Made by a program: the position numbers and the translations under genes
DNA from: a virus
Lineage: Duplodnaviria > Caudoviricetes
Virus record (IMG/VR): IMGVR_UViG_3300043754_000129
Coordinates: 32,001-96,000 of that record
DNA length: 64,000 bases
Reading direction: 5' to 3' (one strand)
Part shown: piece after piece, positions 1 through 64,000 of the stretch
How positions within the stretch are numbered: position 1 is the first letter of the stretch
Layout: every line of letters begins with the position of its first letter
The notes under the pieces: model-generated
What the model was told of the DNA's origin: nothing
Databases searched by the model: none
The model's input: only the letters and a program-made list of their open reading frames with translations

Positions 1-954
1 CAAAGAATTATCCGCTGCTACCTCTCGCCTCGTGAGAATCAAGGCGATACGACGTTGGGGATTGCAGCGACGACTTCGCCCTTTGTGGACCCGCAACAAG
101 CGTTCATTCCACTCTTGACGAATACCTTGAAGGGTATCAATGGTTGGCAAGATGTCACCGTTCCCTACAACACCTCGCATGAGGGGTTATATAAGGAACA
201 GTACTCCATCGTCGACGGAGTGACGGACATTTATTCGGCATACGATATTACAGCCAATTTCCGCAACATTCCGGGCGATCCGATCACCGCAATGTTCTTC
301 TACTGGGCGCACTACATGAGCAATGTGTTCCAGGGGAACATGGTGCCGTACCCGGAGATGGTGGTGGAAAATGAGCTGGACTACCAGACGCGCATCTATC
401 GCCTGGTGCTTGATCCGAGCCGCACCTACGTCCAGAAAATCGGCGCGTGTGGGGCAGCGTTTCCGTATGCGAATCCCATTGGGGGTTCGTTCAACTATGA
501 TTCGGAAAAGCCCTACAACGACACGAATCAGGACATCAGCATTCCGTTCCATTGCGTGGGTGCGATCTACAACGATCCGATCCTGCTCTACACGTTCAAC
601 AAGACCGTGCAGGACTTCAATCACTCGATGACCGATGCGAACCGGGCGTCGATGAATACGAAGATCCCGATGGCGGCATTGCAGCTGTTTAACAACCGTG
701 GCTACCCGCGCATCAACCCGGACACGTGGGAGCTGGAGTGGTGGATCGATAACGCTACGTACAACCAAGTGCTGCCGGTCACCGAGATTGGCTTGCTCAC
801 GGGTACGCAGACGTTGCCCACGGGCCAGAGCACGCCGAGTGGCGTGACGAACTCGCAGATCTACACGGCCGGTCACACGCAACCTAGTGTGAATTCGAGC
901 TCGGTGAACAAGAACGTCATCCACAGCTTGCCGGTTACCCAGAACAACTCGTAA
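1..954 (+). CDS. Virion structural (baseplate/tail-associated) protein, 5'-truncated
   Basis: Frame 1 is open from base 1 (QRIIRCYLSP...) to TAA at 954. It is tightly linked to the 1005-aa gene that follows. Product inferred from phiKZ-like context only. Confidence 0.5.
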   Translation, partial: QRIIRCYLSPRENQGDTTLGIAATTSPFVDPQQAFIPLLTNTLKGINGWQDVTVPYNTSHEGLYKEQYSIVDGVTDIYSAYDITANFRNIPGDPITAMFFYWAHYMSNVFQGNMVPYPEMVVENELDYQTRIYRLVLDPSRTYVQKIGACGAAFPYANPIGGSFNYDSEKPYNDTNQDISIPFHCVGAIYNDPILLYTFNKTVQDFNHSMTDANRASMNTKIPMAALQLFNNRGYPRINPDTWELEWWIDNATYNQVLPVTEIGLLTGTQTLPTGQSTPSGVTNSQIYTAGHTQPSVNSSSVNKNVIHSLPVTQNNS

Positions 955-963
955 GGACTCTTC

Positions 964-3900
964 ATGGCAACAACCTCATCGGACGGCGTGAGCACCACGG
1001 CGGCAATGGTCGCCTCGCTCACGGTGCCTTCGGGCAGCCCGACGATCACGGACCTGATTAATAGCATCGTTAATTATCAGTACAATCCGGCGGGTATCCA
1101 ACAAGTCGCGTTCAACTACTTGAACGAAGTCACGGGTGGCGTGGTCAACATCGTCGACCCTTCCAATCCGTACGTGCATTCCATCGAGACGAGCGCGGTC
1201 AACACCGCGGCCTTCATGGAGAAGGTGCAGGCACTGTGGCGCAAGGGCTACTCGGTGTCGGCTGTCACCTACGCGGATCTGTATCCGCACATGTCGGACA
1301 CGGACTACGTGAATCGCTTTGCTTCGCCCGCCACCACGACGTGGACGCTGGCCTTTGGCGAGAACGAGCTGCTCAACAAGCTGGTTGCGGATCCGACGAC
1401 CGGTACGAAGAAGCTGACCATTCCGCGCAACACCTACTTCACAGTGGGCGAAGTGCAGTTCAGTCTCCAGTACCCGATCAACATCGTGCAGGCTGCGCAC
1501 GGTGGTTTGTCGGTGACCTACGACACGACGATTGCGAGTCCGCTGCAAACGCTGACCTCGAATCTCGTCGATTGGCAGTACCGTCAGGGTCAGGATCAGA
1601 ACTGGGTGTTCTTGACGTTCCCGGTGCAACAGTTCGACATCATCACCCGCACGGGTACCTGTTCGCCGAGCCGTCAGTTCAGCCAGACGATCCCGCTCAC
1701 GAACCAGTTCTACTACTGCCGGGTCTACGCGTTCAACTCGACGATCAGCAGCTGGGTGGAACTCCAGACGACGCACTCGTCCGAGATCTATGATCCGCTG
1801 ACGCCGACGGCCTTGCTGACGGTGGACACGGACATCGCTACGGGCGTGACGCAACTAGAAGTGAGTATTCCGCAGGTTTATACGGCCAGTGGTCTGTTGA
1901 ACCAGAACATCCGCATCGACGTGTACGAGACGCAAGGTCCGCTGAACATGAACCTGGCGAACTACGCTGCGTCCGCGTTTGCTGCGAACTTCTTCGCGAT
2001 CGACACGAACGACACGACGATGTTCACGACGCCGCTCAATACGTTCTCGGCGGTCCTGACGTATTCGGATTCGACGGTCATCGGTGGTACGAACTCGCAG
2101 AGCTTCCTCTCGCTGCGCCAGCAAGTGGATGACAACTCGGTAGGTCCGCAATCCCTGCCGATTACGCCGGCCCAGCTGCAAGACACGTTGAGCCAAGAAG
2201 GCTTTGGCGTGGTGAAGAACGTGGACAACATCACGAACCGGACGTACCTGGCCACGGCCCCGATGCCGCAGCCGACGGACAGCTCGTTGATTACCGCGGC
2301 CTGCTCCACGATCTCGACGATCGCATTGTCGGTGGCGCAAGCGGTTGCCAACAGCGCCGTGATCGATAACGGCTCGAGCGTGACGATTACGCCGAAGGCC
2401 GTGTACCAGAACGTGAACGGCGTGGTCTCGATGGTGAGCGATGAGGTGCTGAACCAGCTCGCTGCCATGACACCGACCAACCTGGCACTGGCTGTCAACT
2501 CCGGGAACTACTTCTGGAGCCCATGGCACTACGTGGTCGACATGACCAAGAACGAGTTGGCGCTGCGTCCGTACTACCTGAATTCGCCGGCTGTTGAGAC
2601 GAAGCTCTGGGTGGGCGAGAATGACACGACGCAACTCGAAGTGAGCACGAAGACGTACACGCTCTCGCAAACGGCTACGGGTTATCAGCTGGTATTGGCG
2701 ACGACGTCGAACACGGCCTACCAAGGTCTGGACGACAACCAAGTCTTCTGCCAGCTCTCGTTCATCCCGCCGGGTCAAACGGCGCGGGCTTATCTGAACG
2801 GCACGCTCACGGGCAAGACGAGCACGGGTGAGCGTCTCTTCACGTTCGATCTGTCGACGAACTACAACGTGGACGCCAACTCGAACTTGTACCTGACGAA
2901 GTTCTTCATGTACAACACGACGGCGGGTCAGCTGACGGCCTGTCCGCTGGAAGCCACGATCGATGTGGTCTACGGTACGACAGCCACGATGCCCTCGACG
3001 TGGGTGACGGATACCGTCGACACGAAGCTCGGTCGCTTCCTCTTGGGTGCGAACGCAGTCGGCGTCACGAACGAACAGCTCGTCATTGAGTTCGGTCAGT
3101 ATCTCGATACGCTTTGGGCAAGCGCACGGACGGTGGTCTCGACGGTGCAGTACCAGACCTACACGACCAACGTGCCGTACTACTACGAAGCGGACGTGTA
3201 TCAGCCGGACGCGACAACGGGTCTGCCGTTTAGCTACGTCGACAACGAGATCGTCTTCACGGTCTTGCACAAGAAGGGTGATCCGGTGCTCAACACCGAT
3301 GGCACGCCGAGCTACCGCTACCGTGTGGGGGATGTCATCCTCGACGGTCAAGGTAACCCGGTGCCGATCAGTCCGCGCAACCTCACGCGCAACCTGGACA
3401 TCATGCTCATCGAAGCGGCGTATCGCTTTGCCAATGACACGGTGGCCCCGGCCTACGTGAGTCAGTTGCTCACGACGGTGACGGGTTGGTTGACTGGTGA
3501 ATTCGAGACGCTCAACAAGTCGTTGCTCGAACAGACGGAGCTGTACTACTACCCGGTGTCCAACATCGGTAGCGTGCAGGTCTATGGCCAGGATGGCAGC
3601 ATCTACAACCTGGATGCGGGTCAGAGCTTTGTGGTTACCTGCTACGTCGCGCCGAACGTCTTCGCTAACGAGACGCTCAAGGGACAATTGCAGACGGCTA
3701 CGATCAGCACGATCAGCGAGGCACTGGCCAATACGGTGGTGTCGGATTCGCAGATCAATGCAGCCCTGAATGCGATCTACGGCACGGATGTGATCAGCTT
3801 CACGTTCTCGGGGTTGGGTAATGGGAAGGCGAACTTCTCGACGCTCACGCTCGTGAACGACAGCGCGCAACTCGGTATTGCGAAGGAGCTCATTGTGAAC

Positions 3901-3981
3901 GCCAACGGTACGCTCAGCGTGCAAGAAGCGGTGACGGTGAACTTCGTCTCGTACGCTCCGGGTGGTAACGCGGTCGCTTAA
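964..3981 (+). CDS. Large virion structural protein, baseplate wedge-like
   Basis: 1005-aa T/V/S-rich beta-type ORF with strong codon bias, followed by a terminator. Function is inferred. Confidence 0.5.
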   Translation: MATTSSDGVSTTAAMVASLTVPSGSPTITDLINSIVNYQYNPAGIQQVAFNYLNEVTGGVVNIVDPSNPYVHSIETSAVNTAAFMEKVQALWRKGYSVSAVTYADLYPHMSDTDYVNRFASPATTTWTLAFGENELLNKLVADPTTGTKKLTIPRNTYFTVGEVQFSLQYPINIVQAAHGGLSVTYDTTIASPLQTLTSNLVDWQYRQGQDQNWVFLTFPVQQFDIITRTGTCSPSRQFSQTIPLTNQFYYCRVYAFNSTISSWVELQTTHSSEIYDPLTPTALLTVDTDIATGVTQLEVSIPQVYTASGLLNQNIRIDVYETQGPLNMNLANYAASAFAANFFAIDTNDTTMFTTPLNTFSAVLTYSDSTVIGGTNSQSFLSLRQQVDDNSVGPQSLPITPAQLQDTLSQEGFGVVKNVDNITNRTYLATAPMPQPTDSSLITAACSTISTIALSVAQAVANSAVIDNGSSVTITPKAVYQNVNGVVSMVSDEVLNQLAAMTPTNLALAVNSGNYFWSPWHYVVDMTKNELALRPYYLNSPAVETKLWVGENDTTQLEVSTKTYTLSQTATGYQLVLATTSNTAYQGLDDNQVFCQLSFIPPGQTARAYLNGTLTGKTSTGERLFTFDLSTNYNVDANSNLYLTKFFMYNTTAGQLTACPLEATIDVVYGTTATMPSTWVTDTVDTKLGRFLLGANAVGVTNEQLVIEFGQYLDTLWASARTVVSTVQYQTYTTNVPYYYEADVYQPDATTGLPFSYVDNEIVFTVLHKKGDPVLNTDGTPSYRYRVGDVILDGQGNPVPISPRNLTRNLDIMLIEAAYRFANDTVAPAYVSQLLTTVTGWLTGEFETLNKSLLEQTELYYYPVSNIGSVQVYGQDGSIYNLDAGQSFVVTCYVAPNVFANETLKGQLQTATISTISEALANTVVSDSQINAALNAIYGTDVISFTFSGLGNGKANFSTLTLVNDSAQLGIAKELIVNANGTLSVQEAVTVNFVSYAPGGNAVA

Positions 3982-3986
3982 GGAAG

Positions 3987-4025
3987 CGGCATAAAGGCCC
4001 GGCATTGCGCCGGGCTAATATGCCG
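3987..4025. terminator. Bidirectional hairpin terminator
   Basis: CGGCATAAA-GGCCCGG-CATTGCG-CCGGGCT-AATATGCCG lies between convergent genes. Confidence 0.75.
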
Positions 4026-4030
4026 TCAAC

Positions 4031-5422
4031 TTACATCGGCTTGACAAAGCGTTTGAATTCCTTGTCGACTGCCTTGAGCTCGTGCGCGACCGAGGTCCAG
4101 CGTGCCAGGTTGCCCCCGTCTTGATTCAGACCGTGAACGGCCAGACGCGTAGCAATGGCTGCCGCAAACCCCGCAGCATTCGACGCCATATGCAGGAGTC
4201 GATTCTGGAAGCTCATCAGCTCACCGGTGATGCTGATCATCGACGCCACATCTTGACCGAGCACAAAGATCGCTTGACGCAACGCTTGACCCAACATGGT
4301 CGAGTGCTGGCCGCGCTTGCCGTCGCTGTGGTAGTTGCCCGAGGTACGCTCCAGCGACTGGAGTTCGTTCTTCGTATTCTCCAACAGCGGCATCGTCGTG
4401 TTCAGGGCACTGAGGCTCTCGACCACGTCTTCCCGGTTGAACGCTTGGCTCATCACCTGAAAGAGTTGGTCAAAGGAGATCGGACCTTCCACTTCCTGGA
4501 CGCTCGTTGCATGCGCCAGATTGTAGATGTACTGCTTGATCTCCGGCAGTGTTTGCTCCACTTCCTTGAAGCGCACCACCATTGGCTCCGTAAGCACCTG
4601 GAGAGCCCGCAGGTTGGCCGCGTCGGCCGTGTTGCTGTCATCGGTCAGGTTCAGACGCGAGACCGCTTCCAGGGCCGTTAGACGCTGACGCAGCACCACT
4701 TGCAAATTGCTGAACAACACACTCAGCTGCGCCATCTCCGTGCTGTACTCGCCCCTGTGGACGATGTCGTGGAAGAACGGATCCTTCGTTTGCAGGAAAC
4801 GGGCGATGCGTTGGTCGTGGGCGTTGTCCTTGAAGAGTTGCTCGATCGCTTTGTCCAGTGAGTAGACTTCGCGGTTCGGGGCGTCCTTCAAGTAGATGTA
4901 CTGGCCACTCGTGCTCGTCACGGCTTCGTTCACGAGGGTCTCGCAGCGCTTGAGGAGCTTCTTCGTTTCCTCGAGCTCTGCGATGCTATCCTTCACAGCT
5001 TCTTCAGGAGAGGCTGCGTCCTTGCGACCCATGAGCCACTTGAAGAACTTCACAATGGCCATGACGATCGCAGCAATGCCAGCGGCAATCAGACTCCACA
5101 CGCCTGCACTCAGTTCTTCCAACGCTACACCGTAGCGGGTCTTACTGGGGTTGACTGTGTAGTAGCCGATCGGACGCTGACCGTCGAACTCAGGCAGCAA
5201 GCGCTGGGCTTCCAGGGCAAACTGCTGGCTCATGCCCTTCGAATCAAGAAGGGCTGCGCGCAAGACTTCCAGATCCTCGATGCGGGCTTCCAGTGCACCC
5301 AAGCCGTCGAGTTCCTCCAGAAGATCGGGAGCAACGCCTGTACCGACCGTTTCCACGATCTGCGGCACCAACTCCCAATCTGCATCGTAATCAAGCGCCG
5401 TGTTCAGGCGCTGATTAAACAT
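4031..5422 (-). CDS. Probable internal head/ejection protein
   Basis: 463 aa. 'VALEE' (AxE-type prohead-protease site, inferred) is followed by the hydrophobic helix LIAAGIAAIVMAIVKFFKWL, a pattern typical of phiKZ-like head protein families. Confidence 0.5.
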   Translation of the reverse strand: MFNQRLNTALDYDADWELVPQIVETVGTGVAPDLLEELDGLGALEARIEDLEVLRAALLDSKGMSQQFALEAQRLLPEFDGQRPIGYYTVNPSKTRYGVALEELSAGVWSLIAAGIAAIVMAIVKFFKWLMGRKDAASPEEAVKDSIAELEETKKLLKRCETLVNEAVTSTSGQYIYLKDAPNREVYSLDKAIEQLFKDNAHDQRIARFLQTKDPFFHDIVHRGEYSTEMAQLSVLFSNLQVVLRQRLTALEAVSRLNLTDDSNTADAANLRALQVLTEPMVVRFKEVEQTLPEIKQYIYNLAHATSVQEVEGPISFDQLFQVMSQAFNREDVVESLSALNTTMPLLENTKNELQSLERTSGNYHSDGKRGQHSTMLGQALRQAIFVLGQDVASMISITGELMSFQNRLLHMASNAAGFAAAIATRLAVHGLNQDGGNLARWTSVAHELKAVDKEFKRFVKPM

Positions 5423-5867
5423 TGCCCTGGATCGCCTTGATCACCGACGACGCTGCGATCTGGATCGCGAAGATCTGCTGCTTGTACTGGTTGTTGAAGC
5501 AGCGCGACTCTTGGTCGACGAAGCGTGCGCAACCGAGCACGTTGTCGTAGAAGCCGATCGAGGCGTCGTAGACGGGCACGTCAGCCGGGTGAGCAGCCGT
5601 GTAGCGCAGCATCCAGAACTCGCGCACTTCGTCCAGGCATTCCTTGACGTCGAACACGCATTCCTCGTTGAACGCGCCGATGAGTTCCTTGGCGATCTGG
5701 AGGTTGTTGTAGTTGTAGTACTGGCCCGGGGCGTCCGTGCACGCCGTCGGGAGCGCCAGCGCGCGAGCGACTGCCATGGCCACACCGGCAGCGATGACGC
5801 AACGGCGGTCCGCTCCCATGTCTTGGGCGTTGACCGTCTGGATAAAACGAAGGAAAGACACGTTCAT
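5415..5867 (-). CDS. Hypothetical protein
   Basis: 150-aa ORF overlapping the next gene by 8 nt (coupled operon). Confidence 0.7.
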   Translation of the reverse strand: MNVSFLRFIQTVNAQDMGADRRCVIAAGVAMAVARALALPTACTDAPGQYYNYNNLQIAKELIGAFNEECVFDVKECLDEVREFWMLRYTAAHPADVPVYDASIGFYDNVLGCARFVDQESRCFNNQYKQQIFAIQIAASSVIKAIQGNV

Positions 5868-5891
5868 GATTTTCTCTCTGATGAAGATGGG

Positions 5892-7190
5892 TTAGGCACC
5901 GAGTTGCTTCAGTGCAGCCGAGCGCACGAACAGGTCGTTGTGCGCCAGGTCTTCGAGTTGACGTTGCAGCTTTTCCTGGCTGATTCGCTTGCGCTGAACC
6001 GGCGAGAGGAAGTCGTAGACGTAGCCGAGCAGCTGTTGCTTTTCGGTGAAGCCGTTGAGCACGTCGTCGATGACCTGGATGTCTTGCGCCAGTTGCGCCT
6101 GACGATCCAGATCCTTGTTGACCTTCATCTCGGCGACGAGTTGATCGCGCATGCGACCGTAACGCGTCTTGAGCGTGCCGTACAGGGTGTCGCTTGCTTC
6201 GACGCCGTCATTCAGACAGAGAATGAGCGTGAAGAGCAGCGACGAGCCGAGCGTGAGTGGCGCCAGGATGACGCAGCCGATCTTCATGGCTTCGACGTAG
6301 AGCCAGAACGGCCAGCTGCGGTACTTGATCGAGTTGTGCTCACGGTAGAGCTTGTCGAGGAACGTGGTGACGTCGCGTGCTGCGCCTTGGCGAGCGGCGA
6401 ACTGGTCAGCCAGCACTTCCCAGCCGTTGATGTCGAAGATGTTCGAACCGATCTCGCTGCGCAGCTCGCGCACATACGTCGAGATCAGCACGATCTCCGT
6501 GATCTTGCGGTTGTTGGACTTGGCGAGCGCTTCGGCGTCAAGTTCCTTCATCTTCATCTGGGACTTGATCTTCGTGAGGATGACTTCACGGTCCTTCACG
6601 CTCGTCGGCGTATCGTACGTCTTCGAGATGGCCTGGAGGATGAAGTTCGACGTCATCGTCGCCGCCAGGTATTCGAAGAAGCTGAAGAGGTGGCCCAGCT
6701 CGTGCAGGATACCCGCGGCTTTCTCCGCCGCCGTAAAACGACGGGAGACGAGCAGAGCAGCCGGCAGCAACAGCTGGCAAGCCATCTCGCTGAACACGCC
6801 ACCCACCTTGCCGCGCTTCAGGTCCACCGTGCCGATTGCCTTCTTGCTCGGATCGCTGAGAATCTTATCCGCGTCAGCCGTGCCAATCGCTTCCCGGATC
6901 CACAGGTCCAGGCGGTTCCAGAACACGTGGTTCGGGTTGGCCACCGGCGGGCAGCAGGCGAGGTCGCCGACGTCACCGGCCCAGCTCACGAGCAGTTGCA
7001 AGCCGGTGTGCGCCTTGATGACCGCGGGGAGGGTCAGTGCCAGCTCATGATCCGGGATGTCGCGCTCGGGGATCTTTTCGAATTCGGTGATGAGATTGGT
7101 CAGCTCTTTGAAAAGCTGTTGGTCGCGCTGGAATTCGATCGATTCCAGGGCCAAGGTGTCCCCTTGAAAAAGGCTGAGTCGTCGCCGCAT
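5892..7190 (-). CDS. Zincin-like metallopeptidase domain protein, probably virion-associated
   Basis: HExxH motif ILHELGHLF plus downstream EVLADQFA. ATG at 7190 has an AAGGA RBS. 'LALES' near the N-terminus resembles a protease processing site. Confidence 0.65.
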   Translation of the reverse strand: MRRRLSLFQGDTLALESIEFQRDQQLFKELTNLITEFEKIPERDIPDHELALTLPAVIKAHTGLQLLVSWAGDVGDLACCPPVANPNHVFWNRLDLWIREAIGTADADKILSDPSKKAIGTVDLKRGKVGGVFSEMACQLLLPAALLVSRRFTAAEKAAGILHELGHLFSFFEYLAATMTSNFILQAISKTYDTPTSVKDREVILTKIKSQMKMKELDAEALAKSNNRKITEIVLISTYVRELRSEIGSNIFDINGWEVLADQFAARQGAARDVTTFLDKLYREHNSIKYRSWPFWLYVEAMKIGCVILAPLTLGSSLLFTLILCLNDGVEASDTLYGTLKTRYGRMRDQLVAEMKVNKDLDRQAQLAQDIQVIDDVLNGFTEKQQLLGYVYDFLSPVQRKRISQEKLQRQLEDLAHNDLFVRSAALKQLGA

Positions 7191-7315
7191 GGCAGGCTTC
7201 CTTGAGTTGAATGTAGAAACTAACCTAGCGGTCTCATGCTGTAGACGCAGCAAAGCTCAGCTAGTGGAGTCAAAAGATTGACGTCACGAACGGGAATAAC
7301 CAAGGATTAAAACAC

Positions 7316-9115
7316 ATGAGTGAAGTCGTAGCTCTCCCGGACGGAGTGAAGGGGTATCAGTGCAAGTTTGCAGTGTATTGCCCGCCTCCTAAAGGCATGC
7401 GAGATGATTATCATCTCGTGAAAGAAACGATCCACAAGACGGATGGCTCGACTGAGCCGGCTGTCCGCATGATCAAGAATTACAAGCGTCCGATCTGGCG
7501 CACGAAGAAGGGATACCAGAATCACCAGGATCCCAAGGAATGGGAAGACATCGTCAAGCTGGACCGGTTTGACACGACCCAATCCGAACTCGACTTCACG
7601 ATCAAGAAGTCCCTCGGTATGCTCTGGCACAAGGGCGATCCGCGTGAACTCCGTAAGTCCCCGTACCTGTACGGTGTGGACTTGCTCTCGACGTGCGTGG
7701 TCAAGAAAGCGTACATCGATAAGTACCCGGGCATGAACGCCGTTTATGACGTCGCCGCATTCGACGTGGAAACGGACGTGGTGAACGGTACCGACCAGAT
7801 TACGATGGCGACGATCTCCTACCGGGATCGCGTGGTGACCGCGGTGCAGAAGTCCTTCCTCGAAGGCTTTGCCATGGTGGATCGCCGTCTGCAAGAGCTC
7901 TTCGATAAACACATCGGAGACGTCTACGCAGATCGCAACATCAAGTGGTCATTGGAAGTCGTCGATTGTGAGATCGATGTCATCCGGGCCTGCTTTAAGA
8001 AAGCCCATGAATGGAAGCCTGACTTCATGGCCATCTGGAACATCGACTTCGATATGTCCAAGATGTTGAAAGCCTGTGAGCGCAGTGGCTGGCGCCCTGA
8101 GGACATCTTCTGCGATCCGGCGGTGCCGCTCGACTATCGGTACTTCCGTTACAAGAAGGGTCCGAACATGAAGGTGACGGCATCGAACAAGAAGATGCCG
8201 ATTCCGCCTCAAGCGCAGTGGCACACGGTCTTCTGTCCGGCCTCGTTCTACTTCATTGACGCGATGTGCGTGTACTGGAATCTGCGCTCCCAAAAGGGCA
8301 AGGATCCGTCCTATTCCCTTGATGCGATTCTGAACAAGACGTTCAAGGGCAAGGTGCGCAAGCTCAAGTTCGAAGAAGGCGCTCACCTGCGCGGGATCGA
8401 CTGGCACAAATTCATGCAGACGAAGCACAAGCTCGAATACGTGATCTACAACGCGTTCGACTGTATCGGCATGGAGATCCTCGACGAAGAGACGAAGGAC
8501 TTACGTCTGACTATGCCGTCGTTTGCGGAATGGACGGACTTCGCGAACTTCAACTCGCAACCGCGCCGACTCGTCGACAAGCTGCACTATTTCTGTCTGG
8601 ACCACGGCAAGGTGATCGGTATAACGTCGGACTTGATCAAGTCCGACTTCGACGCGATGACAACTAAGCTGGGGGGCTGGATCGTCACACTACCGGCACA
8701 CTTGGTAGCGGACAATGGGGTTCAGGTGATCGAGGAAGATCCGCACCTGCGCACCAACATTCGGCTTCACGTGGGAGACTTGGACGTCTCGGCGTCTTAC
8801 CCGAACGGCGAGTGTGTGTACAACATCAGCAAGGAGACCACCAAGAAGGAAATGATCTCCATTGAGGGTGTGAGCAATCGCACGCAACGCCTGCAAGGGA
8901 TCAACTTCTCCGGCGGCTACAGTAACGCCATCGAGTTCTGCACGGACCTCTTTGGTATGCCAACTCTCGATACCTGGTTGGGTGCGTTCGCCCCGACCGT
9001 GGGTCAGCACTTCACGATTCCGTTCTACCGTAATCTCGCGCGCATTGAAGGCGGGGACGATACCTTCGGCGATGCACTCGATGACGAAGATGAAGGGGAT
9101 GATGACGAGGATTAA
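7316..9115 (+). CDS. Family-B DNA polymerase, exonuclease plus motif-A subunit (phiKZ gp82-like)
   Basis: ExoI FDVETD, ExoII WNIDFD, ExoIII YNAFD, and PolB motif A DLDVSASYPN...NISKET. Motifs B and C are absent. Confidence 0.8.
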   Translation: MSEVVALPDGVKGYQCKFAVYCPPPKGMRDDYHLVKETIHKTDGSTEPAVRMIKNYKRPIWRTKKGYQNHQDPKEWEDIVKLDRFDTTQSELDFTIKKSLGMLWHKGDPRELRKSPYLYGVDLLSTCVVKKAYIDKYPGMNAVYDVAAFDVETDVVNGTDQITMATISYRDRVVTAVQKSFLEGFAMVDRRLQELFDKHIGDVYADRNIKWSLEVVDCEIDVIRACFKKAHEWKPDFMAIWNIDFDMSKMLKACERSGWRPEDIFCDPAVPLDYRYFRYKKGPNMKVTASNKKMPIPPQAQWHTVFCPASFYFIDAMCVYWNLRSQKGKDPSYSLDAILNKTFKGKVRKLKFEEGAHLRGIDWHKFMQTKHKLEYVIYNAFDCIGMEILDEETKDLRLTMPSFAEWTDFANFNSQPRRLVDKLHYFCLDHGKVIGITSDLIKSDFDAMTTKLGGWIVTLPAHLVADNGVQVIEEDPHLRTNIRLHVGDLDVSASYPNGECVYNISKETTKKEMISIEGVSNRTQRLQGINFSGGYSNAIEFCTDLFGMPTLDTWLGAFAPTVGQHFTIPFYRNLARIEGGDDTFGDALDDEDEGDDDED

Positions 9116-9118
9116 GTA

Positions 9119-9598
9119 ATGAAGAAGACGGTTGAGATCCCGATGCACTCGCTGGAGGATCTCATGACCTGGCACGCGCAGCAAGCGTCCCGCTTTGAGA
9201 ATCTGGCTGAGGAGCACAAGAAGAAGTACGAGCCTCTTGGTCGTTACGGGGAAAGTGTGGTGCGCGGGGATTATCGCAAAGCCACCTTTCACCGGATGGC
9301 GGAAACGGTCTGTGCCAATGCAATTGTTGCGAGAGGACAAGGAGATGTGTTCGCAAATAAACGTCCCCTTGCGGGACCTGGAGGATGTGTTGGACTGGCA
9401 CCTCACCCAGCTGGAGCGGGAGCAGACGCGGTTTGCATCGCGCCCGACGGACCCGAGGTATGCGGGCTTCCCGAGACAGATCCAACGCATGCAACGCATG
9501 GATCGGAAGAAGATCGTCTTTCACCAACGTATCTCGAAGATCTTGCAAAGCGCGCTCGAGCAACTCCGGGCTCCTTCTGGCCCAGCACCGGTACCTGA
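9119..9598 (+). CDS. Small hypothetical protein, WHxxQ...FH family copy 1
   Basis: Starts 4 nt after the upstream stop. LEDLMTWHAQQ...TFHR. The C-terminal half overlaps copy 2 in another frame. Confidence 0.5.
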   Translation: MKKTVEIPMHSLEDLMTWHAQQASRFENLAEEHKKKYEPLGRYGESVVRGDYRKATFHRMAETVCANAIVARGQGDVFANKRPLAGPGGCVGLAPHPAGAGADAVCIAPDGPEVCGLPETDPTHATHGSEEDRLSPTYLEDLAKRARATPGSFWPSTGT

Positions 9599-9641
9599 AA
9601 ATGATCAAGCTTGCCCAAGTAGTCATCAAGACCCCGCGTGA
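9345..9641 (+). CDS. Small hypothetical protein, WHxxQ...FH family copy 2
   Basis: ATG 9345 preceded by GAGAGGA. LEDVLDWHLTQ...VFHQ. Confidence 0.55.
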   Translation: MCSQINVPLRDLEDVLDWHLTQLEREQTRFASRPTDPRYAGFPRQIQRMQRMDRKKIVFHQRISKILQSALEQLRAPSGPAPVPENDQACPSSHQDPA

Positions 9642-9804
9642 CGTGTACGACTGGCACGTCTCTCAGGTAGCGCATCACATGGAAGCGATCAAGAAGATGA
9701 ACAGTGATCCCCGTGTGAAGGACGGCAACAAGCTGCTCCAGAAGCATTTGGATCAGGTACAGTTCCATCAGTCGATTGCCAACGTGCTCCAAGCCACGCT
9801 GTAA
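9601..9804 (+). CDS. Small hypothetical protein, WHxxQ...FH family copy 3
   Basis: ATG 9601 lies 2 nt after the TGA of copy 1. RDVYDWHVSQ...QFHQ. Followed by a terminator. Confidence 0.6.
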   Translation: MIKLAQVVIKTPRDVYDWHVSQVAHHMEAIKKMNSDPRVKDGNKLLQKHLDQVQFHQSIANVLQATL

Positions 9805-9810
9805 AGCGAA

Positions 9811-9848
9811 CAGCATAGAAGCCCGGGTCGCCCCGGGCCTTTATGCCG
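9811..9848. terminator. Bidirectional hairpin terminator
   Basis: GCCCGGG-TCGC-CCCGGGC followed by CTTTATGCCG, between convergent genes. Confidence 0.75.
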
Positions 9849-9859
9849 TCTCGGCGCGT

Positions 9860-10693
9860 TTAGAACATCGGGTGCGCGATCAGATTCTGGTAAGCCGCTG
9901 CGAGCTTATCGTCGTACGCATTCTGGGCGTGTTCGTTCACACCGTTGTACTGCTGCGCGAAGCTCACCCAGTTGTGGGTCACGAGTGCTTGCAGCATGTG
10001 GCCGCCGTTCATGTCCTTCAGGTAGGTCACGAACGCTTCGAGCTGGTTCTGCTCGTTGACTGCCATCGCATTGGTGAAGTCCTCGATGTTCGAGAAGCCG
10101 CACTGGATGTAGTAGTAGCCCATGATCTGGAACAGGCCCCACGACGCGCAACGCAGCGCGAGGTCAGGCGACACGCCGTACTGCGTGCAGATTGCTTGAG
10201 CGGCCTTGAGGCGCTGGTGTTCAGCCGGGCCACCTTGATAGCCACCAGGCGTCGTGTTGCAGAGCAGCGGGTTGGCTGCGACGATCTGGGTGACGGTAGC
10301 TTGCGGGAGAACGGTAAGCAACGTGCGGTAGAACTGTGCGCGTTCGAAGAGGATCGTGACCGAGCCGTCGTTGAAGAAGCCTGCGCCCGAGGTCTCGACC
10401 TGGCAGACGGTTTCAACGGTTGCGGCGTCCGTACCGAGCTCCTGAGCGGCTTGCTGGTACGCGGCAAGGGTCAGGTACTTGCCAGCGATGAAAGGCGCTG
10501 CAAGGGCTGCTGTGGCGGCGTCATAGACACCAGTGACAGGCAGGTTGCACAGATGCTGATACGTGCAGAGAGCAGCGACAGACTTCGGACCGAACTGACC
10601 ATCCGCGGTCAGATTGGCGCCAGTCTTTTCGTTGATCGCACGCTGAATGAGTTTGGTATATGCGACGGTGGTCCCAGCCGGCAAAGCGCTCAT
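9860..10693 (-). CDS. Endolysin: N-terminal peptidoglycan-binding domain plus DUF3380-type muramidase
   Basis: PG-binding repeat (ADGQFGPKSVAAL...LPVTGVYD) and muramidase motifs VETSGAGF, ILFER, ASWGLFQIMG. Confidence 0.88.
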   Translation of the reverse strand: MSALPAGTTVAYTKLIQRAINEKTGANLTADGQFGPKSVAALCTYQHLCNLPVTGVYDAATAALAAPFIAGKYLTLAAYQQAAQELGTDAATVETVCQVETSGAGFFNDGSVTILFERAQFYRTLLTVLPQATVTQIVAANPLLCNTTPGGYQGGPAEHQRLKAAQAICTQYGVSPDLALRCASWGLFQIMGYYYIQCGFSNIEDFTNAMAVNEQNQLEAFVTYLKDMNGGHMLQALVTHNWVSFAQQYNGVNEHAQNAYDDKLAAAYQNLIAHPMF

Positions 10694-10808
10694 GGTTGTA
10701 ATCCTGAGAGACAAAAATCAAGTAGACGGAGTAAAACCCTCAACATCAGGAACCCGGTTTAGAGGGCCCTGATGTTGAGGGTGCTCACAGGATAAGTGAG
10801 GGTCGGGG

Positions 10809-10982
10809 TTACTCGTCCTTCGTCTGCTCAATGCGCTCGATTTTGTTGATCAAACGCGTGACTTGGCGGCGCTCCATACGGCGTGCGACCGGGCGTTGCT
10901 TGCGCGACGGGCCGCAGCACGGGCACTTCCAACCACCCGGACCATACGAAGCGATGCGATGACAAAAGGCTTTTGCTTTCAT
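10809..10982 (-). CDS. Small basic Cys-containing protein (57 aa)
   Basis: Read by eye, below the ORF-track cutoff: AAGGA RBS, MKAKAFCHRIASYGPGGWKCPCCGPSRKQR...KDE*. Confidence 0.5.
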   Translation of the reverse strand: MKAKAFCHRIASYGPGGWKCPCCGPSRKQRPVARRMERRQVTRLINKIERIEQTKDE

Positions 10983-11231
10983 GACAGGTTTCCTTGTTAA
11001 GGTTCACTATGTCACGATTGCCTCCGCTACAGGTTAAGTTTACTCTCCACCGTACAACAGACGGCTTCTCTTTCTTTCCAGTGGCAACACCACCAGCACC
11101 GAACCAGTCCATCGGTCCAGTGCCGTTTCGGGGTCACTAAGCTGAGCACCGGGGCGGGACTCACAGTCCCGTCTGGTACCGGTACTCGCAGGGCTGTCTC
11201 CACGCTCATGCCAACTCCTACTGCGCAGCGA

Positions 11232-11384
11232 TTAGATCAAGCAGCCGCCGCCACGGCGTTCTTTTGCCGGGCACGCACTCAGACGGTTAGCCCAAGCACG
11301 TTGACGGTAATGCTTGATGACACCCGTGCCAATCCACAGGCACGCCACCGTAGCGGCGCCCCAGACGTAGGACAGGATGTCCAT
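11232..11384 (-). CDS. Small membrane protein (50 aa)
   Basis: Read by eye: MDILSYVWGAATVACLWIGTGVIKHYRQR... with an N-terminal hydrophobic helix, starting 3 nt after the upstream stop. Confidence 0.4.
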   Translation of the reverse strand: MDILSYVWGAATVACLWIGTGVIKHYRQRAWANRLSACPAKERRGGGCLI

Positions 11385-11386
11385 GC

Positions 11387-12616
11387 TTACTTGCCGAAGA
11401 AGGCAGCAAGCTTCACGCGGCCGCGCTCGCTCAGACCGTACTTCGTGATGTTCTCGAAGTGGATCTGGTGGACGAGCTGTTGACGCGTTTGCGGATTCGC
11501 GAGCGTCTTCAGGAGCGTGATGATCTTGCGGAAGCCGAAACGATGGTCGGTCGACAGCGGGATGTGCTCGACGAATCGGAACACGTGCGTTTCCTTGAAC
11601 GCGCCTTCACGGTGGTGATGGAGCAGTGCGAGGATCGCTTGCATCGTCGGACGGAAGTCGCCTTCGAGGTTGTTGATCGCGGAGAGCAGCGCGTTGTAGA
11701 AGCCGACCTGTTGCAGGATGCCGTCCTTCTGCGCGATCGGCTTGCCCGGCTTCATCTTCACGATGTATTCCTTGATCGTGTTGATGATGATCTGCGCTTC
11801 CATCGACGCGCCCGTCATGAGCTTCTCGACGATCTGGTCGACTTCGCTGATGCCCGTTTGCACGGCCGGCAGCACGACGGCTTCTTCCTTCGCGACGACA
11901 GCCGGCGCTTCGACCTTCAGCGAGCGGTCTTGCGTACCGAGCACGTTCGTGACCGGCGAGGGCGAACCCTTGAAGTCCGGGTTGGGTTGCTGCGGCACCA
12001 GGGTCTTGAGACCGTTGGCGCTGTTGGCGACCTGCGGGAGCGTGCCCGCGCCGTTGGCGTTGTTGCTGACGATGGTGCCCGTGACGACCGGAGCGGCCGG
12101 CGTTTGCGGCACGTTGGCGGCAGCGTTGCCCTGGATCACGTCCTTGACTTCTTGCACGACGTTCTTCACGGCGTTTTCCGCGCCTTCGACCGCACCTTCA
12201 ATGGCGTCTTCGATCTTTGCGACTTCGCCTTCGATCGCACCTTCGATCTTCTTCACCCACGACACGCCTTCCGGCTGGGCAGCGCCCGGAACCACGGGGA
12301 CGCCTTGCGAGTCGAGGACCGGATCAACCGGGGAGGTCGATTGTGACGATTCGCCCGAGCATGAAGTGTCCGCAGATGCCGTCGGGACGTTGGGCAAGGT
12401 GGAGGCGACGGGGGCGGGCTGGCTGATCGGCGAGCCCTGCGCGTTCAGGATTTCCTGACCCTGCTGCTGGGGCGTCTGCACTGCGATCGTCGCCGCGCTG
12501 TCCGAAGCTTGCGCGGACGACGTTCCCACGTTTCCCTGTGCACCGCCTTGCGGGGCTTCCGCGCCAGCGTGGTGGAACGGGTTGACCACAATACCTTGTT
12601 TCTGTTCTTCGCTCAT
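11387..12616 (-). CDS. Hypothetical protein with long disordered A/P/Q/V-rich N-terminus and helical C-terminal domain
   Basis: 409-aa ORF with strong codon bias, in the operon after the vRNAP subunit. Confidence 0.75.
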   Translation of the reverse strand: MSEEQKQGIVVNPFHHAGAEAPQGGAQGNVGTSSAQASDSAATIAVQTPQQQGQEILNAQGSPISQPAPVASTLPNVPTASADTSCSGESSQSTSPVDPVLDSQGVPVVPGAAQPEGVSWVKKIEGAIEGEVAKIEDAIEGAVEGAENAVKNVVQEVKDVIQGNAAANVPQTPAAPVVTGTIVSNNANGAGTLPQVANSANGLKTLVPQQPNPDFKGSPSPVTNVLGTQDRSLKVEAPAVVAKEEAVVLPAVQTGISEVDQIVEKLMTGASMEAQIIINTIKEYIVKMKPGKPIAQKDGILQQVGFYNALLSAINNLEGDFRPTMQAILALLHHHREGAFKETHVFRFVEHIPLSTDHRFGFRKIITLLKTLANPQTRQQLVHQIHFENITKYGLSERGRVKLAAFFGK

Positions 12617-12638
12617 TGCTATATTTTCCAGGTTGGAG

Positions 12639-13985
12639 TTACATCAGTGCGGTTTGGTAATTCATCCGACGCGTTTGCAGGGACTTGCCGTGCATGGCCT
12701 TCATCGAGATCAGCATGAAGGTCGAGCCGTATTCAGAGATCGCCGACGAGAGAGCGGTCGGGTTGACGGAAAGTCGATCTCCCACACATGTTGCGCAGTA
12801 GTCAGTTTTGTCCAAATTGCAGAACATCGGACTGCGAAGCATGATGTGTTTTCCCAGATACTTCTCAGCATCCTGGGGCGAGTTGACTTTCTCATGACCC
12901 GCTTGGGTAACGACCGAGAAGCCCGGCAGTTTGTAGACGTTCTTCTTGTCGACGAGCATCGGCAGGCCGAGCTTCGTGCCACAGTCAGCCTTGGTGATGA
13001 CCATGTTCGAGGAAGCACGCAGCAGCCACTTCACGGCTTCACCACCGAGCATCGTTTCAGCACCGCGGTTGTACGAACCCGCCCGCAGGCTGTCCATCAT
13101 CGCGGGGAACTTCTCGACGTTCCAGGTCTCCGAGAGCGAGGTGTCGATGAGATCCATCCCGCCTTCACCGAAGCCGAACTCCGCACCGTGCATCAGGAAC
13201 ACCTTGGAGCGCACCACGTCGAAGAACTTATCCTTGATCAGGAAGTTCTCCGCTTCATCGCCCTTGAGGTATTCCTTGTCGTAGGCAATGAGTTGCTTCA
13301 TGATCGCGGCAATCACAGCCGGATCGTGCAGGCGACCCTTGTTCTCTTTCAGGAGCTTCTCGCGCAGTTCCTTGATGCCAGGCGGGGCCACCATTTCCTT
13401 GGCGGTCTTCGCCGGCACACACAGCTGCGTGTAGCCTGCCAAGTGGAACATCGCGTCACAGAACTTCACGTACTCCGAGACGGTCAGGGGAGCGTCCGTG
13501 CCTTCACCCACGGGCGGAGCATGCACAATCCCCATGGGCATCTGGTGCGTGGACGGATTCGTTTCCACCACCCGGTTCAGGAGCTCTTGCTCGATCTTCT
13601 CGGCATTCACCCGACCGACCTTGTACTTCACCTTGTTGCCAAACGGCCAGATGAGACAGGTGTAGTTGAAGAGGATGTTGCCGTAGCTCGTGGTGACTTC
13701 CGCGTCGTAGAGGTTCTCGACCTCACCGTGCTTGATGTCCACCGAGTCCTTGAAGGCGAATGGCGGTTGACCAGCCGGGGCGTCCTCGAGCATCGAGAGC
13801 GCCCCACCCTTGTCCGGGTCGATGAAGAAGTGACCCGCGGGCGTCTGCACGATGCGATACGGATACGGTTCCTTCTTCCACTGGTCCGGGATCTCCTTCA
13901 CCAGGCTGAAGGCGGAGATGACCCAAGCCTTACGCTTGTACTCCCCAGCCTTCATGGCCTTCAGGAAGAATTCACGACGATGCAT
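12639..13985 (-). CDS. Virion RNA polymerase beta' C-terminal subunit (phiKZ gp80-like)
   Basis: ADCGT, Zn site LRSPMFC...CATCVG, and trigger-loop-like SEYGSTFMLISMKAMH. 448 aa. Confidence 0.8.
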   Translation of the reverse strand: MHRREFFLKAMKAGEYKRKAWVISAFSLVKEIPDQWKKEPYPYRIVQTPAGHFFIDPDKGGALSMLEDAPAGQPPFAFKDSVDIKHGEVENLYDAEVTTSYGNILFNYTCLIWPFGNKVKYKVGRVNAEKIEQELLNRVVETNPSTHQMPMGIVHAPPVGEGTDAPLTVSEYVKFCDAMFHLAGYTQLCVPAKTAKEMVAPPGIKELREKLLKENKGRLHDPAVIAAIMKQLIAYDKEYLKGDEAENFLIKDKFFDVVRSKVFLMHGAEFGFGEGGMDLIDTSLSETWNVEKFPAMMDSLRAGSYNRGAETMLGGEAVKWLLRASSNMVITKADCGTKLGLPMLVDKKNVYKLPGFSVVTQAGHEKVNSPQDAEKYLGKHIMLRSPMFCNLDKTDYCATCVGDRLSVNPTALSSAISEYGSTFMLISMKAMHGKSLQTRRMNYQTALM

Positions 13986-14871
13986 TTGTCTTCACTCCCG
14001 TAGTGAGATAGGTTTGGTAGCGCAGGAGCAGATCGTTCACCGCGATCGAGACACGCGTGAGCTTGTCCAGGTCGACGATGTAGTGTTCCAGATGCGATTC
14101 AATGATCGCGCGCGGGCTGGCATTGCCGTCGGTGGAGACGAGCGCGCAGCAGATGAGGTTGGCGGCGCACTCGACGTCTTCGAGCGTCGCCACCGTTTCG
14201 CCCGTCAGGTTCATGTAGACGACGAACGGATACCCCACGTCCATGCCTTCATTGAAGTAACGGTCCATGAGGATGAGCACGTTCGTGGTCGGCGCCATCT
14301 TACCATCCTTGAAGCGCAGCGAGGCCTTGAAGTCCTTGAAGGCTTTCACGTACGGACCGCGGTGATCCTCGTGTTCCTTCTCACCTTCCTTGAAGGCGTT
14401 GGCTTGGCTGGCCAGTTCGATGATGCGCACGATGGTCCGCTGGGACACGTCATGCAAATCGACCAACCATTCTTCGGGCGGTGTGGCGGTGCACGAGGCC
14501 AGGATCTCGGCGAGGAGTTCCGTCGGATGGAGCTCGAGTGCAGCACGCTCCAGCACCTTGGCCGGATCATCCGAGGCTTCCACGCTGTGAATGCCGGTGA
14601 GGAAGCGCGTGAGGTGTTCCACCCGAATCTCGGGGTCGACCTCGATACCGAGTTGCTTGAGCACCTGGATCTGATAGTTCCGGGTGGTTTCGTAGACGTT
14701 GTTGGACGTCTCGCCCTGATCGACTGCATCGTCGAGCATGAGCAGCTGGACGAAGTCGCCCTGGTAGTCATCGTTGATGAACAGGTCCAGGCTCGCATGG
14801 GCTTCGCGAATCATCTCGACGAACTCAGGCGAATTCGTGGCGGTCAGCGCACTTTGCAGGATATCGAGCAT
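13972..14871 (-). CDS. Conserved hypothetical protein (phiKZ gp79 position)
   Basis: 299-aa ORF overlapping the vRNAP gene; identity by synteny only. Confidence 0.65.
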   Translation of the reverse strand: MLDILQSALTATNSPEFVEMIREAHASLDLFINDDYQGDFVQLLMLDDAVDQGETSNNVYETTRNYQIQVLKQLGIEVDPEIRVEHLTRFLTGIHSVEASDDPAKVLERAALELHPTELLAEILASCTATPPEEWLVDLHDVSQRTIVRIIELASQANAFKEGEKEHEDHRGPYVKAFKDFKASLRFKDGKMAPTTNVLILMDRYFNEGMDVGYPFVVYMNLTGETVATLEDVECAANLICCALVSTDGNASPRAIIESHLEHYIVDLDKLTRVSIAVNDLLLRYQTYLTTGVKTNASS

Positions 14872-15049
14872 GTTTTCTCTGTGATAGTAAAAAATGTATT
14901 TTAATACCGATGTCGCGCATGCTGTAGCGGGATATACCGTTTACATACACTTTCGGTATGTCACGAGTCATCGGGGTCGATAGTCGTAACGTATCAAATG
15001 ATGAATCGAACCAATTGGACCAATTCAAACTAATAGGCAGGGCAGTATC

Positions 15050-15976
15050 ATGACGAAGAAGAGCGCAAGCCGGATCCAACGCGACCGTGTGAAGAAGATG
15101 CAGGCTGACCTCGCTTCGGGCGTGGCCAAGCCGGCTACACCGCGTCAGCACGCGCCTGCAAACATCGGTGCCTTCAAGGCGACCGACGGGGGTTTCAAGT
15201 TGTCACCAGCAGATCGTATCCTGGCTGAATGCCGCCAGGGCCTGGGCCTCGTGCCCGAACAACAGAAGAACACGTGCTGGGACGACCTCACGGGCGTGTA
15301 TCGCGAGTGCACCTCGCTCCTGTTCCAACACACCATGATTTCGCAGCTCCTGACCGACAAGGATCTGCTCCAGTATCTGGACGACCACAATACGTTCAAT
15401 CTGAATGTGAAGCAATTCGCAGCCGACCTCGGCCAGATGAACGTCGAACTCCAGAACCTGCACGCGCTGCACGCTGACAAGGTCGGCGGCACGGACGATC
15501 AGGACCAGCTGATCCACTCGATCAACATCTATGAACAATATCGTTTGTGGATGGAGCGTCACGATGCGGTCGTCAAGCCCGTCGTCATGCAGATCCTCGA
15601 ACAGACCAACGCAGCAGAACTGAAGCGCAATGCAGCCAATCAAGCGGCCGCTGAAGGCATGATTGCCGCTGAAGTCCCGGCTGAAACGGTCGACGCTGGC
15701 GTCCTCGACGTGAACACGATCACGGACGTCGAATTCCGAGATGCCGTGCAAACGGCTGAACCCAACATCGTGCCGGCGCCCAAGCAGTATGGTCGCGGCG
15801 AACAACCTTCGATCATCCATGTGGATGAATCGCCGTTCCAGAAGGAAATTCGTGGCGCCAACAGTCCCATCGCGCACATCGATGAGGCTGCCTTCTTCGC
15901 CCCGGGTCACAAGCCCGAAGGTGAAGCGCATGCCCACCACGGCACGCACCACAAGCACGAACATCACGCTGTCTAA
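15050..15976 (+). CDS. Hypothetical protein, coiled-coil core with His-rich C-terminus
   Basis: 308 aa, ends HAHHGTHHKHEHHAV. Confidence 0.7.
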   Translation: MTKKSASRIQRDRVKKMQADLASGVAKPATPRQHAPANIGAFKATDGGFKLSPADRILAECRQGLGLVPEQQKNTCWDDLTGVYRECTSLLFQHTMISQLLTDKDLLQYLDDHNTFNLNVKQFAADLGQMNVELQNLHALHADKVGGTDDQDQLIHSINIYEQYRLWMERHDAVVKPVVMQILEQTNAAELKRNAANQAAAEGMIAAEVPAETVDAGVLDVNTITDVEFRDAVQTAEPNIVPAPKQYGRGEQPSIIHVDESPFQKEIRGANSPIAHIDEAAFFAPGHKPEGEAHAHHGTHHKHEHHAV

Positions 15977-15996
15977 CAAGAACGGACCACAGCACA

Positions 15997-17580
15997 ATGA
16001 CTCAAGAGAACCAAGGTCTTTCAACCGATCTCGTGTTGGAAGACGACGGCTCGGTGGCGGGGCAACCCGCCCAGAACGGGGGCTTCGATGTTGTCCCCGA
16101 AGATACCGTAGCTGCCCCGGTGGAAGTGGCAGCAGAAGCAGCACAGAAAGCCGGCGATGAAAAGGCGGAATCGCAAGAGAGTGGCATTGGCTACCTCCCG
16201 CCGTCGGCAACCACGCAACAAGATCACGAGGTCTTCGCGGGCCTCGGCAAGGACTGGGAAGACGGCGATGTGACCATCGTCGGGATGGCGGACACGCGGG
16301 ATCGTACGCGTGACGCTATCAACGGTTTGCCCAACGTCGATCCGACCAGCACGGAAGCGGGTCGCGAGTGGGCCGGCTACATGCAAGAGTCGCTCAACTC
16401 GGTGCCGGCCCGTGACCAGTGGCGTTCCTCGTTGGACCGTGACGGTTCGGCCTGGCGTCAGCAAGTCGACTCCGAGCGCGGCCCGCTGCGCATGGGTGCT
16501 CTCTCCTTCGGTAACAACGACAGCGGCGTGCTGTCGGGTGAAAAGGCTGTGCTGCGCATTCGTGCGCAAGTCGGTCTGGGCCACGTCATTCAAGTGCCCC
16601 TCTGGCACTCGGGTTTCTGGGTCTCGGTGAAGGCGCCGTCGGATTCGGCCATGATCGAACTCAATCGTCGTTTGCTCGACGAGAAGGTGGTCGTGGGTCG
16701 GACGACGAACGGTCTGGCCTTTGCCAACACCTCGTCCTATATCTCGCAGGTGCTGCTCGACTTCGTGATGGATTACATCTACGACACGACGCTGCAAGAG
16801 AAGGACAAGAACGTGATCCGTTCGATGATCCAGTCGCATGATCTGCCGCTCCTCGAATGGGGTCTGGCCTGTGCAGTCTGGCCGCGTGGCTTCCAATACG
16901 CGCGTCCTTACATCGATCCGATCAACAGCGCCGAGAAGATCATCAAGGGCAAGCTGATGGTCAGCAAGCTCGTGTGGACGGACACCAAGGCGTTCACGTC
17001 GTGGCAAGTCGGTCACATGGCCAACAAGGTCAGCGGCTCGATGTCGACCGAAATGGTCAAGCGTTATCGTTCGGAATTCACGATCGGTCAAGCGCGTCGC
17101 ATCGACCTGGCCTCGAACCTGGCGATCACGCTGAAGGTGCCCAACGTCGTCGACTATGTCAACGCCGGTACGCGCTGGGTGGCCGAGATCACGCAGACGG
17201 TGGATGCGGCGTTTGCCGAACCGCCGGAAGACAATCGTCGTGCCAACCTGATCGTGCAACACGGTCAAGCCACGGCGATGCGTCAGTACACGCACTGGGT
17301 GGAAGCAATTCACTCGGGCAACGCGAGCATCGTCGATTCGGAAACGATCGAGAACGTGCTCAACGATCTGTCGGCAGACGACGACATCCGGACGAAGTTC
17401 TTCGACGAAGTGCGCAAGTACATCGACGACACGACCATCGCCCTGATCGGTACGCCGGCGGCTGAACACGAGAAGGCGGACACGCTGCCGCGCTTCCCGC
17501 ACGTGCTGCCGATGAACGTCGAGCACACTTTTTTTACCCTGCTCGAGCAGAAGGTGATGCGGATCAGCCAGCGCATCTAA
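15997..17580 (+). CDS. Conserved hypothetical protein (phiKZ gp77 position)
   Basis: 527-aa ORF with strong codon bias; identity by synteny only. Confidence 0.7.
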   Translation: MTQENQGLSTDLVLEDDGSVAGQPAQNGGFDVVPEDTVAAPVEVAAEAAQKAGDEKAESQESGIGYLPPSATTQQDHEVFAGLGKDWEDGDVTIVGMADTRDRTRDAINGLPNVDPTSTEAGREWAGYMQESLNSVPARDQWRSSLDRDGSAWRQQVDSERGPLRMGALSFGNNDSGVLSGEKAVLRIRAQVGLGHVIQVPLWHSGFWVSVKAPSDSAMIELNRRLLDEKVVVGRTTNGLAFANTSSYISQVLLDFVMDYIYDTTLQEKDKNVIRSMIQSHDLPLLEWGLACAVWPRGFQYARPYIDPINSAEKIIKGKLMVSKLVWTDTKAFTSWQVGHMANKVSGSMSTEMVKRYRSEFTIGQARRIDLASNLAITLKVPNVVDYVNAGTRWVAEITQTVDAAFAEPPEDNRRANLIVQHGQATAMRQYTHWVEAIHSGNASIVDSETIENVLNDLSADDDIRTKFFDEVRKYIDDTTIALIGTPAAEHEKADTLPRFPHVLPMNVEHTFFTLLEQKVMRISQRI

Positions 17581-17594
17581 AGTTAAGGCACGTC

Positions 17595-18023
17595 GTGCAG
17601 CCCGACTTCGGGGCACATGTTCCGGAGGATAACCTCCTGCGGAAAGTGATTGAGACTGGACCCGTGGTGAAGAACTCATCCGATCTCCAGTTGATGCTGC
17701 GCGACATGTACGAGACGACGTACGGCATTTACGATCACAACAAGGATCGCGATGAGGACTTGCTGAGTCTCGTTGAGATTCGAGAAAGTGAAGACGCGAG
17801 TGTCGGCGGCCATCTGTACGAGCGGATTCGGCAATACGACAAACGTGAAATCCTGAAGTTCTTTGGATTGGACGTGACCCAATTCCTGGACCTACCGACG
17901 GACATTGCGAACTATCTGGTGGAGCTGTCTCTCCAGAAGCAAGCGAGTAACCACAACGTAGCCCGGGATGCGGAACAACAGGTTCAGCAACAGCTGGGCC
18001 TCTTTGATAATCAACCTGTTTGA
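17595..18023 (+). CDS. Hypothetical protein
   Basis: 142-aa ORF, GTG start, in the same operon. Confidence 0.6.
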   Translation: MQPDFGAHVPEDNLLRKVIETGPVVKNSSDLQLMLRDMYETTYGIYDHNKDRDEDLLSLVEIRESEDASVGGHLYERIRQYDKREILKFFGLDVTQFLDLPTDIANYLVELSLQKQASNHNVARDAEQQVQQQLGLFDNQPV

Positions 18024-18042
18024 TTACTGAGCGGAGGATGGC

Positions 18043-18504
18043 ATGATCGTAACAACGCAAGTGGAAGACATCTTGACGTCCCCTGCTCAGACTCTCATTC
18101 TGCCGTGTAACACGGTGGGAGCGCTTGGTGCAGGCCTTGCCAAGAAGTTCAAAGAGAAGTGGCCAGAGATTGAATGGCCGTATAAGTATCAGTGCCAGAC
18201 GTTCCAGTTGGAATCGAATGGCCTGTATTGCTATCGACTGAAGACCAAGCTGCCCAAGCAGATTCTGTTCTTCCCAACCAAGAAGCACTGGAAACATCCC
18301 TCGAAGTTGCACTACATCGAGAAAGGACTTCTGAAGTTGGTGAAGGACTATGAGCGGTATGGGATCACGTCGTTGGCAGTGCCTATGCTCGGTTGCGGGC
18401 TTGGGCAATTGGAATGGGAAGATGTGTATCCGATGATCTTGGAGCACTTGGACCCGTTGCCAATTCCGGTGCGCATTTGTTTGTCGCCGGAGAAGCAATG
18501 GTAG
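18043..18504 (+). CDS. Macrodomain protein, DarG/TARG1-like ADP-ribose glycohydrolase
   Basis: PCNTVGALGAGLA, FPTKKHW and AVPMLGCGLGQLEW match the DarG-type macrodomain signature. Confidence 0.82.
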   Translation: MIVTTQVEDILTSPAQTLILPCNTVGALGAGLAKKFKEKWPEIEWPYKYQCQTFQLESNGLYCYRLKTKLPKQILFFPTKKHWKHPSKLHYIEKGLLKLVKDYERYGITSLAVPMLGCGLGQLEWEDVYPMILEHLDPLPIPVRICLSPEKQW

Positions 18505-18572
18505 TACGGTAGGACCTTAATGGTGGGGGTGGTGGGATTCGAAACTTTTCCATCCACATTAAGGGTTTCGAA

Positions 18573-19139
18573 ATGAAGAAGATTGTCTCGCTGTTTTGCC
18601 GTAACTGGGAAGTACGTGAAGCCGACGGTGGTCACCTGGTCAAGAACGAGGTGATGGCAGAAGCGGAATGGGTCGTGAAGGGAGAGGGTGTCGCCACTCG
18701 TAAGTGGGACGGTGTCGCGGTGCTGGTTCAGGACGGGCGCGTGTTCATGCGCTTTGATCTGAAGTCGGGACGCCAAGTGCCTGAAGGTTTTCTCCCGGCT
18801 CAGGATGCTCCGGATCCCAAGACTGGCCACTGGCCGGGCTGGGTGCCTGCTGATACGCCGGCTGGCAAGTACGTCATGGAAGCGGTGAACAAGGCGGGCG
18901 TGGTAGCTGACGGAACGTACGAAGTGTGTGGGCCGAAGATTGGGACGCGTCATGGCGCCAATCCCGAGAAGCTGTCGGAACACGTTCTGATCCCGCATGG
19001 GAAGGATGTGATCGATGACTGTCCGCGCACCTTTGACGAACTGAAGGCGTACCTGCAAGCACGCACGATTGAAGGCATCGTCTGGCATCACCCTGATGGC
19101 CGGATGGTGAAGATCAAGAAGGCGGACTTCCCGCTGTAA
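18573..19139 (+). CDS. RNA-ligase-like nucleotidyltransferase (DUF5565-like)
   Basis: KxDG motif (TRKWDG), YEVCG, EGIVW and C-terminal VKIK correspond to ligase motifs I, III, IV and V. Confidence 0.6.
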   Translation: MKKIVSLFCRNWEVREADGGHLVKNEVMAEAEWVVKGEGVATRKWDGVAVLVQDGRVFMRFDLKSGRQVPEGFLPAQDAPDPKTGHWPGWVPADTPAGKYVMEAVNKAGVVADGTYEVCGPKIGTRHGANPEKLSEHVLIPHGKDVIDDCPRTFDELKAYLQARTIEGIVWHHPDGRMVKIKKADFPL

Positions 19140-19159
19140 AGAAGCAAAAAAAGAAGGAA

Positions 19160-19196
19160 GCATAAGCGCCCCGGGTTTCCCCGGGGCTTTATGCCG
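19160..19196. terminator. Bidirectional hairpin terminator
   Basis: GCCCCGGG-TTTC-CCCGGGGC followed by TTTATGCCG, between convergent genes. Confidence 0.75.
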
Positions 19197-19201
19197 TTGG
19201 C

Positions 19202-19609
19202 TTATTCAGCCAGCAACTGCTCGAGCGTTACCGCTCCGCCGTTTCCTTCGGGCTCCTCGTACTGACGCATCGGGTAGCCCTTCGGTACAACGTGCAACGG
19301 CTCGCTACGGTCGTAGCACTTACCGCTCCAGTCCCACGACCAGGACATGTCACAGAAGGCCGCCATGCCGTTCTCCGGGCCTGCGTAACGGAAGACCGGA
19401 ATCCATTCCTCCGTCTCCCGCACGTAACGCCACTGGCTTTCCGACGCGCCCGGAACAGCCAGGAATTCCTCCGGCTGCAAATGGGTGTTTTGGATTACCA
19501 CTTGACGCCCAGCGATTTCACCCATAAGGCATTCGCTGTCACGCAGGTAGAGAGTTTGAATCTCTGCGAGCGTGTACACCTGCCCTGCCTTCGGATAAAT
19601 CTTTGTCAT
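19202..19609 (-). CDS. Hypothetical protein
   Basis: 135-aa ORF with AAGGAGG RBS. Confidence 0.65.
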   Translation of the reverse strand: MTKIYPKAGQVYTLAEIQTLYLRDSECLMGEIAGRQVVIQNTHLQPEEFLAVPGASESQWRYVRETEEWIPVFRYAGPENGMAAFCDMSWSWDWSGKCYDRSEPLHVVPKGYPMRQYEEPEGNGGAVTLEQLLAE

Positions 19610-19633
19610 GTTTGGCCTCCTTGCCTGATGACG

Positions 19634-21364
19634 TTAATTCCAGCGATCGAAGCCCGAACGCGGGCCCGGACCGTAAGACTGACCTTGAAACGGTTGACGG
19701 AAGAGTCCGCTTTCTTGTGCACCCATCGCTGCTTGCGAAGCGAACGGGTAGTCCGGCGTCCACGCCTGCGGCTTTTGCGGCACCCGCACCGCGAAGCCTG
19801 CATCACGCAGACCGTTACGCAGTGCATTGATGAAGCTCGCACCGAACGACACACGCGTGGCGATGTCCGTGAACTGCACCTTCCCGAGCAGGCCACGGAT
19901 CATGTCCTTGCGTTTGGCAAGCCGGACCGGCTCCGGGATCGACAGGTTCATGTAGGTCGCTGCCCAGTCTTCACTCAGACGGGGGTCACGGCCATACGTG
20001 AGCGCAGTCACCAACAACTGGTCCACATCCCGCACATCACGATGACTTCCATCGCGGTCGGCGTAGTAGCCCAACGGAATCGGATTGTTCTCCGTGAAGA
20101 CAACCTGATCGTGGCCGTTGAAGTAGTTGTTGAAACGCCCGGCACACAGGTGCTGCGCGGTGTGCAGGATGTGACTGCGTGCGGCTTCCGAACCATGGGC
20201 GGCAGCGGCCCAGACTTCGGTACGCCACGTGTCTGCCCCGGCATTGGCGATGTCCATCGAGAACACGAGGTTCGGACGGATGATGTCACGCAGCTTCTGC
20301 GCCATTTCATCCGGTTCCGCGATCACCCGGGGGAAGTCCGGCAGCAAGGCTTCCAGCCGGCTCGTGCGGGTGAGGTCCATGTTCGGATTCACCAGCGCAT
20401 CGTACCAGCTGTTGTTTTCGGTGAGCGTGCTGGCCATGCCGATCATGAGCAGCTGCATCGAGAGCAGATCCGGCGCATTGCGACCCGGCTGGATCTGGGT
20501 GATCACGAAACGCGGAATGTACTTCTTTTCCGGCATCGCAATCAGATCGACGAAGCCGCTCACTTCCCCGACTTCCTCCTCACGGTTGGTCGGCTGACCC
20601 GGCAGCTGACGGGCAGCGGCCGCGAGGGTGAGTGTCACATCGCGCCGCACCGGCTGGCCGAACGAGTCGACAGCATGCGCAACCTGCGTCGACAGGTAGT
20701 CCGTACGCAACGAGTACACGCCGCGATCTTCGATGTCGCCCAGACAGATTTCGTTCGGACCATCCGTCTGATCGACCAACGCCGTGGTGGCCGCCATCGC
20801 GATGTTGTACGCCACGCGATTGAAGATCAGCGGGTCTTCCAGATTCAGACCGCGGAAGAGCACGCAGGGGGCGGCGTCGAAGAACGTCGTGTTGGGCAGC
20901 TTGTTGGCGAGCACTTCACGGACGATGGTCTGGTAGGTGCGATCGTACACTTCGCCAAGCGAGCGCTCGGTCTCGATACGCAGGCCCTGGTAGTTGATGG
21001 AGTCGGTGCGGGTTTGCAGGATGGACTCTTCCGTCTCGATCATCACGAGTTGGTAGCCCATGCCAGCTTCAGGCTTGTCGCTCTTCATCGCCAGAACAGC
21101 CAAGGCGGGCACGAGGAGGTGCTCATGCGTGATGGGTATCAGCGTGAACACGAAGTCCGTGCTGGCCTTCTCCAGGGCCTTAGCGAGCAGGTTCTGGAAC
21201 TTCTCGAGTTCCGGGTGGCTCGGCTTGAGCGACTCGAACAGACCGCTGCGCGCATCGAAGAACGAACGCGGGCCACGGGTCTTCTTGTCGCCCTCTTCAC
21301 GGGCACGACGGAATGCATCACCCATGCCGGCCGGATCTGCGCTGTGGTTTTCGTTGATTGCCAT
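19634..21364 (-). CDS. Chimallin paralog (second phage nuclear shell-like protein)
   Basis: Colinear by-eye similarity to 48003-49943: MGDAF/MGAAF, TLIPI, KKYIPRFVIT/KKYVPRFVIT, ENNPIPLGYYADRDG/ENNRIHLGYFIGRDG, VRLAKRK, SGFDRWN/SGFSRWG. AAGGAG RBS. Confidence 0.88.
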   Translation of the reverse strand: MAINENHSADPAGMGDAFRRAREEGDKKTRGPRSFFDARSGLFESLKPSHPELEKFQNLLAKALEKASTDFVFTLIPITHEHLLVPALAVLAMKSDKPEAGMGYQLVMIETEESILQTRTDSINYQGLRIETERSLGEVYDRTYQTIVREVLANKLPNTTFFDAAPCVLFRGLNLEDPLIFNRVAYNIAMAATTALVDQTDGPNEICLGDIEDRGVYSLRTDYLSTQVAHAVDSFGQPVRRDVTLTLAAAARQLPGQPTNREEEVGEVSGFVDLIAMPEKKYIPRFVITQIQPGRNAPDLLSMQLLMIGMASTLTENNSWYDALVNPNMDLTRTSRLEALLPDFPRVIAEPDEMAQKLRDIIRPNLVFSMDIANAGADTWRTEVWAAAAHGSEAARSHILHTAQHLCAGRFNNYFNGHDQVVFTENNPIPLGYYADRDGSHRDVRDVDQLLVTALTYGRDPRLSEDWAATYMNLSIPEPVRLAKRKDMIRGLLGKVQFTDIATRVSFGASFINALRNGLRDAGFAVRVPQKPQAWTPDYPFASQAAMGAQESGLFRQPFQGQSYGPGPRSGFDRWN

Positions 21365-21396
21365 GTGGAATTCTCCTTGGTTTGCTGTTGGTGGTT

Positions 21397-22116
21397 TTAA
21401 CGCGGGGTGAGCACTTCGTTGGGGTAACGCTCACTGTGATCGACTTTGCCTTCTGCGTAGGCAATACCGAAGGCCGTGACGCGGATCTCCTCGCCGCACG
21501 GGTTGGTATCGTCATCGCAGACTTGCGGAGTCGGCTCGAGCGTGCCCGGGTAGAAACGCTCGATCCACAGACGACGGTTGCAGTCGCAGGAGAAGTTGTT
21601 TTCCTCCCAGTCGAAGATCACCGTGTCGAGCGGATAGCCGTAGCTGTACTCCTTGCGCACGTCGTACTCTTTGCCCTTGTACTTGAGCGTCACAAGGGCT
21701 ACGGGGCGCTTGGTGACGTTCTCGCCTTCACGCTCATCGAGCTTCAGGTCGGGCTTGACGAGCGGCGCCAGCAGCTGTTTAATGCGGTCCTTGTAGACAT
21801 CACGCTCTTCCTTCGTATCGAAGGCGCGCACGTACACTTCCTTGCCGTACTCGATGCCGTTGGGTTCGCCCATCTGCTTGCGGAAGATGGCGAGCTCAAT
21901 CACTTCCCCGGAGATCACGAGGCCGTAACCAGCCTTCTCCGGGATCTTGTCATCGTTGTACGGACACTGCTGGTGCATCTTCGCCCAGAGCTGCTCTTCC
22001 GTGAGTTCGGCAGGCGGCTTCTTGATCCCTTCGACCGCCTCATGAGCGGCGTGAGCGATCATCTTGCCGTAGGGCGTGGTGTCGAGGAAATTGAAACCGT
22101 TGTAACCGTTCTTCAT
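21397..22116 (-). CDS. Hypothetical protein, possible Cys metal site
   Basis: 239 aa; SCDCNR...VC...PC near the C-terminus; AAGGAG RBS. Confidence 0.7.
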   Translation of the reverse strand: MKNGYNGFNFLDTTPYGKMIAHAAHEAVEGIKKPPAELTEEQLWAKMHQQCPYNDDKIPEKAGYGLVISGEVIELAIFRKQMGEPNGIEYGKEVYVRAFDTKEERDVYKDRIKQLLAPLVKPDLKLDEREGENVTKRPVALVTLKYKGKEYDVRKEYSYGYPLDTVIFDWEENNFSCDCNRRLWIERFYPGTLEPTPQVCDDDTNPCGEEIRVTAFGIAYAEGKVDHSERYPNEVLTPR

Positions 22117-22151
22117 GCTACTACTCCTTCGTTTGATGTTTTAAGCAGGGC

Positions 22152-22355
22152 TTACCACCAGCGGTAGTTGCCCTGATTCGGCTTGTGCTGTTTGTTATCC
22201 AGAACGCAGACGGGCACACCGCCTGCCTTCTTGCGCGAGGTCCAGCTTTCGCGCGGTTGGAAGTGCGGAGTAGAGTGGGCCACCCGACGCTTCGAGAGTT
22301 CCACCTTCTTCTTTTGCAGGCGGCGCTGTTTAGGCGTCTGTTGGTAGTTCTTCAC
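22152..22355 (-). CDS. Small basic protein ending in RWW
   Basis: 67 aa, K/R-rich, GTG start after AAGGAG. Confidence 0.5.
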   Translation of the reverse strand: MKNYQQTPKQRRLQKKKVELSKRRVAHSTPHFQPRESWTSRKKAGGVPVCVLDNKQHKPNQGNYRWW

Positions 22356-22364
22356 AGTGACTCC

Positions 22365-22706
22365 TTAGAAGCCGAGCGAGCGCTTCGCGTCTTCGATGGT
22401 TTCGGCGCCGATGTCGTAGGTGACCAGGCGGGCGTTCGTGCAGTAGAGCGTACCGCGCACAATCTCTTCATTCTCGGTGCCGCGCGGGTCGGTGGCACGA
22501 CCGACATACTTCGGGTCACTCACCTTCGACACGAGGTAGACCACCTTCTTGGTGAGGGTGTCGAGCTTCATGTCGAGGACCTTCACGGGCTGGTGCGCAT
22601 GGGTGGCGCCAGTCCAATCACAATCCATCGGGTTACCGAATTGGCAGGTGGTCGTGTCGCCAACGAGGAGGTCGCCAGCGGGCATGTTCTTGATGGTCGA
22701 GTTCAT
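22365..22706 (-). CDS. Hypothetical protein, paralog of 23784-24125
   Basis: 113 aa; PVKVL...YLVSKVSDP...LGF; AAGGAG RBS. Confidence 0.7.
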   Translation of the reverse strand: MNSTIKNMPAGDLLVGDTTTCQFGNPMDCDWTGATHAHQPVKVLDMKLDTLTKKVVYLVSKVSDPKYVGRATDPRGTENEEIVRGTLYCTNARLVTYDIGAETIEDAKRSLGF

Positions 22707-22787
22707 GGATTACTACTCCTTGGTTTGAAGTTATAGACTACAAAGAAAAGGCATACTGGCCTGGGACGTACCCAGGCCGGTAGGTCT

Positions 22788-23303
22788 TTAGTGGACGGTG
22801 TGGTTGCCTTCAACGACGAAACGCGGACGACGGGGCTGCGGAGCACGCGGCGCGTAGTTGGGGACATCAGCCACGGGCTGGCAGATCATGCCCTTGTCAT
22901 CATCACCGACGACCTGGACATGCACACCCTTGTCACCGGCTGCGTTGGTGACCGAGAACTTCTTTTCCAGACTCGCTTGCCACATACGGTCAGCTTTGAG
23001 CGGATCGGGTGCCGGTTCATTGCGCGCTTCGCGTGCTTTCGCGATTTCCTCTTGCGTCGGCACGCTGTCCGGGAAGAGCTTGTCTGCCTGAGTCGTGATC
23101 GTCTCCCAGAGCTTCTGGATCATCTTGACTTCTTCGATGAGTTCGGATTTGGGGACGCCGAACACGAGCTTGACCTTCAGGGCGGCAATGACTGCCATAT
23201 GCAGGCTGCATGCCACGCGCATGGCTTCTTCGGTGTCGGGAGGGTTGTCGACCACGAATTGCATCATTGCGAGGCTTGCTTTCTTTTCTTGTTGCTGATC
23301 CAT
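22788..23303 (-). CDS. Hypothetical protein, paralog of 26153-26467
   Basis: 171 aa; VDNPPD...LWET...PD; AAGGAG RBS. Confidence 0.7.
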   Translation of the reverse strand: MDQQQEKKASLAMMQFVVDNPPDTEEAMRVACSLHMAVIAALKVKLVFGVPKSELIEEVKMIQKLWETITTQADKLFPDSVPTQEEIAKAREARNEPAPDPLKADRMWQASLEKKFSVTNAAGDKGVHVQVVGDDDKGMICQPVADVPNYAPRAPQPRRPRFVVEGNHTVH

Positions 23304-23381
23304 TACGTACTCCTTGGTTTGTTGGTTATGACTGCGAAGACCTACTGACCTGGAGTTGCCCCCAGGCCGCTAGATCCTAGC

Positions 23382-23756
23382 TTAGTCGTTCGACAGCGTC
23401 ATGTGACGGATGGCAGTGCGCACAGCCTGATCTGCGTCAGACGTGAGGACCGCGATGCGATGCGCCGTCCAGTCCCAGTAGCCGCTGATGGTGTCTTGCA
23501 AGACCACTGCCTCGCGCCACATGGCACGCGAGATGACGGGATGTTCGCCGTCGCCTTCCGGGTTGTAGATGCTGTCCAGCGTGTCGCCCGATGCGCCGAG
23601 GTCGGCGCGCAGGAGCTGCATCTGTTCAGTCGAGAAGCGTGCCGCGTCGGGTACATCCAGATGCGGATGCGCCGACGATTCGTCGTTCAACGTCGTGATT
23701 GCTTTTTCGTTGAGAGGACGCGATTGACCCATGCCGATTGCGGTATTGCCAGTCAT
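23382..23756 (-). CDS. Hypothetical protein
   Basis: 124-aa ORF with GAAGGAG RBS. Confidence 0.65.
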   Translation of the reverse strand: MTGNTAIGMGQSRPLNEKAITTLNDESSAHPHLDVPDAARFSTEQMQLLRADLGASGDTLDSIYNPEGDGEHPVISRAMWREAVVLQDTISGYWDWTAHRIAVLTSDADQAVRTAIRHMTLSND

Positions 23757-23783
23757 GCTTGCTCCTTCGATAGGTAAGGTAAA

Positions 23784-24125
23784 TCAGAAACCGAATTCAG
23801 CGCGGGCTTGCGCCAAATCCTTCACAGCGTACTGCGGATCTTGCGAGCCGATTTCGCGCACGTTGTAGATGAGCACATCGGCCACGTTGTGATCCACCAT
23901 CGACTGACCGATGGCGACTTGATCCGGGTTGCTCTTCTTGGCTACCAGGTAAGCGAAGCCGCCGATGATCTTCTTCTTTTCCAGCACGATGACAGGCTTG
24001 GCTTCTTGCAGCTGATTGCCGTCGCCCGTGATCGTGCCACGGATCTCATCTCCGACGTTGTGGCCGTACATGTCGACTGCCACGTTCTTGATGATCGCGC
24101 CGTAGTTGATTCCGAGTTGTTCCAT
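23784..24125 (-). CDS. Hypothetical protein, paralog of 22365-22706
   Basis: 113 aa; PVIVL...YLVAKKSNP...FGF; GGAG RBS. Confidence 0.7.
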   Translation of the reverse strand: MEQLGINYGAIIKNVAVDMYGHNVGDEIRGTITGDGNQLQEAKPVIVLEKKKIIGGFAYLVAKKSNPDQVAIGQSMVDHNVADVLIYNVREIGSQDPQYAVKDLAQARAEFGF

Positions 24126-24205
24126 TGTCCTGCTCCTTTGTTGGTTTAGAGTATTAAGTCTGCTACTAGACTCAGTAGCGTTATATAGGTCTGAGTTCTG
24201 TTTGA

Positions 24206-24631
24206 CTAGAACTTGGCCTGCATCATCAGTGCCGCTTGAGCAAAGAGACGCTCCACCACAATCGGGTCCGCCTCCTTGTAGCGCTGCATGTGCTCGAGAT
24301 ACAGGTTGTTGCGCTCACCCAGATTAAGCTCGGTGGAAAAGACCACCGAGTAATCCACGCCCACATCCTTGACACCGGACGTATCGGAGATGACAGCGTT
24401 GATGACAATGCTGGGAACGAGCGGTGCAAGCGAGCCGGAAGTCTGCACTTCCACGATCTTGCGAAACACCAACACGTCACTCACGACCTTCCCGTGCAGT
24501 GCCAGCACCCCCGGCATCTGACAGGGGCGCACGAGATAGCCGGCATGCGCGAGTACCCGATAACCTTCCGGGAACTGCTCGCGCAGCCGAGCATCTTCCA
24601 TGTTGATGGCAACTTTCTCGTTCTTATCCAT
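24206..24631 (-). CDS. Hypothetical protein
   Basis: 141 aa; start overlaps the upstream stop (TGATG). Confidence 0.6.
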   Translation of the reverse strand: MDKNEKVAINMEDARLREQFPEGYRVLAHAGYLVRPCQMPGVLALHGKVVSDVLVFRKIVEVQTSGSLAPLVPSIVINAVISDTSGVKDVGVDYSVVFSTELNLGERNNLYLEHMQRYKEADPIVVERLFAQAALMMQAKF

Positions 24632-24936
24632 CAGGGCAGACCCCGCGTGATTTCGTCTACACGACGCAGAGCACGCTTAAGCGTCTGCGCGTCTGCATAC
24701 ACGGTGTTGTTGCCCATGACGTCGAGTGTGACATCCACATTGTCCTTGAAGACGCGGATGTCCGAGCGTACCAGGTCTTCGCAGCAACCCGCCGAGTCGT
24801 CACACGAGATGCTGATCTCGAAACCCTTGTGGGGAATCCGCAGGCAGATATTGGCCAGCGCTGTGCGCGACTTGTCGACGTCGCTCGTTTTGTGGTGGTG
24901 AAACTGGGTGCCGCCGCGCGGTACGTAAATGCTCAT
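24631..24936 (-). CDS. Hypothetical protein
   Basis: 101 aa; coupled to both neighbours. Confidence 0.6.
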   Translation of the reverse strand: MSIYVPRGGTQFHHHKTSDVDKSRTALANICLRIPHKGFEISISCDDSAGCCEDLVRSDIRVFKDNVDVTLDVMGNNTVYADAQTLKRALRRVDEITRGLP

Positions 24937-25430
24937 GCCTGTTCTCCTTGGTTCTTGGGGGTTTCGCCGAGTTCGCTCAGAAGGTTCATGTAGTCCAGAT
25001 CACGCAGATCCTTCTTCACGCCTTCCGAGTTGACGGCGTAAGCGAAGTGGATGTCGCTTTGCAGCTTGGCCTTGGGGTGACGGAGCTTCTTCGGCACGCC
25101 CACGCGCAGCATCTGCAACTCCGCCTTGATGTTAAAGCGCAGCAGATCGCCGTTGAGCGAACGCGGCACATCCGAATGGGCCGACTCCGCATCATGCAAG
25201 CGAGCGCGCCGCAATGCCACCTTCATCTTGAGCGAACCACGCTTGAGGATACGCTCTTGACGCTTGAGGCTGACCATCGGGAAGATGACCTTGCTCAAGT
25301 CGTGGACGGGGATTTCCAGCGACTTGGCTTGCTCATAGACATCGGCCGACATGATCAGCCCGTCTTCTGCGGTGAGAATCTTCGCATTCGCGAGCATCTC
25401 ATCCTTGATGTTGCCGTATTCCTTGGCCAT
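24933..25430 (-). CDS. Hypothetical protein
   Basis: 165 aa with AAGGAG RBS. Confidence 0.65.
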   Translation of the reverse strand: MAKEYGNIKDEMLANAKILTAEDGLIMSADVYEQAKSLEIPVHDLSKVIFPMVSLKRQERILKRGSLKMKVALRRARLHDAESAHSDVPRSLNGDLLRFNIKAELQMLRVGVPKKLRHPKAKLQSDIHFAYAVNSEGVKKDLRDLDYMNLLSELGETPKNQGEQA

Positions 25431-25455
25431 GCTTAAGACTCCTTGGTTTGATGTT

Positions 25456-26064
25456 TTAGATGCGCACTTGTTCCTGAATCAGCACGCGTTTGGCCAGCAC
25501 CTTCTCACGACGCGAGCCGTGACGCAGGATGCGCGCCAGTTGGTAATCGGTCCGGATGCGCGGCAGGACGTCTTGAAACACCTTGCCGCTCTTGTTCCAA
25601 CCACGCTCGAACGGCAGCTTGCCCTTGTCGTCCGCCCAGAGAATCTGGTACACACGCACAGGACCATAGCGTCGCTTAGCACCCATCACGTACTTGACCC
25701 GCGTGTATTGCCAAGTGACGTCACGGATGAAGATCGGCACGTTGAAAAGGTCGGTACGCAGACCCATCTTCACGCCACCATTCTTGCGCATTTCGTCGGC
25801 GAGCGTGCAGATGATCATCTGCTTGTTCTGCGCCGCCAGGTTTCCCGTCATGATGAATTCGGGCAACTGAAGCTTACCCAGGCCGATCGAGTAGGTGAAG
25901 CCGCTACCCTTCTTGCCCTTGCCCGGGAACACGTTCATGTGGGTGTGACCGTGCTTCTCGATCAATGCGTCGAGGTCCGCATGAATCCGGCGAATGCGCT
26001 CTTGCATGGGGAGTGCAAGCCAAGCTGCGCGTTCTTCTTCGTTCATTTCGTTGATGTTGTTCAT
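25456..26064 (-). CDS. DUF4262-like protein
   Basis: GFTYSIGL...LPEFIMTG...QILWADDKGKLPFE pattern. Confidence 0.65.
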   Translation of the reverse strand: MNNINEMNEEERAAWLALPMQERIRRIHADLDALIEKHGHTHMNVFPGKGKKGSGFTYSIGLGKLQLPEFIMTGNLAAQNKQMIICTLADEMRKNGGVKMGLRTDLFNVPIFIRDVTWQYTRVKYVMGAKRRYGPVRVYQILWADDKGKLPFERGWNKSGKVFQDVLPRIRTDYQLARILRHGSRREKVLAKRVLIQEQVRI

Positions 26065-26152
26065 TTTACTTCTCCTTGGTTTTCAAGTAGCCGGCATAAG
26101 GGAAAGGCTTTTGCCTTCCCCAGTGTGCCGAAAATTGTAGTTGGTTATGGAT

Positions 26153-26467
26153 TTATTTCGCTTTCAGATCCGGGTGGATCTTGGTGAGCTGTGTTTGCAC
26201 AGTCTCCCAGAATTTGGGGATGTCGACCATTTCGTCGGCTTTGCTGGCCAGGACGGTAGACACACTCTCAATGAGCTTACCATCCTTGATCGGCCAGTGT
26301 TCACCGAGTTTCAGCGTAACCGCCATCCGGTCAACGATCACTTTCAGATACTCCACTGCTGCGAGCAACCCACATTCGTCGTCAGGAGGGTTATCCACAA
26401 AGAACGCCAATACCCTTCGCTGATCATCCGACAAGCGTAGCGTGGTCATGGTAGTTCTCCCCGACAA
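26153..26467 (-). CDS. Hypothetical protein, paralog of 22788-23303
   Basis: VDNPPD...FWETVQTQLTKIHPD. Confidence 0.6.
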   Translation of the reverse strand: MSGRTTMTTLRLSDDQRRVLAFFVDNPPDDECGLLAAVEYLKVIVDRMAVTLKLGEHWPIKDGKLIESVSTVLASKADEMVDIPKFWETVQTQLTKIHPDLKAK

Positions 26468-26515
26468 AAAATGTTAAAGGCACGCTCCTATAAAATGGCT
26501 TATCTGGGTAACTTC

Positions 26516-26782
26516 TTACCGGTTCAGGTGCCCCGTCAGCAATTTCGCTTCGGCTTCAGTCTTGACTGCACAGACGACTTCATCGTCGTGGGTCAGGACG
26601 GCGAACGCGTTCTTGCCATTGTGGACGGCGTTCTCGTACCAGTACGCACCTTTCTCGGTGCGCGGATTGTTCAGATGGTCCACGACGAGGGCGGCTTCTG
26701 CCCTCGAAGGGAAATGAAGGATGACGTTCTCCGGTCCTGAAAGAACGTCATATCGGTGGTGCCACCGCTCGTACGTGTACAA
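26516..26782 (-). CDS. Hypothetical protein with internal duplication
   Basis: Two repeats: RAEAALVVDHLN and EAEAKLLTGHLN. Confidence 0.6.
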   Translation of the reverse strand: MYTYERWHHRYDVLSGPENVILHFPSRAEAALVVDHLNNPRTEKGAYWYENAVHNGKNAFAVLTHDDEVVCAVKTEAEAKLLTGHLNR

Positions 26783-26793
26783 CGCAGGTTCTC

Positions 26794-27258
26794 CTATTCT
26801 TCTGTAAAGTCGCTGTAGCTGCCGACCTTATACAACCCCGTAAACATATCCTCGTCATTCGTAGACAAGAAACATGCGGCTTCGCTCTTGGTGACGGTAT
26901 CGTGATTGGCGCTGGATTTCGGATACCAATACCCGTCCGCACCCTGATACATACCATCATCGCTCTCGAATATTTTTACGTGGTGGCGAAAGGAGAACTC
27001 CACTTGAAACAGATAACCACGTACCGTATTGCCCGCGAGCTTCACCGTGCCCGGGGTAAAGACAGCGTGGATGGCTAACGGCATCGGCGGCAGGAACGAC
27101 TTCGGGGTGAAGGGGTTCTCAAACGGGTCACCTTCATACGCCGAGTTGATCACTTCGTTGATGTCTTTGCTCACCAACGAATTCAGGGATCGGGTAGAGA
27201 TCACCCAACGCAGCGCCATGCCGTTACCGTTCATCACGATAGGATCTCGCTTACTCAT
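26794..27258 (-). CDS. Hypothetical protein
   Basis: 154 aa with AAGGAG RBS. Confidence 0.65.
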   Translation of the reverse strand: MSKRDPIVMNGNGMALRWVISTRSLNSLVSKDINEVINSAYEGDPFENPFTPKSFLPPMPLAIHAVFTPGTVKLAGNTVRGYLFQVEFSFRHHVKIFESDDGMYQGADGYWYPKSSANHDTVTKSEAACFLSTNDEDMFTGLYKVGSYSDFTEE

Positions 27259-27301
27259 GGTCCTTGCTCCTTGGTTCTTGGTTTGGTGTTATTGGTTCGA
27301 C

Positions 27302-27595
27302 TTACAGCTTGTACGGGGCAATCAAGGGTGAGACGAGACAGGGGTGGATGCTGAACAACTGACGAGCCAGACGTTCGAGATCCGCCACCCGTATCTTTAA
27401 CGAAGTGATCGCTTCCACGAGCAGGGTCATGTCTTTGCTCATCTGGCGCTCATCCTCTTCGCCCAACAGACAAATGCGATCGATGCATGTCTCCATGTAC
27501 TCGATCCCACGGGTACAACTCGGGATGTCCACGGGCGGACAATCCCGATACAGCCGGAGGTGTTCACGCTCCACACTACCGAACTTAAGTAGCAT
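27302..27595 (-). CDS. Hypothetical protein
   Basis: 97-aa ORF in the minus-strand accessory operon. Confidence 0.5.
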   Translation of the reverse strand: MLLKFGSVEREHLRLYRDCPPVDIPSCTRGIEYMETCIDRICLLGEEDERQMSKDMTLLVEAITSLKIRVADLERLARQLFSIHPCLVSPLIAPYKL

Positions 27596-27619
27596 CGTTA
27601 CTTCCTTTCGAGTTGGAGG

Positions 27620-28021
27620 TTATGCTGCTACCGCCTCCTCCTGGTACTGCGCGTTCAACGCACGGAGGCGATTGCTCGCTTCCTCGGCCGTGATCGTGCG
27701 GTTGGCCAAGTCACCGAGCACAGTCAGGTGATCGAGGTGCAGCGTCTCGTCACGTTCCTTGGCAACGGCCAGCGCATCCATGATTTCCTGATGGCGCGCG
27801 CCCATCGCTTCACGATTGCGTTCGAGTTCAGCCATACGCTCGACGTGTGCCGCCATCGCCTGATCCATCTCACGATAGATCTCGGTGACGCGGGCTTCGC
27901 CAGCCTTGCGGATGGCGTCCGTCTCCTGCTTCGTCTTCTTCACCAGCAGGTAACCCACACCTGCCACAGCTGCCACAACAGCGGCGATGCCCAGACCAGC
28001 GACGATCTTGTTCGATTCCAT
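27620..28021 (-). CDS. Membrane-anchored coiled-coil protein
   Basis: N-terminal TM helix IVAGLGIAAVVAAVAGVGYLL followed by a charged helix. Confidence 0.7.
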   Translation of the reverse strand: MESNKIVAGLGIAAVVAAVAGVGYLLVKKTKQETDAIRKAGEARVTEIYREMDQAMAAHVERMAELERNREAMGARHQEIMDALAVAKERDETLHLDHLTVLGDLANRTITAEEASNRLRALNAQYQEEAVAA

Positions 28022-28047
28022 TTTGGTTCTCCTAAAGACGATTGAAG

Positions 28048-28353
28048 TTAAACTGCTTCGGCGTGAGCGACCACGTCGTCCAGCAACTGTTGCAACGGGC
28101 TGTCACCTTCGCGGCGACCCAACTGACGCACCAGTTCACGGCGCACTGCCGGATCCGTTTCACGGGCGAGGGCGTCTTCAAGCGCGGAGATACGGTTGCG
28201 CTCGGTGACGCCGTCCCAGAAGGGATCGGACTTGCGTTTCGCGTCGGTACGCGGTTCAGTCTGTTCGCGATCGATGTCCTTGATAAAGGCATAAGCAACT
28301 ACACCGATCACTGCGAGGTAAGCAGCCGTCTTCACGATGTCTTTCAGTTCCAT
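28048..28353 (-). CDS. Small membrane-anchored protein
   Basis: N-terminal TM AAYLAVIGVVAYAFI; AGGAG RBS. Confidence 0.65.
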   Translation of the reverse strand: MELKDIVKTAAYLAVIGVVAYAFIKDIDREQTEPRTDAKRKSDPFWDGVTERNRISALEDALARETDPAVRRELVRQLGRREGDSPLQQLLDDVVAHAEAV

Positions 28354-28517
28354 GGTAACTCTCCTGAGATAAGGTAATAAACTGGGGGTTTATGTCAGGG
28401 GCGTTATATGTATCTGAAATTCCATTCAATCGTCAAAAAGAACCAAAAAGAAAAGGAGATGGCATAAGTGCCAGCACCGGAGTACGTCACCCCGGTGCTG
28501 GCTTTTCAGTCGCTCAC

Positions 28518-28967
28518 TTATGCCGCGAGTCGAGTCGTGCGGAAGATCGAGGGTTGGTCAGCCCCACGAACTGGTAGTTCACCTCGGGCCAAGAACATCT
28601 GAATGTCCTTGCAGGCCTGGAAGACCTCGTTGACTTCGTAGCTGTAGCCGTCGATCTTGCTGAGGCCTTGCTCGAAGCTTTCGTGGGTCTTGAAGAGATC
28701 TACCGTTTCCTCAAAATCCGTCAGATAAACGCGGAAACGGTTTGCACCGGTTTCGCTAATCCATGCGTTCCGGCAGCCATAATGGCGACCGCTCACGTGG
28801 TTCTGGAGGCAGACCTTAATGCGAGTCACATTAGTGGTTGCTTCCTCATGGCGCGTGAGTTCCCCTACGCCTGGGAGTGGTTCCCCGTGTTTGAACATTA
28901 CGAACAGCAACTCTGCGATTGCTATGCCGATAGGAGTCGTACGGTTAAGCACTACTTGCTGGCTCAT
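28518..28967 (-). CDS. Hypothetical protein
   Basis: 149 aa followed by a hairpin terminator at 28461-28525. Confidence 0.65.
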   Translation of the reverse strand: MSQQVVLNRTTPIGIAIAELLFVMFKHGEPLPGVGELTRHEEATTNVTRIKVCLQNHVSGRHYGCRNAWISETGANRFRVYLTDFEETVDLFKTHESFEQGLSKIDGYSYEVNEVFQACKDIQMFLARGELPVRGADQPSIFRTTRLAA

Positions 28968-29125
28968 TTGAATCTTCCTTCTTTGAGTTAAGTTTAAGAG
29001 TCTTAAGAGGTGTTCACCTTCTGTTCCTAATTGATTTTTTTGACAACGAGTAATACTTATTACTCGGACTTGGTCCTTAGCCCGTTACAGCGCAGGGGAC
29101 GACCAGTCCCCTGTCCTGCTCCCTA

Positions 29126-30751
29126 CTACAACAGCGGATGGTACGGCGTCACTAACAGGTGCAGTGCAACACCGTCCAGGAGTTTTATTTTGTTCTCGTG
29201 ATAGTTCAGATGCTTTTCATTATCCGAATTCACGAGGTAGACGAACTCCGGCGTCTTACCCGAGCGCAGCTTACGAAGACGGCCCATGGCTTGCAGGTTC
29301 GCTGCTTCGCTGTCGATTGCGGTCGTCATGATCACTGCGATCAGATTCTTGATGTCATGCCCCGTACCCCCAGCCCCGATGGTGGTCACGCAGATATCGG
29401 ATTCGAAGAGGTTAGCCTTCGGGTCTCCGTCACTGGGCGCATAACGCCGGATATCCAAATCCGGATAGAGCACTTGCAGATACTTGGCAATTGCCGTACA
29501 CATGTCGATCGACGCTGCGAAAACCACAGCGCACTCTTCAGCATCCGTTTTCTTCTGGAAGTACTTGGCCTGAAGATAGATGTTAATCATCGTCAGGTAG
29601 TTCTTCAAGACTTGCGGCTGCTTCAGGATCGACTCTTCAAAGACGTTGTGCGAGTACTCGGTGCGGCCGCGCTCGGTGAACCGGATTTTGTCCGGGTAAT
29701 CGAAGCGGTAGGTGACGGCCGTGTAATTTACGTACTTGTCGTACGCCAAGCCCTTGAAGCGCCAATTCGACGGATATCCGATTTCGAACATCCGCATCAT
29801 GAACGGGTCCTTGGAGCGCAGGGTAGCACTCATGGACCAGATGTGTTGGCAGTGGGTGTACAAGTCGATCTTGAAGAAGTTGTGGAACTCGCGGTGGACT
29901 TCGTCAGTCACGCGCACGCCACAGCCGGATTGCCCCATGAACTCGTCCGGCATGAATGCATAGCCGATTTCCGAGATCCCGTAGTGAAGCTGTTCGTAAA
30001 CAGTCATCCAGCCACGGAAGATGGTGCTCGCGATAATGACAATCTTGCAATCCAGCAGACCCTCTTTACAGAGCTGCGTGAACGCCATCAAGTCCTTACC
30101 GGTACGGATGACCATGATGTCCATCCGATCAATGTCCAGCACTTCCACCAACTCATCGCACCACTTGACCACGTACTGCGGTAACACGGTAATAAAGGGA
30201 CGAACCCCCAGGCGTCCCAATGCGAACATTGAGATAATGCCCTTGCCTTTACCCGTCTGGACCCCGACGAGTTTAGTCGTCGGAGCGTCACCCTCCAGAA
30301 AGTAATTCACTGCGGAGATCTGCGCGTTCATGTCATCTTCGCGCAACTCCAAGCGCTCATCGGTCCCGAGTTTAAACTCTCGGGGAATGAGCTCCACCTC
30401 AACGGGTTCCGGAATGGGATCCTCGACCCATTGGGTGAAGTTCTCGCCAACGCGGGCGAATTCGATGTGCTTCTTGAACTCGGCGAGCACGTTCCGATGG
30501 AAGCGCATCTCGGTTCTATCCGCACACTTTGCTGCATATTCCTTCTCTACCTTCCGTTCGACACGGCCATACATCTTGCGCGGCATCCCCAGTTGCTGGA
30601 AGCGCGCCTTGAACCCAACCACCAGGTTCCGGGCCATAGCCGACGTTGGACGACAGACAAAGTGATGCGAGCGGATGTTCACAAAGAGCTCTGCCATACA
30701 GCACCAGTTAAAGAGTGGTGAAAGGAATGGGGAGGTGGACACACTCCCCAA
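29126..30751 (-). CDS. SF2 DNA helicase, UvsW/Rad25-like (phiKZ gp75 position)
   Basis: Walker A QTGKGK, DEVH box, SAT motif III, QAMGRLR motif VI. The true start may be ATG 30697. Confidence 0.88.
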   Translation of the reverse strand: MGSVSTSPFLSPLFNWCCMAELFVNIRSHHFVCRPTSAMARNLVVGFKARFQQLGMPRKMYGRVERKVEKEYAAKCADRTEMRFHRNVLAEFKKHIEFARVGENFTQWVEDPIPEPVEVELIPREFKLGTDERLELREDDMNAQISAVNYFLEGDAPTTKLVGVQTGKGKGIISMFALGRLGVRPFITVLPQYVVKWCDELVEVLDIDRMDIMVIRTGKDLMAFTQLCKEGLLDCKIVIIASTIFRGWMTVYEQLHYGISEIGYAFMPDEFMGQSGCGVRVTDEVHREFHNFFKIDLYTHCQHIWSMSATLRSKDPFMMRMFEIGYPSNWRFKGLAYDKYVNYTAVTYRFDYPDKIRFTERGRTEYSHNVFEESILKQPQVLKNYLTMINIYLQAKYFQKKTDAEECAVVFAASIDMCTAIAKYLQVLYPDLDIRRYAPSDGDPKANLFESDICVTTIGAGGTGHDIKNLIAVIMTTAIDSEAANLQAMGRLRKLRSGKTPEFVYLVNSDNEKHLNYHENKIKLLDGVALHLLVTPYHPLL

Positions 30752-30765
30752 ACCATAAACGGCTC

Positions 30766-32769
30766 TTATCCGTAAACCACCGCCGGTTGACTCAGCGCTT
30801 CATACGGCATGAGCACTGCATCGAACGGATGCGGCAGACGGTTCTTCTGGATATACGACACGGGATTCACGATGACATCCCGGTGGCCTTCGAAGGCCAT
30901 TGCTGCCGAGAGCGAGCGATGCAGCATCGACTGACTCATCACGCCAAAACCCGAGTTCGGCGACCAACCCTTCGGCAGGGCGTAGTCGCTGTCTTCTGCC
31001 GAGATGATCATCGCGCCAAAGAGCACGATGTCCAGGATCGGCATACCGACTTCGAGTTTCTGGTTGACCAGGTCGTACAGCTGAGCCAGGGCAACCGACG
31101 GCGTAAGGTTCTTGTCGCGGTTTTGCATTTCTTCAACCGACGACTCGAGCATGCCGGCGATTTCGCGCGAGTGCTCCGCCATGTTGTAATGCTTGAGCGG
31201 AAGCGCGAGGATCGGTTTGTTCCAATCCCAATTCGCCATGTCGATGACGTAGTTATCGTACTCGTCCGTCGTGTACCCGTTGATCCGGATGTACTCGAGG
31301 AACTCGTGCGTGAGGGAAGATACGCGACCTTTCCACTCCGTCACAACATCAGCACGGTCAATCATTTTTGCCTGATGGACTTGAATGCCCATCGAGTGGA
31401 TCGACGAGAAGCGGCTGATCGTCAGGTTCTCCACCGTGTCAACAGCCAGCACGTCCGAGATGCTCGGGATGTCCTTGGCTGCGAACACCACCTTGACAGA
31501 GACACCCTTTAGCTGGGTCGCCATCAAGTACGAGTTGTCGTCTGTACCCACCTTCAGATACATTCGATCCATCTCGTTGAGCACCAGCGCCTCGATACTG
31601 GCCGAGCTATCCAAGTGCTTAGTCGACAGCACCGACTGCGAGGATTTCTCGGTGAGCACCATACAACAGAGGTGGCCGATGTTGGTGAAGTCCGGCACCG
31701 AATGCGAGAGCGCGCCGAAGCACGTCGAGCACACGCCGATCGGATCCGGATGGTTGCAGTGCATCACCGAACGGATGGGAACGATCTTGTTGACCAGGTA
31801 CGTTTCATCGCCCTTGATCGCACGCAGCTTGTTCGCACCTTCGTCCAGGTAATACTTGCCAGCCAGACGCTTCAGATCCTTCTTGCTCATCTTCCACGGG
31901 ATGTACTTCTGAGTCCCGCAGTCGCCGCGATGCAAGTGCTGGATGTTCATCGACATCAGCTGAAGTCGGCGCGAGAAGTACTCAGTGCCCTTCAACGGCG
32001 CCTGAGCGTTCAGCAGCGACTTAGCCGACGATCGCGATTCCACACCCGAATCGTAGATCGAGCGATAGCCTTCAGTGAAGGAGCGCAGGATCGGCAGATG
32101 GAAGTTCACGGAGTCGACGTCGGTAACCCGGCCGCGCGGACCCACGCATTGCAGCAGCTGATCGTGCTTGATCGTACCAGCACGCGACGCACGCGCGAGC
32201 AGGCTGTGATCGAGCGACGTATCGTTCTTGATGACGTTGGTCATCGCGTTGTACGTGTCGCGCAGGTCGTCGTCGGTGACTCGGTCGAGCGGCTTTTCGT
32301 AGAGCGGCTTTCGGGCCGCAATGATGCCGGGGTGATCGAGCATTTCGATGAAGTGCGTGATATCCAGAGACACCACGTATTCTTCCAGGCGATACGTGAG
32401 ATCGTTGTACATCAGGTTGGTGATCTCATAGACGCGACGCGCCAGATGATCGAGTGTCGTCGACGGCGTACAGAACTCCGGATTGACGTACTCGTCATGC
32501 ACGCTCCACACAACCTGAGCGAGGAGGTTCAGGTGAGTGTTGGAGCCGAGCGGCTTGCCATTGAGCACGCTCGCGACGTGGTGTTGCTTCTCGATCCGCT
32601 TGAGGGGAAATTCACGGATCAAGTCCCACGCATAGGACGAATAGATAACCTCTCGGTGATTGGTCTGGATTTCACCATCATCCAAGACCAAGATGAAGTC
32701 TCCGTGGAGTGAACCCCACAGATCCTCCGTCGACATCCCGAGCAGGGTGTGGACGCTAAAGCGACGCAT
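30766..32769 (-). CDS. Non-virion RNA polymerase beta' C-terminal subunit (phiKZ gp74-like)
   Basis: QCVGPRG, SRRLQ...GDCGT, Zn site RSVMHC...VCSTCFG, and EKSSQSVLSTKH. Confidence 0.82.
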   Translation of the reverse strand: MRRFSVHTLLGMSTEDLWGSLHGDFILVLDDGEIQTNHREVIYSSYAWDLIREFPLKRIEKQHHVASVLNGKPLGSNTHLNLLAQVVWSVHDEYVNPEFCTPSTTLDHLARRVYEITNLMYNDLTYRLEEYVVSLDITHFIEMLDHPGIIAARKPLYEKPLDRVTDDDLRDTYNAMTNVIKNDTSLDHSLLARASRAGTIKHDQLLQCVGPRGRVTDVDSVNFHLPILRSFTEGYRSIYDSGVESRSSAKSLLNAQAPLKGTEYFSRRLQLMSMNIQHLHRGDCGTQKYIPWKMSKKDLKRLAGKYYLDEGANKLRAIKGDETYLVNKIVPIRSVMHCNHPDPIGVCSTCFGALSHSVPDFTNIGHLCCMVLTEKSSQSVLSTKHLDSSASIEALVLNEMDRMYLKVGTDDNSYLMATQLKGVSVKVVFAAKDIPSISDVLAVDTVENLTISRFSSIHSMGIQVHQAKMIDRADVVTEWKGRVSSLTHEFLEYIRINGYTTDEYDNYVIDMANWDWNKPILALPLKHYNMAEHSREIAGMLESSVEEMQNRDKNLTPSVALAQLYDLVNQKLEVGMPILDIVLFGAMIISAEDSDYALPKGWSPNSGFGVMSQSMLHRSLSAAMAFEGHRDVIVNPVSYIQKNRLPHPFDAVLMPYEALSQPAVVYG

Positions 32770-32817
32770 GTTTCGTTTCCTTGGTTATCAGGGGTGGATT
32801 GCTCCACCCCCATTTCG

Positions 32818-35082
32818 TTAGTGCTGGGTCATCGATGCGTGATACTCGGCCTTTTGCGGCAGCGCGTCCTCCACGCGCGGCGGTACGTAGGGCTCGTACA
32901 CGAACTCAACGCCGGCGCACGCCAGGATGTGTTTCACATGCTGCAACGGTCGGGCACCGCCCAAGGGGATCTTCTCACGGTCGACCGCATTGTAGATGAC
33001 GGTCGGGTAATCGGATTCCAAGATGGCGTTGACAACGGCGCGGTGAGTCTCCGGATTGTTGTTGCGGTCCAGAATCTCGGCCGTGAGCCGTGCACCCGTA
33101 TACGCTGCCGTGATCCGGATTTCTGCTTCGCCGAACGCACGGATCGGCTGGCTGCGGTACGGCAACGCGTGCTTGTCCTGATTGCCCACTTGCGCGAGCA
33201 CGCCATAGTGCTGCGTGCGGCCCGAGGACACGGCGGACCAATCGTCGGCGGTCTTCTCCAGCAGGATCATGTACGTGCTGCCAATGCGCACCGGCACCTT
33301 GGTCGTAACACGACGACCCGAGTTGCCCACGTACGTGACCGGTCCATAGCAGCTCGAGAACTCGGCTTCCAGCATGCGCACGATGTCCGAGGTTTCCCGC
33401 GGGCAGTCAGTGGGCTTCCAGATATAGATGCCGTCCTTCACGACCTCTGCCATGTGTTCCGCTGGCATCTTCTTGTACGAGCCACCCACAAAGAGCGCAT
33501 GCATCTTCGGCGAGACGATCTCGTAATAGCGCATGAGGTGCTTCCATGCCTGATCGAAGAGTGGCCGGTTCTGCTGTTCGATCTTCTGGATCGCGGGCAG
33601 CGCGTGGCGATCTCCCTCCTGAAGACCGAACCATTGGCGAATCTGCTTGCTCGTGTCGCGGGAGAACGCGTTGATGTACGGCTCGTAATACGTGGATGGA
33701 TTCATCCGGTTGACAACGGACGAGGGATCCATCACGATGTCGGCGATGTTACCATCTGCGTCGCGCGGCATGTGCTCGTGGGGCAGGACGTGACAGATAA
33801 CGCCCTTATTGCCTGACGAGCCGGTGAGCTTAAAGCCGATGGTCGGCGTCACCGTGTATTCGATCACGAACTCGATGCGCCAATCATCGAGGGCCGATTT
33901 GCGATACAGCTTGAAGACGCGCTCTTTGGTCTCCTGCACGACGCCGAGTGCTTCATACACCAGCCGATGGAATTCCGGCGTGATCTTCAGCGACTCTTTG
34001 CGCTCGCGCTCGAGGCGACGCCATTCGTGAACGATTTCGCCGTAGAAGATCCGGCGGGCCTGGTCGTAGCGCAGCGATTGCGCATCCATGCCCAGCGGCG
34101 TGGGCGGGTTGTTCGCTTGCGTGTCGTGATGCACGCGGATGTCAACGACGCGGCCACCTTCGCCGTCGGCGTAGATCAGCTTGTCGAAGACGTGGTCGAT
34201 TTCCATCAGGTCATAGACCGATTGAGTCACGATCGCGAGTTCGCGGTCATAGCTCTGGTCCGTCTTTTCGTACGGGCGCAGTCCCATGAGGGCACCGTCC
34301 GGGCGCACGTAATCGCCGATGTCCGGATAGGCCTTGAAGGTGTGCTCGTCGCCGTAGAGGTTCAGCGGGAAACTCTTACTGCCGAACTCGACGAAGCGAC
34401 TTTCGTACTTCTTGAAGCTGATGTCCTTGAGGACCTTATCGCTGATGAGAATCCCGTCCTCAGAGGTGGCGGGGTGACTCATGTACGCGATGTTCATTTC
34501 ACGGCCGTACCGATAATTGCCGTCCGGGTCCACCGATGGGGAATTCGTGAGGACCGTGCCTGCTTTAATCGGCATGCCTTGTCGCAACATGCCGAGCTCC
34601 GGCGACATCTTGTTGCGGAATCCGAAGTAAGGGTGGTTCGTGGTCCACTGCTTCACCGAGACACAGCCGACTTCCTTGGTGACGTTGTGCTCGTAGATGA
34701 TCACGGTCTCGGGATTGTCCTGCTGTTGCTTCAGCACGGAATCCTGACCATACGTTTCCTTGTACCGCGGGATCACCTTAATGATCTCACAGTCCACGGG
34801 AATCTTCGTCGAGAAGGTATACTTCCCGAATTCACGCTCGGCGCCCGACTGCAAGCGCTTCACGTTGGAACCCAGAAGAACGAGACACTGACCGAGGTGG
34901 CTCGAGAACATCTGTTTCCGAGAGGACGAAATGTGCGCGTCCAACGGATTCATACAGCAGATGTTGAGCAACTCCATGTGCAGTTCGTTGGGCTCATCCC
35001 TCATCACGCCACGCTGTCCAGTTGCATGCTGCCAGACGGCGGACGAGATATGTTTCTCCGGGGTTGAGAACGTATCCGACAT
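32818..35082 (-). CDS. Non-virion RNA polymerase beta C-terminal subunit (phiKZ gp71-73-like), uninterrupted
   Basis: GFKLTGSSGNKGVI, DIVMDP...RMN, and RAFGEAE. ATG 35082 has an AAGGA RBS. Confidence 0.85.
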   Translation of the reverse strand: MSDTFSTPEKHISSAVWQHATGQRGVMRDEPNELHMELLNICCMNPLDAHISSSRKQMFSSHLGQCLVLLGSNVKRLQSGAEREFGKYTFSTKIPVDCEIIKVIPRYKETYGQDSVLKQQQDNPETVIIYEHNVTKEVGCVSVKQWTTNHPYFGFRNKMSPELGMLRQGMPIKAGTVLTNSPSVDPDGNYRYGREMNIAYMSHPATSEDGILISDKVLKDISFKKYESRFVEFGSKSFPLNLYGDEHTFKAYPDIGDYVRPDGALMGLRPYEKTDQSYDRELAIVTQSVYDLMEIDHVFDKLIYADGEGGRVVDIRVHHDTQANNPPTPLGMDAQSLRYDQARRIFYGEIVHEWRRLERERKESLKITPEFHRLVYEALGVVQETKERVFKLYRKSALDDWRIEFVIEYTVTPTIGFKLTGSSGNKGVICHVLPHEHMPRDADGNIADIVMDPSSVVNRMNPSTYYEPYINAFSRDTSKQIRQWFGLQEGDRHALPAIQKIEQQNRPLFDQAWKHLMRYYEIVSPKMHALFVGGSYKKMPAEHMAEVVKDGIYIWKPTDCPRETSDIVRMLEAEFSSCYGPVTYVGNSGRRVTTKVPVRIGSTYMILLEKTADDWSAVSSGRTQHYGVLAQVGNQDKHALPYRSQPIRAFGEAEIRITAAYTGARLTAEILDRNNNPETHRAVVNAILESDYPTVIYNAVDREKIPLGGARPLQHVKHILACAGVEFVYEPYVPPRVEDALPQKAEYHASMTQH

Positions 35083-35139
35083 GATCTGTTTCCTTGGTTG
35101 TACTTGATTGACCAACTTCGTTGTTACTACTACAGATTG

Positions 35140-35147
35140 ATGATATG
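35140..35147 (-). promoter_or_regulatory. Candidate early (vRNAP) promoter, CATATCAT
   Basis: Variant of the phiKZ early motif TATATTAC, about 60 nt upstream of the nvRNAP beta gene. Confidence 0.4.
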
Positions 35148-35174
35148 TAACTGAAATCCAATTAAGGAGAAGCA

Positions 35175-35540
35175 ATGGCGACTAGCACCACTGCGTCTGT
35201 GAACGGTCTGATGTTTAACGTGGGGCCATCGGACTATTACACAGATGCGTTCCGTCAGGTGTTAGAAGACCTGATGTACTACATGCGCAATACGCAAGGG
35301 CTGACCTCGACGTACAGCGTGACGCCTCAGAATGCCTGGGCGAATGATCAGGACCTCTACGGTTACCTGCAAAATGTCGTGGGCTTGGCTCCCCAGTATC
35401 ACTGGGTTACGATGCGTCTGAACAATCTGACGGATCCCACTCAGTTCGGTTCACACATCAAGAAACTGTTGGTTCCGAATCTCACGTGGCTCGAACAGCA
35501 ACGCTCCGCTTACGAAACCTCCTCAACGATCTCCAACTGA
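35175..35540 (+). CDS. Conserved small hypothetical protein
   Basis: 121 aa with AAGGAG RBS; followed by a terminator at 35553-35593. Confidence 0.7.
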   Translation: MATSTTASVNGLMFNVGPSDYYTDAFRQVLEDLMYYMRNTQGLTSTYSVTPQNAWANDQDLYGYLQNVVGLAPQYHWVTMRLNNLTDPTQFGSHIKKLLVPNLTWLEQQRSAYETSSTISN

Positions 35541-35599
35541 GGACAAAAAAAGAAAGGCTCTCCAGGCGTTATGCTTGGAGAGCCTTCTATGCCGGCAAC

Positions 35600-37150
35600 T
35601 CAGATCATGCGTTGCATGCCCATCGGCTGCATGCCCATCTGCGGCTGGTAGTAACCTTGCGGTTGCATTCCCATTTGCGGTTGGTAGTAGCCCTGCTGCT
35701 GCGGCATCGGTGCACCCATCGCACCCGGTGCATTCCAGTTCTGGAAGAAACGGCTGGTCTGCGGACCCTGCGGTTGAACCGGATACATGCCACCGACCGG
35801 ACCGCCCGTCGCGTATGCCATCGCCGGATTGTGCGCCATCACGCTAGCGAAATCCAGACCACGACCCGTGTTCACCATCGGCGGCGGCGCCATGTACTGC
35901 ATCTGTTGCTGTTGCGGCGGCACGAACGTCATGGCCGGGTTGTACGCCGGCTGTTGCTGTTGCGGCTGCTGATGGGTCACGGCTTGCCAGCCACGTTCCA
36001 TTTGCTGACGCACATTGCGTTCGTTTTCACGCTGGGCGAGGAAGCTGTCGAGCGGTTGACCCGTGGCGACTGCCGTCTTCGTTTCGTGCGTCGGGACGGC
36101 TGCTGCCGGGGCCGTTGTCACGACCGTCGGAGCGGCGCTGGGTTGTGCTGCCGGAACCACGACGGCGGCTTGCACGGGAGCGGCTTGCGTTTGCACGCCC
36201 GGACCCGTGTAGACTGCACCCACGCTTTGCACCGGCATTGCTTCGGGCTTGTTGCCTTCGTCGGTGGCGCCTTCGTTGCCGGCTTGCATCGGCACCATGC
36301 GGATCTCGTTCATCATCGAGCCGAGATTCATGAACGCCGACTGCCAGTCCACGTCGATCATCAGTTCGTTGGCATCTTCGTTGCGGCTGAAGACGTCTTC
36401 GAACGTTTCGGTCACCGAGTTCAGCGCGCTGACGATCGCGAGCACCGATTGCATAAGTGCGTCGACGTTCGCGGCGATGTCGGAGTCGGAACCACGGTTG
36501 TACGAGCCCACTTCCTGAATGTTCGGGAAGATGTACTCGAGCAGCGCGAGGATGGCTTCCTTGTCCTTCACGCGACACTTCACGCCGTAGATGTCGTGCT
36601 CAGCTTTCTTGAGCTCGTCATACAGCGGGAAATGCACGACGCCCACGCGCTTGTAGCGCTTGCCGGCGACCGAACCCGTCTTCTTCAGGAAGAGCGTGAT
36701 GATGCGCTTGACGATCTGGTCGTGCGGCATGGCGCCGATGACCTTCTCGAACGTCGCGATCGTCTTGTCGTCCACGTTCTTGACCTTGGTCAGGAATTCG
36801 GACTGATCGGGCGTCAGATGCTTGTGTTCCGCGACCGACGCCGAGAGCGTCAGCAGCTTGAGCATCTGCGTGGCAGCCACCTGATTCAGATGGATCATCA
36901 GCATCTTGCGATACTTCTCGAGGATCTCCGATTCCCCGCGCGTGACCTGCTCCATGAGCGGATGGAACACGACGATGTCGGACTTGTCGGGTCGTGCGAG
37001 AATCGCTTGACTCGGCAACGCCAGGCGCCGTCCACCTTTGAGCGTGATCGGCATCACGGTTTCAGCCAGCTGCCCCGAGACCAGATTGTCCTCGGTGACG
37101 ATCAGGCCCGCCGTGCGCATCATGCTCTTGTACAAATCCAGCAGTTTCAT
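35600..37150 (-). CDS. Conserved hypothetical protein (phiKZ gp70 position) with Q/P/M-rich disordered C-terminus
   Basis: 516 aa; tail contains GYYQPQMGMQP twice. Confidence 0.75.
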   Translation of the reverse strand: MKLLDLYKSMMRTAGLIVTEDNLVSGQLAETVMPITLKGGRRLALPSQAILARPDKSDIVVFHPLMEQVTRGESEILEKYRKMLMIHLNQVAATQMLKLLTLSASVAEHKHLTPDQSEFLTKVKNVDDKTIATFEKVIGAMPHDQIVKRIITLFLKKTGSVAGKRYKRVGVVHFPLYDELKKAEHDIYGVKCRVKDKEAILALLEYIFPNIQEVGSYNRGSDSDIAANVDALMQSVLAIVSALNSVTETFEDVFSRNEDANELMIDVDWQSAFMNLGSMMNEIRMVPMQAGNEGATDEGNKPEAMPVQSVGAVYTGPGVQTQAAPVQAAVVVPAAQPSAAPTVVTTAPAAAVPTHETKTAVATGQPLDSFLAQRENERNVRQQMERGWQAVTHQQPQQQQPAYNPAMTFVPPQQQQMQYMAPPPMVNTGRGLDFASVMAHNPAMAYATGGPVGGMYPVQPQGPQTSRFFQNWNAPGAMGAPMPQQQGYYQPQMGMQPQGYYQPQMGMQPMGMQRMI

Positions 37151-37199
37151 TGGTTATTCAAAAGGGGATTGCTCCCCTCTTGCCTTTTCTAATTGGTTA

Positions 37200-38735
37200 T
37201 TAGACGTTGCCGAAGAGGTTTTCCGGAACCGACGAGGTCGGGACACCACCTGCGCCGCTGTTGTAGCCAGCGCCCGAGTGATCCGCGATTTCATGGAAGA
37301 TCGCGCCGAAGTCATTCGACAACTGCGAGGCCAGATGCGCGTTCTGCGTGACGACCGGAACCATCAGTGCATCGGCGAACGACGGCGTGACGAACGGGAT
37401 CAGCGGGCCGCCGTTGAGGGAGATCTTGATCCAGGTCTCACCCAGCAGGTCGACTTGCATTTCCACGTAGAAGTCCATCTCGTTGTTGTACGAGATATCG
37501 AGCATGACCATCTGCTCGACGCGGCCGATGAAGTGGTCCATGTACAGCGACATGTCGAAGTCCGTGAAGCTGAGGACGTCGAGCACCTTCGTCGAGATAC
37601 GTGACTGCATGGCGTACGGAGCCAGGCCGTTTGCTGCATCGGCGAACACGCGACGGTTGGTGGAGATGAACGCCACCTTGGTCAAGCCGAAGTCGGTCAT
37701 GAGCGCCGGGATGGATTGGCTCAGCGTCGTCGCGACCTGAGTTTCCTTCTCGGAGCCGCCCCACGGAGAGGCGATACCCGAATTCACGTCGTACGCGGCT
37801 TGCGGGCCTTGCTGCTGCGTGATGCCTTGCATCGTGACGATGGTGCGCTCTTCTGCCGTCGGATCGAGCTTGAGCAGATCGGTCCACACGAAGAAGTTCG
37901 TCATGAAGCCATCGCGGAAGCCCGAGATCGCCTTGAAGAACGGATTGTTCTGGACCATGTTCTCCTGCACATAGCCCCGTGCGCCTTCGAGGATGTCCTC
38001 TTCGCGATGCACGCCGAAGTTGCGATCGAAGCTCGCGCGGCTGTAGCCGTCGAGCAGGTTCGCTGCGTAGTCCGTTGCGATGGCATTGGAGCGACGCGAG
38101 GCGATCGGCTTGCTGTCGAGCACCGTACGGATGTCGAGAACGTCGGCCACCGGCGTGATGTGATTCACCTTCATCGCTGCGTACACGTCTTCCGGACGCA
38201 TTTTGTACGACTGCACGTTACCGTAAGCGCCGGCGTAAGTCGGGTTCACGAGCACGTGCGAGTTGTCGATGATGTTGGTGTGCGTGCGCGGCCCAGTCGG
38301 AGTGTTCTCGATCTGGTTGCGAACGCTGATCACCGAGTTCACGTAGAACTCCATGCGCGGGTCGATAGCACCCGTCGCGGCGATCACGCCCGGATGGTTC
38401 GTGTAGCCGAGCACCATGACGTTGACGACGCCGCCCGAGAGCATGCGGCATTCGACTTCCATCATGAAGCGCAGACGGCGTTCGTTCCAACCCACACCGG
38501 CAATCGCCACTTGGGCTTCCGGTTGCGCAGTCGGTGCGATCACCTGGCTAGCGACACCCGCCAACTGAGGACCCGTGAAGCGCGTCGAACCTGCCAGCCG
38601 CTCGGAGAGCAAGTTCAGCGTCGAGCCTTGCAGCTGCGTCTGATACGGACGACTGAACTGCGTGTCGTAGCGACCCGTTTCGGCGAGCATGAGGCGTTTG
38701 ACAAATACACGACCGGTGGCTTGTGCGTTCAACAT
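37200..38735 (-). CDS. picA: Probable phage nucleus protein-import factor PicA/Imp1 (phiKZ gp69 position)
   Basis: Lies directly downstream of the gp68-like subunit, as phiKZ gp69 does. About 510 aa; AAGGAG RBS before ATG 38735. Assignment is mainly by synteny. Confidence 0.6.
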   Translation of the reverse strand: MLNAQATGRVFVKRLMLAETGRYDTQFSRPYQTQLQGSTLNLLSERLAGSTRFTGPQLAGVASQVIAPTAQPEAQVAIAGVGWNERRLRFMMEVECRMLSGGVVNVMVLGYTNHPGVIAATGAIDPRMEFYVNSVISVRNQIENTPTGPRTHTNIIDNSHVLVNPTYAGAYGNVQSYKMRPEDVYAAMKVNHITPVADVLDIRTVLDSKPIASRRSNAIATDYAANLLDGYSRASFDRNFGVHREEDILEGARGYVQENMVQNNPFFKAISGFRDGFMTNFFVWTDLLKLDPTAEERTIVTMQGITQQQGPQAAYDVNSGIASPWGGSEKETQVATTLSQSIPALMTDFGLTKVAFISTNRRVFADAANGLAPYAMQSRISTKVLDVLSFTDFDMSLYMDHFIGRVEQMVMLDISYNNEMDFYVEMQVDLLGETWIKISLNGGPLIPFVTPSFADALMVPVVTQNAHLASQLSNDFGAIFHEIADHSGAGYNSGAGGVPTSSVPENLFGNV

Positions 38736-38736
38736 T

Positions 38737-40356
38737 TTAGAAGCTCCTTGAGGCCAACGCAATGGTGAGTTGCGCGAGTTTTACTTTGAAATTACCTGGT
38801 ACACCGTAGCTGCGATCCGACGTGTTCTGTTTGATCGAGCCAACCCACGCTTGGGGGAGCGTGAGAATCCAGGCATGTTCGGAGAGTCCCTTATCCATCA
38901 GATCGATGGACACTTCCGCGGGGCTTGGCAGGCGTTGCGTTTTCTGCTTGCCGCCTTGCTGACGCGGGAAGGGATACCACTTGGTAAGCTCTTCGATCGT
39001 CTGGGGAGACAACCGTTGACGAGGACCGCCTTCCGCTGCGGTATGTTCGTCATAGCTCGGACGCGGGATCGCCGAGACCAGCGCTGCCAGTTCCGGATAA
39101 CCCTTGTGCCAGTAGATTGCTTGCGCAACCGCCACGGCTTCGAGCTTCGAGTTCTTGTAGAAGTAGTGCAGAGCCTGCGGGCGCATCTGACCGCGATAGA
39201 CACGCATCCACGACGGGAAGCCTGCCGGATTCGTCGGGCGATTCGGGCCGCTGTAGTTCAGCACATACATCGTCAGCACTTCTTGCTGCTTGGTCGGCGG
39301 AACCGAGGCCAATTGCTTGACCGATTCGTAAGACGCTTCGAGCACGTCGAGCGGCAGGTCCGGACAGATCGTCAGTGCGATGCGTCGCATTTCGCGCGCT
39401 GCAAAGAGGAACGGGGCGATCTTGCCTTCGGCGATGTCGGACTTGACCTTGCAGCTTTCGAGTTTCGATTGCTGATTGTCATCCGAAGCAGCGGCGCCTT
39501 CGACTTTCTTTTCCCGCACGATCTGGCTAAAGCCATTGTCGCTGCGTTGCTTCGTCTTGTGCTTGATGAAGCTAAACATCTGCGAGGCGAGGTGAGCCTT
39601 CGGCTGAAGACCCTTCACATCGCTGATGATCAACTTACGCACCAGCACCAAGCCCATCATCCATTCCGGATAATCTTCGACCGACACCCCACCATGCAGG
39701 ATGTGACCGGAGTTGCTGATGTCCACCTTTTTATCGCTGGACAGTTGGGCGCGTACATACAGACGCAGACGATCCATCGGCGCCGACTTCGAGAGTTGAC
39801 TGCGCGCAAGCAACTGGAACGCGTAGTACTCTTTCCAATTCGGACCGAAGTCTTCCTTGATGTAGGCGATGAATTCGCCCCACACCGGCAAGAGCGGACG
39901 CAGGGCAATCGAGAGCCCGACGAGCCACACGTAATCCTCGCGCAGATAGGTCCCGTCTGCCGAACCCGGCATTTGGTACTGCACGAAGACTTCTTTCAGA
40001 TCGGGCGGCAAGAAGATCTGCCCGTAGAAATCCATCCAATGCTTGATGGAGTCAAGCGGATGGAAATCGGAGAGTTGCGCCACGAGGTTGAACAGGCTGT
40101 GCATCAGCTGCTCGTTGCTCGGGTAATCGCGGAAGACGTTTTTGATTTGCTCGTAGAGAGCGAAGATCTGGTCTTGCACGTCCATGGGGAGACGCGCCCA
40201 GTATTGATTGATCTCGCCGAAGACATCGTGTTCGAGCTTGGCGATGATGTTCTTGTAGTCGCTGATGTTGAAATCGATAGTGCGACCACGATGATGCAGG
40301 GTGACTTCTGACCGACTGGAATCCGAGAGACTTATGTTACTAATTCGCAGTTCCAA
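38737..40356 (-). CDS. Non-virion RNA polymerase sigma-like promoter-specificity subunit (phiKZ gp68-like)
   Basis: VFGEINQYWARL, TYLREDYVWLVGLSIALRPLLPVWGEFI and IYWHKGY match my recall of phiKZ gp68 (VFQEINDYW; TYLKHDY...ALRPLVPIWGEFI). Confidence 0.82.
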   Translation of the reverse strand: MELRISNISLSDSSRSEVTLHHRGRTIDFNISDYKNIIAKLEHDVFGEINQYWARLPMDVQDQIFALYEQIKNVFRDYPSNEQLMHSLFNLVAQLSDFHPLDSIKHWMDFYGQIFLPPDLKEVFVQYQMPGSADGTYLREDYVWLVGLSIALRPLLPVWGEFIAYIKEDFGPNWKEYYAFQLLARSQLSKSAPMDRLRLYVRAQLSSDKKVDISNSGHILHGGVSVEDYPEWMMGLVLVRKLIISDVKGLQPKAHLASQMFSFIKHKTKQRSDNGFSQIVREKKVEGAAASDDNQQSKLESCKVKSDIAEGKIAPFLFAAREMRRIALTICPDLPLDVLEASYESVKQLASVPPTKQQEVLTMYVLNYSGPNRPTNPAGFPSWMRVYRGQMRPQALHYFYKNSKLEAVAVAQAIYWHKGYPELAALVSAIPRPSYDEHTAAEGGPRQRLSPQTIEELTKWYPFPRQQGGKQKTQRLPSPAEVSIDLMDKGLSEHAWILTLPQAWVGSIKQNTSDRSYGVPGNFKVKLAQLTIALASRSF

Positions 40357-40406
40357 TTGGGGACCTCCTAAAAAGGAACTATCATTGTTGTTGCTTCAAC
40401 AAGGAA

Positions 40407-40414
40407 GTAATATA
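40407..40414 (-). promoter_or_regulatory. Early (vRNAP) promoter motif TATATTAC
   Basis: Exact match to the phiKZ early promoter consensus, 51 nt upstream of the gp68-like gene. Confidence 0.6.
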
Positions 40415-40531
40415 TCGCCATTTCCTTGTTCATTCGTTTTACCAACTTCGTTCTCTACTGCGGCCGCGGGGAGCCCTTGACTCTCCCCGCGGATACTACT
40501 CCTTCACTCTCTCTGGTCAGCCTACATCAGC

Positions 40532-41284
40532 TTACCAGGGGATGTCGTCGTCCGACGTGGTCGTCGAGGTCTCGACCTGGCGCGAACCGCCGCCATTGCC
40601 ACCGCCGTTGTTGTTCCACTGGCGCTGGCCGCCACCTTGGCCACCGCCTTGGCCACCCTTACCACCAGTCGGATCCCACGGGATGTCCTTGTAGTTGTGG
40701 ATGATGAAGTGCGGCAGCACCGAGCGCAGCGTGTTCGTCCAGCCCAGCGCGAAGATTTCCGAGCATTCGCTCTTGCTGACTTGCTCGCCCGACTTGTGAA
40801 CGAGGTTGTGGAAGTCCGTGATGCCGAACGAGAACTTGATGCGCGGACGATTCGGCTTGAGCACCGACAGCCAGACGATACCGTCGACGTCCTTGCCGAA
40901 GTGCACTTCTGCGACCGGCATCGGACCGTCGCTGCGGCGACCGTTCATGAAGGTGATTTCCTTCACTTCCCACTTGATCTTGTCCTCGGTACCCGCCGGG
41001 CCCTTGGCGATGCGGTCGAGCTTTTCGAGCAGCGCGTAGAAGACGGGCGGATCGAACTCGGCCGTGATCTTGCCGTAGCCATTGCGTTCGCCCTGATCTT
41101 CCGGGTCACGCGTGGCGACCGTGATGCGAACGAAGGGCTCGCCGAACTTTTCCTTGATGAACACGCCAATCGACAATTGGCTGGTCTTGCCGGGTGCCGT
41201 CGGGCACGGCGTCAGCAAATGGAGACGACGATTGTCGAGGGCGTTCTTGGGACGCGGGGGCGCACGGAAGTTGTTATCGGCCAT
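40532..41284 (-). CDS. Protein with Gly-rich linker and SSB-like acidic tail (phiKZ gp67 position)
   Basis: 250 aa; GGKGGQGGGQGGG...DDDIPW C-terminus. Confidence 0.6.
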   Translation of the reverse strand: MADNNFRAPPRPKNALDNRRLHLLTPCPTAPGKTSQLSIGVFIKEKFGEPFVRITVATRDPEDQGERNGYGKITAEFDPPVFYALLEKLDRIAKGPAGTEDKIKWEVKEITFMNGRRSDGPMPVAEVHFGKDVDGIVWLSVLKPNRPRIKFSFGITDFHNLVHKSGEQVSKSECSEIFALGWTNTLRSVLPHFIIHNYKDIPWDPTGGKGGQGGGQGGGQRQWNNNGGGNGGGSRQVETSTTTSDDDIPW

Positions 41285-41381
41285 GATAGTGCTCTTAGAG
41301 GTGTTGTAGTCAGTCCTTGGGTGGAGAGATGTTTCTATCCAAAGAATGACTTGTTTAGATAAAAAATGCCAGCAATTTTAT

Positions 41382-42242
41382 TTACTGACCGGTAATGATT
41401 TCTTTCAGGATGTCAGACGCCCAATGGTTCTTCATGGCGTCAATCGAGTACCGAATCCGATCGGTTGTTGTGACTTGGGACCAGTTGTATTGCTTCGCGA
41501 TCTCGACGAGCTCCTTGCGTAACTTGTTGTCCATCGGATGGAACGTTTCGTTATCCCCGAACACCTGGAGCATGTCCTCCCGAAACGGGATCATGACCAG
41601 TTCTCGGCCCTGATAGAACTTCGTGTACCACAGCGCCTTGGGCTTGATGATGCCCGTGTGGGACTCAATGAGGTCCATGCGCTTAAAGATCTTCGCCGAG
41701 AGCAGATCATACGCGAAATGCGTAAGAATGCACACGACAGGCAAGTCCGCCTTGTAGAACTCCAGCTTGCGCTTGAAGACCGACAGATTGTCATCGCCCT
41801 TGTGCTTGTGAAGGAGGGCCTCCATCGCGTGCGTTTGAAGGATCGTAAACGCCTTTTGCTTTTGCGTGTTATCCCGGCGAATGGTCGCCCGACGGTACGT
41901 CGTCTCCATGCCTTCGTAATTGCTTACGTAGAAGTGCACGGTGCAGCGCGGATTGAGGTCCCGCACAATCTCGGTGAGGTGCTCCATCTCTTGCGAGACG
42001 GTTTCCGCTGCTTCCACTGGATCCATCATCTCCGCGAGTGACTTCTCCAGGGCACCGATGAAGTTACGAAAGAGCGTACGCAGGTTCACCCACAACGCAT
42101 CGTACTTCAGAATGGGTGCCGGGGATTCCGGACGATCTTCGTAAATCCCCGCGAGCCCCTCCAGCGCAAGGGACGTCGCAATTGAGAGTGGATATTGTCC
42201 AACCGCTCGCTCCGCAATCCCTTCGCTGAACAGGTTCATCAT
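41382..42242 (-). CDS. Conserved protein, possibly 5'-nuclease (T4 RNase H/FEN-like) fold
   Basis: 286 aa; LWVNLRTLFRNF, THFAYDLL and VFGD weakly recall 5'-nucleases; neighbours sbcD. Confidence 0.4.
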   Translation of the reverse strand: MMNLFSEGIAERAVGQYPLSIATSLALEGLAGIYEDRPESPAPILKYDALWVNLRTLFRNFIGALEKSLAEMMDPVEAAETVSQEMEHLTEIVRDLNPRCTVHFYVSNYEGMETTYRRATIRRDNTQKQKAFTILQTHAMEALLHKHKGDDNLSVFKRKLEFYKADLPVVCILTHFAYDLLSAKIFKRMDLIESHTGIIKPKALWYTKFYQGRELVMIPFREDMLQVFGDNETFHPMDNKLRKELVEIAKQYNWSQVTTTDRIRYSIDAMKNHWASDILKEIITGQ

Positions 42243-42430
42243 TTCACCTCATTGTTTTCACGGTTTTGTTGACAGAAGGGCTCGAGGGCCTTTCGGAATG
42301 CTTCCTTCTCTTCGGGCGTCCACTCGTAATCCTCAGACGTCCGCAACCCCGCTGCCTTCATCCGGCAGGGGCACATGGGTTCGCCTTTGATGGGACCCAT
42401 GCAGGCGCACAGACTGATCGGTTCGCTCAT
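42239..42430 (-). CDS. Small Cys-rich protein
   Basis: 63 aa; CACM...MCPC; overlaps the next start (ATGA). Confidence 0.55.
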   Translation of the reverse strand: MSEPISLCACMGPIKGEPMCPCRMKAAGLRTSEDYEWTPEEKEAFRKALEPFCQQNRENNEVK

Positions 42431-42432
42431 GC

Positions 42433-43551
42433 CTATTTCACCTCGTTGATTTTCTTTTCGGCTATGACGAGAAGCTCGGCATCCAACCCCATCGCGGCCA
42501 ACCGCTCCATGAGGAGTTTGGTGATGTTCTCCGAATTGATGTTGATCGCCACATACGTGGTCTCATCGTCCACCAACTCTTCAGCTTCCGGCTTATCGCG
42601 TTCTTTGGGATTCTTGGTCCACGTGAACGACGGATACTCCCGGATCAACACGTCCATGTCCGCAAAGAGCGGGTGGTCGTAATTGGCTTCCAGGCGCACC
42701 GCAGAATCAAACGGCAGGTTGCGCACCTTGCGCTCGATTTCAATGAGCGCCTCTTCCACAGACATCCCGTAACAGTAAATCGTCACGTACTTCTTTGCGC
42801 CGAGATTCTCAACGAACGTCATCTCGTAAGTGCCATCGGCAAAGAGCGTGGCGCGCAAGTGACCCTTGGGTTCCTCTTCTCCGTGCGAGAGTCGATCAAA
42901 TGACCCTTGTGCGAAGATCCGCTCAAAACTCGAGTGGATGTGCACGTGACCAATAAAGATCACATACCGAGTAATCGCGAGATACGCTTGCGAATCATGC
43001 TTCTGAGCCGTGATGTGCGGCGGCAGCTGATACTCGAACTGGCCGTGCATGAACATCAGATCGACTTTATCCAGCCCTTTCGTCTGGAGCAGAGTATGGA
43101 TCTGGCTGAGAGTTTGTTCGGTTGTCGGCGCACTTTCATCGGGTACGAACCCAACCCAGATATCCAGGTCGGGATCGTACTCAACGGAAATGTCTTTAAC
43201 GTAAAGGAGATTGGCGCCAATGTCTGCAATTTGATTGATGGTGACGAAGAGTTGGGATTGCCACCAGTCATGTGACGGGGTGCCTTCGAGCACGTAGATC
43301 TTGATGTCGTGCTTAACGCACAACCGCAAAATCTCCGCAATCCAAATCTTAATCTCCACCAGGTCCTCGTGATTCAAGGACAGGAGGGTGTCAAAGACAT
43401 CCCCCACGAAACAGATCAGATCCAGGGCGGCGGTTTCCTCGTTATCGGGGAAAGCCGCTCTCAGGTTCTGGAGAATGCCGCGAGTCGGGGTGCGCTTGGC
43501 ACCCAAGTGAACATCACTGATCGACGCGACTTTGAGTTCAGAAGTCTTCAT
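42433..43551 (-). CDS. sbcD: SbcD/Mre11-family metallophosphoesterase nuclease
   Basis: SDVHLG, VGDVFD, EGTPSHD, MHGQ and GHVH motifs. Confidence 0.85.
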   Translation of the reverse strand: MKTSELKVASISDVHLGAKRTPTRGILQNLRAAFPDNEETAALDLICFVGDVFDTLLSLNHEDLVEIKIWIAEILRLCVKHDIKIYVLEGTPSHDWWQSQLFVTINQIADIGANLLYVKDISVEYDPDLDIWVGFVPDESAPTTEQTLSQIHTLLQTKGLDKVDLMFMHGQFEYQLPPHITAQKHDSQAYLAITRYVIFIGHVHIHSSFERIFAQGSFDRLSHGEEEPKGHLRATLFADGTYEMTFVENLGAKKYVTIYCYGMSVEEALIEIERKVRNLPFDSAVRLEANYDHPLFADMDVLIREYPSFTWTKNPKERDKPEAEELVDDETTYVAININSENITKLLMERLAAMGLDAELLVIAEKKINEVK

Positions 43552-44221
43552 AGTCCGCTTCCATGGATGGGCTAGGCTGCGTTTGTTGCTGCTGCCCCAC
43601 AGAAGATGACGGTGTTGCGGAAGTATTTACGGTAGCTCCCGGGATGGCGAGCGTGCGTCCATACCGCTTGAAAACCTCGTTCCAGCGCATCACCGTATCC
43701 GCCAGTTTTGCACCGCTATTGACAAAGAGCGAGCGTTTGCTGAGCTCCTGCACAAGATAGCGTTCGCTGGCCTTGGGGTGAACCAGGCGCAGCTTTTCCG
43801 CCATGGCCGCAATCTCGGCCACCGGCATGTTCTCCCGGTCCGCAGCATTGCGTACAGGATTAATGCCCTTGTAGTCGAAAAGCGCGGGACACGTGAAGAG
43901 GACTTGACCGGTGCGCGGATCGAACACATCCACGTCCTTGTAAGGCGTGCCGGCAATCGAGATCCAGTCAGCGATCCCTACCTGATGCGGCAGGGGCGCA
44001 GCCTTTTCTTCAGGCGTGAGCTTGAGCAGCTTGGCGAAGTACTTCGTAAAGAGCGGCAGGAAGATCTCGCGGAACTGATCTTCCGGCAAACGCGCGACGT
44101 CATCCTTGGCGATATCCGTGAGGATGCGCGAGACATCGTTGATGTACTCGCTTTTCCCCTCATCGTGACCCGCCACGGCTTTGGCGTGGGCTTCACGCCA
44201 GTTCTGATAGTTACCAGACAT
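43538..44221 (-). CDS. Conserved hypothetical protein
   Basis: 227 aa; overlaps sbcD; AAGGAG RBS. Confidence 0.7.
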   Translation of the reverse strand: MSGNYQNWREAHAKAVAGHDEGKSEYINDVSRILTDIAKDDVARLPEDQFREIFLPLFTKYFAKLLKLTPEEKAAPLPHQVGIADWISIAGTPYKDVDVFDPRTGQVLFTCPALFDYKGINPVRNAADRENMPVAEIAAMAEKLRLVHPKASERYLVQELSKRSLFVNSGAKLADTVMRWNEVFKRYGRTLAIPGATVNTSATPSSSVGQQQQTQPSPSMEADYEDF

Positions 44222-44230
44222 TCTGGCTCC

Positions 44231-44875
44231 TTAAGCGACTTCCGTCGGCATCACGACTTCGCTCGGCATTTCCACAGCAGCGGCTGCGGCCGGCGCATTG
44301 GGCGCCTTATTGAAACCGTGCGGATCGTCGTAGGCTTCCGGATGTTGCGGCTGCATGATCGTGAAGTACAGGAACTGCACGTTGCGAATGCCGAGGGCTT
44401 TCGCTTGACGCTTCAGTTCGTTCTGAATCATCGGCGTCAGATGCTGCGGCACGTTCTTCGCGGCCGTGAAGACACCTTCACGATAGGCAAAGAGATTGTA
44501 GTCGAGGATCTCGGGTTCGCCCGTGATCGGCTTGTACGGGTCCTGGTTGTCGGCGAGCACCGGCGTGTAGTACACGACGAAGCAGTTCTCGCTGGCGATC
44601 GGGAACACGGTTTGCACGAGCACCGCCTTCGTGGGCAGCAGCTGCGGCTTGGTGAGCACTTCGCTCATCTTGATCGCATGCGGCAGACGGCGGCGATCGA
44701 GGTATTCGTGCTGGCTGAAGTGCACCACATCGAAGATCGCCTTCGTGACCTTTTCGATGCTTTCCTGGAACCAGGCGGGCGCAGCCGCATCGGGCGACGC
44801 AATGCCATTGGGACGGTCGGGATCCTGATAGGGCGGTTCCGTGCTCGGCTGATGCACTTGATGCAGATTCGTCAT
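44231..44875 (-). CDS. Conserved hypothetical protein
   Basis: 214-aa ORF in the operon. Confidence 0.7.
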   Translation of the reverse strand: MTNLHQVHQPSTEPPYQDPDRPNGIASPDAAAPAWFQESIEKVTKAIFDVVHFSQHEYLDRRRLPHAIKMSEVLTKPQLLPTKAVLVQTVFPIASENCFVVYYTPVLADNQDPYKPITGEPEILDYNLFAYREGVFTAAKNVPQHLTPMIQNELKRQAKALGIRNVQFLYFTIMQPQHPEAYDDPHGFNKAPNAPAAAAAVEMPSEVVMPTEVA

Positions 44876-44883
44876 GTTCTTTT

Positions 44884-45336
44884 CTACGTTGTCAGTTGTT
44901 GCAAGATCGTGTTGTTCGAAGTCGACCCAGTGTTATTGATGCGTACTGCCTTCAAGAACTTCGAATCGGCCATGGAGATCAACTGCGTGAAAGCGTAGAC
45001 CGTGCCCGCTTCCTTCACACTGATGTAGACAGTGAGGGTGATCTCACTGCTCTGATTACCAGAGGTCACGTCATCACTCGTAACCTGCACAATAGCAGAC
45101 TGGTAGTAACGGCCTAGGAACTGCTCCAGGCATGTACGGATCGCATCGCACGTCTTCGGCATGTTGCCCGAGTTCTGTTCGATGAGATACGTGATCGATG
45201 AAATCTGACCCTGAAACGTGTAGGTCTGATTGTTCATGGACTCATAGAAATGAGCCATGAGAAAGTCGGCTTTCTGCTGGGGGGTCACAATCCAGCCGCC
45301 GACAGACAGGGTTGGTACTGGCGTGACAGTTGCCAT
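44884..45336 (-). CDS. Conserved hypothetical protein
   Basis: 150-aa ORF with GAGAGG RBS. Confidence 0.65.
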   Translation of the reverse strand: MATVTPVPTLSVGGWIVTPQQKADFLMAHFYESMNNQTYTFQGQISSITYLIEQNSGNMPKTCDAIRTCLEQFLGRYYQSAIVQVTSDDVTSGNQSSEITLTVYISVKEAGTVYAFTQLISMADSKFLKAVRINNTGSTSNNTILQQLTT

Positions 45337-45452
45337 GCGCCTCTCACATGTTTAGTCGTGGACATAAAATCACGACCAAAAAGAAGATGGCATAGAAAGC
45401 GGGGGCCGTAGCCCCCACCTTACAGCTGTCGTGCTTCTCCTCCCAACAGCCT

Positions 45453-46085
45453 TTAACGTTTGTTGCCGGCCTTCGACGTGAAGTCCTCCACACCCTGATC
45501 GATGTGGATTTGTTGCACGTCCCAGGTATTGAACACGTCCGACTTTTCGTCCATCGTCGGCTCCCGATCACCCTCTTCAACTTCCGCGAGGAAGTGATAG
45601 GTCACGTGGCCATCGAAGTCGTCAGTCTTTACTTCTTGCATCACGCCGTTGTGCAGCAGACGCCAGTCGTAGTGTTCGAGTTCCTTGCGACCCCAGTAGT
45701 TGTCGACGTACGTATCGGAGTAACCGTCGATCAGCTGCTTGTGATAAAGATCACGAGTGCCCGGGTGCGTCATGACCCACCGCTGCATCACGGGAGGCGC
45801 ATTCTGCAAGTGGCTCAGCTTCTCGATGTACTGAATCCGATCCGGCAGGAACATCGCATCGAAGCGTCGAATCGCGGCTCGTGCGGCTCGCATTGCTTCC
45901 GAGCTATTGAACGAGTCGTAGATCGACTGGGCACTGCTCAGAAACTGCTTACCGAAGTCCGTGAGTGCACCCATGCTGAACGACGCCAGCTGATTCTGCA
46001 AATACTGCATGGTTCCGGGATGTCGATCGGTTCCATACACCAGTGCATTATAAGCGTTGGCGTCACCGGTAATTACCAGTGCCAT
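45453..46085 (-). CDS. Conserved hypothetical protein (approx. phiKZ gp59 position)
   Basis: 210-aa ORF downstream of the beta' N subunit; identity by synteny only. Confidence 0.65.
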   Translation of the reverse strand: MALVITGDANAYNALVYGTDRHPGTMQYLQNQLASFSMGALTDFGKQFLSSAQSIYDSFNSSEAMRAARAAIRRFDAMFLPDRIQYIEKLSHLQNAPPVMQRWVMTHPGTRDLYHKQLIDGYSDTYVDNYWGRKELEHYDWRLLHNGVMQEVKTDDFDGHVTYHFLAEVEEGDREPTMDEKSDVFNTWDVQQIHIDQGVEDFTSKAGNKR

Positions 46086-46257
46086 CTTAACCCCCGTAAA
46101 CGTTCAACGGGAATTGAGTGGTGCCGAACTCGATGGCGTGCGGGTTGTACTTCTTGAAGTTGAACTTCTCGAGTACCTTCGGATCGAGCAGCAGCCCATC
46201 TTCGCTGACCTGGGGGTTTTCCATCGGAATCGTTTCCATAATCGCTCCTTGGTTCGA

Positions 46258-47784
46258 TTAGGCGGCTTCGGGAATCAGTGCCATGCGACGCAGCACTTCC
46301 GGATCGGCTTCTTCCGGTTGCGTCCAGCCCATCCAGTTGCTGATGGTCGAGATCGCGGTGTTCGGCATGGACAGATTCTTCGAAACCGTGCGCGGGGCGT
46401 TCATATCGAAGGTCGACATGTGGGGAGCAAGTCGAGACAGATCTTCTTCAATGACCATGTCCAGCGCAAGAGTACAGTTCAGCTGATCGCCATCGAAGTC
46501 GGCATTGAAGCCCTTGACGATCAGAATCGACATCGAGATCGTCGGGATATTCACGTCGGTCTTCACCTTCGTGACGTACACCGTCTGGCACGATGCACGA
46601 CCCAGCGACGGATTACGTTGCAGCGTGATGCAGATGCCTTTGCCACTCGGTGCGCGAGCGATGAGTTCCTGGAAGATCGCATCGAGGCGCGGACAGTATT
46701 TCGCCGTATGCGCTGCGATGTAAGCGTCCGCTTCCCACGGCGTCATGCCGTCTCGCATGAGCAGCTTCTTGATGTGCAACTCGAGCGACGCAATGCCGAT
46801 ACCCCACGGGATGTGGACTTCGTCATAGCGGTGCGCGGCCGTGAGCGAGGAAATCACTGCACGGAAGCTGAAGTGCGAACGCGTGCCGTAGACGTGCTTA
46901 CGGAACGTGCCTTCCTTCTTTGCCAGAACGTTGCGCTCGTATTCGTCGTAGAACGTCGACGTTTCCGAGATCATCTTGATGGTGCGGTTCTCGCGTACGC
47001 GCTCCGAGTGAATCGAAAGCGGGCTATCGATGCCGACCATCAGGCGAATCGCATTCACGGCTACAGGCGCAGTGGCATCCACATACGTGCCCATGCTCGT
47101 TTCTTCCAGCACGAGGATCGACCGGTTGGGGAGTGGCAGATACTCGCTGAAGATGCGATCGCGGTTTTCTGCGATGAGACGCTTAAGCGGCTCGAGCTTC
47201 TTGCGGTAGTACTTCAAGTTGAACATGAAATGCATGATCTCGTCGAAGTTCCGCACGAAGTTGTTATACCCTCGTGGCAGATTTTCACTGCGCAGAATGT
47301 CAATGACCGGGGGTTCCTTGATACCCTGTGGTCGGTAAGTCGTGTCGCAGATCCAGCGCATCACATCGAACGAGCCTTTCTCAAAGCCCTTCTGATCCGA
47401 GAGCATCGTCCAGATGATCGGATTGATCAGTCCCTTACCTCCAGGGGCCGATTCACGAACGCCCTTAGGTGCACGCACCCAGATGAGCGGCTCGAGGTCA
47501 CCTTCATGCAGTGCACGCACCGGCGTATTACACTCCGGACAAACCACGGCCGGAATGAAGTCGTCGCCGAGCTTATCCGCACCGATGGTGGCACCGCATT
47601 CACACGACGGGATATTCGAGAGCAGATCCGAATTGATCAGATCGTACTTGGTGAAGATCAGACCGTCATTGTGTTCGCGTTCCTGTTCCGTTACATTGGA
47701 CAGGTCGTTGATGATGATTGGATCTTTGGAGAGATACTGATTGAAGACCGCGTCGTGGTCTCGAATCCGCATATAGACACCCAC
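46258..47784 (-). CDS. Non-virion RNA polymerase beta' N-terminal catalytic subunit (phiKZ gp55-like), uninterrupted
   Basis: Zn finger CECG...CPEC, QRNPSL, and catalytic NADFDGD. Confidence 0.92.
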   Translation of the reverse strand: MGVYMRIRDHDAVFNQYLSKDPIIINDLSNVTEQEREHNDGLIFTKYDLINSDLLSNIPSCECGATIGADKLGDDFIPAVVCPECNTPVRALHEGDLEPLIWVRAPKGVRESAPGGKGLINPIIWTMLSDQKGFEKGSFDVMRWICDTTYRPQGIKEPPVIDILRSENLPRGYNNFVRNFDEIMHFMFNLKYYRKKLEPLKRLIAENRDRIFSEYLPLPNRSILVLEETSMGTYVDATAPVAVNAIRLMVGIDSPLSIHSERVRENRTIKMISETSTFYDEYERNVLAKKEGTFRKHVYGTRSHFSFRAVISSLTAAHRYDEVHIPWGIGIASLELHIKKLLMRDGMTPWEADAYIAAHTAKYCPRLDAIFQELIARAPSGKGICITLQRNPSLGRASCQTVYVTKVKTDVNIPTISMSILIVKGFNADFDGDQLNCTLALDMVIEEDLSRLAPHMSTFDMNAPRTVSKNLSMPNTAISTISNWMGWTQPEEADPEVLRRMALIPEAA

Positions 47785-47896
47785 TTGACTCTCCTTGTTA
47801 GTTCGGGTTGGTTGTCAGTTCGCTTGGGGTTTGTACTACAGAAGATGGCTAGGGTTGGTAATTTTTGTCCTGCAATTCTATTACGCCATCTAAGTA

Positions 47897-47904
47897 GTGA
47901 TATA
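47897..47904 (-). promoter_or_regulatory. Candidate early promoter TATATCAC
   Basis: One mismatch from TATATTAC, upstream of the beta' N gene. Confidence 0.45.
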
Positions 47905-47929
47905 TGTCTGAGCCGTCCTAAAAAGAAAA

Positions 47930-47968
47930 CGGCATAAAAAGACAGGGAGAGGACCGAAGCCCTCTCCC
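47930..47968 (-). terminator. Terminator downstream of chmA
   Basis: On the minus strand: GGGAGAGG-GCTTCGGT-CCTCTCCC, then TGTCTTTTTATGCCG. Confidence 0.7.
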
Positions 47969-48002
47969 GATCTCAGACTACATCAGTTCAGCTGGTCGCT
48001 GA

Positions 48003-49943
48003 TTAACCCCAGCGGCTGAAGCCCGAACGGTTGCCGAAGTTGCCTTGCGGCTGGCCCTGGTAGCCGCGGTTGAACACGCCCGAGTTGTAGCCCATGGTGT
48101 CCAGCGCAGCGTGCGCGACGTACGGGTTGACCGCACGTTCGTAGCTTTGCAGATCCGCGTACGGAGCGATCGTACGCACTTGCAGGCCGACGTCCTTCAC
48201 GGCTTGCGTGAGAGCGTTGACGAAGTCCGGCTCGAAAGTCACGCGACGCGCGAAGCCTTCGATGTGAACGTTCTGCTTGCCGAGGATGCCCTCGATGATC
48301 TGCTTGCGCTTGGCCAGGCGCACTTCGAGCGGGATGCCCGTGAGTGCGTACGAATCCGACCATTCGCGCGCCAGTTCCGGATCGCGATCGCCGACCATGT
48401 TCAGCACGGCCAGGTAATCGACTTCGCGCAGGTCGTGCTTCAGACCGTCACGACCGATGAAGTAACCCAGGTGGATGCGGTTGTTTTCATCGATGATGAT
48501 GCGCGTGCCCGGTGCCAGGTAGTTCGACAGGCGGCCGTTCGTCAGCTTGTTCGCTTCGTCGTAGATGTACTGCGACGCTGCTGCGCTTGCTGCGTTCGAC
48601 TGCTCGCCGGCTGCGGCGAAGACGCTGGAGATCCAGGTCGTCGGGCCTGCTTCGGGGATGTCCATCGACAGGAGCAGCTTCGGCTGGAACACCGATGCCA
48701 CCAGACGCAGGAGGAAGTCGCCCTGCATGTTGTTCGTACGCTGGAATGCGTCCGACTTCGTGTCGATGCGCGAGCCGAAGCCCGTGGTGTTGCCTTCGAA
48801 GTTCGCTTCGATGCCGACGGCGCCGATGTCCTTCCAGTCGATACCGTCTTGCACGACCGGCGACGGACGGAACGCTTCGACCCAGCCGTTCTGTTCACGC
48901 AGCGTGAACGCCGTGACCAGTGCGAGCAGCTGAGCGCGGATCGACAGCACGTTCTGCGAGTCGAGATCGGTGATCACGAAACGCGGCACGTACTTCTTGT
49001 ACGCGTCCGGCGACTGCTGTTGCTGAACTTGCGGCACCCATGCGTTGAACGCCTGAGCTTGCGAGATGGCCGGGGCCCACACGAGGTCCATGTAGCCAGC
49101 CACGCGAGCGAGCGTCTTCACGCGCGACGTGACACCTTGCTGACCCGGCACCGGCTGGCCGCCGATACGGAAGTCGATGACGATGTCCGAGCGGATCGGC
49201 GAGCCGACGATGTCTTCGGTCGGTGCGTTGTTGAACGACGACTGAACCGTCAGCGTGTTGTCCTGCTCGATGTTGCCCAGCTCGATGTCCGGGAAGCCGG
49301 CCAGACGAGCGAGTTCCGTCGAACCTGCGAGCACGGCGTTCGCCGCCAGGTTGTACAGGCGCTTCTTGTTCGTCACGTCGAACGTGCTCGGCACGACTTC
49401 AGCGTCAACCGGATGCAGTGCCAGGCCCGGGAAGGCGCGCGACACCCATTCGCGAACTTCGTTCTGGAAGACCGGCGTGTACACGTCGCCCGTGGTGCGC
49501 GTGACTTCGATCTGGTTGTTGCCGATCTGCTGCATTTGCGACTGGATCGGTTCGCTCGAGCCGTCGAGGATCAGGGTGTGGTACGCCACGCCGAGTTCCT
49601 TCGCGTTCTTGTTCGACACTGCAACGACGATCGCCGACTTTTCCAGAGTGCGGGTCTGATCGAGGTCGATGGGGATGAGCGTCACGTCGTACTCGCTACG
49701 CACCGCTTCCTCGTACACGCCCTTCAGGGCCGCGTTGAGGGTGCTGATGATATCGCTTTCCGGCGAGCGCGACATGGCGTTCGGGTTGGCCGACCAGAAG
49801 TCAGCGAGGCGCTGACGATGCTGACCGCGCGGGGCTTGCTGATAGCCGCCTTGCGTGCCAGCGTCCTGGCGTTGCTGGGCGCCAGCGAATGCTGCACCCA
49901 TCGTCGTTTGCGACTGGCCGTTGTCTTCGGATTTCACTGCCAT
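48003..49943 (-). CDS. chmA: Chimallin, major phage nuclear shell protein
   Basis: 646 aa, immediately upstream of the gp55-like RNAP subunit (canonical chmA locus), with its own promoter and terminator, flexible N- and C-terminal segments and PRFVIT / ENNRIHLGY motifs. Confidence 0.88.
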   Translation of the reverse strand: MAVKSEDNGQSQTTMGAAFAGAQQRQDAGTQGGYQQAPRGQHRQRLADFWSANPNAMSRSPESDIISTLNAALKGVYEEAVRSEYDVTLIPIDLDQTRTLEKSAIVVAVSNKNAKELGVAYHTLILDGSSEPIQSQMQQIGNNQIEVTRTTGDVYTPVFQNEVREWVSRAFPGLALHPVDAEVVPSTFDVTNKKRLYNLAANAVLAGSTELARLAGFPDIELGNIEQDNTLTVQSSFNNAPTEDIVGSPIRSDIVIDFRIGGQPVPGQQGVTSRVKTLARVAGYMDLVWAPAISQAQAFNAWVPQVQQQQSPDAYKKYVPRFVITDLDSQNVLSIRAQLLALVTAFTLREQNGWVEAFRPSPVVQDGIDWKDIGAVGIEANFEGNTTGFGSRIDTKSDAFQRTNNMQGDFLLRLVASVFQPKLLLSMDIPEAGPTTWISSVFAAAGEQSNAASAAASQYIYDEANKLTNGRLSNYLAPGTRIIIDENNRIHLGYFIGRDGLKHDLREVDYLAVLNMVGDRDPELAREWSDSYALTGIPLEVRLAKRKQIIEGILGKQNVHIEGFARRVTFEPDFVNALTQAVKDVGLQVRTIAPYADLQSYERAVNPYVAHAALDTMGYNSGVFNRGYQGQPQGNFGNRSGFSRWG

Positions 49944-50018
49944 GATTTCGTTTCCTTCTCGTTTAAACTGAGTTAATGATCGCGCGAAACACTATACTCT
50001 TGCTACAGTGTCAAGATA

Positions 50019-50026
50019 GTGATATG
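50019..50026 (-). promoter_or_regulatory. Candidate early promoter CATATCAC
   Basis: Variant of TATATTAC about 75 nt upstream of chmA. Confidence 0.45.
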
Positions 50027-50215
50027 TGTCCATTTTTCGATTGGATCACACCCACTCCTGCGCGAACTCGCTTGGGTGAAACAGACTGCAAAAACAAACA
50101 AAGGGAATTACGGGGTGTTTTTGCTGACCCCGAACTCACGCTCGTAGTCAGGAAAGGAAGTGTTTCATTCCTTCTATAAGATAAGGGTGGTGCAGTTATT
50201 TTTTTACCGCATCAC

Positions 50216-50950
50216 TTATCGCTTCTTGAGACGAGGCTTCCCGTTGCCATCCATCGTGCTGGAGTACCGTGCACGACGTTCAGATGCTCGCAGCGTACGC
50301 TCGCCACCATTCATCCAACCGCTATGGATCGGATAGGTGATCGTGTACGTGCCGTAGAATCCCGTTTCATCGGCCGGGAGTTCAAACACCAGGCCGCCCT
50401 TCCAGCGGATGCGGAAGTTGGAGATGTGACCGTTGTACGCATAGCGCGACCAATCCGCACACTTCGGAACATTCAGATACTTTAGCTCCGGCAAGTTGTA
50501 CGCGTTGATCCCAGCGTAGCGTTTGGCCGGAATCCAGAAACGGCGAGGCGGTCGCATCGTTACCGGATTCCACGGCTCAAGAATCCGAGCGCGGCGGCGC
50601 AGCTGATGGCCGAAACCATTGCCCATCTCGAGACGCGTGATCTTGGGAAAGCCAGGCGGCTTCGCTTCGCCCATCACGCCATTCATGAACTGCCAGAAGT
50701 TCGTGAAGTAGTTGCGGATCGGATCAGCCATCGGATAGTAGCGCTCGTTCCAGGTGAACGTCGGTTGCTCCACGCTCTTGATATCGACAGTCTCTGCGGC
50801 GTTGAGCACGACATCGCCATCGAAGTCATTGACCAGGCCTTCCAATAGCTCGGTCGTGTTTAGGCTCTTGCCTGTGTTGCGCCCCATGACAAAGCCCACG
50901 GACTTGCCATCCGCGAGGGCGTCAAAGCCGTTCATGTAAAGAAGCGTCAT
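50216..50950 (-). CDS. Hypothetical protein
   Basis: 244 aa; start overlaps the upstream stop (ATGA). Confidence 0.6.
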   Translation of the reverse strand: MTLLYMNGFDALADGKSVGFVMGRNTGKSLNTTELLEGLVNDFDGDVVLNAAETVDIKSVEQPTFTWNERYYPMADPIRNYFTNFWQFMNGVMGEAKPPGFPKITRLEMGNGFGHQLRRRARILEPWNPVTMRPPRRFWIPAKRYAGINAYNLPELKYLNVPKCADWSRYAYNGHISNFRIRWKGGLVFELPADETGFYGTYTITYPIHSGWMNGGERTLRASERRARYSSTMDGNGKPRLKKR

Positions 50951-51204
50951 CGGTTATTCCACCACTTACGATTAGGCCCGTAGGTCTTTTTTCTTTTATT
51001 CCCTCGGCGCTCCGCACGAGGGCGGAAATCCATCGGGTCCACTGTTTCGTACGTCACGACCATGTCTTTCGGAGCACCGTGCAAAATCGCCAGCTTCTTG
51101 TACAGGTCACCAAAGCCGTGAGTCGTCAGAGGCTCACGATGGACTTCTTTGCCGTTCAGGGTCCAGACGACGTAGGTCACTGGTCCTGGAGTCGCCATGC
51201 CCAT
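50947..51204 (-). CDS. Small protein with basic RKWWNNR tail
   Basis: TGATG-coupled start at 51204. Confidence 0.6.
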   Translation of the reverse strand: MGMATPGPVTYVVWTLNGKEVHREPLTTHGFGDLYKKLAILHGAPKDMVVTYETVDPMDFRPRAERRGNKRKKTYGPNRKWWNNR

Positions 51205-51401
51205 CAGTGCCCCCAATGCGAGAGCCAGACTGCGAAGACGATCCACACCACGAGGGTTGCGATCAGGCCGTAGAACCAGCAGCCCATGAACCACCAGGCG
51301 CCTTTATCCAGCGTGAACTTGTCCTTGTTCGGCCAAAGAAACGGAAAGAGAAAAGCCGCGATCGTAAAGATGACCGGCCACCAGATATTCGGATGCGTCA
51401 T
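51204..51401 (-). CDS. Small Trp-rich membrane protein with two TM helices
   Basis: MTHPNIWWPVIFTIAAFLFPFLW...FMGCWFYGLIATLVVWIVFAVW; ATGA-coupled. Confidence 0.6.
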   Translation of the reverse strand: MTHPNIWWPVIFTIAAFLFPFLWPNKDKFTLDKGAWWFMGCWFYGLIATLVVWIVFAVWLSHWGH

Positions 51402-51580
51402 CGTTGATCCCACCATCTACGCCCGGAGGCATTCTTGGTCTTCTTGTTCCCAAGGTTGCGGGCGCGTTTGCGCACGTCTTCCTGTGCCTCGGGTACGTCG
51501 GCTTTTGCCATCGCTTCCTCTTCGCTGAGGAGCGAGTCTTTGAACTCGGGGTGGTTGCGATAGTGTCGTTTGTCAAACAT
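51398..51580 (-). CDS. Small protein with basic RRWWDQR tail
   Basis: TGATG-coupled start at 51580. Confidence 0.6.
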   Translation of the reverse strand: MFDKRHYRNHPEFKDSLLSEEEAMAKADVPEAQEDVRKRARNLGNKKTKNASGRRWWDQR

Positions 51581-51939
51581 CACCGGTGCTCCCACCACTT
51601 GCGACCCTTGGCATTCTGGGACGCTTTGTTGGCATCGCGCTTTTTGCGCAAGGCCTTATTGACGACGCTCTTGGAGTCCGGTGCTGCAAACTCCGAGAAA
51701 TCCATGTCTTTCAGAATGGCCGTGATGGTCATTCCGTTGGGAGTGCCGAACGTCGACGTCGCACCTGTGAAGATACTGGTCGGTGGCTCGATCAGTAACG
51801 GCTCCATGACGGGATGGTCCCGATTCATGCGCCGGATATCGTCAAGCAGACTGTGGTGATGGTCAGCACCCACCACGATGGCGGGCACTTGGACCTCTTT
51901 CAGTTCCGGCAACCACTTGGGATCGAAGACAGGTTTCAC
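51580..51939 (-). CDS. Small protein with basic RKWWEHR tail
   Basis: GTG at 51939 overlaps the TGA of the upstream gene. Confidence 0.6.
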   Translation of the reverse strand: MKPVFDPKWLPELKEVQVPAIVVGADHHHSLLDDIRRMNRDHPVMEPLLIEPPTSIFTGATSTFGTPNGMTITAILKDMDFSEFAAPDSKSVVNKALRKKRDANKASQNAKGRKWWEHR

Positions 51940-52340
51940 TTCATCTTCCCCGTGACGCCGTTCTGCTCCATGATCCAGAAGTCCACGTTCGACACGTAGA
52001 TCGACACGAACTCTTCGAGCGACACCTTCGGATACCACTTGTTACGCGGATCCTGGTCGGTGTAGTTGCCATGCCGGATATACACGGAGAGGCTATCGTC
52101 CTGCTCGATTTCGACGTCGAGAAAGAACGGCCGCTCGTACCAGTAAAAGCCGATGGTACCATTCGCACCAAGCATCGGCGTCGGAGCACTGAAGTCTTTA
52201 GGCAGAGCCTCGAGAAACTTCTGAGCGATCGCCACATGTTCCTTACGGGGCGGTACACCCTGATCCAGATCCCAGCCTTTCTCGAGATCGGCATAGCGAG
52301 CCAGTTCCCCACGGGCTGCTTCAATCGTCGTTGCAGTCAT
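51936..52340 (-). CDS. Hypothetical protein
   Basis: 134 aa with GGGAG RBS. Confidence 0.65.
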   Translation of the reverse strand: MTATTIEAARGELARYADLEKGWDLDQGVPPRKEHVAIAQKFLEALPKDFSAPTPMLGANGTIGFYWYERPFFLDVEIEQDDSLSVYIRHGNYTDQDPRNKWYPKVSLEEFVSIYVSNVDFWIMEQNGVTGKMK

Positions 52341-52548
52341 CGCTTACGCTCCCACCTCGATTGTTCCCACCAACGACGACCGCGCTTGTAGCGCGATCCC
52401 CCACTCGGCTCCGGTGAGTCTTGACAGGGGTCAGGATCCCGCGGCTCTGCCCGTGCACGCTTTGCGGCCGCAATGGCTTCTTGCTCAGCGTTATGTTCTT
52501 CGACGGTCTTCAATTTTATGTCCTCATTTTTCTAATCGGAACAGCGCC

Positions 52549-53640
52549 ATGCACGCATTGTTTAATCTGGAACCGAAGGCACAAACTGGCGTCCAGATTC
52601 CGGCGCTGTGGCCCTACGTCAAACAAGGCTTGCGAGCCAACGTCGCCCAGATCGTCAACTACTACCGCGGCAACCCCCAAGCGGTTAAGAGTGATCATCT
52701 CCTAGTGAAAATCATCCAGTCCATGGATATTCCCTTTTCAGTAGGGTACGATCGCTATTTCGAACTGGCAGACGCCTCTGCATTAGATCTCGCGATGTTG
52801 TTAAAATTAACCTCCTCACTTTACAAGGGGCAGGTTTGGGACGGTGTGTTCTACGGTCCTGGCAGTCGAGAGATCATCATCGCTCACACGGGTGAGTTCG
52901 ATTACAACAAGGTGCAGAAAGAATGGCAGAACGTGCAGGCCGTGCGGGTACTGCGTCATGCCAAGAGCGATCTGTATCTGAACCTGCCCGATGCGCAGCG
53001 TAACACCACGGAGTCAGGTGTAGCGGTGATTGCAATCAACATCCCGCTCTTGATGTGTCAGTACTACTGGTTCCGTCAAGCGTACTGGATGGAAGACCAC
53101 GATCTGGATACGCGACCCGACACGATGTTCGTGCACATGTACGTGTTGCCCAACATGCTCTTCAGTCATCTGGATCAGGCGCTCTTTAACCGGATTCAGA
53201 AGCTGAGTCATGGGGAACCCGTCGGCCAGTCGATGAAGCGTCATCCGTTTGCCCAGATCAGCTACGACCCGAAGGTCGATCAATGCTACCGGGCCGTGCT
53301 GGATAACCTGCGTCGTCAAGAGAAGAACTTCGTCGGCACTCTCCAGAACGTTCCAGCTGCGATTCGCGAGAACATGGAGAAGGTGATGCACGTGCCGGAT
53401 ATGGCACCGACGCGTCAAGTCATGTGGGCGTTGGCCATTGCGCGCTTTCCTGCACTGGACTTTGTGGTGGAGCAAGCACACCGCACCCCACAGACAAAGA
53501 ACCAAGCAGATGTGGATCGCGTGAACCGCACCTTCCTCTTGTGGCGCAACATGCGGATCTTTGAAGGCGTCATGCCGCCCGATATGCATGGAGACGTCAT
53601 AAGGGAAATGACCGCTATCCAGGAAAAGGCGAACCCTTAA
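52549..53640 (+). CDS. Conserved hypothetical protein (phiKZ gp52 position)
   Basis: Isolated plus-strand gene between chmA and the DNA polymerase, likely ATG 52549; identity by synteny only. Confidence 0.7.
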   Translation: MHALFNLEPKAQTGVQIPALWPYVKQGLRANVAQIVNYYRGNPQAVKSDHLLVKIIQSMDIPFSVGYDRYFELADASALDLAMLLKLTSSLYKGQVWDGVFYGPGSREIIIAHTGEFDYNKVQKEWQNVQAVRVLRHAKSDLYLNLPDAQRNTTESGVAVIAINIPLLMCQYYWFRQAYWMEDHDLDTRPDTMFVHMYVLPNMLFSHLDQALFNRIQKLSHGEPVGQSMKRHPFAQISYDPKVDQCYRAVLDNLRRQEKNFVGTLQNVPAAIRENMEKVMHVPDMAPTRQVMWALAIARFPALDFVVEQAHRTPQTKNQADVDRVNRTFLLWRNMRIFEGVMPPDMHGDVIREMTAIQEKANP

Positions 53641-53822
53641 CTGGATAGCAGGCCATCACTCGAATTGCTGGGCGATGATGTAAAACAGGCAAAGCACACA
53701 CCAGACGGCTAGACCGAAGGTGGTCCCGTCGCTGATATCCTTGTGGTTATACCAGGCAATGGCGGCTCCCACGGAGTCCGCTAGAATCTGGCTGAGCAAC
53801 AGGGTAATCAGGGACGGGTTCT

Positions 53823-54212
53823 TCAGTTTGAACTGCAAGGACGCGCGTCGCACACTTCCTCCGGAGCACTCTGGGCTTTGAGCGTTTCGTACAGACCGCG
53901 CGTACCGCCCAGTTCTTCGAGCTTCTTCAGACCGTCCTTGAAGCCCGAGACATCCATCAGTTGGTTGAAGAGCATGCGGCCGTAGTAGGTTGCGCACGTA
54001 CCAGCTTCTTCCTGGTTGACGATGACCTTGGCTGCGAAGCCCGCTTCGATGAGCGAGTCGCGGTGACTCTTGCAGAGAATGTTGCCGTCTTCGACCGGAC
54101 CCTGCTTGATGAGCTGGATGAGCTGCGCCGTACAGTCTTCACGGAGCTTGCTCGTGTCGATAGGTTCGTCTTCGAAAGCTGCCCGCTTCCGCAGGCTGTA
54201 AAGCGTTTTCAT
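53823..54212 (-). CDS. Hypothetical protein
   Basis: 129 aa with GGAG RBS. Confidence 0.6.
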   Translation of the reverse strand: MKTLYSLRKRAAFEDEPIDTSKLREDCTAQLIQLIKQGPVEDGNILCKSHRDSLIEAGFAAKVIVNQEEAGTCATYYGRMLFNQLMDVSGFKDGLKKLEELGGTRGLYETLKAQSAPEEVCDARPCSSN

Positions 54213-54433
54213 CTGATCTCCATCGCCCGGCCTCAGCCGGGCTTTATGCCGAGTTGTTAGTTTTTAGTCCGTCGCGGGCCGGTTCCTCGTTCGATAGCCG
54301 CGGTACACCACAGCGATTGCCAGAAGCCCAACCCAAATACCTACACCAACTGCGTAGTGCATCACTCATCCTTCTTACTGTTAGTTAGTCGGTCCAAGTG
54401 CAACACCCCGTATGGCATCTGCGACTCAAGTCG

Positions 54434-54625
54434 CTATCGAGTAAAGCGGAACCCCATGAACCACAGGTCCACGCGTGCAAACCACTTGCCGTCATGCAGA
54501 CCGAAACCTGCGCGCAACATGCGGTTCTTTTGATCCAGCACAATCGGGAACACTTTGAAGAACCCGAAGATGTGCAGCATCAACAAAACAAAGACGATCA
54601 CAGCTGCGTAACATTGCCACTGCAT
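54434..54625 (-). CDS. Small membrane protein
   Basis: N-terminal hydrophobic AAVIVFVLLMLHIFGFF. Confidence 0.5.
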   Translation of the reverse strand: MQWQCYAAVIVFVLLMLHIFGFFKVFPIVLDQKNRMLRAGFGLHDGKWFARVDLWFMGFRFTR

Positions 54626-54737
54626 TTCCTACCCCCGACGGCGTACCCAGCCGTAGCCAAACACGTCCAGGTAGCGACGCGGTGTGATCTCAATGACCTT
54701 CACCGCGAACGCCACCAAGGACGCCCCGATTGCCGCT

Positions 54738-56897
54738 CTAAGCGGCTTCTTTATTCCCTTCATAGTAGTCGCTCACCAGTTGCAGACTCTTGTCCGTGTG
54801 AACGTACACGCCGAGCGATTCGAGCAAGATGTAGAACACATTGACCGTATCGATCTGAATCTTGCGCACGTCCACTCGCTCCAGGATCTCTTTCGGGATC
54901 CCAATCGATTGGATGATCTGTTCCGGCACGTGGAACGTGGTGATGGCCTTCTTGCCGAACTTCACCAGCCAGGCTGCAATCTTCTCAGCCAGGTCACGAT
55001 CTTCCATCTTCGCCAGCCACGCCTTCACCTTGGTCGGGCTATCCATGTCCACGCTGATCTTCACCGACGACCAGGGCGGTTCCGGCATCTGACCATACTT
55101 CGTGCCAAACGTGTCGTTCCAGAACAGATAGTGCGCGTAGTTCGACTTCTCCGGAGGCAGCGTGTAGGACGCTGCCGTCTTGATCTGACCCATCCGGAAA
55201 TACTCGTAGCTATTGCGCACCATGATCGAATCATAAATGTCGTGCTCGAGCGTGGCAATCTCGTTCAGGTACTTCGTGACCGAGAGCTTCTTCTCTTGCA
55301 TGATCGTGTCCATGATTTCGATCATCATAGCTTTAGCCTTCGCCATCACCGCACGCGGTGCATTGGAAGACTTCAGGTGCACGCCCTTGATCTCTTCCTT
55401 CTGGGCCGCGTAGAGGTTACCCTCCTGGCAGCCAATCGAGGCGTAGTAGTGCTTGGCCACCTGGGTCGGCACGAACACGTCGAACTTGTACTCGTTCTTC
55501 ATGGCGACCTGGAACAGACGCTTCTCTTCGATGCCCAGGTTCGCCGACATACGTGCCAGCAAGTGAGTGACCGTTTGTGCCGCCAAGAAGATCATGGTCG
55601 CAGCCACACCCGACGAACGATCGTCGTAACCGTAGCGGCCGTTGTTGTACCAGATCACCCAGTCTTGCACCGTGAAAATCGTCGAGTCGGTATCGCCCAT
55701 CAGCGCCGAGCGACGAATCGATTCCGGGAACTTCGCAAGCGACGACGGTACGTTCTTCGTCACAAAGAAGGCCTTGATCAGATTGCCGTAGTCCGTCACG
55801 GTCTGACCAATGTTGGCGACAGTCGAGGCGAGGATACCGTAGGCATCCGTACCCTTCACGTCCGATACCTTCTTGCCCTTCATCTCACCCGGGCACAGTT
55901 GCGAGGCGAGCGCGATGTGGTCTTCCATCGCATTGCTGATCACCGCTTCCGGTTCCGGATGCACTTCGGCGGTCCGCGACGAGAGACGGTGAATGAAGTC
56001 ATACACCACGGCGTTGTTAAAACGCATCAGGTGATAGAGGTCACCCGTATAGACGAACGCGCTACGCTGGATGTCCGACAGCTTACAGACCAGGACCTTG
56101 ATCAGATCCATGTGAGCATCGTTGCGCCAGTACAGGTTCGTCGAGTACTGAATGCATTCCATGGTCTCTTCGACCGTGGGGTGACGCAGACCAAACTGCG
56201 CCATGGTGGCGCCGATCATTTCGTAATCGGAATTGCTGATGATCGAGATGATGGCGTTCTTCACAACTTCCGGCGACCAGTAGTGCCGGTTGCCGTTCAG
56301 GAACTTCTCGTTGTTAGCCGATCCATAACCCGCTGTAATTCGGCAATTCGACGTAAGAGTTGAATGTGCCGTCTTGTTGAACAGCGGAGTAGAGGCCGAC
56401 ACGTGAGCCCCAGAGCACGCGTTGTTGGATAGCTTACGGTTCGTCTGCTCATTGTCTTTCAGGATTTCGAGGATCTTGTCCCCGTCCATGCGGGCACGGA
56501 ACATGGCTTTCTTTGCCACACTCCGACCCTTAACGTTTTCGTCAATGAAGAGTGCCAGTAGCGACTGCTTCTGAGACGCCGGGATGTACGTGGTAAACGT
56601 AGGAGCAATAATCTCGTCATGACGAATACTCTCGCCAATGTAGCGGCTCAGGGTCGTTTCCATCAAGACCCGGTCGCCCACGTTGTTGCGCTCCAGGTAT
56701 TTGACCATCGGGTCCTTGAACGGGAACTGCCCGTCCGGACGGAGTTGTTGCTTGACGAACGCTCGCGCGGTCTCTTCATCGGTACCTGTCATGATGCACA
56801 GATACGTGGCGACTTGCTTGATGTAGTGGTTGAACACATCAAGATCGCGGTGGTACTGCTGTACGGGGAGGACAAACGGGTTATCGAACGTCGACAC
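54738..56897 (-). CDS. Family-B DNA polymerase, motif B/C subunit (phiKZ gp50-like)
   Basis: Motif B RKLSNNACSG, motif C MGDTDS, and EIKGV. Confidence 0.85.
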   Translation of the reverse strand: MSTFDNPFVLPVQQYHRDLDVFNHYIKQVATYLCIMTGTDEETARAFVKQQLRPDGQFPFKDPMVKYLERNNVGDRVLMETTLSRYIGESIRHDEIIAPTFTTYIPASQKQSLLALFIDENVKGRSVAKKAMFRARMDGDKILEILKDNEQTNRKLSNNACSGAHVSASTPLFNKTAHSTLTSNCRITAGYGSANNEKFLNGNRHYWSPEVVKNAIISIISNSDYEMIGATMAQFGLRHPTVEETMECIQYSTNLYWRNDAHMDLIKVLVCKLSDIQRSAFVYTGDLYHLMRFNNAVVYDFIHRLSSRTAEVHPEPEAVISNAMEDHIALASQLCPGEMKGKKVSDVKGTDAYGILASTVANIGQTVTDYGNLIKAFFVTKNVPSSLAKFPESIRRSALMGDTDSTIFTVQDWVIWYNNGRYGYDDRSSGVAATMIFLAAQTVTHLLARMSANLGIEEKRLFQVAMKNEYKFDVFVPTQVAKHYYASIGCQEGNLYAAQKEEIKGVHLKSSNAPRAVMAKAKAMMIEIMDTIMQEKKLSVTKYLNEIATLEHDIYDSIMVRNSYEYFRMGQIKTAASYTLPPEKSNYAHYLFWNDTFGTKYGQMPEPPWSSVKISVDMDSPTKVKAWLAKMEDRDLAEKIAAWLVKFGKKAITTFHVPEQIIQSIGIPKEILERVDVRKIQIDTVNVFYILLESLGVYVHTDKSLQLVSDYYEGNKEAA

Positions 56898-57364
56898 TTG
56901 TAGTTCCTTGTTCTTTCACTCTCTGTAAGATGATCCGTCGGAGTAAAAATAGTTGACGGCATAAAAAAGAAGGGAGAGAGCCGAAGCCCTCTCCCACCGA
57001 AGACAGCTTAAGGAGCGCCACCTCACCCTCGGGCGATGCGCGATCAGCTCGCCCTCCGGGTAGTGGACATTAGCGCCAAGGAACGCATCTGTTTTCACCA
57101 CCACTGATGAGGCTCGCTCAACCCAAACTGTTTGGCTTTGGTCCCGTTCCCCAACGGTTCATGCAAGTGCCAAGGAACACAGTGCAAGCAATCCGGACGG
57201 GAGCCACCCGCCCTTACCTACGTAAACTTCCCAACCATCGCCCCACAAGCCACCCAAGCAAAAAAGACGATCAATGATTACGTAGGGTACGAGTGCCATG
57301 GCAGCACTCGCCATGAAATGGCACTACGCGATAACTTTTACCTAACACCTTTATTACAAACGAA

Positions 57365-57790
57365 TTACGTCGACCCGTTCGTGGTCGTGAGCGGCGTAAT
57401 CGAGACGCTGATTTGCGTATAGCCGTTGGCGATGAGGGCGTTTTGAATACCCTGCACATCGCTAGCCGTAACACCAGAGACCACAGCGGTGATCACTTGG
57501 TTGGTGGTCGCCGAGATGGTCGACTCGTTAATCCAGGGCATGCCCAGGGCAGTGATCTGTCCTGAGGCCGTGCGAATCTTGACGTAGTTATACTGCGTCG
57601 GATCGTTCGGTGTACCAGCGGGCAAATACGGAAACACGCTGGCGTGCGCACCGACGATGTCGATGACTTGGTTTGCCGACTGAGGGTCGAGCAAACTGAG
57701 AACCGTGACGTTCTGGAAGTTGTCGCCCAGGACGGTCGACGGGTACACGTCAAAGTTCAGAATCTGACCGAGCTGATAAGCATACGTCAT
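57365..57790 (-). CDS. Conserved hypothetical protein
   Basis: Likely start MTYAYQLG at 57790; strong codon bias. Confidence 0.65.
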   Translation of the reverse strand: MTYAYQLGQILNFDVYPSTVLGDNFQNVTVLSLLDPQSANQVIDIVGAHASVFPYLPAGTPNDPTQYNYVKIRTASGQITALGMPWINESTISATTNQVITAVVSGVTASDVQGIQNALIANGYTQISVSITPLTTTNGST

Positions 57791-57834
57791 GATTACTCGC
57801 AAAAAAATAAAGACGCTCCAGGCGTCCAACCTCG

Positions 57835-58221
57835 TTAGAAGTTGAAGTACTGGAGCATCACATCGTTATCGACAAATTGCGCGAACGCGTAATCCATGTT
57901 GCCGGAGTGACTCTTGGGGAAAAAGCCATGCTCCATCAACCGGGAGAACAACGCTTTCGCAAACACATGGACATGGTACTGAACAGCATCATAAACACGC
58001 TGATACTGATCACCCGTCATCGCAGGGATTTCTATACGATTGAAGAACGGGACGAGGCGAACATGCTCCTCGTCACCGCTCCAGTCCATGTAAATGTCGA
58101 AGCACTGCCGGACAATCTCTTCGAAGCCGGCAGGCTTGATGTCAAAAGTTGCGAGTTTGCTACGAAGATCGGAGACAAGATCCCCGACTGGGATGATGAT
58201 GTTACTGTGCGGGGGCTTCAT
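57835..58221 (-). CDS. Hypothetical protein, tandem paralog array member
   Basis: 128 aa; ends YAFAQFVDNDVMLQY. Confidence 0.65.
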   Translation of the reverse strand: MKPPHSNIIIPVGDLVSDLRSKLATFDIKPAGFEEIVRQCFDIYMDWSGDEEHVRLVPFFNRIEIPAMTGDQYQRVYDAVQYHVHVFAKALFSRLMEHGFFPKSHSGNMDYAFAQFVDNDVMLQYFNF

Positions 58222-59329
58222 TCTCCCCCTCTTTCACCTGAGTGGCGAGATACACCGACCGACGCACGTTGGAGTTGGGTGGTTGGCGTGCAATCCCCCA
58301 CCGCAGCGGCGTCTTATTCGACGTGATGTCGGTGATGGCCTGCAACAACTCCGCTCGATGCTGGATGATCTCAGCACTTGCGGACTCCTCCGGCACCAGT
58401 CGGAAGCGTTGATCGAGTCGCTCAGCCAACTGCTGCTCGGTGATCTTATCGCCGTTCAGTGCGCGCCAGGCAATCTCTGCATCAGTACGCGTGCCCGTCT
58501 GACACAGATACGTGCCATCCAGCTCCGCTTGCCAACGCGCTGCATTCCAACGGATCCAGACATCGATGTACGACTGGGGAGCCTGGGTCCGATAGTCCTG
58601 AGGCGCCGGAGTCTTCTTCAGTTGCCCGAAGATGGCTTCCATTTCCTGACGGAACTTCTCCACTGCATCCGGTTCTGTAAGCGGTGCAGCCACCACGGGA
58701 TCGGTTGCCGTATGAAAGTCCTTGAAGGCCTGGGCCATGGGTCCGAGCACTTCCTCCGGTGTGCCCGACTGCGGCACTTCGCCGAACTTTCGAATGAGCG
58801 CATCCAGACGCTTGTCTTCTTCCGGTGTGGGCTTCTTCAATGCCCCAAGCAATGTAGCCGCAAAAGCAGGGACACCGAGGCCGTACTGAAACCCAGACCG
58901 ATCGCCATGCAACACGTTGTCACGATGCTGAATGGATGGCACATCCAAGCGATGCACCACCAGATCGTCACCGTGGCGCTTCATGTACTGATACGGCAAG
59001 AAGCCGTTCATGTACAAGCGGTGCATCTTCAGTTCGCGGTACAGGTCGCAGCCGAACTTGTAGATCATCTCGGCGAAGCGATCCGCCAAGAAGTTCTCCT
59101 TGAACATGTTCATGTCGCGTCGCTGGTCGTACGCATAGACGCCGAGCTCTGCTTCGGCATCTTTCTCGTAGGCAATTGCTTCGAAGATCGCTTCGAGGAT
59201 TTCTTCGTCATCGCACTCGTGGAGCTCCATGAAGTCCACGAGCGGTTTCAGAGCTTCACTAGCGCGGACGACTAATAGTTCCCGGGCATTTTGGAAGATC
59301 TGCTCGCTCGAAAATGAGGACGCTGTCAT
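58202..59329 (-). CDS. Hypothetical protein, array domain plus C-terminal extension
   Basis: YQYMKRHGDDLVVHR ends the N-terminal domain. Confidence 0.65.
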   Translation of the reverse strand: MTASSFSSEQIFQNARELLVVRASEALKPLVDFMELHECDDEEILEAIFEAIAYEKDAEAELGVYAYDQRRDMNMFKENFLADRFAEMIYKFGCDLYRELKMHRLYMNGFLPYQYMKRHGDDLVVHRLDVPSIQHRDNVLHGDRSGFQYGLGVPAFAATLLGALKKPTPEEDKRLDALIRKFGEVPQSGTPEEVLGPMAQAFKDFHTATDPVVAAPLTEPDAVEKFRQEMEAIFGQLKKTPAPQDYRTQAPQSYIDVWIRWNAARWQAELDGTYLCQTGTRTDAEIAWRALNGDKITEQQLAERLDQRFRLVPEESASAEIIQHRAELLQAITDITSNKTPLRWGIARQPPNSNVRRSVYLATQVKEGENEAPAQ

Positions 59330-59681
59330 CTTGGTACTCTCTAAATCGGTAGAGCGGCGCACCGCTGGGATGGTTAAGTTTAGCCTGCTGCCAACGATTG
59401 TTGATCGCATGGCCGGCCTGACAGATCAGCTGCTCCAACTGATCCCGGGTAATCTGTTCGAGTGAATTGTTCCCGTAGAGTTCGTCGGAGTGAGCTAATT
59501 GGGCCGCTAAACTATAAAGGCCATGATGATAAAAAACGTCCCGGCTGAGTACCGTATCAAACAGACGCTCATAGAACGCATCCAGATCCACAGTCGGCAT
59601 AGAGGGATTCGCAACCCAGGCCCGCAGCAAGCGTAGCTCAGGTGGCGAATCCAGGATCACAAATCGGGGAAGGGGTACCAT
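59259..59681 (-). CDS. Hypothetical protein, tandem paralog array member
   Basis: YRFREYQDDSVLIFER. Confidence 0.6.
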   Translation of the reverse strand: MVPLPRFVILDSPPELRLLRAWVANPSMPTVDLDAFYERLFDTVLSRDVFYHHGLYSLAAQLAHSDELYGNNSLEQITRDQLEQLICQAGHAINNRWQQAKLNHPSGAPLYRFREYQDDSVLIFERADLPKCPGTISRPR

Positions 59682-60154
59682 TGTCGTTGCTCCCTTTCGC
59701 TCAAGCAGCGAATGAAGATGAGAAGATCCCGGCCAGACCAGCGTGGCAGGAACTGCTCGCCCGATCCTTCCTGAGCGATCTCGAAGAGACGCGTCCTCAG
59801 ATGGTAATGGAGAAACTTATCCACTTCATCTTCGATTGCGTCGGCCACAAACCGAATGGCAGTGATGTTGTTCAGTGCGAACTCTAAGTTGTACAGCGCA
59901 ACTGGGGTTTCCTCCCCGAACAAGTCGTGGTGGTGATCCAGTGCAAACTCGAAGTCCGTCATCACTTTGTTTGCCAGGCCTTTCGGGTGCGTATGGCCCA
60001 AATGGTACTGCGTCGTGTACGGGCTGTTAAACGAGCGCGTGACGACCGCTTCCTTGATGAGGTCCTTCAAGCCCCATTGATAAAATGCAAACAAGGGGGC
60101 GTACGTCTCGTACTCTTCCAACAGGGGCCGTGCATCCATAATCAATGGTCGCAT
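59657..60154 (-). CDS. Hypothetical protein, tandem paralog array member
   Basis: FLPRWSGRDLLIF. Confidence 0.65.
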   Translation of the reverse strand: MRPLIMDARPLLEEYETYAPLFAFYQWGLKDLIKEAVVTRSFNSPYTTQYHLGHTHPKGLANKVMTDFEFALDHHHDLFGEETPVALYNLEFALNNITAIRFVADAIEDEVDKFLHYHLRTRLFEIAQEGSGEQFLPRWSGRDLLIFIRCLSEREQRQWYPFPDL

Positions 60155-60166
60155 TGGCTCTCCTCT

Positions 60167-60649
60167 TTATGCGAAATAAGTCCGCTGCAATTCGGCAGGT
60201 TGCAGTCCCGAGCGCCAGACCAAGAGGTCATCGCCTGCCATCTCGTAGCGGAAGTCTTTGTGATTGCTGAAGGTGAGATCGGGCAGGTGTTCACCCAACG
60301 TGTTGACGACATTGGAGAAGAGATTCTCCGCGATCTCATGGGCCGTGCGTTCGTCGACGAAGTGCTGGATCAGAACGTTCTCGGTCAAGCGCAACTGTCC
60401 CGCATTGCGCATGTCGCTCTCGACCTCAGTGACCAGCTCCGCGATGAGCGTGGAGATCACCAACGTGGCGAGGTTCATATCCGCTGTCATCGTCGTGAGG
60501 AACTTCGGCTTGCCAAACACCATCATCAACGTGACGGGGGCGCGCCACGACGTCTTGTTCAGGTACGCATGCAGCGTCTGCTCCAAGCCGAGATGGATCT
60601 CGCGCAGGGAAATCAGAACTGCACTCTCCCGTCCGGTTGCGTTATTCAT
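60167..60649 (-). CDS. Hypothetical protein, tandem paralog array member
   Basis: FRYEMAGDDLLVWR. Confidence 0.65.
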   Translation of the reverse strand: MNNATGRESAVLISLREIHLGLEQTLHAYLNKTSWRAPVTLMMVFGKPKFLTTMTADMNLATLVISTLIAELVTEVESDMRNAGQLRLTENVLIQHFVDERTAHEIAENLFSNVVNTLGEHLPDLTFSNHKDFRYEMAGDDLLVWRSGLQPAELQRTYFA

Positions 60650-61319
60650 AATGCTCCAGTTTGGTACCGTTGCGATTGTGAAAGTCGATCAGGCGCCAGT
60701 CGACGGACTTATCGACGATCAGGTCCAGGTGCCGCTTCCTGAGGAAGTGAATCACCCACGGATTCTCCCCACAGAACGAGCGCACGTCCGACCGGATGCC
60801 GCTCACGGTTTCCATGATCTGGTCGACCAGGACTTCCTTGAGCGCTTCGTCGTGTTGGATGCGCGCATCGAAAAAGCGACCGTAGAGCTTCATCGGCTCG
60901 ATCGGCTTGCGACGATACTCTTCCATGCCGTGCGACTCCACCACATCGCGCACCGCTTCTTCGACGATTGCGAGTGCCGTGACGGGTAAGGCCGGCTGCA
61001 TTTCCAGCAACGAGAACTGGGTCGGCGTGACGATCACGTTCGCATCCAGATCCATGATCGGCATGTTCTTGTCGATCTCGTTGAAGTTCTGAATCACATA
61101 CGTCTCTTTGGACTTCTTGCCATTCACCAGTTTGTGCTGATGATAGACTTCGCCCTTGCGCATGACCGGCTCCGCCCGGTTGCGAAAATAGAAACCCTCG
61201 GGTGGCGGGATCAGGTAGTGAAACAGTGCTGCCTCCAATACGGAAGCAGTGGGCATCGGATCGAACCGCATCTGCTTCACGCAGGGAATGTCAACAAGGA
61301 AATCGAGGAGGCCGGCCAT
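60642..61319 (-). CDS. Hypothetical protein, possible array member
   Basis: 225 aa; IHFLRKRHLDLIVD. Confidence 0.65.
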   Translation of the reverse strand: MAGLLDFLVDIPCVKQMRFDPMPTASVLEAALFHYLIPPPEGFYFRNRAEPVMRKGEVYHQHKLVNGKKSKETYVIQNFNEIDKNMPIMDLDANVIVTPTQFSLLEMQPALPVTALAIVEEAVRDVVESHGMEEYRRKPIEPMKLYGRFFDARIQHDEALKEVLVDQIMETVSGIRSDVRSFCGENPWVIHFLRKRHLDLIVDKSVDWRLIDFHNRNGTKLEHYE

Positions 61320-61335
61320 GGTCTTGGTTAGTTGG

Positions 61336-61707
61336 TTATATCAATCTGAGAGGACGGGGAATGTAGTACGAGATCGTGAGGTCACGACCATTCAAATCTA
61401 CAGCCATTTGCGCATCACCGTAGATGATGGGCACCTTGATCAAATGCTGGAACGCCGCTTCTAATGGCGGTTGAATCATTACCGTCTTCAGCTGATCAAA
61501 CAGTTGACGATAGCCCCACTTGTTCTGATGATGGTTCGAAACAATGCACTGCGTGTTTTGCCAGATGAGCTCACGGATGGTGAACTCGATCGCCTTTTCG
61601 AGAACCAATCCCTGATAGGCCCACGGCTCGTATAGAGGCCCCAGGAACGGCTGGATGTACTCCCGGAAGGAAAGGACATCCTGAATGAGCACAGCCTGTC
61701 TATGCAC
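61336..61707 (-). CDS. Hypothetical protein, tandem paralog array member
   Basis: MAVDLNGRDLTISY. Confidence 0.65.
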   Translation of the reverse strand: MHRQAVLIQDVLSFREYIQPFLGPLYEPWAYQGLVLEKAIEFTIRELIWQNTQCIVSNHHQNKWGYRQLFDQLKTVMIQPPLEAAFQHLIKVPIIYGDAQMAVDLNGRDLTISYYIPRPLRLI

Positions 61708-61911
61708 GTGTATTCTCCTGTCTCACTACAAAATTGCGCTGTAGCGTAACTTATTACTTGACGGCATAAAGCCCGAGCCGAAGCCCGGGACTCTAAGCCA
61801 TTTGCCGCCACAAACCTCCACGTAGGGCGATTGACCATGAGTCTGCCGAGCTTACGTCAACGGCACGCGATGGGGAGGACCCATTAACATGGTTTCAACT
61901 TTACAAATTCT

Positions 61912-61988
61912 TGGCAGACGAGGTAGGATTCGAACCTACGCATGGCGGAATCAAAATCCGCTGCCTTAACCAGCTTGGCGACTCGCCC
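61912..61988 (-). tRNA. trnQ: tRNA-Gln(UUG)
   Basis: Cloverleaf with GCGGA-TTTTGAT-TCCGC arm, TTCGAAT loop and encoded CCA. Confidence 0.92.
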
Positions 61989-61999
61989 ATTCCTGATCT

Positions 62000-62130
62000 T
62001 GGTCCCGCAGGGGTGGGCTCGAACCACCGGCCTCTCCCTTGTTACCCACAGCTGCCAAGAAGGCAGCCGCCGGAGTCGAACCGGCACAGCTTTTGGCTGG
62101 GAGCGCTCTACCAACTGAGCTACCACGGAA
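62000..62130 (-). ncRNA. Anticodon-less double-tRNA-like RNA, copy 1
   Basis: Normal D-arm, T-arm and CCA. Stem CTCCC/GGGAG encloses GCCGG-TTCGACT-CCGGC, GGCTGCC-TTCTT-GGCAGCT and a TGT-GGGTA-ACA D-like arm. Confidence 0.8.
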
Positions 62131-62137
62131 ACTGATC

Positions 62138-62214
62138 TGGCGCGGTGTACGGGACTCGAACCCGTGACCCCCGGCGTGACAGGCCGGTGCGCTAACCAGC
62201 TGCGCTAACACCGC
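62138..62214 (-). tRNA. trnD: tRNA-Asp(GUC)
   Basis: CCGGC-CTGTCAC-GCCGG arm; CCA encoded. Confidence 0.93.
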
Positions 62215-62219
62215 AAAAC

Positions 62220-62438
62220 TTAGACAGGCACCACTTCGACAGAATCGGCGATGTGACCCGTCATGGAAACGAAACGAGGAATGTCGGCAACGGCTTCTTC
62301 TTCGGTCGGATACTGCAATGCGCGTTTAGCGCCATCCAGACCAAAGACCACACCGGGGACGATTCCCTTTTCTTCCGGTTGGAAGTATTCACGGCAAGCT
62401 GCACCGTTACGAAACATGCGTGCGACCAGTACAAACAT
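62220..62438 (-). CDS. Small hypothetical protein within the tRNA cluster
   Basis: 72 aa; GGGTGG RBS-like sequence; fills the gap between RNAs. Confidence 0.5.
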   Translation of the reverse strand: MFVLVARMFRNGAACREYFQPEEKGIVPGVVFGLDGAKRALQYPTEEEAVADIPRFVSMTGHIADSVEVVPV

Positions 62439-62500
62439 AGTACCACCCTTAAAGTTAATTCAGGGGTAGCGACACTGTCACTATTCCTCAATCAACTTCT

Positions 62501-62630
62501 TGGTTCCGCTGGAGTGGATTTGAACCACCGACCTCCCTCTTGTAATCCAACACCGTCCCCATTGATGGGGGGACGCCCGGATTCGAACCGGGGAACGAGG
62601 GCGCTCTAACCAGGCTGAGCTACCACGGAA
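62501..62630 (-). ncRNA. Anticodon-less double-tRNA-like RNA, copy 2
   Basis: Stem CCCTC/GAGGG encloses CCCGG-TTCGAAT-CCGGG, CGTCCCC-CCATCAAT-GGGGACG and TGT-TGGATT-ACA. Confidence 0.82.
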
Positions 62631-62651
62631 TCTGACTTACTGCAAAACTGA

Positions 62652-62727
62652 TGGCGTCCCGTGCGGGATTCGAACCCGCGTACCCACCGTGAAAGGGTGG
62701 TGTCCTAGGCCTCTAGACGAACGAGAC
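62652..62727 (-). tRNA. trnE: tRNA-Glu(UUC)
   Basis: CCACC-CTTTCAC-GGTGG arm; CCA encoded. Confidence 0.93.
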
Positions 62728-62748
62728 AAAACTGCTATTTCTGAAACT

Positions 62749-62887
62749 TGGTTCCCATAGGGCTGGATTTGAACCAGCGACCTCCGCCATGTGGTGGACC
62801 CCATTATCACGCACCCGCCGGGTGCGCAAAGGCCGGGTCCTCGCCTGGCTGGTTGGCGGCGCTCTACCAGACTGAGCTACCTGGGAA
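62749..62887 (-). ncRNA. Anticodon-less double-tRNA-like RNA, copy 3 (remodelled inner body)
   Basis: Stem CCGCC/GGCGG encloses AGGC-GAGGACCCG-GCCT, CGCACCC-GGC-GGGTGCG and TGG-GGTCCA-CCA. Confidence 0.75.
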
Positions 62888-62905
62888 TCAGACTACAACG
62901 AAAAA

Positions 62906-63040
62906 TGGTACCCGAAGGGTTGGATTCGAACCAACGACCGCCCCGATGTGTATACCAACTCCACCACTTCGCCAGACGGCGAAGCCCGGATTCGAACCGG
63001 GGGAACGCGGGGTGCTCTGGACCGCTGAGCTACCTGGGTA
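62906..63040 (-). ncRNA. Anticodon-less double-tRNA-like RNA, copy 4
   Basis: Stem CCCCG/CGGGG encloses CCCGG-TTCGAAT-CCGGG, CTTCGCC-GTCT-GGCGAAG and a Leu/Ser-like D-arm TG-GTG-GAGTTGGTATA-CAC. Confidence 0.85.
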
Positions 63041-63060
63041 ACTGACGTACTACGAAACTA

Positions 63061-63152
<92 letters not shown>

Positions 63153-63289
63153 AGTACTTCTACAACGGGACAGCCCGATGGACTTTAACCACCACCGCAT
63201 GGCACGTAGAGCGTAATCGCGGATCCGCAAACGCCTTGCACCATTTGGTCTCTCCATGAGAGGCCGGACTTGCACGTACTACGTATTCT

Positions 63290-63365
63290 TGGCTCCACGG
63301 CCTGGGCTCGAACCAGGGACCTACGGCTTAACAGGCCGCCGCTCTACCGACTGAGCTACCATGGA
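63290..63365 (-). tRNA. trnN: tRNA-Asn(GUU)
   Basis: GCGGC-CTGTTAA-GCCGT arm; CCA encoded. Confidence 0.93.
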
Positions 63366-63392
63366 CCGGACAAACTACTACAAGCAAAACGA

Positions 63393-63470
63393 TGGTACCC
63401 AGAAGTGGACTTGAACCACTGACCCCCGCCTTATCAAGACGGTGCTCTAACCAAACTGAGCTACCCGGGC
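63393..63470 (-). tRNA. trnI: tRNA-Ile(GAU)
   Basis: CCGTC-TTGATAA-GGCGG arm; CCA encoded. Confidence 0.92.
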
Positions 63471-63493
63471 GTACTTCTACAACTGAAACTCGG

Positions 63494-63569
63494 TGGTGCC
63501 GGAAAGAGGAATCGAACCCCCGACCTTCGCATTACGAATGCGCTGCTCTACCGGCTGAGCTATTCCGGC
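63494..63569 (-). tRNA. trnT: tRNA-Thr(CGU)
   Basis: GCGCA-TTCGTAA-TGCGA arm; CCA encoded. Confidence 0.9.
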
Positions 63570-63590
63570 TCGGTGTCGAAACAACAGATC

Positions 63591-63716
63591 GCTCCGGTAG
63601 GATTCGAACCTACGATGAGACTTGAAAGAGAGCTCGTCATGCGCCCTCAGCGGCGTGATCGCCGCATCAACGTCCCCTTTTGCATGGGTCACCCTTCAAC
63701 CACTCGGGCACGCAGC
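63591..63716 (-). ncRNA. tRNA-like RNA with expanded central domain, no encoded CCA
   Basis: D-arm CCC-GAGTGGTTGAA-GGG and T-arm GTAGG-TTCGAAT-CCTAC flank about 80 nt containing a GCGGCG-ATCA-CGCCGC hairpin. The acceptor stem is imperfect. Confidence 0.55.
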
Positions 63717-63772
63717 AATCCGTGTTTCTCCACATACTCTTTGGCAATGCGGTATTTTTCTACCTATCTGCC

Positions 63773-63997
63773 TTATACCGGAGCGATTTCTGCCGGACGT
63801 CCCACGTCTTGACCCGGAGTCGCGGTACTGCACTTCTTGCAGATGAACCGGTACTTGCCACCCGTGAACTGTTCCCCGCACTCCTTACGAATGCAGTGGT
63901 GCATGTACTGGCCGTTCTCGTGCGCAAAGTCTTCCGGATAGTCGTGACCCGGGTTGTGCAAGGCGGCGCTCAGTACACGTTCGAATTTGGTTGTCAT
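63773..63997 (-). CDS. Small Zn-ribbon-like protein
   Basis: HC...ECG...ICKKC; near the window edge. Confidence 0.5.
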   Translation of the reverse strand: MTTKFERVLSAALHNPGHDYPEDFAHENGQYMHHCIRKECGEQFTGGKYRFICKKCSTATPGQDVGRPAEIAPV

Positions 63998-64000
63998 TCT

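Follow-up and report, generated by a model that had tools for sequence, protein, structure and literature searches.

The genome of an uncultured jumbo phage from soil encodes, in addition to its canonical chimallin (ChmA), a second and strongly diverged chimallin that is missing two segments corresponding to pore-lining parts of a characterized phage nuclear shell. This second gene is an exchanged, hypervariable cassette among related phages. It is also a genuine gene under maintenance, given that its clade has 12 intact members and that six alleles occupy one syntenic slot. We tentatively favor the view that its product is a low-abundance accessory subunit of the shell lattice, with altered pores, that has been diversified by conflict. 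The window referred to throughout is the 64,000-nucleotide stretch of DNA that was analyzed, which corresponds to bases 32001 to 96000 of an IMG/VR record of 323,678 bp with a completeness rating of 100%. The features discussed are listed in Table 1. IMG/VR classifies this 324-kb chimallin jumbo phage as a "provirus," which is probably an artifact, and the protein collection also has these genes, on a contig of 326,938 bp.

Table 1. Positions in the window of the two chimallin genes and of the features associated with them.
Feature	Position	Strand	Details and basis
Second chimallin gene	19634..21364	-	Intact ORF, 576 aa; ATG start, AAGGAG 8 nt upstream
Likely NTS equivalent, residues ~30-50, directly before first core helix	21215..21277	-	Alignment with ChmA pre-core segment
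Deletion site 1, between E279 and K280	20525..20530	-	ChmA 293-315 (23 residues) missing; alignment
Deletion site 2, between T335 and R336	20357..20362	-	ChmA 367-388 (22 residues, D-I-G-A-x-G-I-E-A-N block) missing; alignment
C-terminal tail, residues 533-576	19637..19768	-	CTS1-like S-G-L-F-R-x-P and CTS2-like R-S-G-F-D-R-W; disordered in model, like chimallin arms
Spacer, 32 nt	21365..21396	-	AAGGAG at 21378-21373; sequence
239-aa gene, upstream and co-directional	21397..22116	-	ORF; no Pfam or PHROG match
135-aa gene, downstream	19202..19609	-	ORF; within variable cassette and low-identity DNA block
GC-rich terminator-like hairpin between convergent units	19168..19187	-	Scan; 8 G-C pairs, then T-rich tail
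Macro-domain and RNA-ligase genes, convergent, bounding cassette	18043..19139	+	PF01661; PF17720, phrog_14301
Canonical chmA of the same phage	48003..49943	-	646 aa; PF25677 1.5e-45; phrog_4795 2.3e-97; AF2 pLDDT 85.9
chmA leader, 272 nt	49944..50215	-	Sequence; no counterpart at second gene

The original prediction described the second gene as a chimallin paralog that can be aligned with ChmA from end to end, and this was borne out by sequence, profile, and structure searches. With BLASTP, residues 1-575 of the 576-aa protein align with residues 1-645 of the resident ChmA (196 of 656 positions identical, or 30%; E value of 6e-71), and the core blocks quoted in the prediction are present in both proteins (KKYIPRFVIT and KKYVPRFVIT, ENNPIPLGY..RDG and ENNRIHLGY..RDG, and VRLAKRK). 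The Pfam family PF25677 (Chimallin_Phikzvirus) matches residues 352-527 only of the 576-aa protein, with 74.4 bits compared to 156 bits for ChmA and a curated cut-off of 27. The match to phrog_4795, annotated "nuclear shell protein," covers residues 89-536 (5.5e-55). Sequence searching alone retrieves the solved chimallins at approximately 1e-15. Solved family members include 201phi2-1 gp105 (PDB 7SQQ-7SQS and 8IGG), Goslar gp189 (7SQT-7SQV), and PhiPA3 gp53 (8FNE).

An AF2 model of the 576-aa protein, computed from a 150-sequence alignment, has a mean pLDDT of 86.8 and a pTM of 0.85, with an ordered core (residues 50-530) and two disordered tails. When this model was compared with the PDB using Foldseek, the best nine matches were all chimallin chains from Goslar, 201phi2-1, and PhiPA3 (E values of 1e-25 to 1e-29; TM scores of 0.71-0.80). 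These were the only significant matches, the next having an E value of 5e-3. In the predicted structure, the two-domain chimallin fold, which consists of an alpha/beta N-terminal domain and a GNAT-like C-terminal domain, is complete. Nearly all residues that are conserved across the family are kept, and the second-chimallin and ChmA groups are alike in charge (pI of ~5.5, net charge of -10 to -19).

When 1.84 billion representatives were searched exhaustively with HMMER, 868 chimallin-family proteins were recovered, and the eleven best matches were all short (532-568 aa). Together with the window protein, these form one clade (support of 99-100 with FastTree and IQ-TREE) whose 12 members are intact and full-length, share 23 invariant columns, and come from metagenomes only. 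No member was found in cultured phages, where the best match of three clade members is the single ChmA of FLC9 (26-28% identity). In the maximum-likelihood tree, the sister of the short clade is a pair of canonical-length proteins (P0030/P0040), and the resident ChmA is placed apart in a tight clade of soil phages and Burkholderiales-type phages, among them a contig labeled Caballeronia arationis. A topology in which the short clade stands next to the resident ChmA clade is not rejected by the AU test (p = 0.095), and therefore both an ancient duplication within the lineage followed by acceleration and a capture from another phage lineage are possible origins.

Around the outer members of the short clade, no second chimallin was found within 7-10 kb of the loci (P0008, P0009, P0015, and P0016/P0207). 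Scanning metagenome contigs with the outer protein P0016 gave no match, and a search of viral contigs with an alignment of four second-chimallin alleles recovered canonical chimallins only. The gene context of the outer members, which belong to more distant phages, is quite unlike that in the window. Genes for an SNF2 helicase and a DnaB-like helicase lie near the outer loci (L016, L046, and L047), and HicB-like, RNA_pol_A_CTD-like, or Acb2/Tad1-like genes are also present.

The original prediction also noted that the second chimallin is shorter than ChmA in two places, and alignment to ChmA confirms both deletions: 23 residues are absent before KKY and 22 after the conserved Trp. The distance from a conserved Asp (in G-F-x-D) to a conserved Arg (in P-R-F), which spans the first site, amounts to exactly 11 residues in every one of the 12 short proteins and to 22-40 residues (median of 30) in 135 others, with no overlap between the two groups. 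Across the second site, 45-55 residues separate the conserved Trp from S-x-D in the short clade, compared to a median of 67 in the others, only 2 of which (of 135) have 60 or fewer. Few motifs of canonical chimallins are better conserved than the block that is lost here (D-x-x-D-I-G-A-x-G-I-E-A-N). The two segments appear in the ChmA model as a long loop and as a short helix with flanking loops, and the model of the 576-aa protein has a tight turn and a short linker instead.

When aligned via the resident ChmA, the first deletion corresponds to residues 304-321 of the 201phi2-1 chimallin and the second to A373 through approximately A387, a mapping that combines sequence alignment to a 20-25% identical structure with published simulations of this distant homolog. 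The 201phi2-1 numbering was checked against six identities given in SI Table 6 (P303, Q304, A305, A307, T309, and F311). In that protein, residues 304, 305, 307, 309, 311, 312, 317, 319, and 320 face the corner (inter-tetramer) four-fold pore (PMC9365700), and loop residues 307-319 are unresolved in the cryo-EM maps. The center (intra-tetramer) four-fold pore is faced by A373, K374, D375, K377, and D378, and for K374 this orientation holds in 8 of the 9 pores simulated (PMC9365700). Both segments that carry the pore loops of the p442 lattice (201phi2-1 residues 303-320, and 372-378 with 391 and 395) are deleted in each of the 12 short-clade proteins. This coincidence with pore-lining residues gives indirect support to the suggestion that the second gene encodes a pore or permeability variant, and it suggests that pores may be wider or differently gated wherever the short chimallin is present.

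The exchange of alleles is most directly seen by comparing metagenomic contigs of two sister phages, L015 and L048. Their DNA is 99-100% identical until 16 nt inside the second-chimallin ORF, drops to 45-55% (effectively unalignable) across this gene and the small ORFs that follow, and returns to 86-93% at the RNA-ligase gene. The encoded proteins are 99.4% and 98.3% identical for the two upstream neighbors, 90-93% identical downstream, and 36.5% identical for the second chimallin. Given that the swap boundary lies 16 nt inside the ORF, the upstream signals are common to all alleles. Comparisons with the window give a similar picture: ChmA is 91.3% and the second chimallin 42.8% identical to the counterparts on a 320,222-bp contig, and the corresponding values for a 104-kb JGI contig are 66.5% and 44.3%. 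Resident ChmA orthologs in the relatives are 66-91% identical. The divergence of the second chimallin does not track that of the phages, which indicates that alleles have been replaced by recombination and have not only evolved with a faster clock.

Allele divergence is spread along the entire second chimallin and is stronger in the N-terminal domain. Despite the turnover of alleles, the slot is filled by a chimallin-fold gene in every case, and the window allele recurs in a second soil-metagenome study, where a covering 9.2-kb contig piece is ~98% identical. Readings that involve conflict, such as a decoy or an inhibitor of competing phages, would fit this cassette-like hypervariability. A second variable island lies a few kilobases upstream (approximately 24200-26064 in the window; 5023-7137 in L015 versus 4929-7174 in L048). 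It holds small genes, including DUF4262 paralogs, and is only 28-47% identical between L015 and L048, and its flanks are 97-99% identical. The upstream island and the chimallin cassette together make this a region with several swap-prone slots.

As had been proposed, the second chimallin gene resides in an accessory region, and the whole segment of ~5 kb is missing from relatives with genomes of ~280 kb. Two of these relatives, which are complete at 285 kb and 279 kb (G007 and G010; ChmA 63% and 56% identical), lack everything from the RNA-ligase gene through the 239-aa gene and retain the neighboring 308-aa, 527-aa, 142-aa, and Macro genes. The same gene arrangement as in the window is found on metagenomic contigs L005, L006/L007, L015, and L048. 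Homologs of the 239-aa gene are located directly upstream of the second chimallin in most relatives (L006, L015, and L048), and the 135-aa gene is 68% identical in L015, and different small ORFs take its place in L048 and L006. The Macro and RNA-ligase genes share the GC-rich hairpin with the chimallin cassette, and in the 279- to 285-kb relatives the RNA-ligase gene is missing and the Macro gene is kept. A foreign base composition of the second chimallin was considered and rejected, as its GC content (61%) and GC3 (77%) are like those of its neighbors.

The spacer upstream of the second chimallin, at only 32 nt, is too short to accommodate a separate promoter. We found no recurrent promoter word common to the second-gene region and the chmA leader, and a sigma-70 scan around the second chimallin returned hits at chance level. 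Among sequencing runs, no RNA run contained the gene, which was present in soil DNA runs only. The second chimallin has no leader of its own and, from its sequence context, appears to rely for transcription on the upstream accessory operon. A hairpin with a 12-bp stem (22754-22782), located between upstream genes for 171-aa and 113-aa proteins, may bound the transcription unit that includes the second chimallin.

Chimallin tetramers and lattices are held together by terminal arms. In the 201phi2-1 protein, the NTS (residues 48-61) directly precedes the core and makes intra-tetramer contacts, CTS1 and CTS2 (residues 590-611 and 622-631) make inter-tetramer contacts, and the N-terminal tail (residues 1-47) is dispensable for assembly (PMC9365700). 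The second chimallin has a likely equivalent of the NTS at residues ~29-50, in which F35 is invariant across the 12 short-clade members. Its C-terminal tail carries S-G-L-F-R-x-P followed by a terminal R-W, with Y539, F555, and R574 conserved in the clade. At the protein level, these tail motifs resemble those of the resident ChmA, to which they are nearer than the core is. Recent gene conversion from chmA was considered as a source of the similar termini and was rejected, because DNA identity there is ~50-55%, as elsewhere in the gene. A complex prediction for the second-chimallin core (residues 47-532) with the ChmA tail (residues 588-646), run without an alignment, did not fold the core (pLDDT of 39) and thus speaks neither for nor against binding.

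The claim that the second chimallin keeps both terminal segments therefore needs amendment. The quoted blocks (MGDAF and MGAAF; SGFDRWN and SGFSRWG) are indeed present, but MGDAF is not the NTS and instead sits upstream of it in the N-terminal tail (residues 14-18), and among six alleles of the second gene it occurs only in that of the window. The broader motif M-G-x-A-F is encoded at 49899-49913 in chmA and at 21311-21325 in the second gene. It is also seen in canonical ChmAs of a broad soil clade, where M15 and A18 are invariant in 11 orthologs, and it is the consensus in a second clade of 16 members.

Both genes occur together in three genomes, namely that of the window and the two metagenomic contigs compared above (320,222 bp and 104 kb). 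Surveys of chimallin copy number agree with the expectation that duplicates are rare. No second chimallin match was obtained by tblastn in 118 chimallin-positive phage records, and when FLC9, RAY, phiKZ, Goslar, RP31, and LucasX were searched genome-wide with the profile, each proved to have one chimallin gene. Similarly, a single gene was present in each of 28 other IMG/VR chimallin records (nine of them with a completeness of 90% or more), and the genome of the window scores two in the same searches. Duplicates also go unmentioned in a core-genome study that covered 66 chimallin phages. The listing of the Serratia phage 2050HW chimallin as gp310/311/312 (SI Table 7 of PMC9365700) represents a split gene and not a set of paralogs.

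The original statement that no two-chimallin system had been described is nearly right, the exception being one sentence on a low-homology "chimallin gene duplication in variant G3" in a study of metagenomic phages from the mouth that probably infect Neisseria (PMC12625630). That case resembles ours in that a second, low-homology chimallin is present in a single chimallin-encoding metagenomic genome. It differs in phage group and habitat, and it is set apart by the extent of its description, which does not go into structure, arms, pores, synteny, or the exchange of alleles.

In the model that we tentatively favor, the second chimallin would be made in smaller amounts than ChmA and would enter the ChmA lattice via common arm-and-groove contacts, as tetramers of its own or in mixture with ChmA. 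The result would be sparse lattice sites with pores or surfaces unlike those of the bulk, and conflict, whether with shell-directed host factors or with relatives infecting the same cell, would keep the alleles divergent. Two points weigh against this accessory-subunit reading: such strong diversification is unusual in a protein that has to pack into a conserved lattice, and the outer short-clade members reside in different phages in which they might be the sole chimallin. Folded proteins are considered too large for the lattice pores, and the shell is expected to contain minor components (Laughlin et al. 2022). A bolder version, which we regard as rather unlikely, is that short-chimallin tetramers within the ChmA lattice, without the pore-constricting loops, would provide wide or gated channels for mRNA or protein, with allele turnover driven by factors from hosts or rivals that take advantage of these gates or obstruct them.

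Four less probable explanations were also considered. The second gene could be a captured chimallin that serves in competition or exclusion, either as a subunit that "poisons" or caps shells built by co-infecting relatives or as a determinant of nucleus compatibility, with alleles exchanged under frequency-dependent selection. The cassette-like replacement with sharp boundaries, the decoupling of allele divergence from phage divergence, the accessory location of the gene, and the tree that joins its clade to P0030/P0040 and sets it apart from the resident ChmA would all suit such a factor. However, arm motifs so similar to those of the resident ChmA mean that self-poisoning would have to be avoided, and the AU test does not reject a tree in which its clade is sister to that of the resident ChmA; we consider this explanation possible but unlikely. 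It is more doubtful still that the protein forms a separate homotypic structure outside the ChmA lattice, for example another compartment or a scaffold used early or late. It has kept arms and grooves of its own along with a complete fold, its identity to ChmA is only 30%, and the clade is old enough for interfaces to have diverged, but its C-terminal motifs are nearer to ChmA than the core is, and the gene lacks the strong leader of its own that is expected for a bulk structural protein.

We attach little probability to a role as a decoy or shield against a host defense that recognizes or attacks chimallin. Hypervariability and allele exchange are typical of genes in host-phage conflict, and the neighboring Macro and RNA-ligase accessory genes are of the counter-defense type. 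However, no chimallin-sensing defense is described in the literature considered, and the conserved arms and clade-wide deletions of the pore loops point to a structural role. The fast evolution of the gene and its absence from close relatives, which makes it dispensable for the lineage, might also suggest a duplicate that is functionally redundant or in decay and lacks any specific role. This explanation is very improbable in view of the intact full-length members with their invariant columns, the high-confidence model, the retention of family-wide residues, the slot that always holds a chimallin-fold gene despite allele turnover, and the ~98% identical strain in a second soil study.

Comparison with known systems places the second chimallin within the chimallin (ChmA, PhuN) family but not among ChmA orthologs. 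It shares with these proteins the PF25677 and PHROG assignments, the two-domain fold, an acidic composition, and disordered arms with conserved motifs. It differs in being ~70 residues shorter, without the corner-pore loop and the center-pore D-I-G-A-x-G block, and in being an extra copy that is carried in an accessory cassette behind a short spacer instead of a leader. It also evolves or is exchanged far faster, with 43% versus 91% identity in the same genome pair. A single-copy core locus, an own leader, and divergence at the genome rate characterize the canonical chmA gene of the window, which fills the ChmA role, and do not describe the second gene.

The shells of bacterial microcompartments combine a major subunit with minor paralogs of the same fold that have differing pores (BMC-H, BMC-T, and BMC-P). 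This is a functional analogy only, as fold and origin are unrelated, and for the phage protein co-assembly and altered pores are inferred. Minor components of the phage nucleus with proposed transport or docking functions include ChmB, PicA/Imp1, and ChmC. To our knowledge, none of these is a chimallin homolog, and all are conserved core genes and not hypervariable cassettes. The second chimallin differs from them on both counts, as a chimallin homolog in a hypervariable cassette. A need for transport and docking functions beyond the ChmA lattice has been stated previously (PMC9365700).

How macromolecules pass across the chimallin shell, and which minor components form its specialized sites, are open questions of phage-nucleus biology. 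A protein that has the chimallin fold and arm motifs but lacks both pore-lining segments is a concrete candidate for a specialized minor component of the phage nucleus. Judging from sequence and predicted structure, the cassette-like exchange of its alleles would be the first sign of diversifying, conflict-type selection acting on part of the nuclear shell.

What the first reader, a model, noticed from the sequence alone, without database searches (positions are those of the whole stretch)
62000..63040. Family of four anticodon-less, two-headed 'double tRNA' RNAs
Seen: each ~130-139 nt gene has a normal outer D-arm, T-arm and CCA. In copies 1, 2 and 4 the anticodon loop is replaced by T-arm, then 7-bp acceptor-like helix closed by a short loop, then D-like arm: a circularly permuted second tRNA body sharing the anticodon stem. 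Copy 3 keeps the helix but remodels the flanking arms. Sequences diverge while pairing is kept (shared stems CTCCC/GGGAG, CCCTC/GAGGG, CCGCC/GGCGG, CCCCG/CGGGG; inner helices GGCTGCC/GGCAGCT, CGTCCCC/GGGGACG, CGCACCC/GGGTGCG, CTTCGCC/GGCGAAG). All four outer acceptor stems carry a 1-2 nt 3' bulge and A73. Copy 2 has a vestigial CCA in the inner loop, consistent with a strand-swapped tandem tRNA dimer. Inference: a selected RNA with two tRNA elbows and no decoding ability. It could act as a decoy for tRNA-targeting defences or elbow-binding proteins (RNase P, T-box, CCA enzyme), as a ribosome modulator, or as a processing precursor. I know of no described equivalent.
Basis: partly seen in the sequence, partly recalled or inferred. 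Interest (0 to 1): 0.95.

Follow-up and report, generated by a model that had tools for sequence, protein, structure and literature searches.

The report
Phage two-bodied tRNA-like RNAs
A giant phage's tRNA gene cluster holds four ~130-base genes built on a valine-tRNA frame whose anticodon loop is replaced by extra folded RNA, three times by a second, back-to-front tRNA body; this is a conserved, uncatalogued kind of non-decoding tRNA look-alike whose job is still unknown.

Summary
On the minus strand of a tRNA cluster in a 324-kb FLC9-like jumbo phage lie four genes of 129-138 nt. Each has a normal acceptor stem, D-arm, T-arm and ACCA. ARAGORN (default) and Rfam do not recognise them.

In copies 1, 2 and 4 the anticodon loop is replaced by a T-arm, a capped 7-bp acceptor-like helix and a GG-bearing strand. 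Copy 3 carries a plain two-tier hairpin instead.

Relatives exist in Burkholderia phage FLC9, Ralstonia phage FLC1-1B and a 315-kb IMG/VR contig. Unrelated phage contigs hold the same architecture, including near-perfect strand-swapped tandem tRNA dimers. Pairing is kept through compensatory changes: 98.5% of cells pair, 22 of 33 pairs changed on both sides, and 0 of 500 shuffles reached this.

Only 5 of 13 keep U33. The frame is therefore valine-tRNA-derived and probably still read by ValRS or another tRNA-Val binder, but not by the ribosome.

Best reading: a stable single-chain tRNA dimer acting as a tRNA-body mimic. No expression data exist, and the intron reading is not excluded. This scan has met similar double-T-arm phage RNAs on other DNA.

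The parts
61912..63716 (-). tRNA/tRNA-like gene cluster that holds the four genes. Transcription order: long tRNA-like, Thr, Ile, Asn, spacer RNA, Ser, copy 4, copy 3, Glu, copy 2, 72-aa ORF, Asp, copy 1, Gln.
   Evidence: ARAGORN and Rfam find 7 canonical tRNAs, all with encoded CCA. Copies 2-4 share the same upstream UGUAGUA-like spacer motif as the true tRNAs. The order is syntenic with FLC9.
62000..62129 (-). Copy 1, 130 nt. Outer acceptor (1-nt U bulge), D-arm, shared stem CUCCC/GGGAG, T-arm, ACCA.
   Evidence: R1 gives 74.8 bits over the full length. ARAGORN -i reads Val(AAC) with a 53-nt 'intron'.
62050..62085 (-). Copy 1 inner module: T-arm GCCGG-UUCGACU-CCGGC abutting the 7-bp helix GGCUGCC/GGCAGCU capped by UUCUU.
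   Evidence: Segment coordinates. Pairing and compensation.
62039..62045 (-). Copy 1 valine anticodon-loop remnant GUAACAA (U33, A34, A35, C36, A37).
62501..62629 (-). Copy 2, 129 nt. Acceptor with 1-nt A bulge, shared stem CCCUC/GAGGG, ACCA.
   Evidence: The MFE fold reproduces the two-bodied fold. It is orthologous to FLC9 L001:3099-3234 at 93.7 bits.
62554..62592 (-). Copy 2 inner module: T-arm CCCGG-UUCGAAU-CCGGG abutting the 7-bp helix CGUCCCC/GGGGACG. The loop CCAUCAAU begins with a vestigial CCA.
   Evidence: The FLC9 ortholog has 7 bp + C73 + CCA + an 11-nt spacer-like loop.
62540..62546 (-). Copy 2 valine anticodon-loop remnant AUUACAA (U33, U34, A35, C36, A37).
62749..62886 (-). Copy 3, 138 nt. 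Same frame (2-nt acceptor bulge, shared stem CCGCC/GGCGG, ACCA) but a hairpin cargo with no second T-loop. The remnant is ACCACAU at 62789-62795.
   Evidence: R1 gives 60.2 bits. The same type occurs in FLC9 (L001:3265-3382), FLC1-1B (L006:3776-3887) and L447:8975-9100.
62796..62840 (-). Copy 3 cargo: stem GGACCC/GGGUCC enclosing the hairpin CGCACCC-GGC-GGGUGCG.
   Evidence: MFE and centroid folds; segmentation, corrected by 1 nt.
62906..63039 (-). Copy 4, 134 nt. Acceptor with 2 extra 3'-strand nucleotides, shared stem CCCCG/CGGGG, ACCA.
   Evidence: R1 gives 69.4 bits. It is orthologous in type to FLC9 L001:3408-3558 and L447:8818-8950.
62967..63001 (-). Copy 4 inner module: T-arm CCCGG-UUCGAAU-CCGGG abutting the 7-bp helix CUUCGCC/GGCGAAG capped by GUCU.
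62946..62966 (-). Copy 4 joining strand with a 3-bp D-like arm (GUG-GAGUUGGUAUA-CAC). It ends in the remnant UACACAU (A33, C34, A35, C36).
   Evidence: Read directly from the sequence.

Best explanation
These are genes for stable, non-decoding RNAs derived from tRNA-Val.

Shown from sequence and comparison:
- Each is a normal tRNA 'upper body' (acceptor stem, D-arm, T-arm, encoded ACCA). Its 5-bp anticodon stem does not end in a 7-nt loop but carries a cargo.
- In copies 1, 2 and 4 the cargo is a second, circularly permuted tRNA body: T-arm, 7-bp acceptor-like helix closed by a loop, and a GG-bearing D-like strand.
- This second body sits on the far end of the shared stem with correct tRNA topology. 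The molecule is a single-chain, head-to-head, strand-swapped tRNA dimer.

Inferred:
- They are transcribed with the neighbouring tRNAs. RNase P and 3' processing mature them at the outer end.
- They are kept out of decoding: there is no anticodon loop, U33 is often lost, A34 is frequent, and the acceptor helix is kinked.
- They act as mimics of the tRNA body. They offer two elbows and two acceptor/T stacks, plus the A35-C36-A73 valine marks, to a tRNA-recognising protein.
- The most likely partner is a host tRNA-targeting immune or toxin nuclease, for which they would be a decoy or competitive inhibitor. ValRS is the alternative partner.
For: Structure:
- All helices are present.
- The single-sequence CM R1 ranks the four copies and their FLC9 relatives above all true tRNAs but one, the window's tRNA-Ile at 55.1 bits; the FLC9 copy at L001:3408-3558 scores only 36.4 bits.
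- On alignment A5, 98.5% of cells pair and 22 of 33 pairs changed on both sides. No shuffle out of 500 reaches this, and slid controls give 31-54%.
- In a manual alignment of 12 two-bodied members, the shared stem is canonical in 58 of 60 cells, the inner T stem in 59 of 60 and the inner helix in 60 of 60. Compensatory changes occur at 5/5, 3/5 and 5/5 positions. Within the 5 FLC9-clade members the figures are 25/25 each, with 4/5, 2/5 and 5/5 compensatory.
- The inner T-loops keep the full GGTTCRANYCC consensus. Of 12 joining strands, 10 carry a UGG D-loop-like motif; the other two have GG (L269) or AGG (L315).

Origin:
- L315 and L313b/L302b keep a complete second D-arm and a V-like AGGUC before the inner T-arm.
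- L234 is a minimal symmetric form with no loop remnant at all. It cannot be a spliced tRNA precursor.

Recurrence:
- Found in FLC9 (3 copies), FLC1-1B, L447 (a 315-kb relative) and at least 18 other IMG/VR contigs in several unrelated sequence families.

Not decoding:
- A35-C36 is invariant in 13 of 13. U33 is kept in only 5 of 13. Position 34 is A, U or C, never G.
- An irregular acceptor occurs in all 10 FLC9-clade members but not in their canonical neighbours.

Processing context:
- They have the same upstream spacer motif and encoded CCA as true tRNAs.

Counter-defence context:
- They always sit beside the phage's tRNA-Asn/Asp/Tyr/His/Gln set.
- The phage encodes an RNA ligase.
- Phage tRNAs plus RNA ligases are read in the literature as answers to host tRNA nucleases (PMC7824862).

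Precedent:
- The tRNA-like domain of YrlA has the same T-arm, closed acceptor stem and D-arm order. tRNA enzymes handle it (PMC4201824).
Against: - No expression, end-mapping, probing or binding data exist. The public RNA runs that shared words with the region hold only other organisms' tRNAs.
- The decoy role rests on context and analogy only. No partner protein is identified.
- ARAGORN with introns allowed reads the four as tRNA genes with 50-57-nt inserts. In copies 1 and 2 the remnant is a complete, plausible Val loop with U33.
- A pure 'body' decoy does not explain why A35-C36 are invariant, or why the hairpin-cargo members (copy 3 type) keep them too.
- Nearest-neighbour folding does not single out the proposed fold. 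It lies 2.9-6.4 kcal/mol above the MFE, with z-scores of -0.35 to -1.9.
- My manual alignment was segmented by eye, and the CM alignment is fitted to the model structure.
Confidence: 0.5

Rival explanations
1. Intron-bearing tRNA-Val genes. The 50-57-nt insert between positions 31 and 32-34 is cut out and the halves are joined (for instance by the phage RNA ligase), giving ordinary decoding tRNA-Val(AAC/UAC/CAC). The phage otherwise lacks these.
For: ARAGORN -i calls Val(AAC), Val(UAC) and Val(CAC), plus Trp/Val for copy 3. None of the phage's 14 canonical tRNAs is Val. The insert position is constant while the cargo varies (tRNA-like or hairpin), as with introns. The phage encodes a 3'-OH/5'-P type RNA ligase. 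Complete tRNAs nested in another tRNA's anticodon loop exist in other phages (L118, L187).
Against: U33 is missing in 8 of 13 members, including copies 3 and 4. A34 (5 of 13) is not a bacterial Val anticodon, and G34 never occurs. The insert keeps a full T-loop consensus, a 7-bp helix and GG by compensatory change, which removal alone would not require. L234 and L269 have no loop remnant to restore. There is no RtcB, no splicing endonuclease and no group I signature. RNase P or Z would cut inside the inner loop, not at the insert borders. The kinked acceptor stem would hamper ValRS and EF-Tu. An earlier protein-spliced phage tRNA intron claim in this scan was later priced low (e1-144097).
Confidence: 0.12
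2. Two-piece, two-ended RNA. RNase P cuts at the 5' side of the inner 7-bp helix, and the loop is trimmed to (N)CCA, as happens in Mycobacterium smegmatis YrlA. This gives a base-paired heterodimer with two acceptor ends, one or both chargeable (valine): a bivalent aminoacyl-tRNA mimic.
For: The inner helix is exactly 7 bp and flush on a 5-bp T stem in 8 members. That is the determinant named for RNase P cleavage of M. smegmatis YrlA, whose halves stay together and gain CCA (PMC4201824). FLC9 copy c has 7 bp + C + CCA + an 11-nt spacer-like loop, and copy 2 has CCA at the loop start. The A35-C36-A73 valine identity set is kept.
Against: Many members cap the inner helix with 3-5-nt loops (GUCU, UUCG, UUCUU, GAAA, UGCG, AUUA). 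These leave no free leader for RNase P. L302b has a 32-nt structured loop instead. So an open inner end cannot be the common requirement. FLC9 copies a and c end in AACA rather than ACCA at the outer end.
Confidence: 0.15
3. Cis-acting elements of the tRNA operon transcript: extra RNase P/RNase E handles or stabilisers that punctuate processing, with no trans-acting role.
For: They are embedded in a polycistronic tRNA cluster with shared spacer motifs. Other anticodon-less tRNA-like elements in phages and mobile elements were read this way by earlier follow-ups (e1-5275289, e1-4188260).
Against: Canonical tRNAs already punctuate the transcript every ~90 nt. A punctuation role needs neither a second elbow, nor invariant A35-C36, nor a clade-specific acceptor kink, nor four diverged paralogs kept in three related phages.
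Confidence: 0.1
4. Decaying by-products of recombination between tandem tRNA genes (pseudogenes).
For: The origin from a tandem duplicate is likely. Some members (L328, L291) have weak inner T stems.
Against: Compensatory double changes keep every helix in orthologs and paralogs. The T-loop consensus is intact. The architecture recurs in unrelated families.
Confidence: 0.03

Closest known systems
tRNA-like domain of bacterial Y RNA YrlA (Rfam RF02553; Chen et al. 2014, PMC4201824), especially M. smegmatis YrlA
   Same: The inner module has the same permuted order: stem, T-arm, closed acceptor-like helix, D-like region, stem. It has the T-loop consensus and, as in M. smegmatis, a 7-bp acceptor helix. 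YrlA is modified by tRNA enzymes, and in M. smegmatis it is cut by RNase P and given CCA.
   Different: The stem leads to a second, open-ended tRNA body instead of a Ro60-binding helix. There is no GNCGAAN0-1G motif and no Ro60/TROVE gene in the phage. Rfam YrlA scores are 28-35 bits against a threshold of 69, and these matches span neighbouring genes.
Canonical bacterial/phage tRNA-Val (Rfam RF00005)
   Same: The outer acceptor, D-arm, 5-bp anticodon stem, variable loop, T-arm and A73-CCA are present. A35-C36 sit at the proper distance from the 3' strand of the stem. The gene lies in a tRNA cluster.
   Different: A 50-57-nt structured insert lies 5' of the loop remnant. There is no closed 7-nt loop and U33 is often lost. 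The acceptor helix has a 1-2-nt bulge. RF00005 reaches only 21-26 bits on fragments, against a threshold of 29. ARAGORN default does not find it.
Phage T4 RNA C and RNA D (species 1 and 2 RNAs)
   Same: These are stable small RNAs encoded in a phage tRNA gene cluster with roles unknown (PMC3014915). rnaC has a T-arm and an acceptor-like closing stem.
   Different: There is no second T-arm or permuted body, and no sequence or CM similarity. R1 finds only T4's true tRNAs.
Circularly permuted and split tRNA genes (Cyanidioschyzon merolae, some archaea); named from general knowledge
   Same: The inner body has the 3'-half, linker, 5'-half order of a permuted tRNA gene.
   Different: Those yield ordinary decoding tRNAs through BHB cleavage, circularisation and RNase P/Z. 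Here the permuted body has no anticodon loop of its own, is nested in another tRNA, the hosts are bacteria, and no splicing endonuclease is encoded.
Valine-accepting tRNA-like structures of tymoviruses (TLS-Val; PMC7749636, seen only as a listing)
   Same: This is a viral RNA that keeps valine identity marks without decoding. That makes it an analogy for the ValRS-ligand reading.
   Different: It is the 3' end of an RNA virus genome with a pseudoknotted acceptor. The Rfam Tymo_tRNA-like model has no match on the four genes.
Double-T-arm, anticodon-less phage tRNA look-alikes noted earlier in this scan (e1-192443, e1-3483378, e1-5275289)
   Same: They are phage-borne and tRNA-framed, with two T-arms and no anticodon arm. 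They are uncatalogued and of unknown function.
   Different: Those are 87-113 nt and were not described as two complete bodies sharing an anticodon stem. They are AI notes, not publications. I did not compare sequences with them.

Membership tests
Canonical tRNA (RF00005) | Scores at or above the Rfam gathering threshold (29 bits) and is found by ARAGORN in default mode | tested here: not met
   Only fragments match, at 25.8 bits (62069-62122) and 21.4 bits (62912-62971). None is listed by ARAGORN default or at gathering thresholds.
Canonical tRNA (RF00005) | Closed 7-nt anticodon loop with U33 on a 5-bp stem | tested here: not met
   57-66 nt lie between the two stem strands (57, 57, 66 and 62 in copies 1-4). 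U33 is present in copies 1 and 2 and absent in copies 3 and 4.
Canonical tRNA (RF00005) | Acceptor stem, D-arm with G18G19, T-arm with GTTCRANYC, and 3' CCA | tested here: met
   All are present in the outer frame of all four. The acceptor has a 1-2-nt 3' bulge.
Intron-containing tRNA gene | The exons alone make an acceptable cloverleaf with an anticodon | tested here: met
   ARAGORN -i gives Val(AAC) i53, Val(UAC) i50, Trp(CCA)/Val(CAC) i57 and Val(CAC) i55.
Intron-containing tRNA gene | A known removal route: a group I ribozyme core, or a BHB motif with a splicing endonuclease and ligase | tested here: not met
   No intron family appears in Rfam even at E<=10. The inserts are too short for group I. 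PF01974 and RtcB are absent from the phage. The BHB geometry itself was not examined. An RNA ligase of the 3'-OH/5'-P type is present.
Intron-containing tRNA gene | A spliced product exists in vivo | not testable with these tools
   No RNA run holds this phage.
YrlA / bacterial Y RNA (RF02553) | Rfam gathering score of 69 bits | tested here: not met
   The best scores are 34.7 and 28.0 bits. These alignments join the T-arm of one gene to the D-arm of the next.
YrlA / bacterial Y RNA (RF02553) | Ro60 (TROVE) partner gene and a Ro-binding helix | tested here: not met
   PF05731 is absent from the 324-kb genome. The stem leads to a tRNA body instead.
YrlA / bacterial Y RNA (RF02553) | Permuted tRNA-like module: T-arm, closed acceptor-like stem, D-like region | tested here: met
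   Present in copies 1, 2 and 4 and their relatives. The order matches that described in PMC4201824.
tmRNA, including permuted (RF04321, RF01851) | Rfam threshold and a tag reading frame | tested here: not met
   Scores are 17-20 bits against thresholds of 47-70. ARAGORN finds no tmRNA.
Phage T4 RNA C / RNA D | Sequence or structure similarity to rnaC or rnaD | tested here: not met
   R1 finds only T4's tRNA-Pro, Thr and Ile in the T4 tRNA region. The rnaC fold has one T-arm.
Single-chain strand-swapped tRNA dimer (the class proposed here) | Two T-arms, an inner closed helix flush on the inner T stem, one shared 4-5-bp stem anchored 1 nt after the D-arm and 3-5 nt before the outer T-arm, and outer acceptor pairing | tested here: met
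   Copies 1, 2 and 4 meet it. Copy 3 does not (same frame, hairpin cargo). So do 9 further members from FLC9 and IMG/VR, group A and L447.

The most novel reading that the evidence does not exclude
Phages have evolved a distinct class of RNA: a single-chain, head-to-head tRNA dimer, here on a tRNA-Val frame. It keeps the marks read by a tRNA-specific protein (A35, C36, A73, two elbows, two acceptor/T stacks) but cannot decode. It works as an anti-defence decoy or inhibitor of a host tRNA-targeting nuclease or toxin, or as a bivalent ValRS ligand. In some members this would follow RNase P opening of the inner end, to give two CCA ends.
Probability: 0.28. Interest if true: 0.9.

Novelty: new variant of a known kind. 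Interest (0 to 1): 0.72.

Why it matters
tRNA mimicry by non-coding RNAs is known (YrlA, tmRNA, viral TLS). I found no account of a complete second tRNA body fused through the anticodon stem of a first. Rfam 15 holds no such family, and seven full-text searches found no such paper.

The architecture recurs in several unrelated phage lineages. It sits inside the tRNA sets that phages are thought to carry against host tRNA nucleases. If these RNAs are decoys or enzyme ligands, they would be an RNA-only counter-defence or host-takeover tool. They would also be a natural test of which tRNA features RNase P, the CCA enzyme, ValRS, EF-Tu and tRNA-directed toxins really read.

They matter for annotation too. 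Default tRNA finders miss them, and intron-permissive settings miscall them as tRNA-Val.

The cultured phage FLC9 with its host Burkholderia glumae makes the question directly testable.

Tried and rejected
Expression:
- The look-up of sequencing runs found the phage only in soil DNA runs.
- Laying three rhizosphere RNA runs showed only other organisms' canonical tRNAs. One joint corresponds to a Phe-like paralog elsewhere. There were no reads on the four genes.

Relatives by protein:
- The 402-aa neighbour gene gave no related IMG/VR locus.

Pattern scans:
- A clade-specific pattern on metagenome contigs gave 0 hits.
They returned mostly tandem tRNAs or ~55-60-nt anticodon-arm-less mini-tRNAs, so no census was possible.

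Alignments:
- MAFFT alignments of diverged members were unusable in the inner region. I replaced them with a single-sequence CM and a manual alignment.

Named phages:
- BLAST of group A and of L234 against named phages gave no match.

Known families:
- Rfam families (tRNA, YrlA, tmRNA, TLS, group I) were all rejected on score.
- T4 rnaC and rnaD are not related.

Splicing enzymes:
- No RtcB, EndA, T4 Rnl1, CCA enzyme or Ro60 is encoded in the phage. The PF09511 control rang nowhere, so that absence is weak.

Signals:
- The promoter/terminator scan gave nothing above shuffles.

Not attempted:
- A second, better CM, and a CM search of bacterial genomes.
Full report
**Where it lies.** The window is bases 32001-96000 of a 323,678-bp virus record. 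Its nearest named relative is Burkholderia phage FLC9 (321.8 kb), followed by Ralstonia phages FLC1-1B and FLC4-3B and BcepSaruman. First-stage notes on the same genome mention a phuZ gene nearby, which would place it among phiKZ-like jumbo phages (unchecked by me). Bases 61912-63716 are a minus-strand tRNA cluster. ARAGORN and Rfam agree on seven canonical tRNAs: Gln, Asp, Glu, Ser, Asn, Ile and Thr, each with an encoded CCA. The four genes of the finding fill gaps between them.

**The observation.** Read on the minus strand, the genes are:

| Copy | Coordinates | Length |
|---|---|---|
| 1 | 62000-62129 | 130 nt |
| 2 | 62501-62629 | 129 nt |
| 3 | 62749-62886 | 138 nt |
| 4 | 62906-63039 | 134 nt |

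- Each starts with a 7-nt acceptor strand, UA, a GCUC/GAGC D-arm with GG in its loop, one nucleotide, and the 5-nt strand of an anticodon stem.
- Each ends with the complementary 5 nt, a 5-nt variable loop, a consensus T-arm, the acceptor 3' strand, and A73-CCA.
- Between the two stem strands lie 57-66 nt.
- In copies 1, 2 and 4 these are a 4-13-nt linker, a second consensus T-arm, a 7-bp helix starting immediately after that T stem and capped by 4-8 nt, and an 11-21-nt strand that contains UGG.
- Copy 3 instead has a GGACCC/GGGUCC stem around a CGCACCC-GGC-GGGUGCG hairpin.
- All four acceptor stems have one or two unpaired nucleotides in the 3' strand.
- Default ARAGORN and Rfam at curated thresholds see none of them. 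At E<=10 the only overlaps are tRNA fragments (21-26 bits, threshold 29), YrlA alignments that bridge two neighbouring genes (28-35 bits, threshold 69) and tmRNA noise.

**Is it more than chance?**
- FLC9 has three homologs in the syntenic cluster: L001:3408-3558, 3265-3382 and 3099-3234, all minus.
- I built a covariance model from copy 2 alone with the proposed structure. It finds copies 1, 4 and 3 at 75, 69 and 60 bits. FLC9 copies c, b and a score 94, 63 and 36 bits. True tRNAs score 26-55 bits.
- On the nine best matches, 98.5% of pair cells are standard pairs and 22 of 33 pairs show changes on both sides. No shuffle of 500 reaches the observed values, and sliding the partner by 1-3 columns drops pairing to 31-54%. 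This alignment is fitted to the model, so it leans towards the structure.
- A hand alignment of 12 two-bodied members is anchored on the D-arm and the two T-loops. It gives 58/60, 59/60 and 60/60 canonical cells for the shared stem, inner T stem and inner helix. Compensatory changes occur at 5/5, 3/5 and 5/5 positions.
- Within the five FLC9-clade members alone, every cell pairs, and 4/5, 2/5 and 5/5 positions are compensated.
- The copy 2 / FLC9-c ortholog pair is 83% identical, and its differences in stems come in pairs.
- Thermodynamics alone is not telling. The fold lies 2.9-6.4 kcal/mol above the MFE, and z-scores are weak, as for many tRNAs.

**The same architecture elsewhere.** Several further members were verified.
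- L302/L313 carry two each.
- L317 and L269 are clear members.
- L315 and L313b/L302b keep a full second D-arm and a V-like AGGUC before the inner T-arm. They are almost undisguised strand-swapped tandem tRNA dimers.
- L234 is a minimal, symmetric version in which the second D-arm runs straight into the shared stem, with no loop remnant.
- A separate, well-conserved family of at least 10 contigs (L011, L155, L251, L263, L267, L281, L300, L308, L309, L319) has an RNAalifold consensus of outer acceptor, D-arm, shared stem, inner T-arm, capped hairpin and outer T-arm. Twelve of its pairs are compensated.
- L447, a 315-kb contig with proteins 55-68% identical to this phage, has a copy-4-type and a copy-3-type gene side by side.
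- Ralstonia phage FLC1-1B has a copy-3-type gene (L006:3776-3887).

**Topology.** The D-like strand of the inner body enters the 5' end of one strand of the shared stem. The other strand leaves from its 3' end into the (V-like) linker and the inner T-arm. That is the same connectivity as in a tRNA, seen from the other end of the helix. The molecule is therefore a pseudo-symmetric rod with a tRNA upper body at each end: one with free 5' and 3'-CCA ends, the other closed by a loop. This is an inference from connectivity. No 3D model was made.

**The valine footprint.** The 7 nt before the 3' strand of the shared stem read as follows.

| Member | Remnant |
|---|---|
| Copy 1 | GUAACAA |
| Copy 2 | AUUACAA |
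| Copy 3 | ACCACAU |
| Copy 4 | UACACAU |
| FLC9 a | CAAACUA |
| FLC9 b | GCCACCA |
| FLC9 c | UAAACAA |
| FLC1-1B | UCCACUA |
| L447 (first) | UACACAG |
| L447 (second) | CCAACCA |
| L302a | AUAACAU |
| L313b | AUUACGA |
| L302b | AUCACGA |

- Positions 35-36 are AC in all 13, whatever the cargo.
- Positions 32, 33, 34 and 37 vary. U33 survives in 5 of the 13. Position 34 is A, U or C, never G.
- The ten FLC9-clade members also have A73 and an irregular acceptor helix (a 1-2-nt 3' bulge, or a 2x2 internal loop in FLC1-1B). Their canonical neighbours do not.
- A35, C36 and A73 are the established identity set for ValRS (general knowledge). U33 is needed for the decoding U-turn.
- I read this as a tRNA-Val-derived frame that still has to be recognised at the anticodon side by some protein, but no longer by the ribosome. 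Other lineages carry other remnants (AAA in L317) or none (L234, L269).

**The intron alternative.**
- For it: with introns allowed, ARAGORN calls the four genes tRNA-Val(AAC), Val(UAC), Trp(CCA) (or Val CAC in another register) and Val(CAC), with inserts of 50-57 nt at positions 31-35. The phage has no canonical tRNA-Val among its 14 tRNAs. It encodes an RNA ligase with a PHA02142 OB domain plus PF09414 (phrog_968).
- Against it, on enzymes: no group I signature; no RtcB, splicing endonuclease, T4-Rnl1, CCA enzyme or Ro60 in the genome (the Rnl1 control rang nowhere).
- Against it, on the anticodon: U33 is lost in most members and A34 is frequent.
- Against it, on the insert: it keeps tRNA tertiary-contact nucleotides by selection; some members have no remnant to restore; and RNase P/Z would cut inside the inner loop rather than at the insert borders.
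- I keep it at about 0.12.

**A two-piece variant.**
- In M. smegmatis, YrlA's closed 7-bp 'acceptor stem' is cut by RNase P in vivo. The 5' half gains CCA and the halves stay together. The authors attribute this to the 7-bp stem (PMC4201824).
- Eight members here have exactly 7 bp flush on the inner T stem.
- FLC9 copy c has 7 bp + C + CCA + an 11-nt spacer-like loop. Copy 2 has CCA at the loop start.
- Many others are capped by tetraloop-size loops (GUCU, UUCG, GAAA, UGCG), and L302b has a 32-nt structured loop.
- So opening of the inner end may happen in some members. It cannot be the common principle.

**Context and likely role.**
- Copies 2-4 are preceded by the same UGUAGUA-like spacer motif as the true tRNAs. 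This points to the same transcription and processing.
- In every lineage where context is visible, the genes sit beside the phage's tRNA-Asn/Asp/Tyr/His/Gln set.
- Jumbo-phage tRNAs plus RNA ligases are interpreted in the literature as answers to host RNase effectors (PMC7824862).
- The same phage carries further anticodon-less tRNA look-alikes. IMG/VR is rich in ~55-60-nt mini-tRNAs lacking the anticodon arm.
- Together this favours, without proving, a role as a tRNA-body mimic offered to a tRNA-recognising protein: a host tRNA-directed nuclease or toxin, or ValRS.
- Burkholderia CDI toxins that cut tRNA T-loops and acceptor stems are a lead from memory, not tested here.

**What is known.**
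- The closest described object is the permuted tRNA-like domain of YrlA. The four genes fail its membership tests (score, Ro-binding helix, Ro60 gene).
- T4 RNA C and D are stable RNAs of the T4 tRNA region with unknown roles (PMC3014915), but they are unrelated.
- A 2026 preprint on three bacterial tRNA-mimic families concerns other RNAs.
- Seven full-text searches found no description of a fused two-body tRNA.
- This scan has flagged double-T-arm, anticodon-less phage RNAs on other DNA before (e1-192443, e1-3483378, e1-5275289 and others). The class is recurrent in the data, though apparently unpublished.

**Verdict.** The structural reading is supported and sharpened: a valine frame, a strand-swapped dimer origin, and copy 3 as a different cargo. 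The function remains inferred. I rate it a new variant of a known kind (tRNA-mimicking ncRNA), with interest 0.72.

Noticed in passing
window 63588-63716 (-): A 129-nt tRNA-like RNA. It has a class-II-type D-arm, a consensus T-arm (GUAGG-UUCGAAU-CCUAC), a 7-bp acceptor with one G.G mismatch, no CCA, and a ~70-nt structured insert. ARAGORN and Rfam do not call it. A homolog with the same T-arm and GCUGCG start lies in FLC9 at L001:2595-2760 (-), in another slot of the cluster.
   Followed up: partly
window 63160-63290 (-): An ORF-free, helix-rich ~130-nt spacer between tRNA-Ser and tRNA-Asn (MFE -42 kcal/mol, z -0.7). FLC9 has a different structured ~150-nt spacer between Glu and Asp.
   Followed up: no
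window 62220-62438 (-): A 72-aa ORF sits inside the tRNA cluster between copy 2 and tRNA-Asp. It has no Pfam or PHROG match. It is absent from the FLC9 cluster.
   Followed up: partly
window 61990-63600 (spacers), and L001 spacers: Nearly every gene of the cluster, true tRNA or look-alike, is preceded 8-15 nt upstream by a (U)UGUAGUA / GUAGAAGUAC-like motif. This could be a processing site or a phage promoter element.
   Followed up: partly
own genome C1:238516-238593 (L446:616-694, -): ARAGORN's 'tRNA-???' (cgaa) is a Phe(GAA)-like gene with C33 instead of U33. It has the same irregular acceptor CCCGCGG/CCAAGGG as the FLC1-1B look-alike. The kinked-acceptor frame therefore also exists with a normal-size anticodon arm.
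   Followed up: partly
own genome C1:~238313-238391 (L446:414-492, -); L447:9118-9198 (+): Glu-type tRNA frames whose anticodon loop is replaced by a longer closed stem: a palindromic UUCGUGCACGAA in L446, and a 7-bp stem with a 5-nt loop in L447. These are further non-decoding look-alikes in the same phage clade.
   Followed up: no
L118:4995-5150 (+), L187:4972-5126 (+): A complete, ordinary tRNA (Ile-like, Phe GAA) is nested inside the anticodon loop of another tRNA frame. In L187 the flanks would restore a CUUCUAA loop (Arg UCU) if the inner tRNA were excised by RNase P/Z and the halves joined.
   Followed up: no
many IMG/VR loci, e.g. L425:11822-11883, L389:2570-2631, L344:1566-1627: About 50 nt (62-nt stretches, which include ~12 nt of 3' flank) 'mini-tRNAs' made of acceptor, D-arm, an 8-12-nt linker and a T-arm, with no anticodon arm, are abundant in viral contigs. 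One sequence type recurs in at least 6 contigs.
   Followed up: no
own genome C1:~120.8-122.1 kb (L332:1414-2760, -): A 448-aa RNA ligase with an N-terminal PHA02142 OB domain plus PF09414 (phrog_968, E 5e-88). It is the only RNA-repair enzyme found among those searched.
   Followed up: partly
L193:4219-4341 (+), L041:133-258 (-), L210:7951-8087 and 10376-10507 (-): Other phage tRNA frames carry 45-65-nt inserts in the anticodon loop: single T-arm-like hairpins or plain hairpins. In L193 an intact CUUGU..AA (Thr UGU) loop is split after position 36.
   Followed up: no
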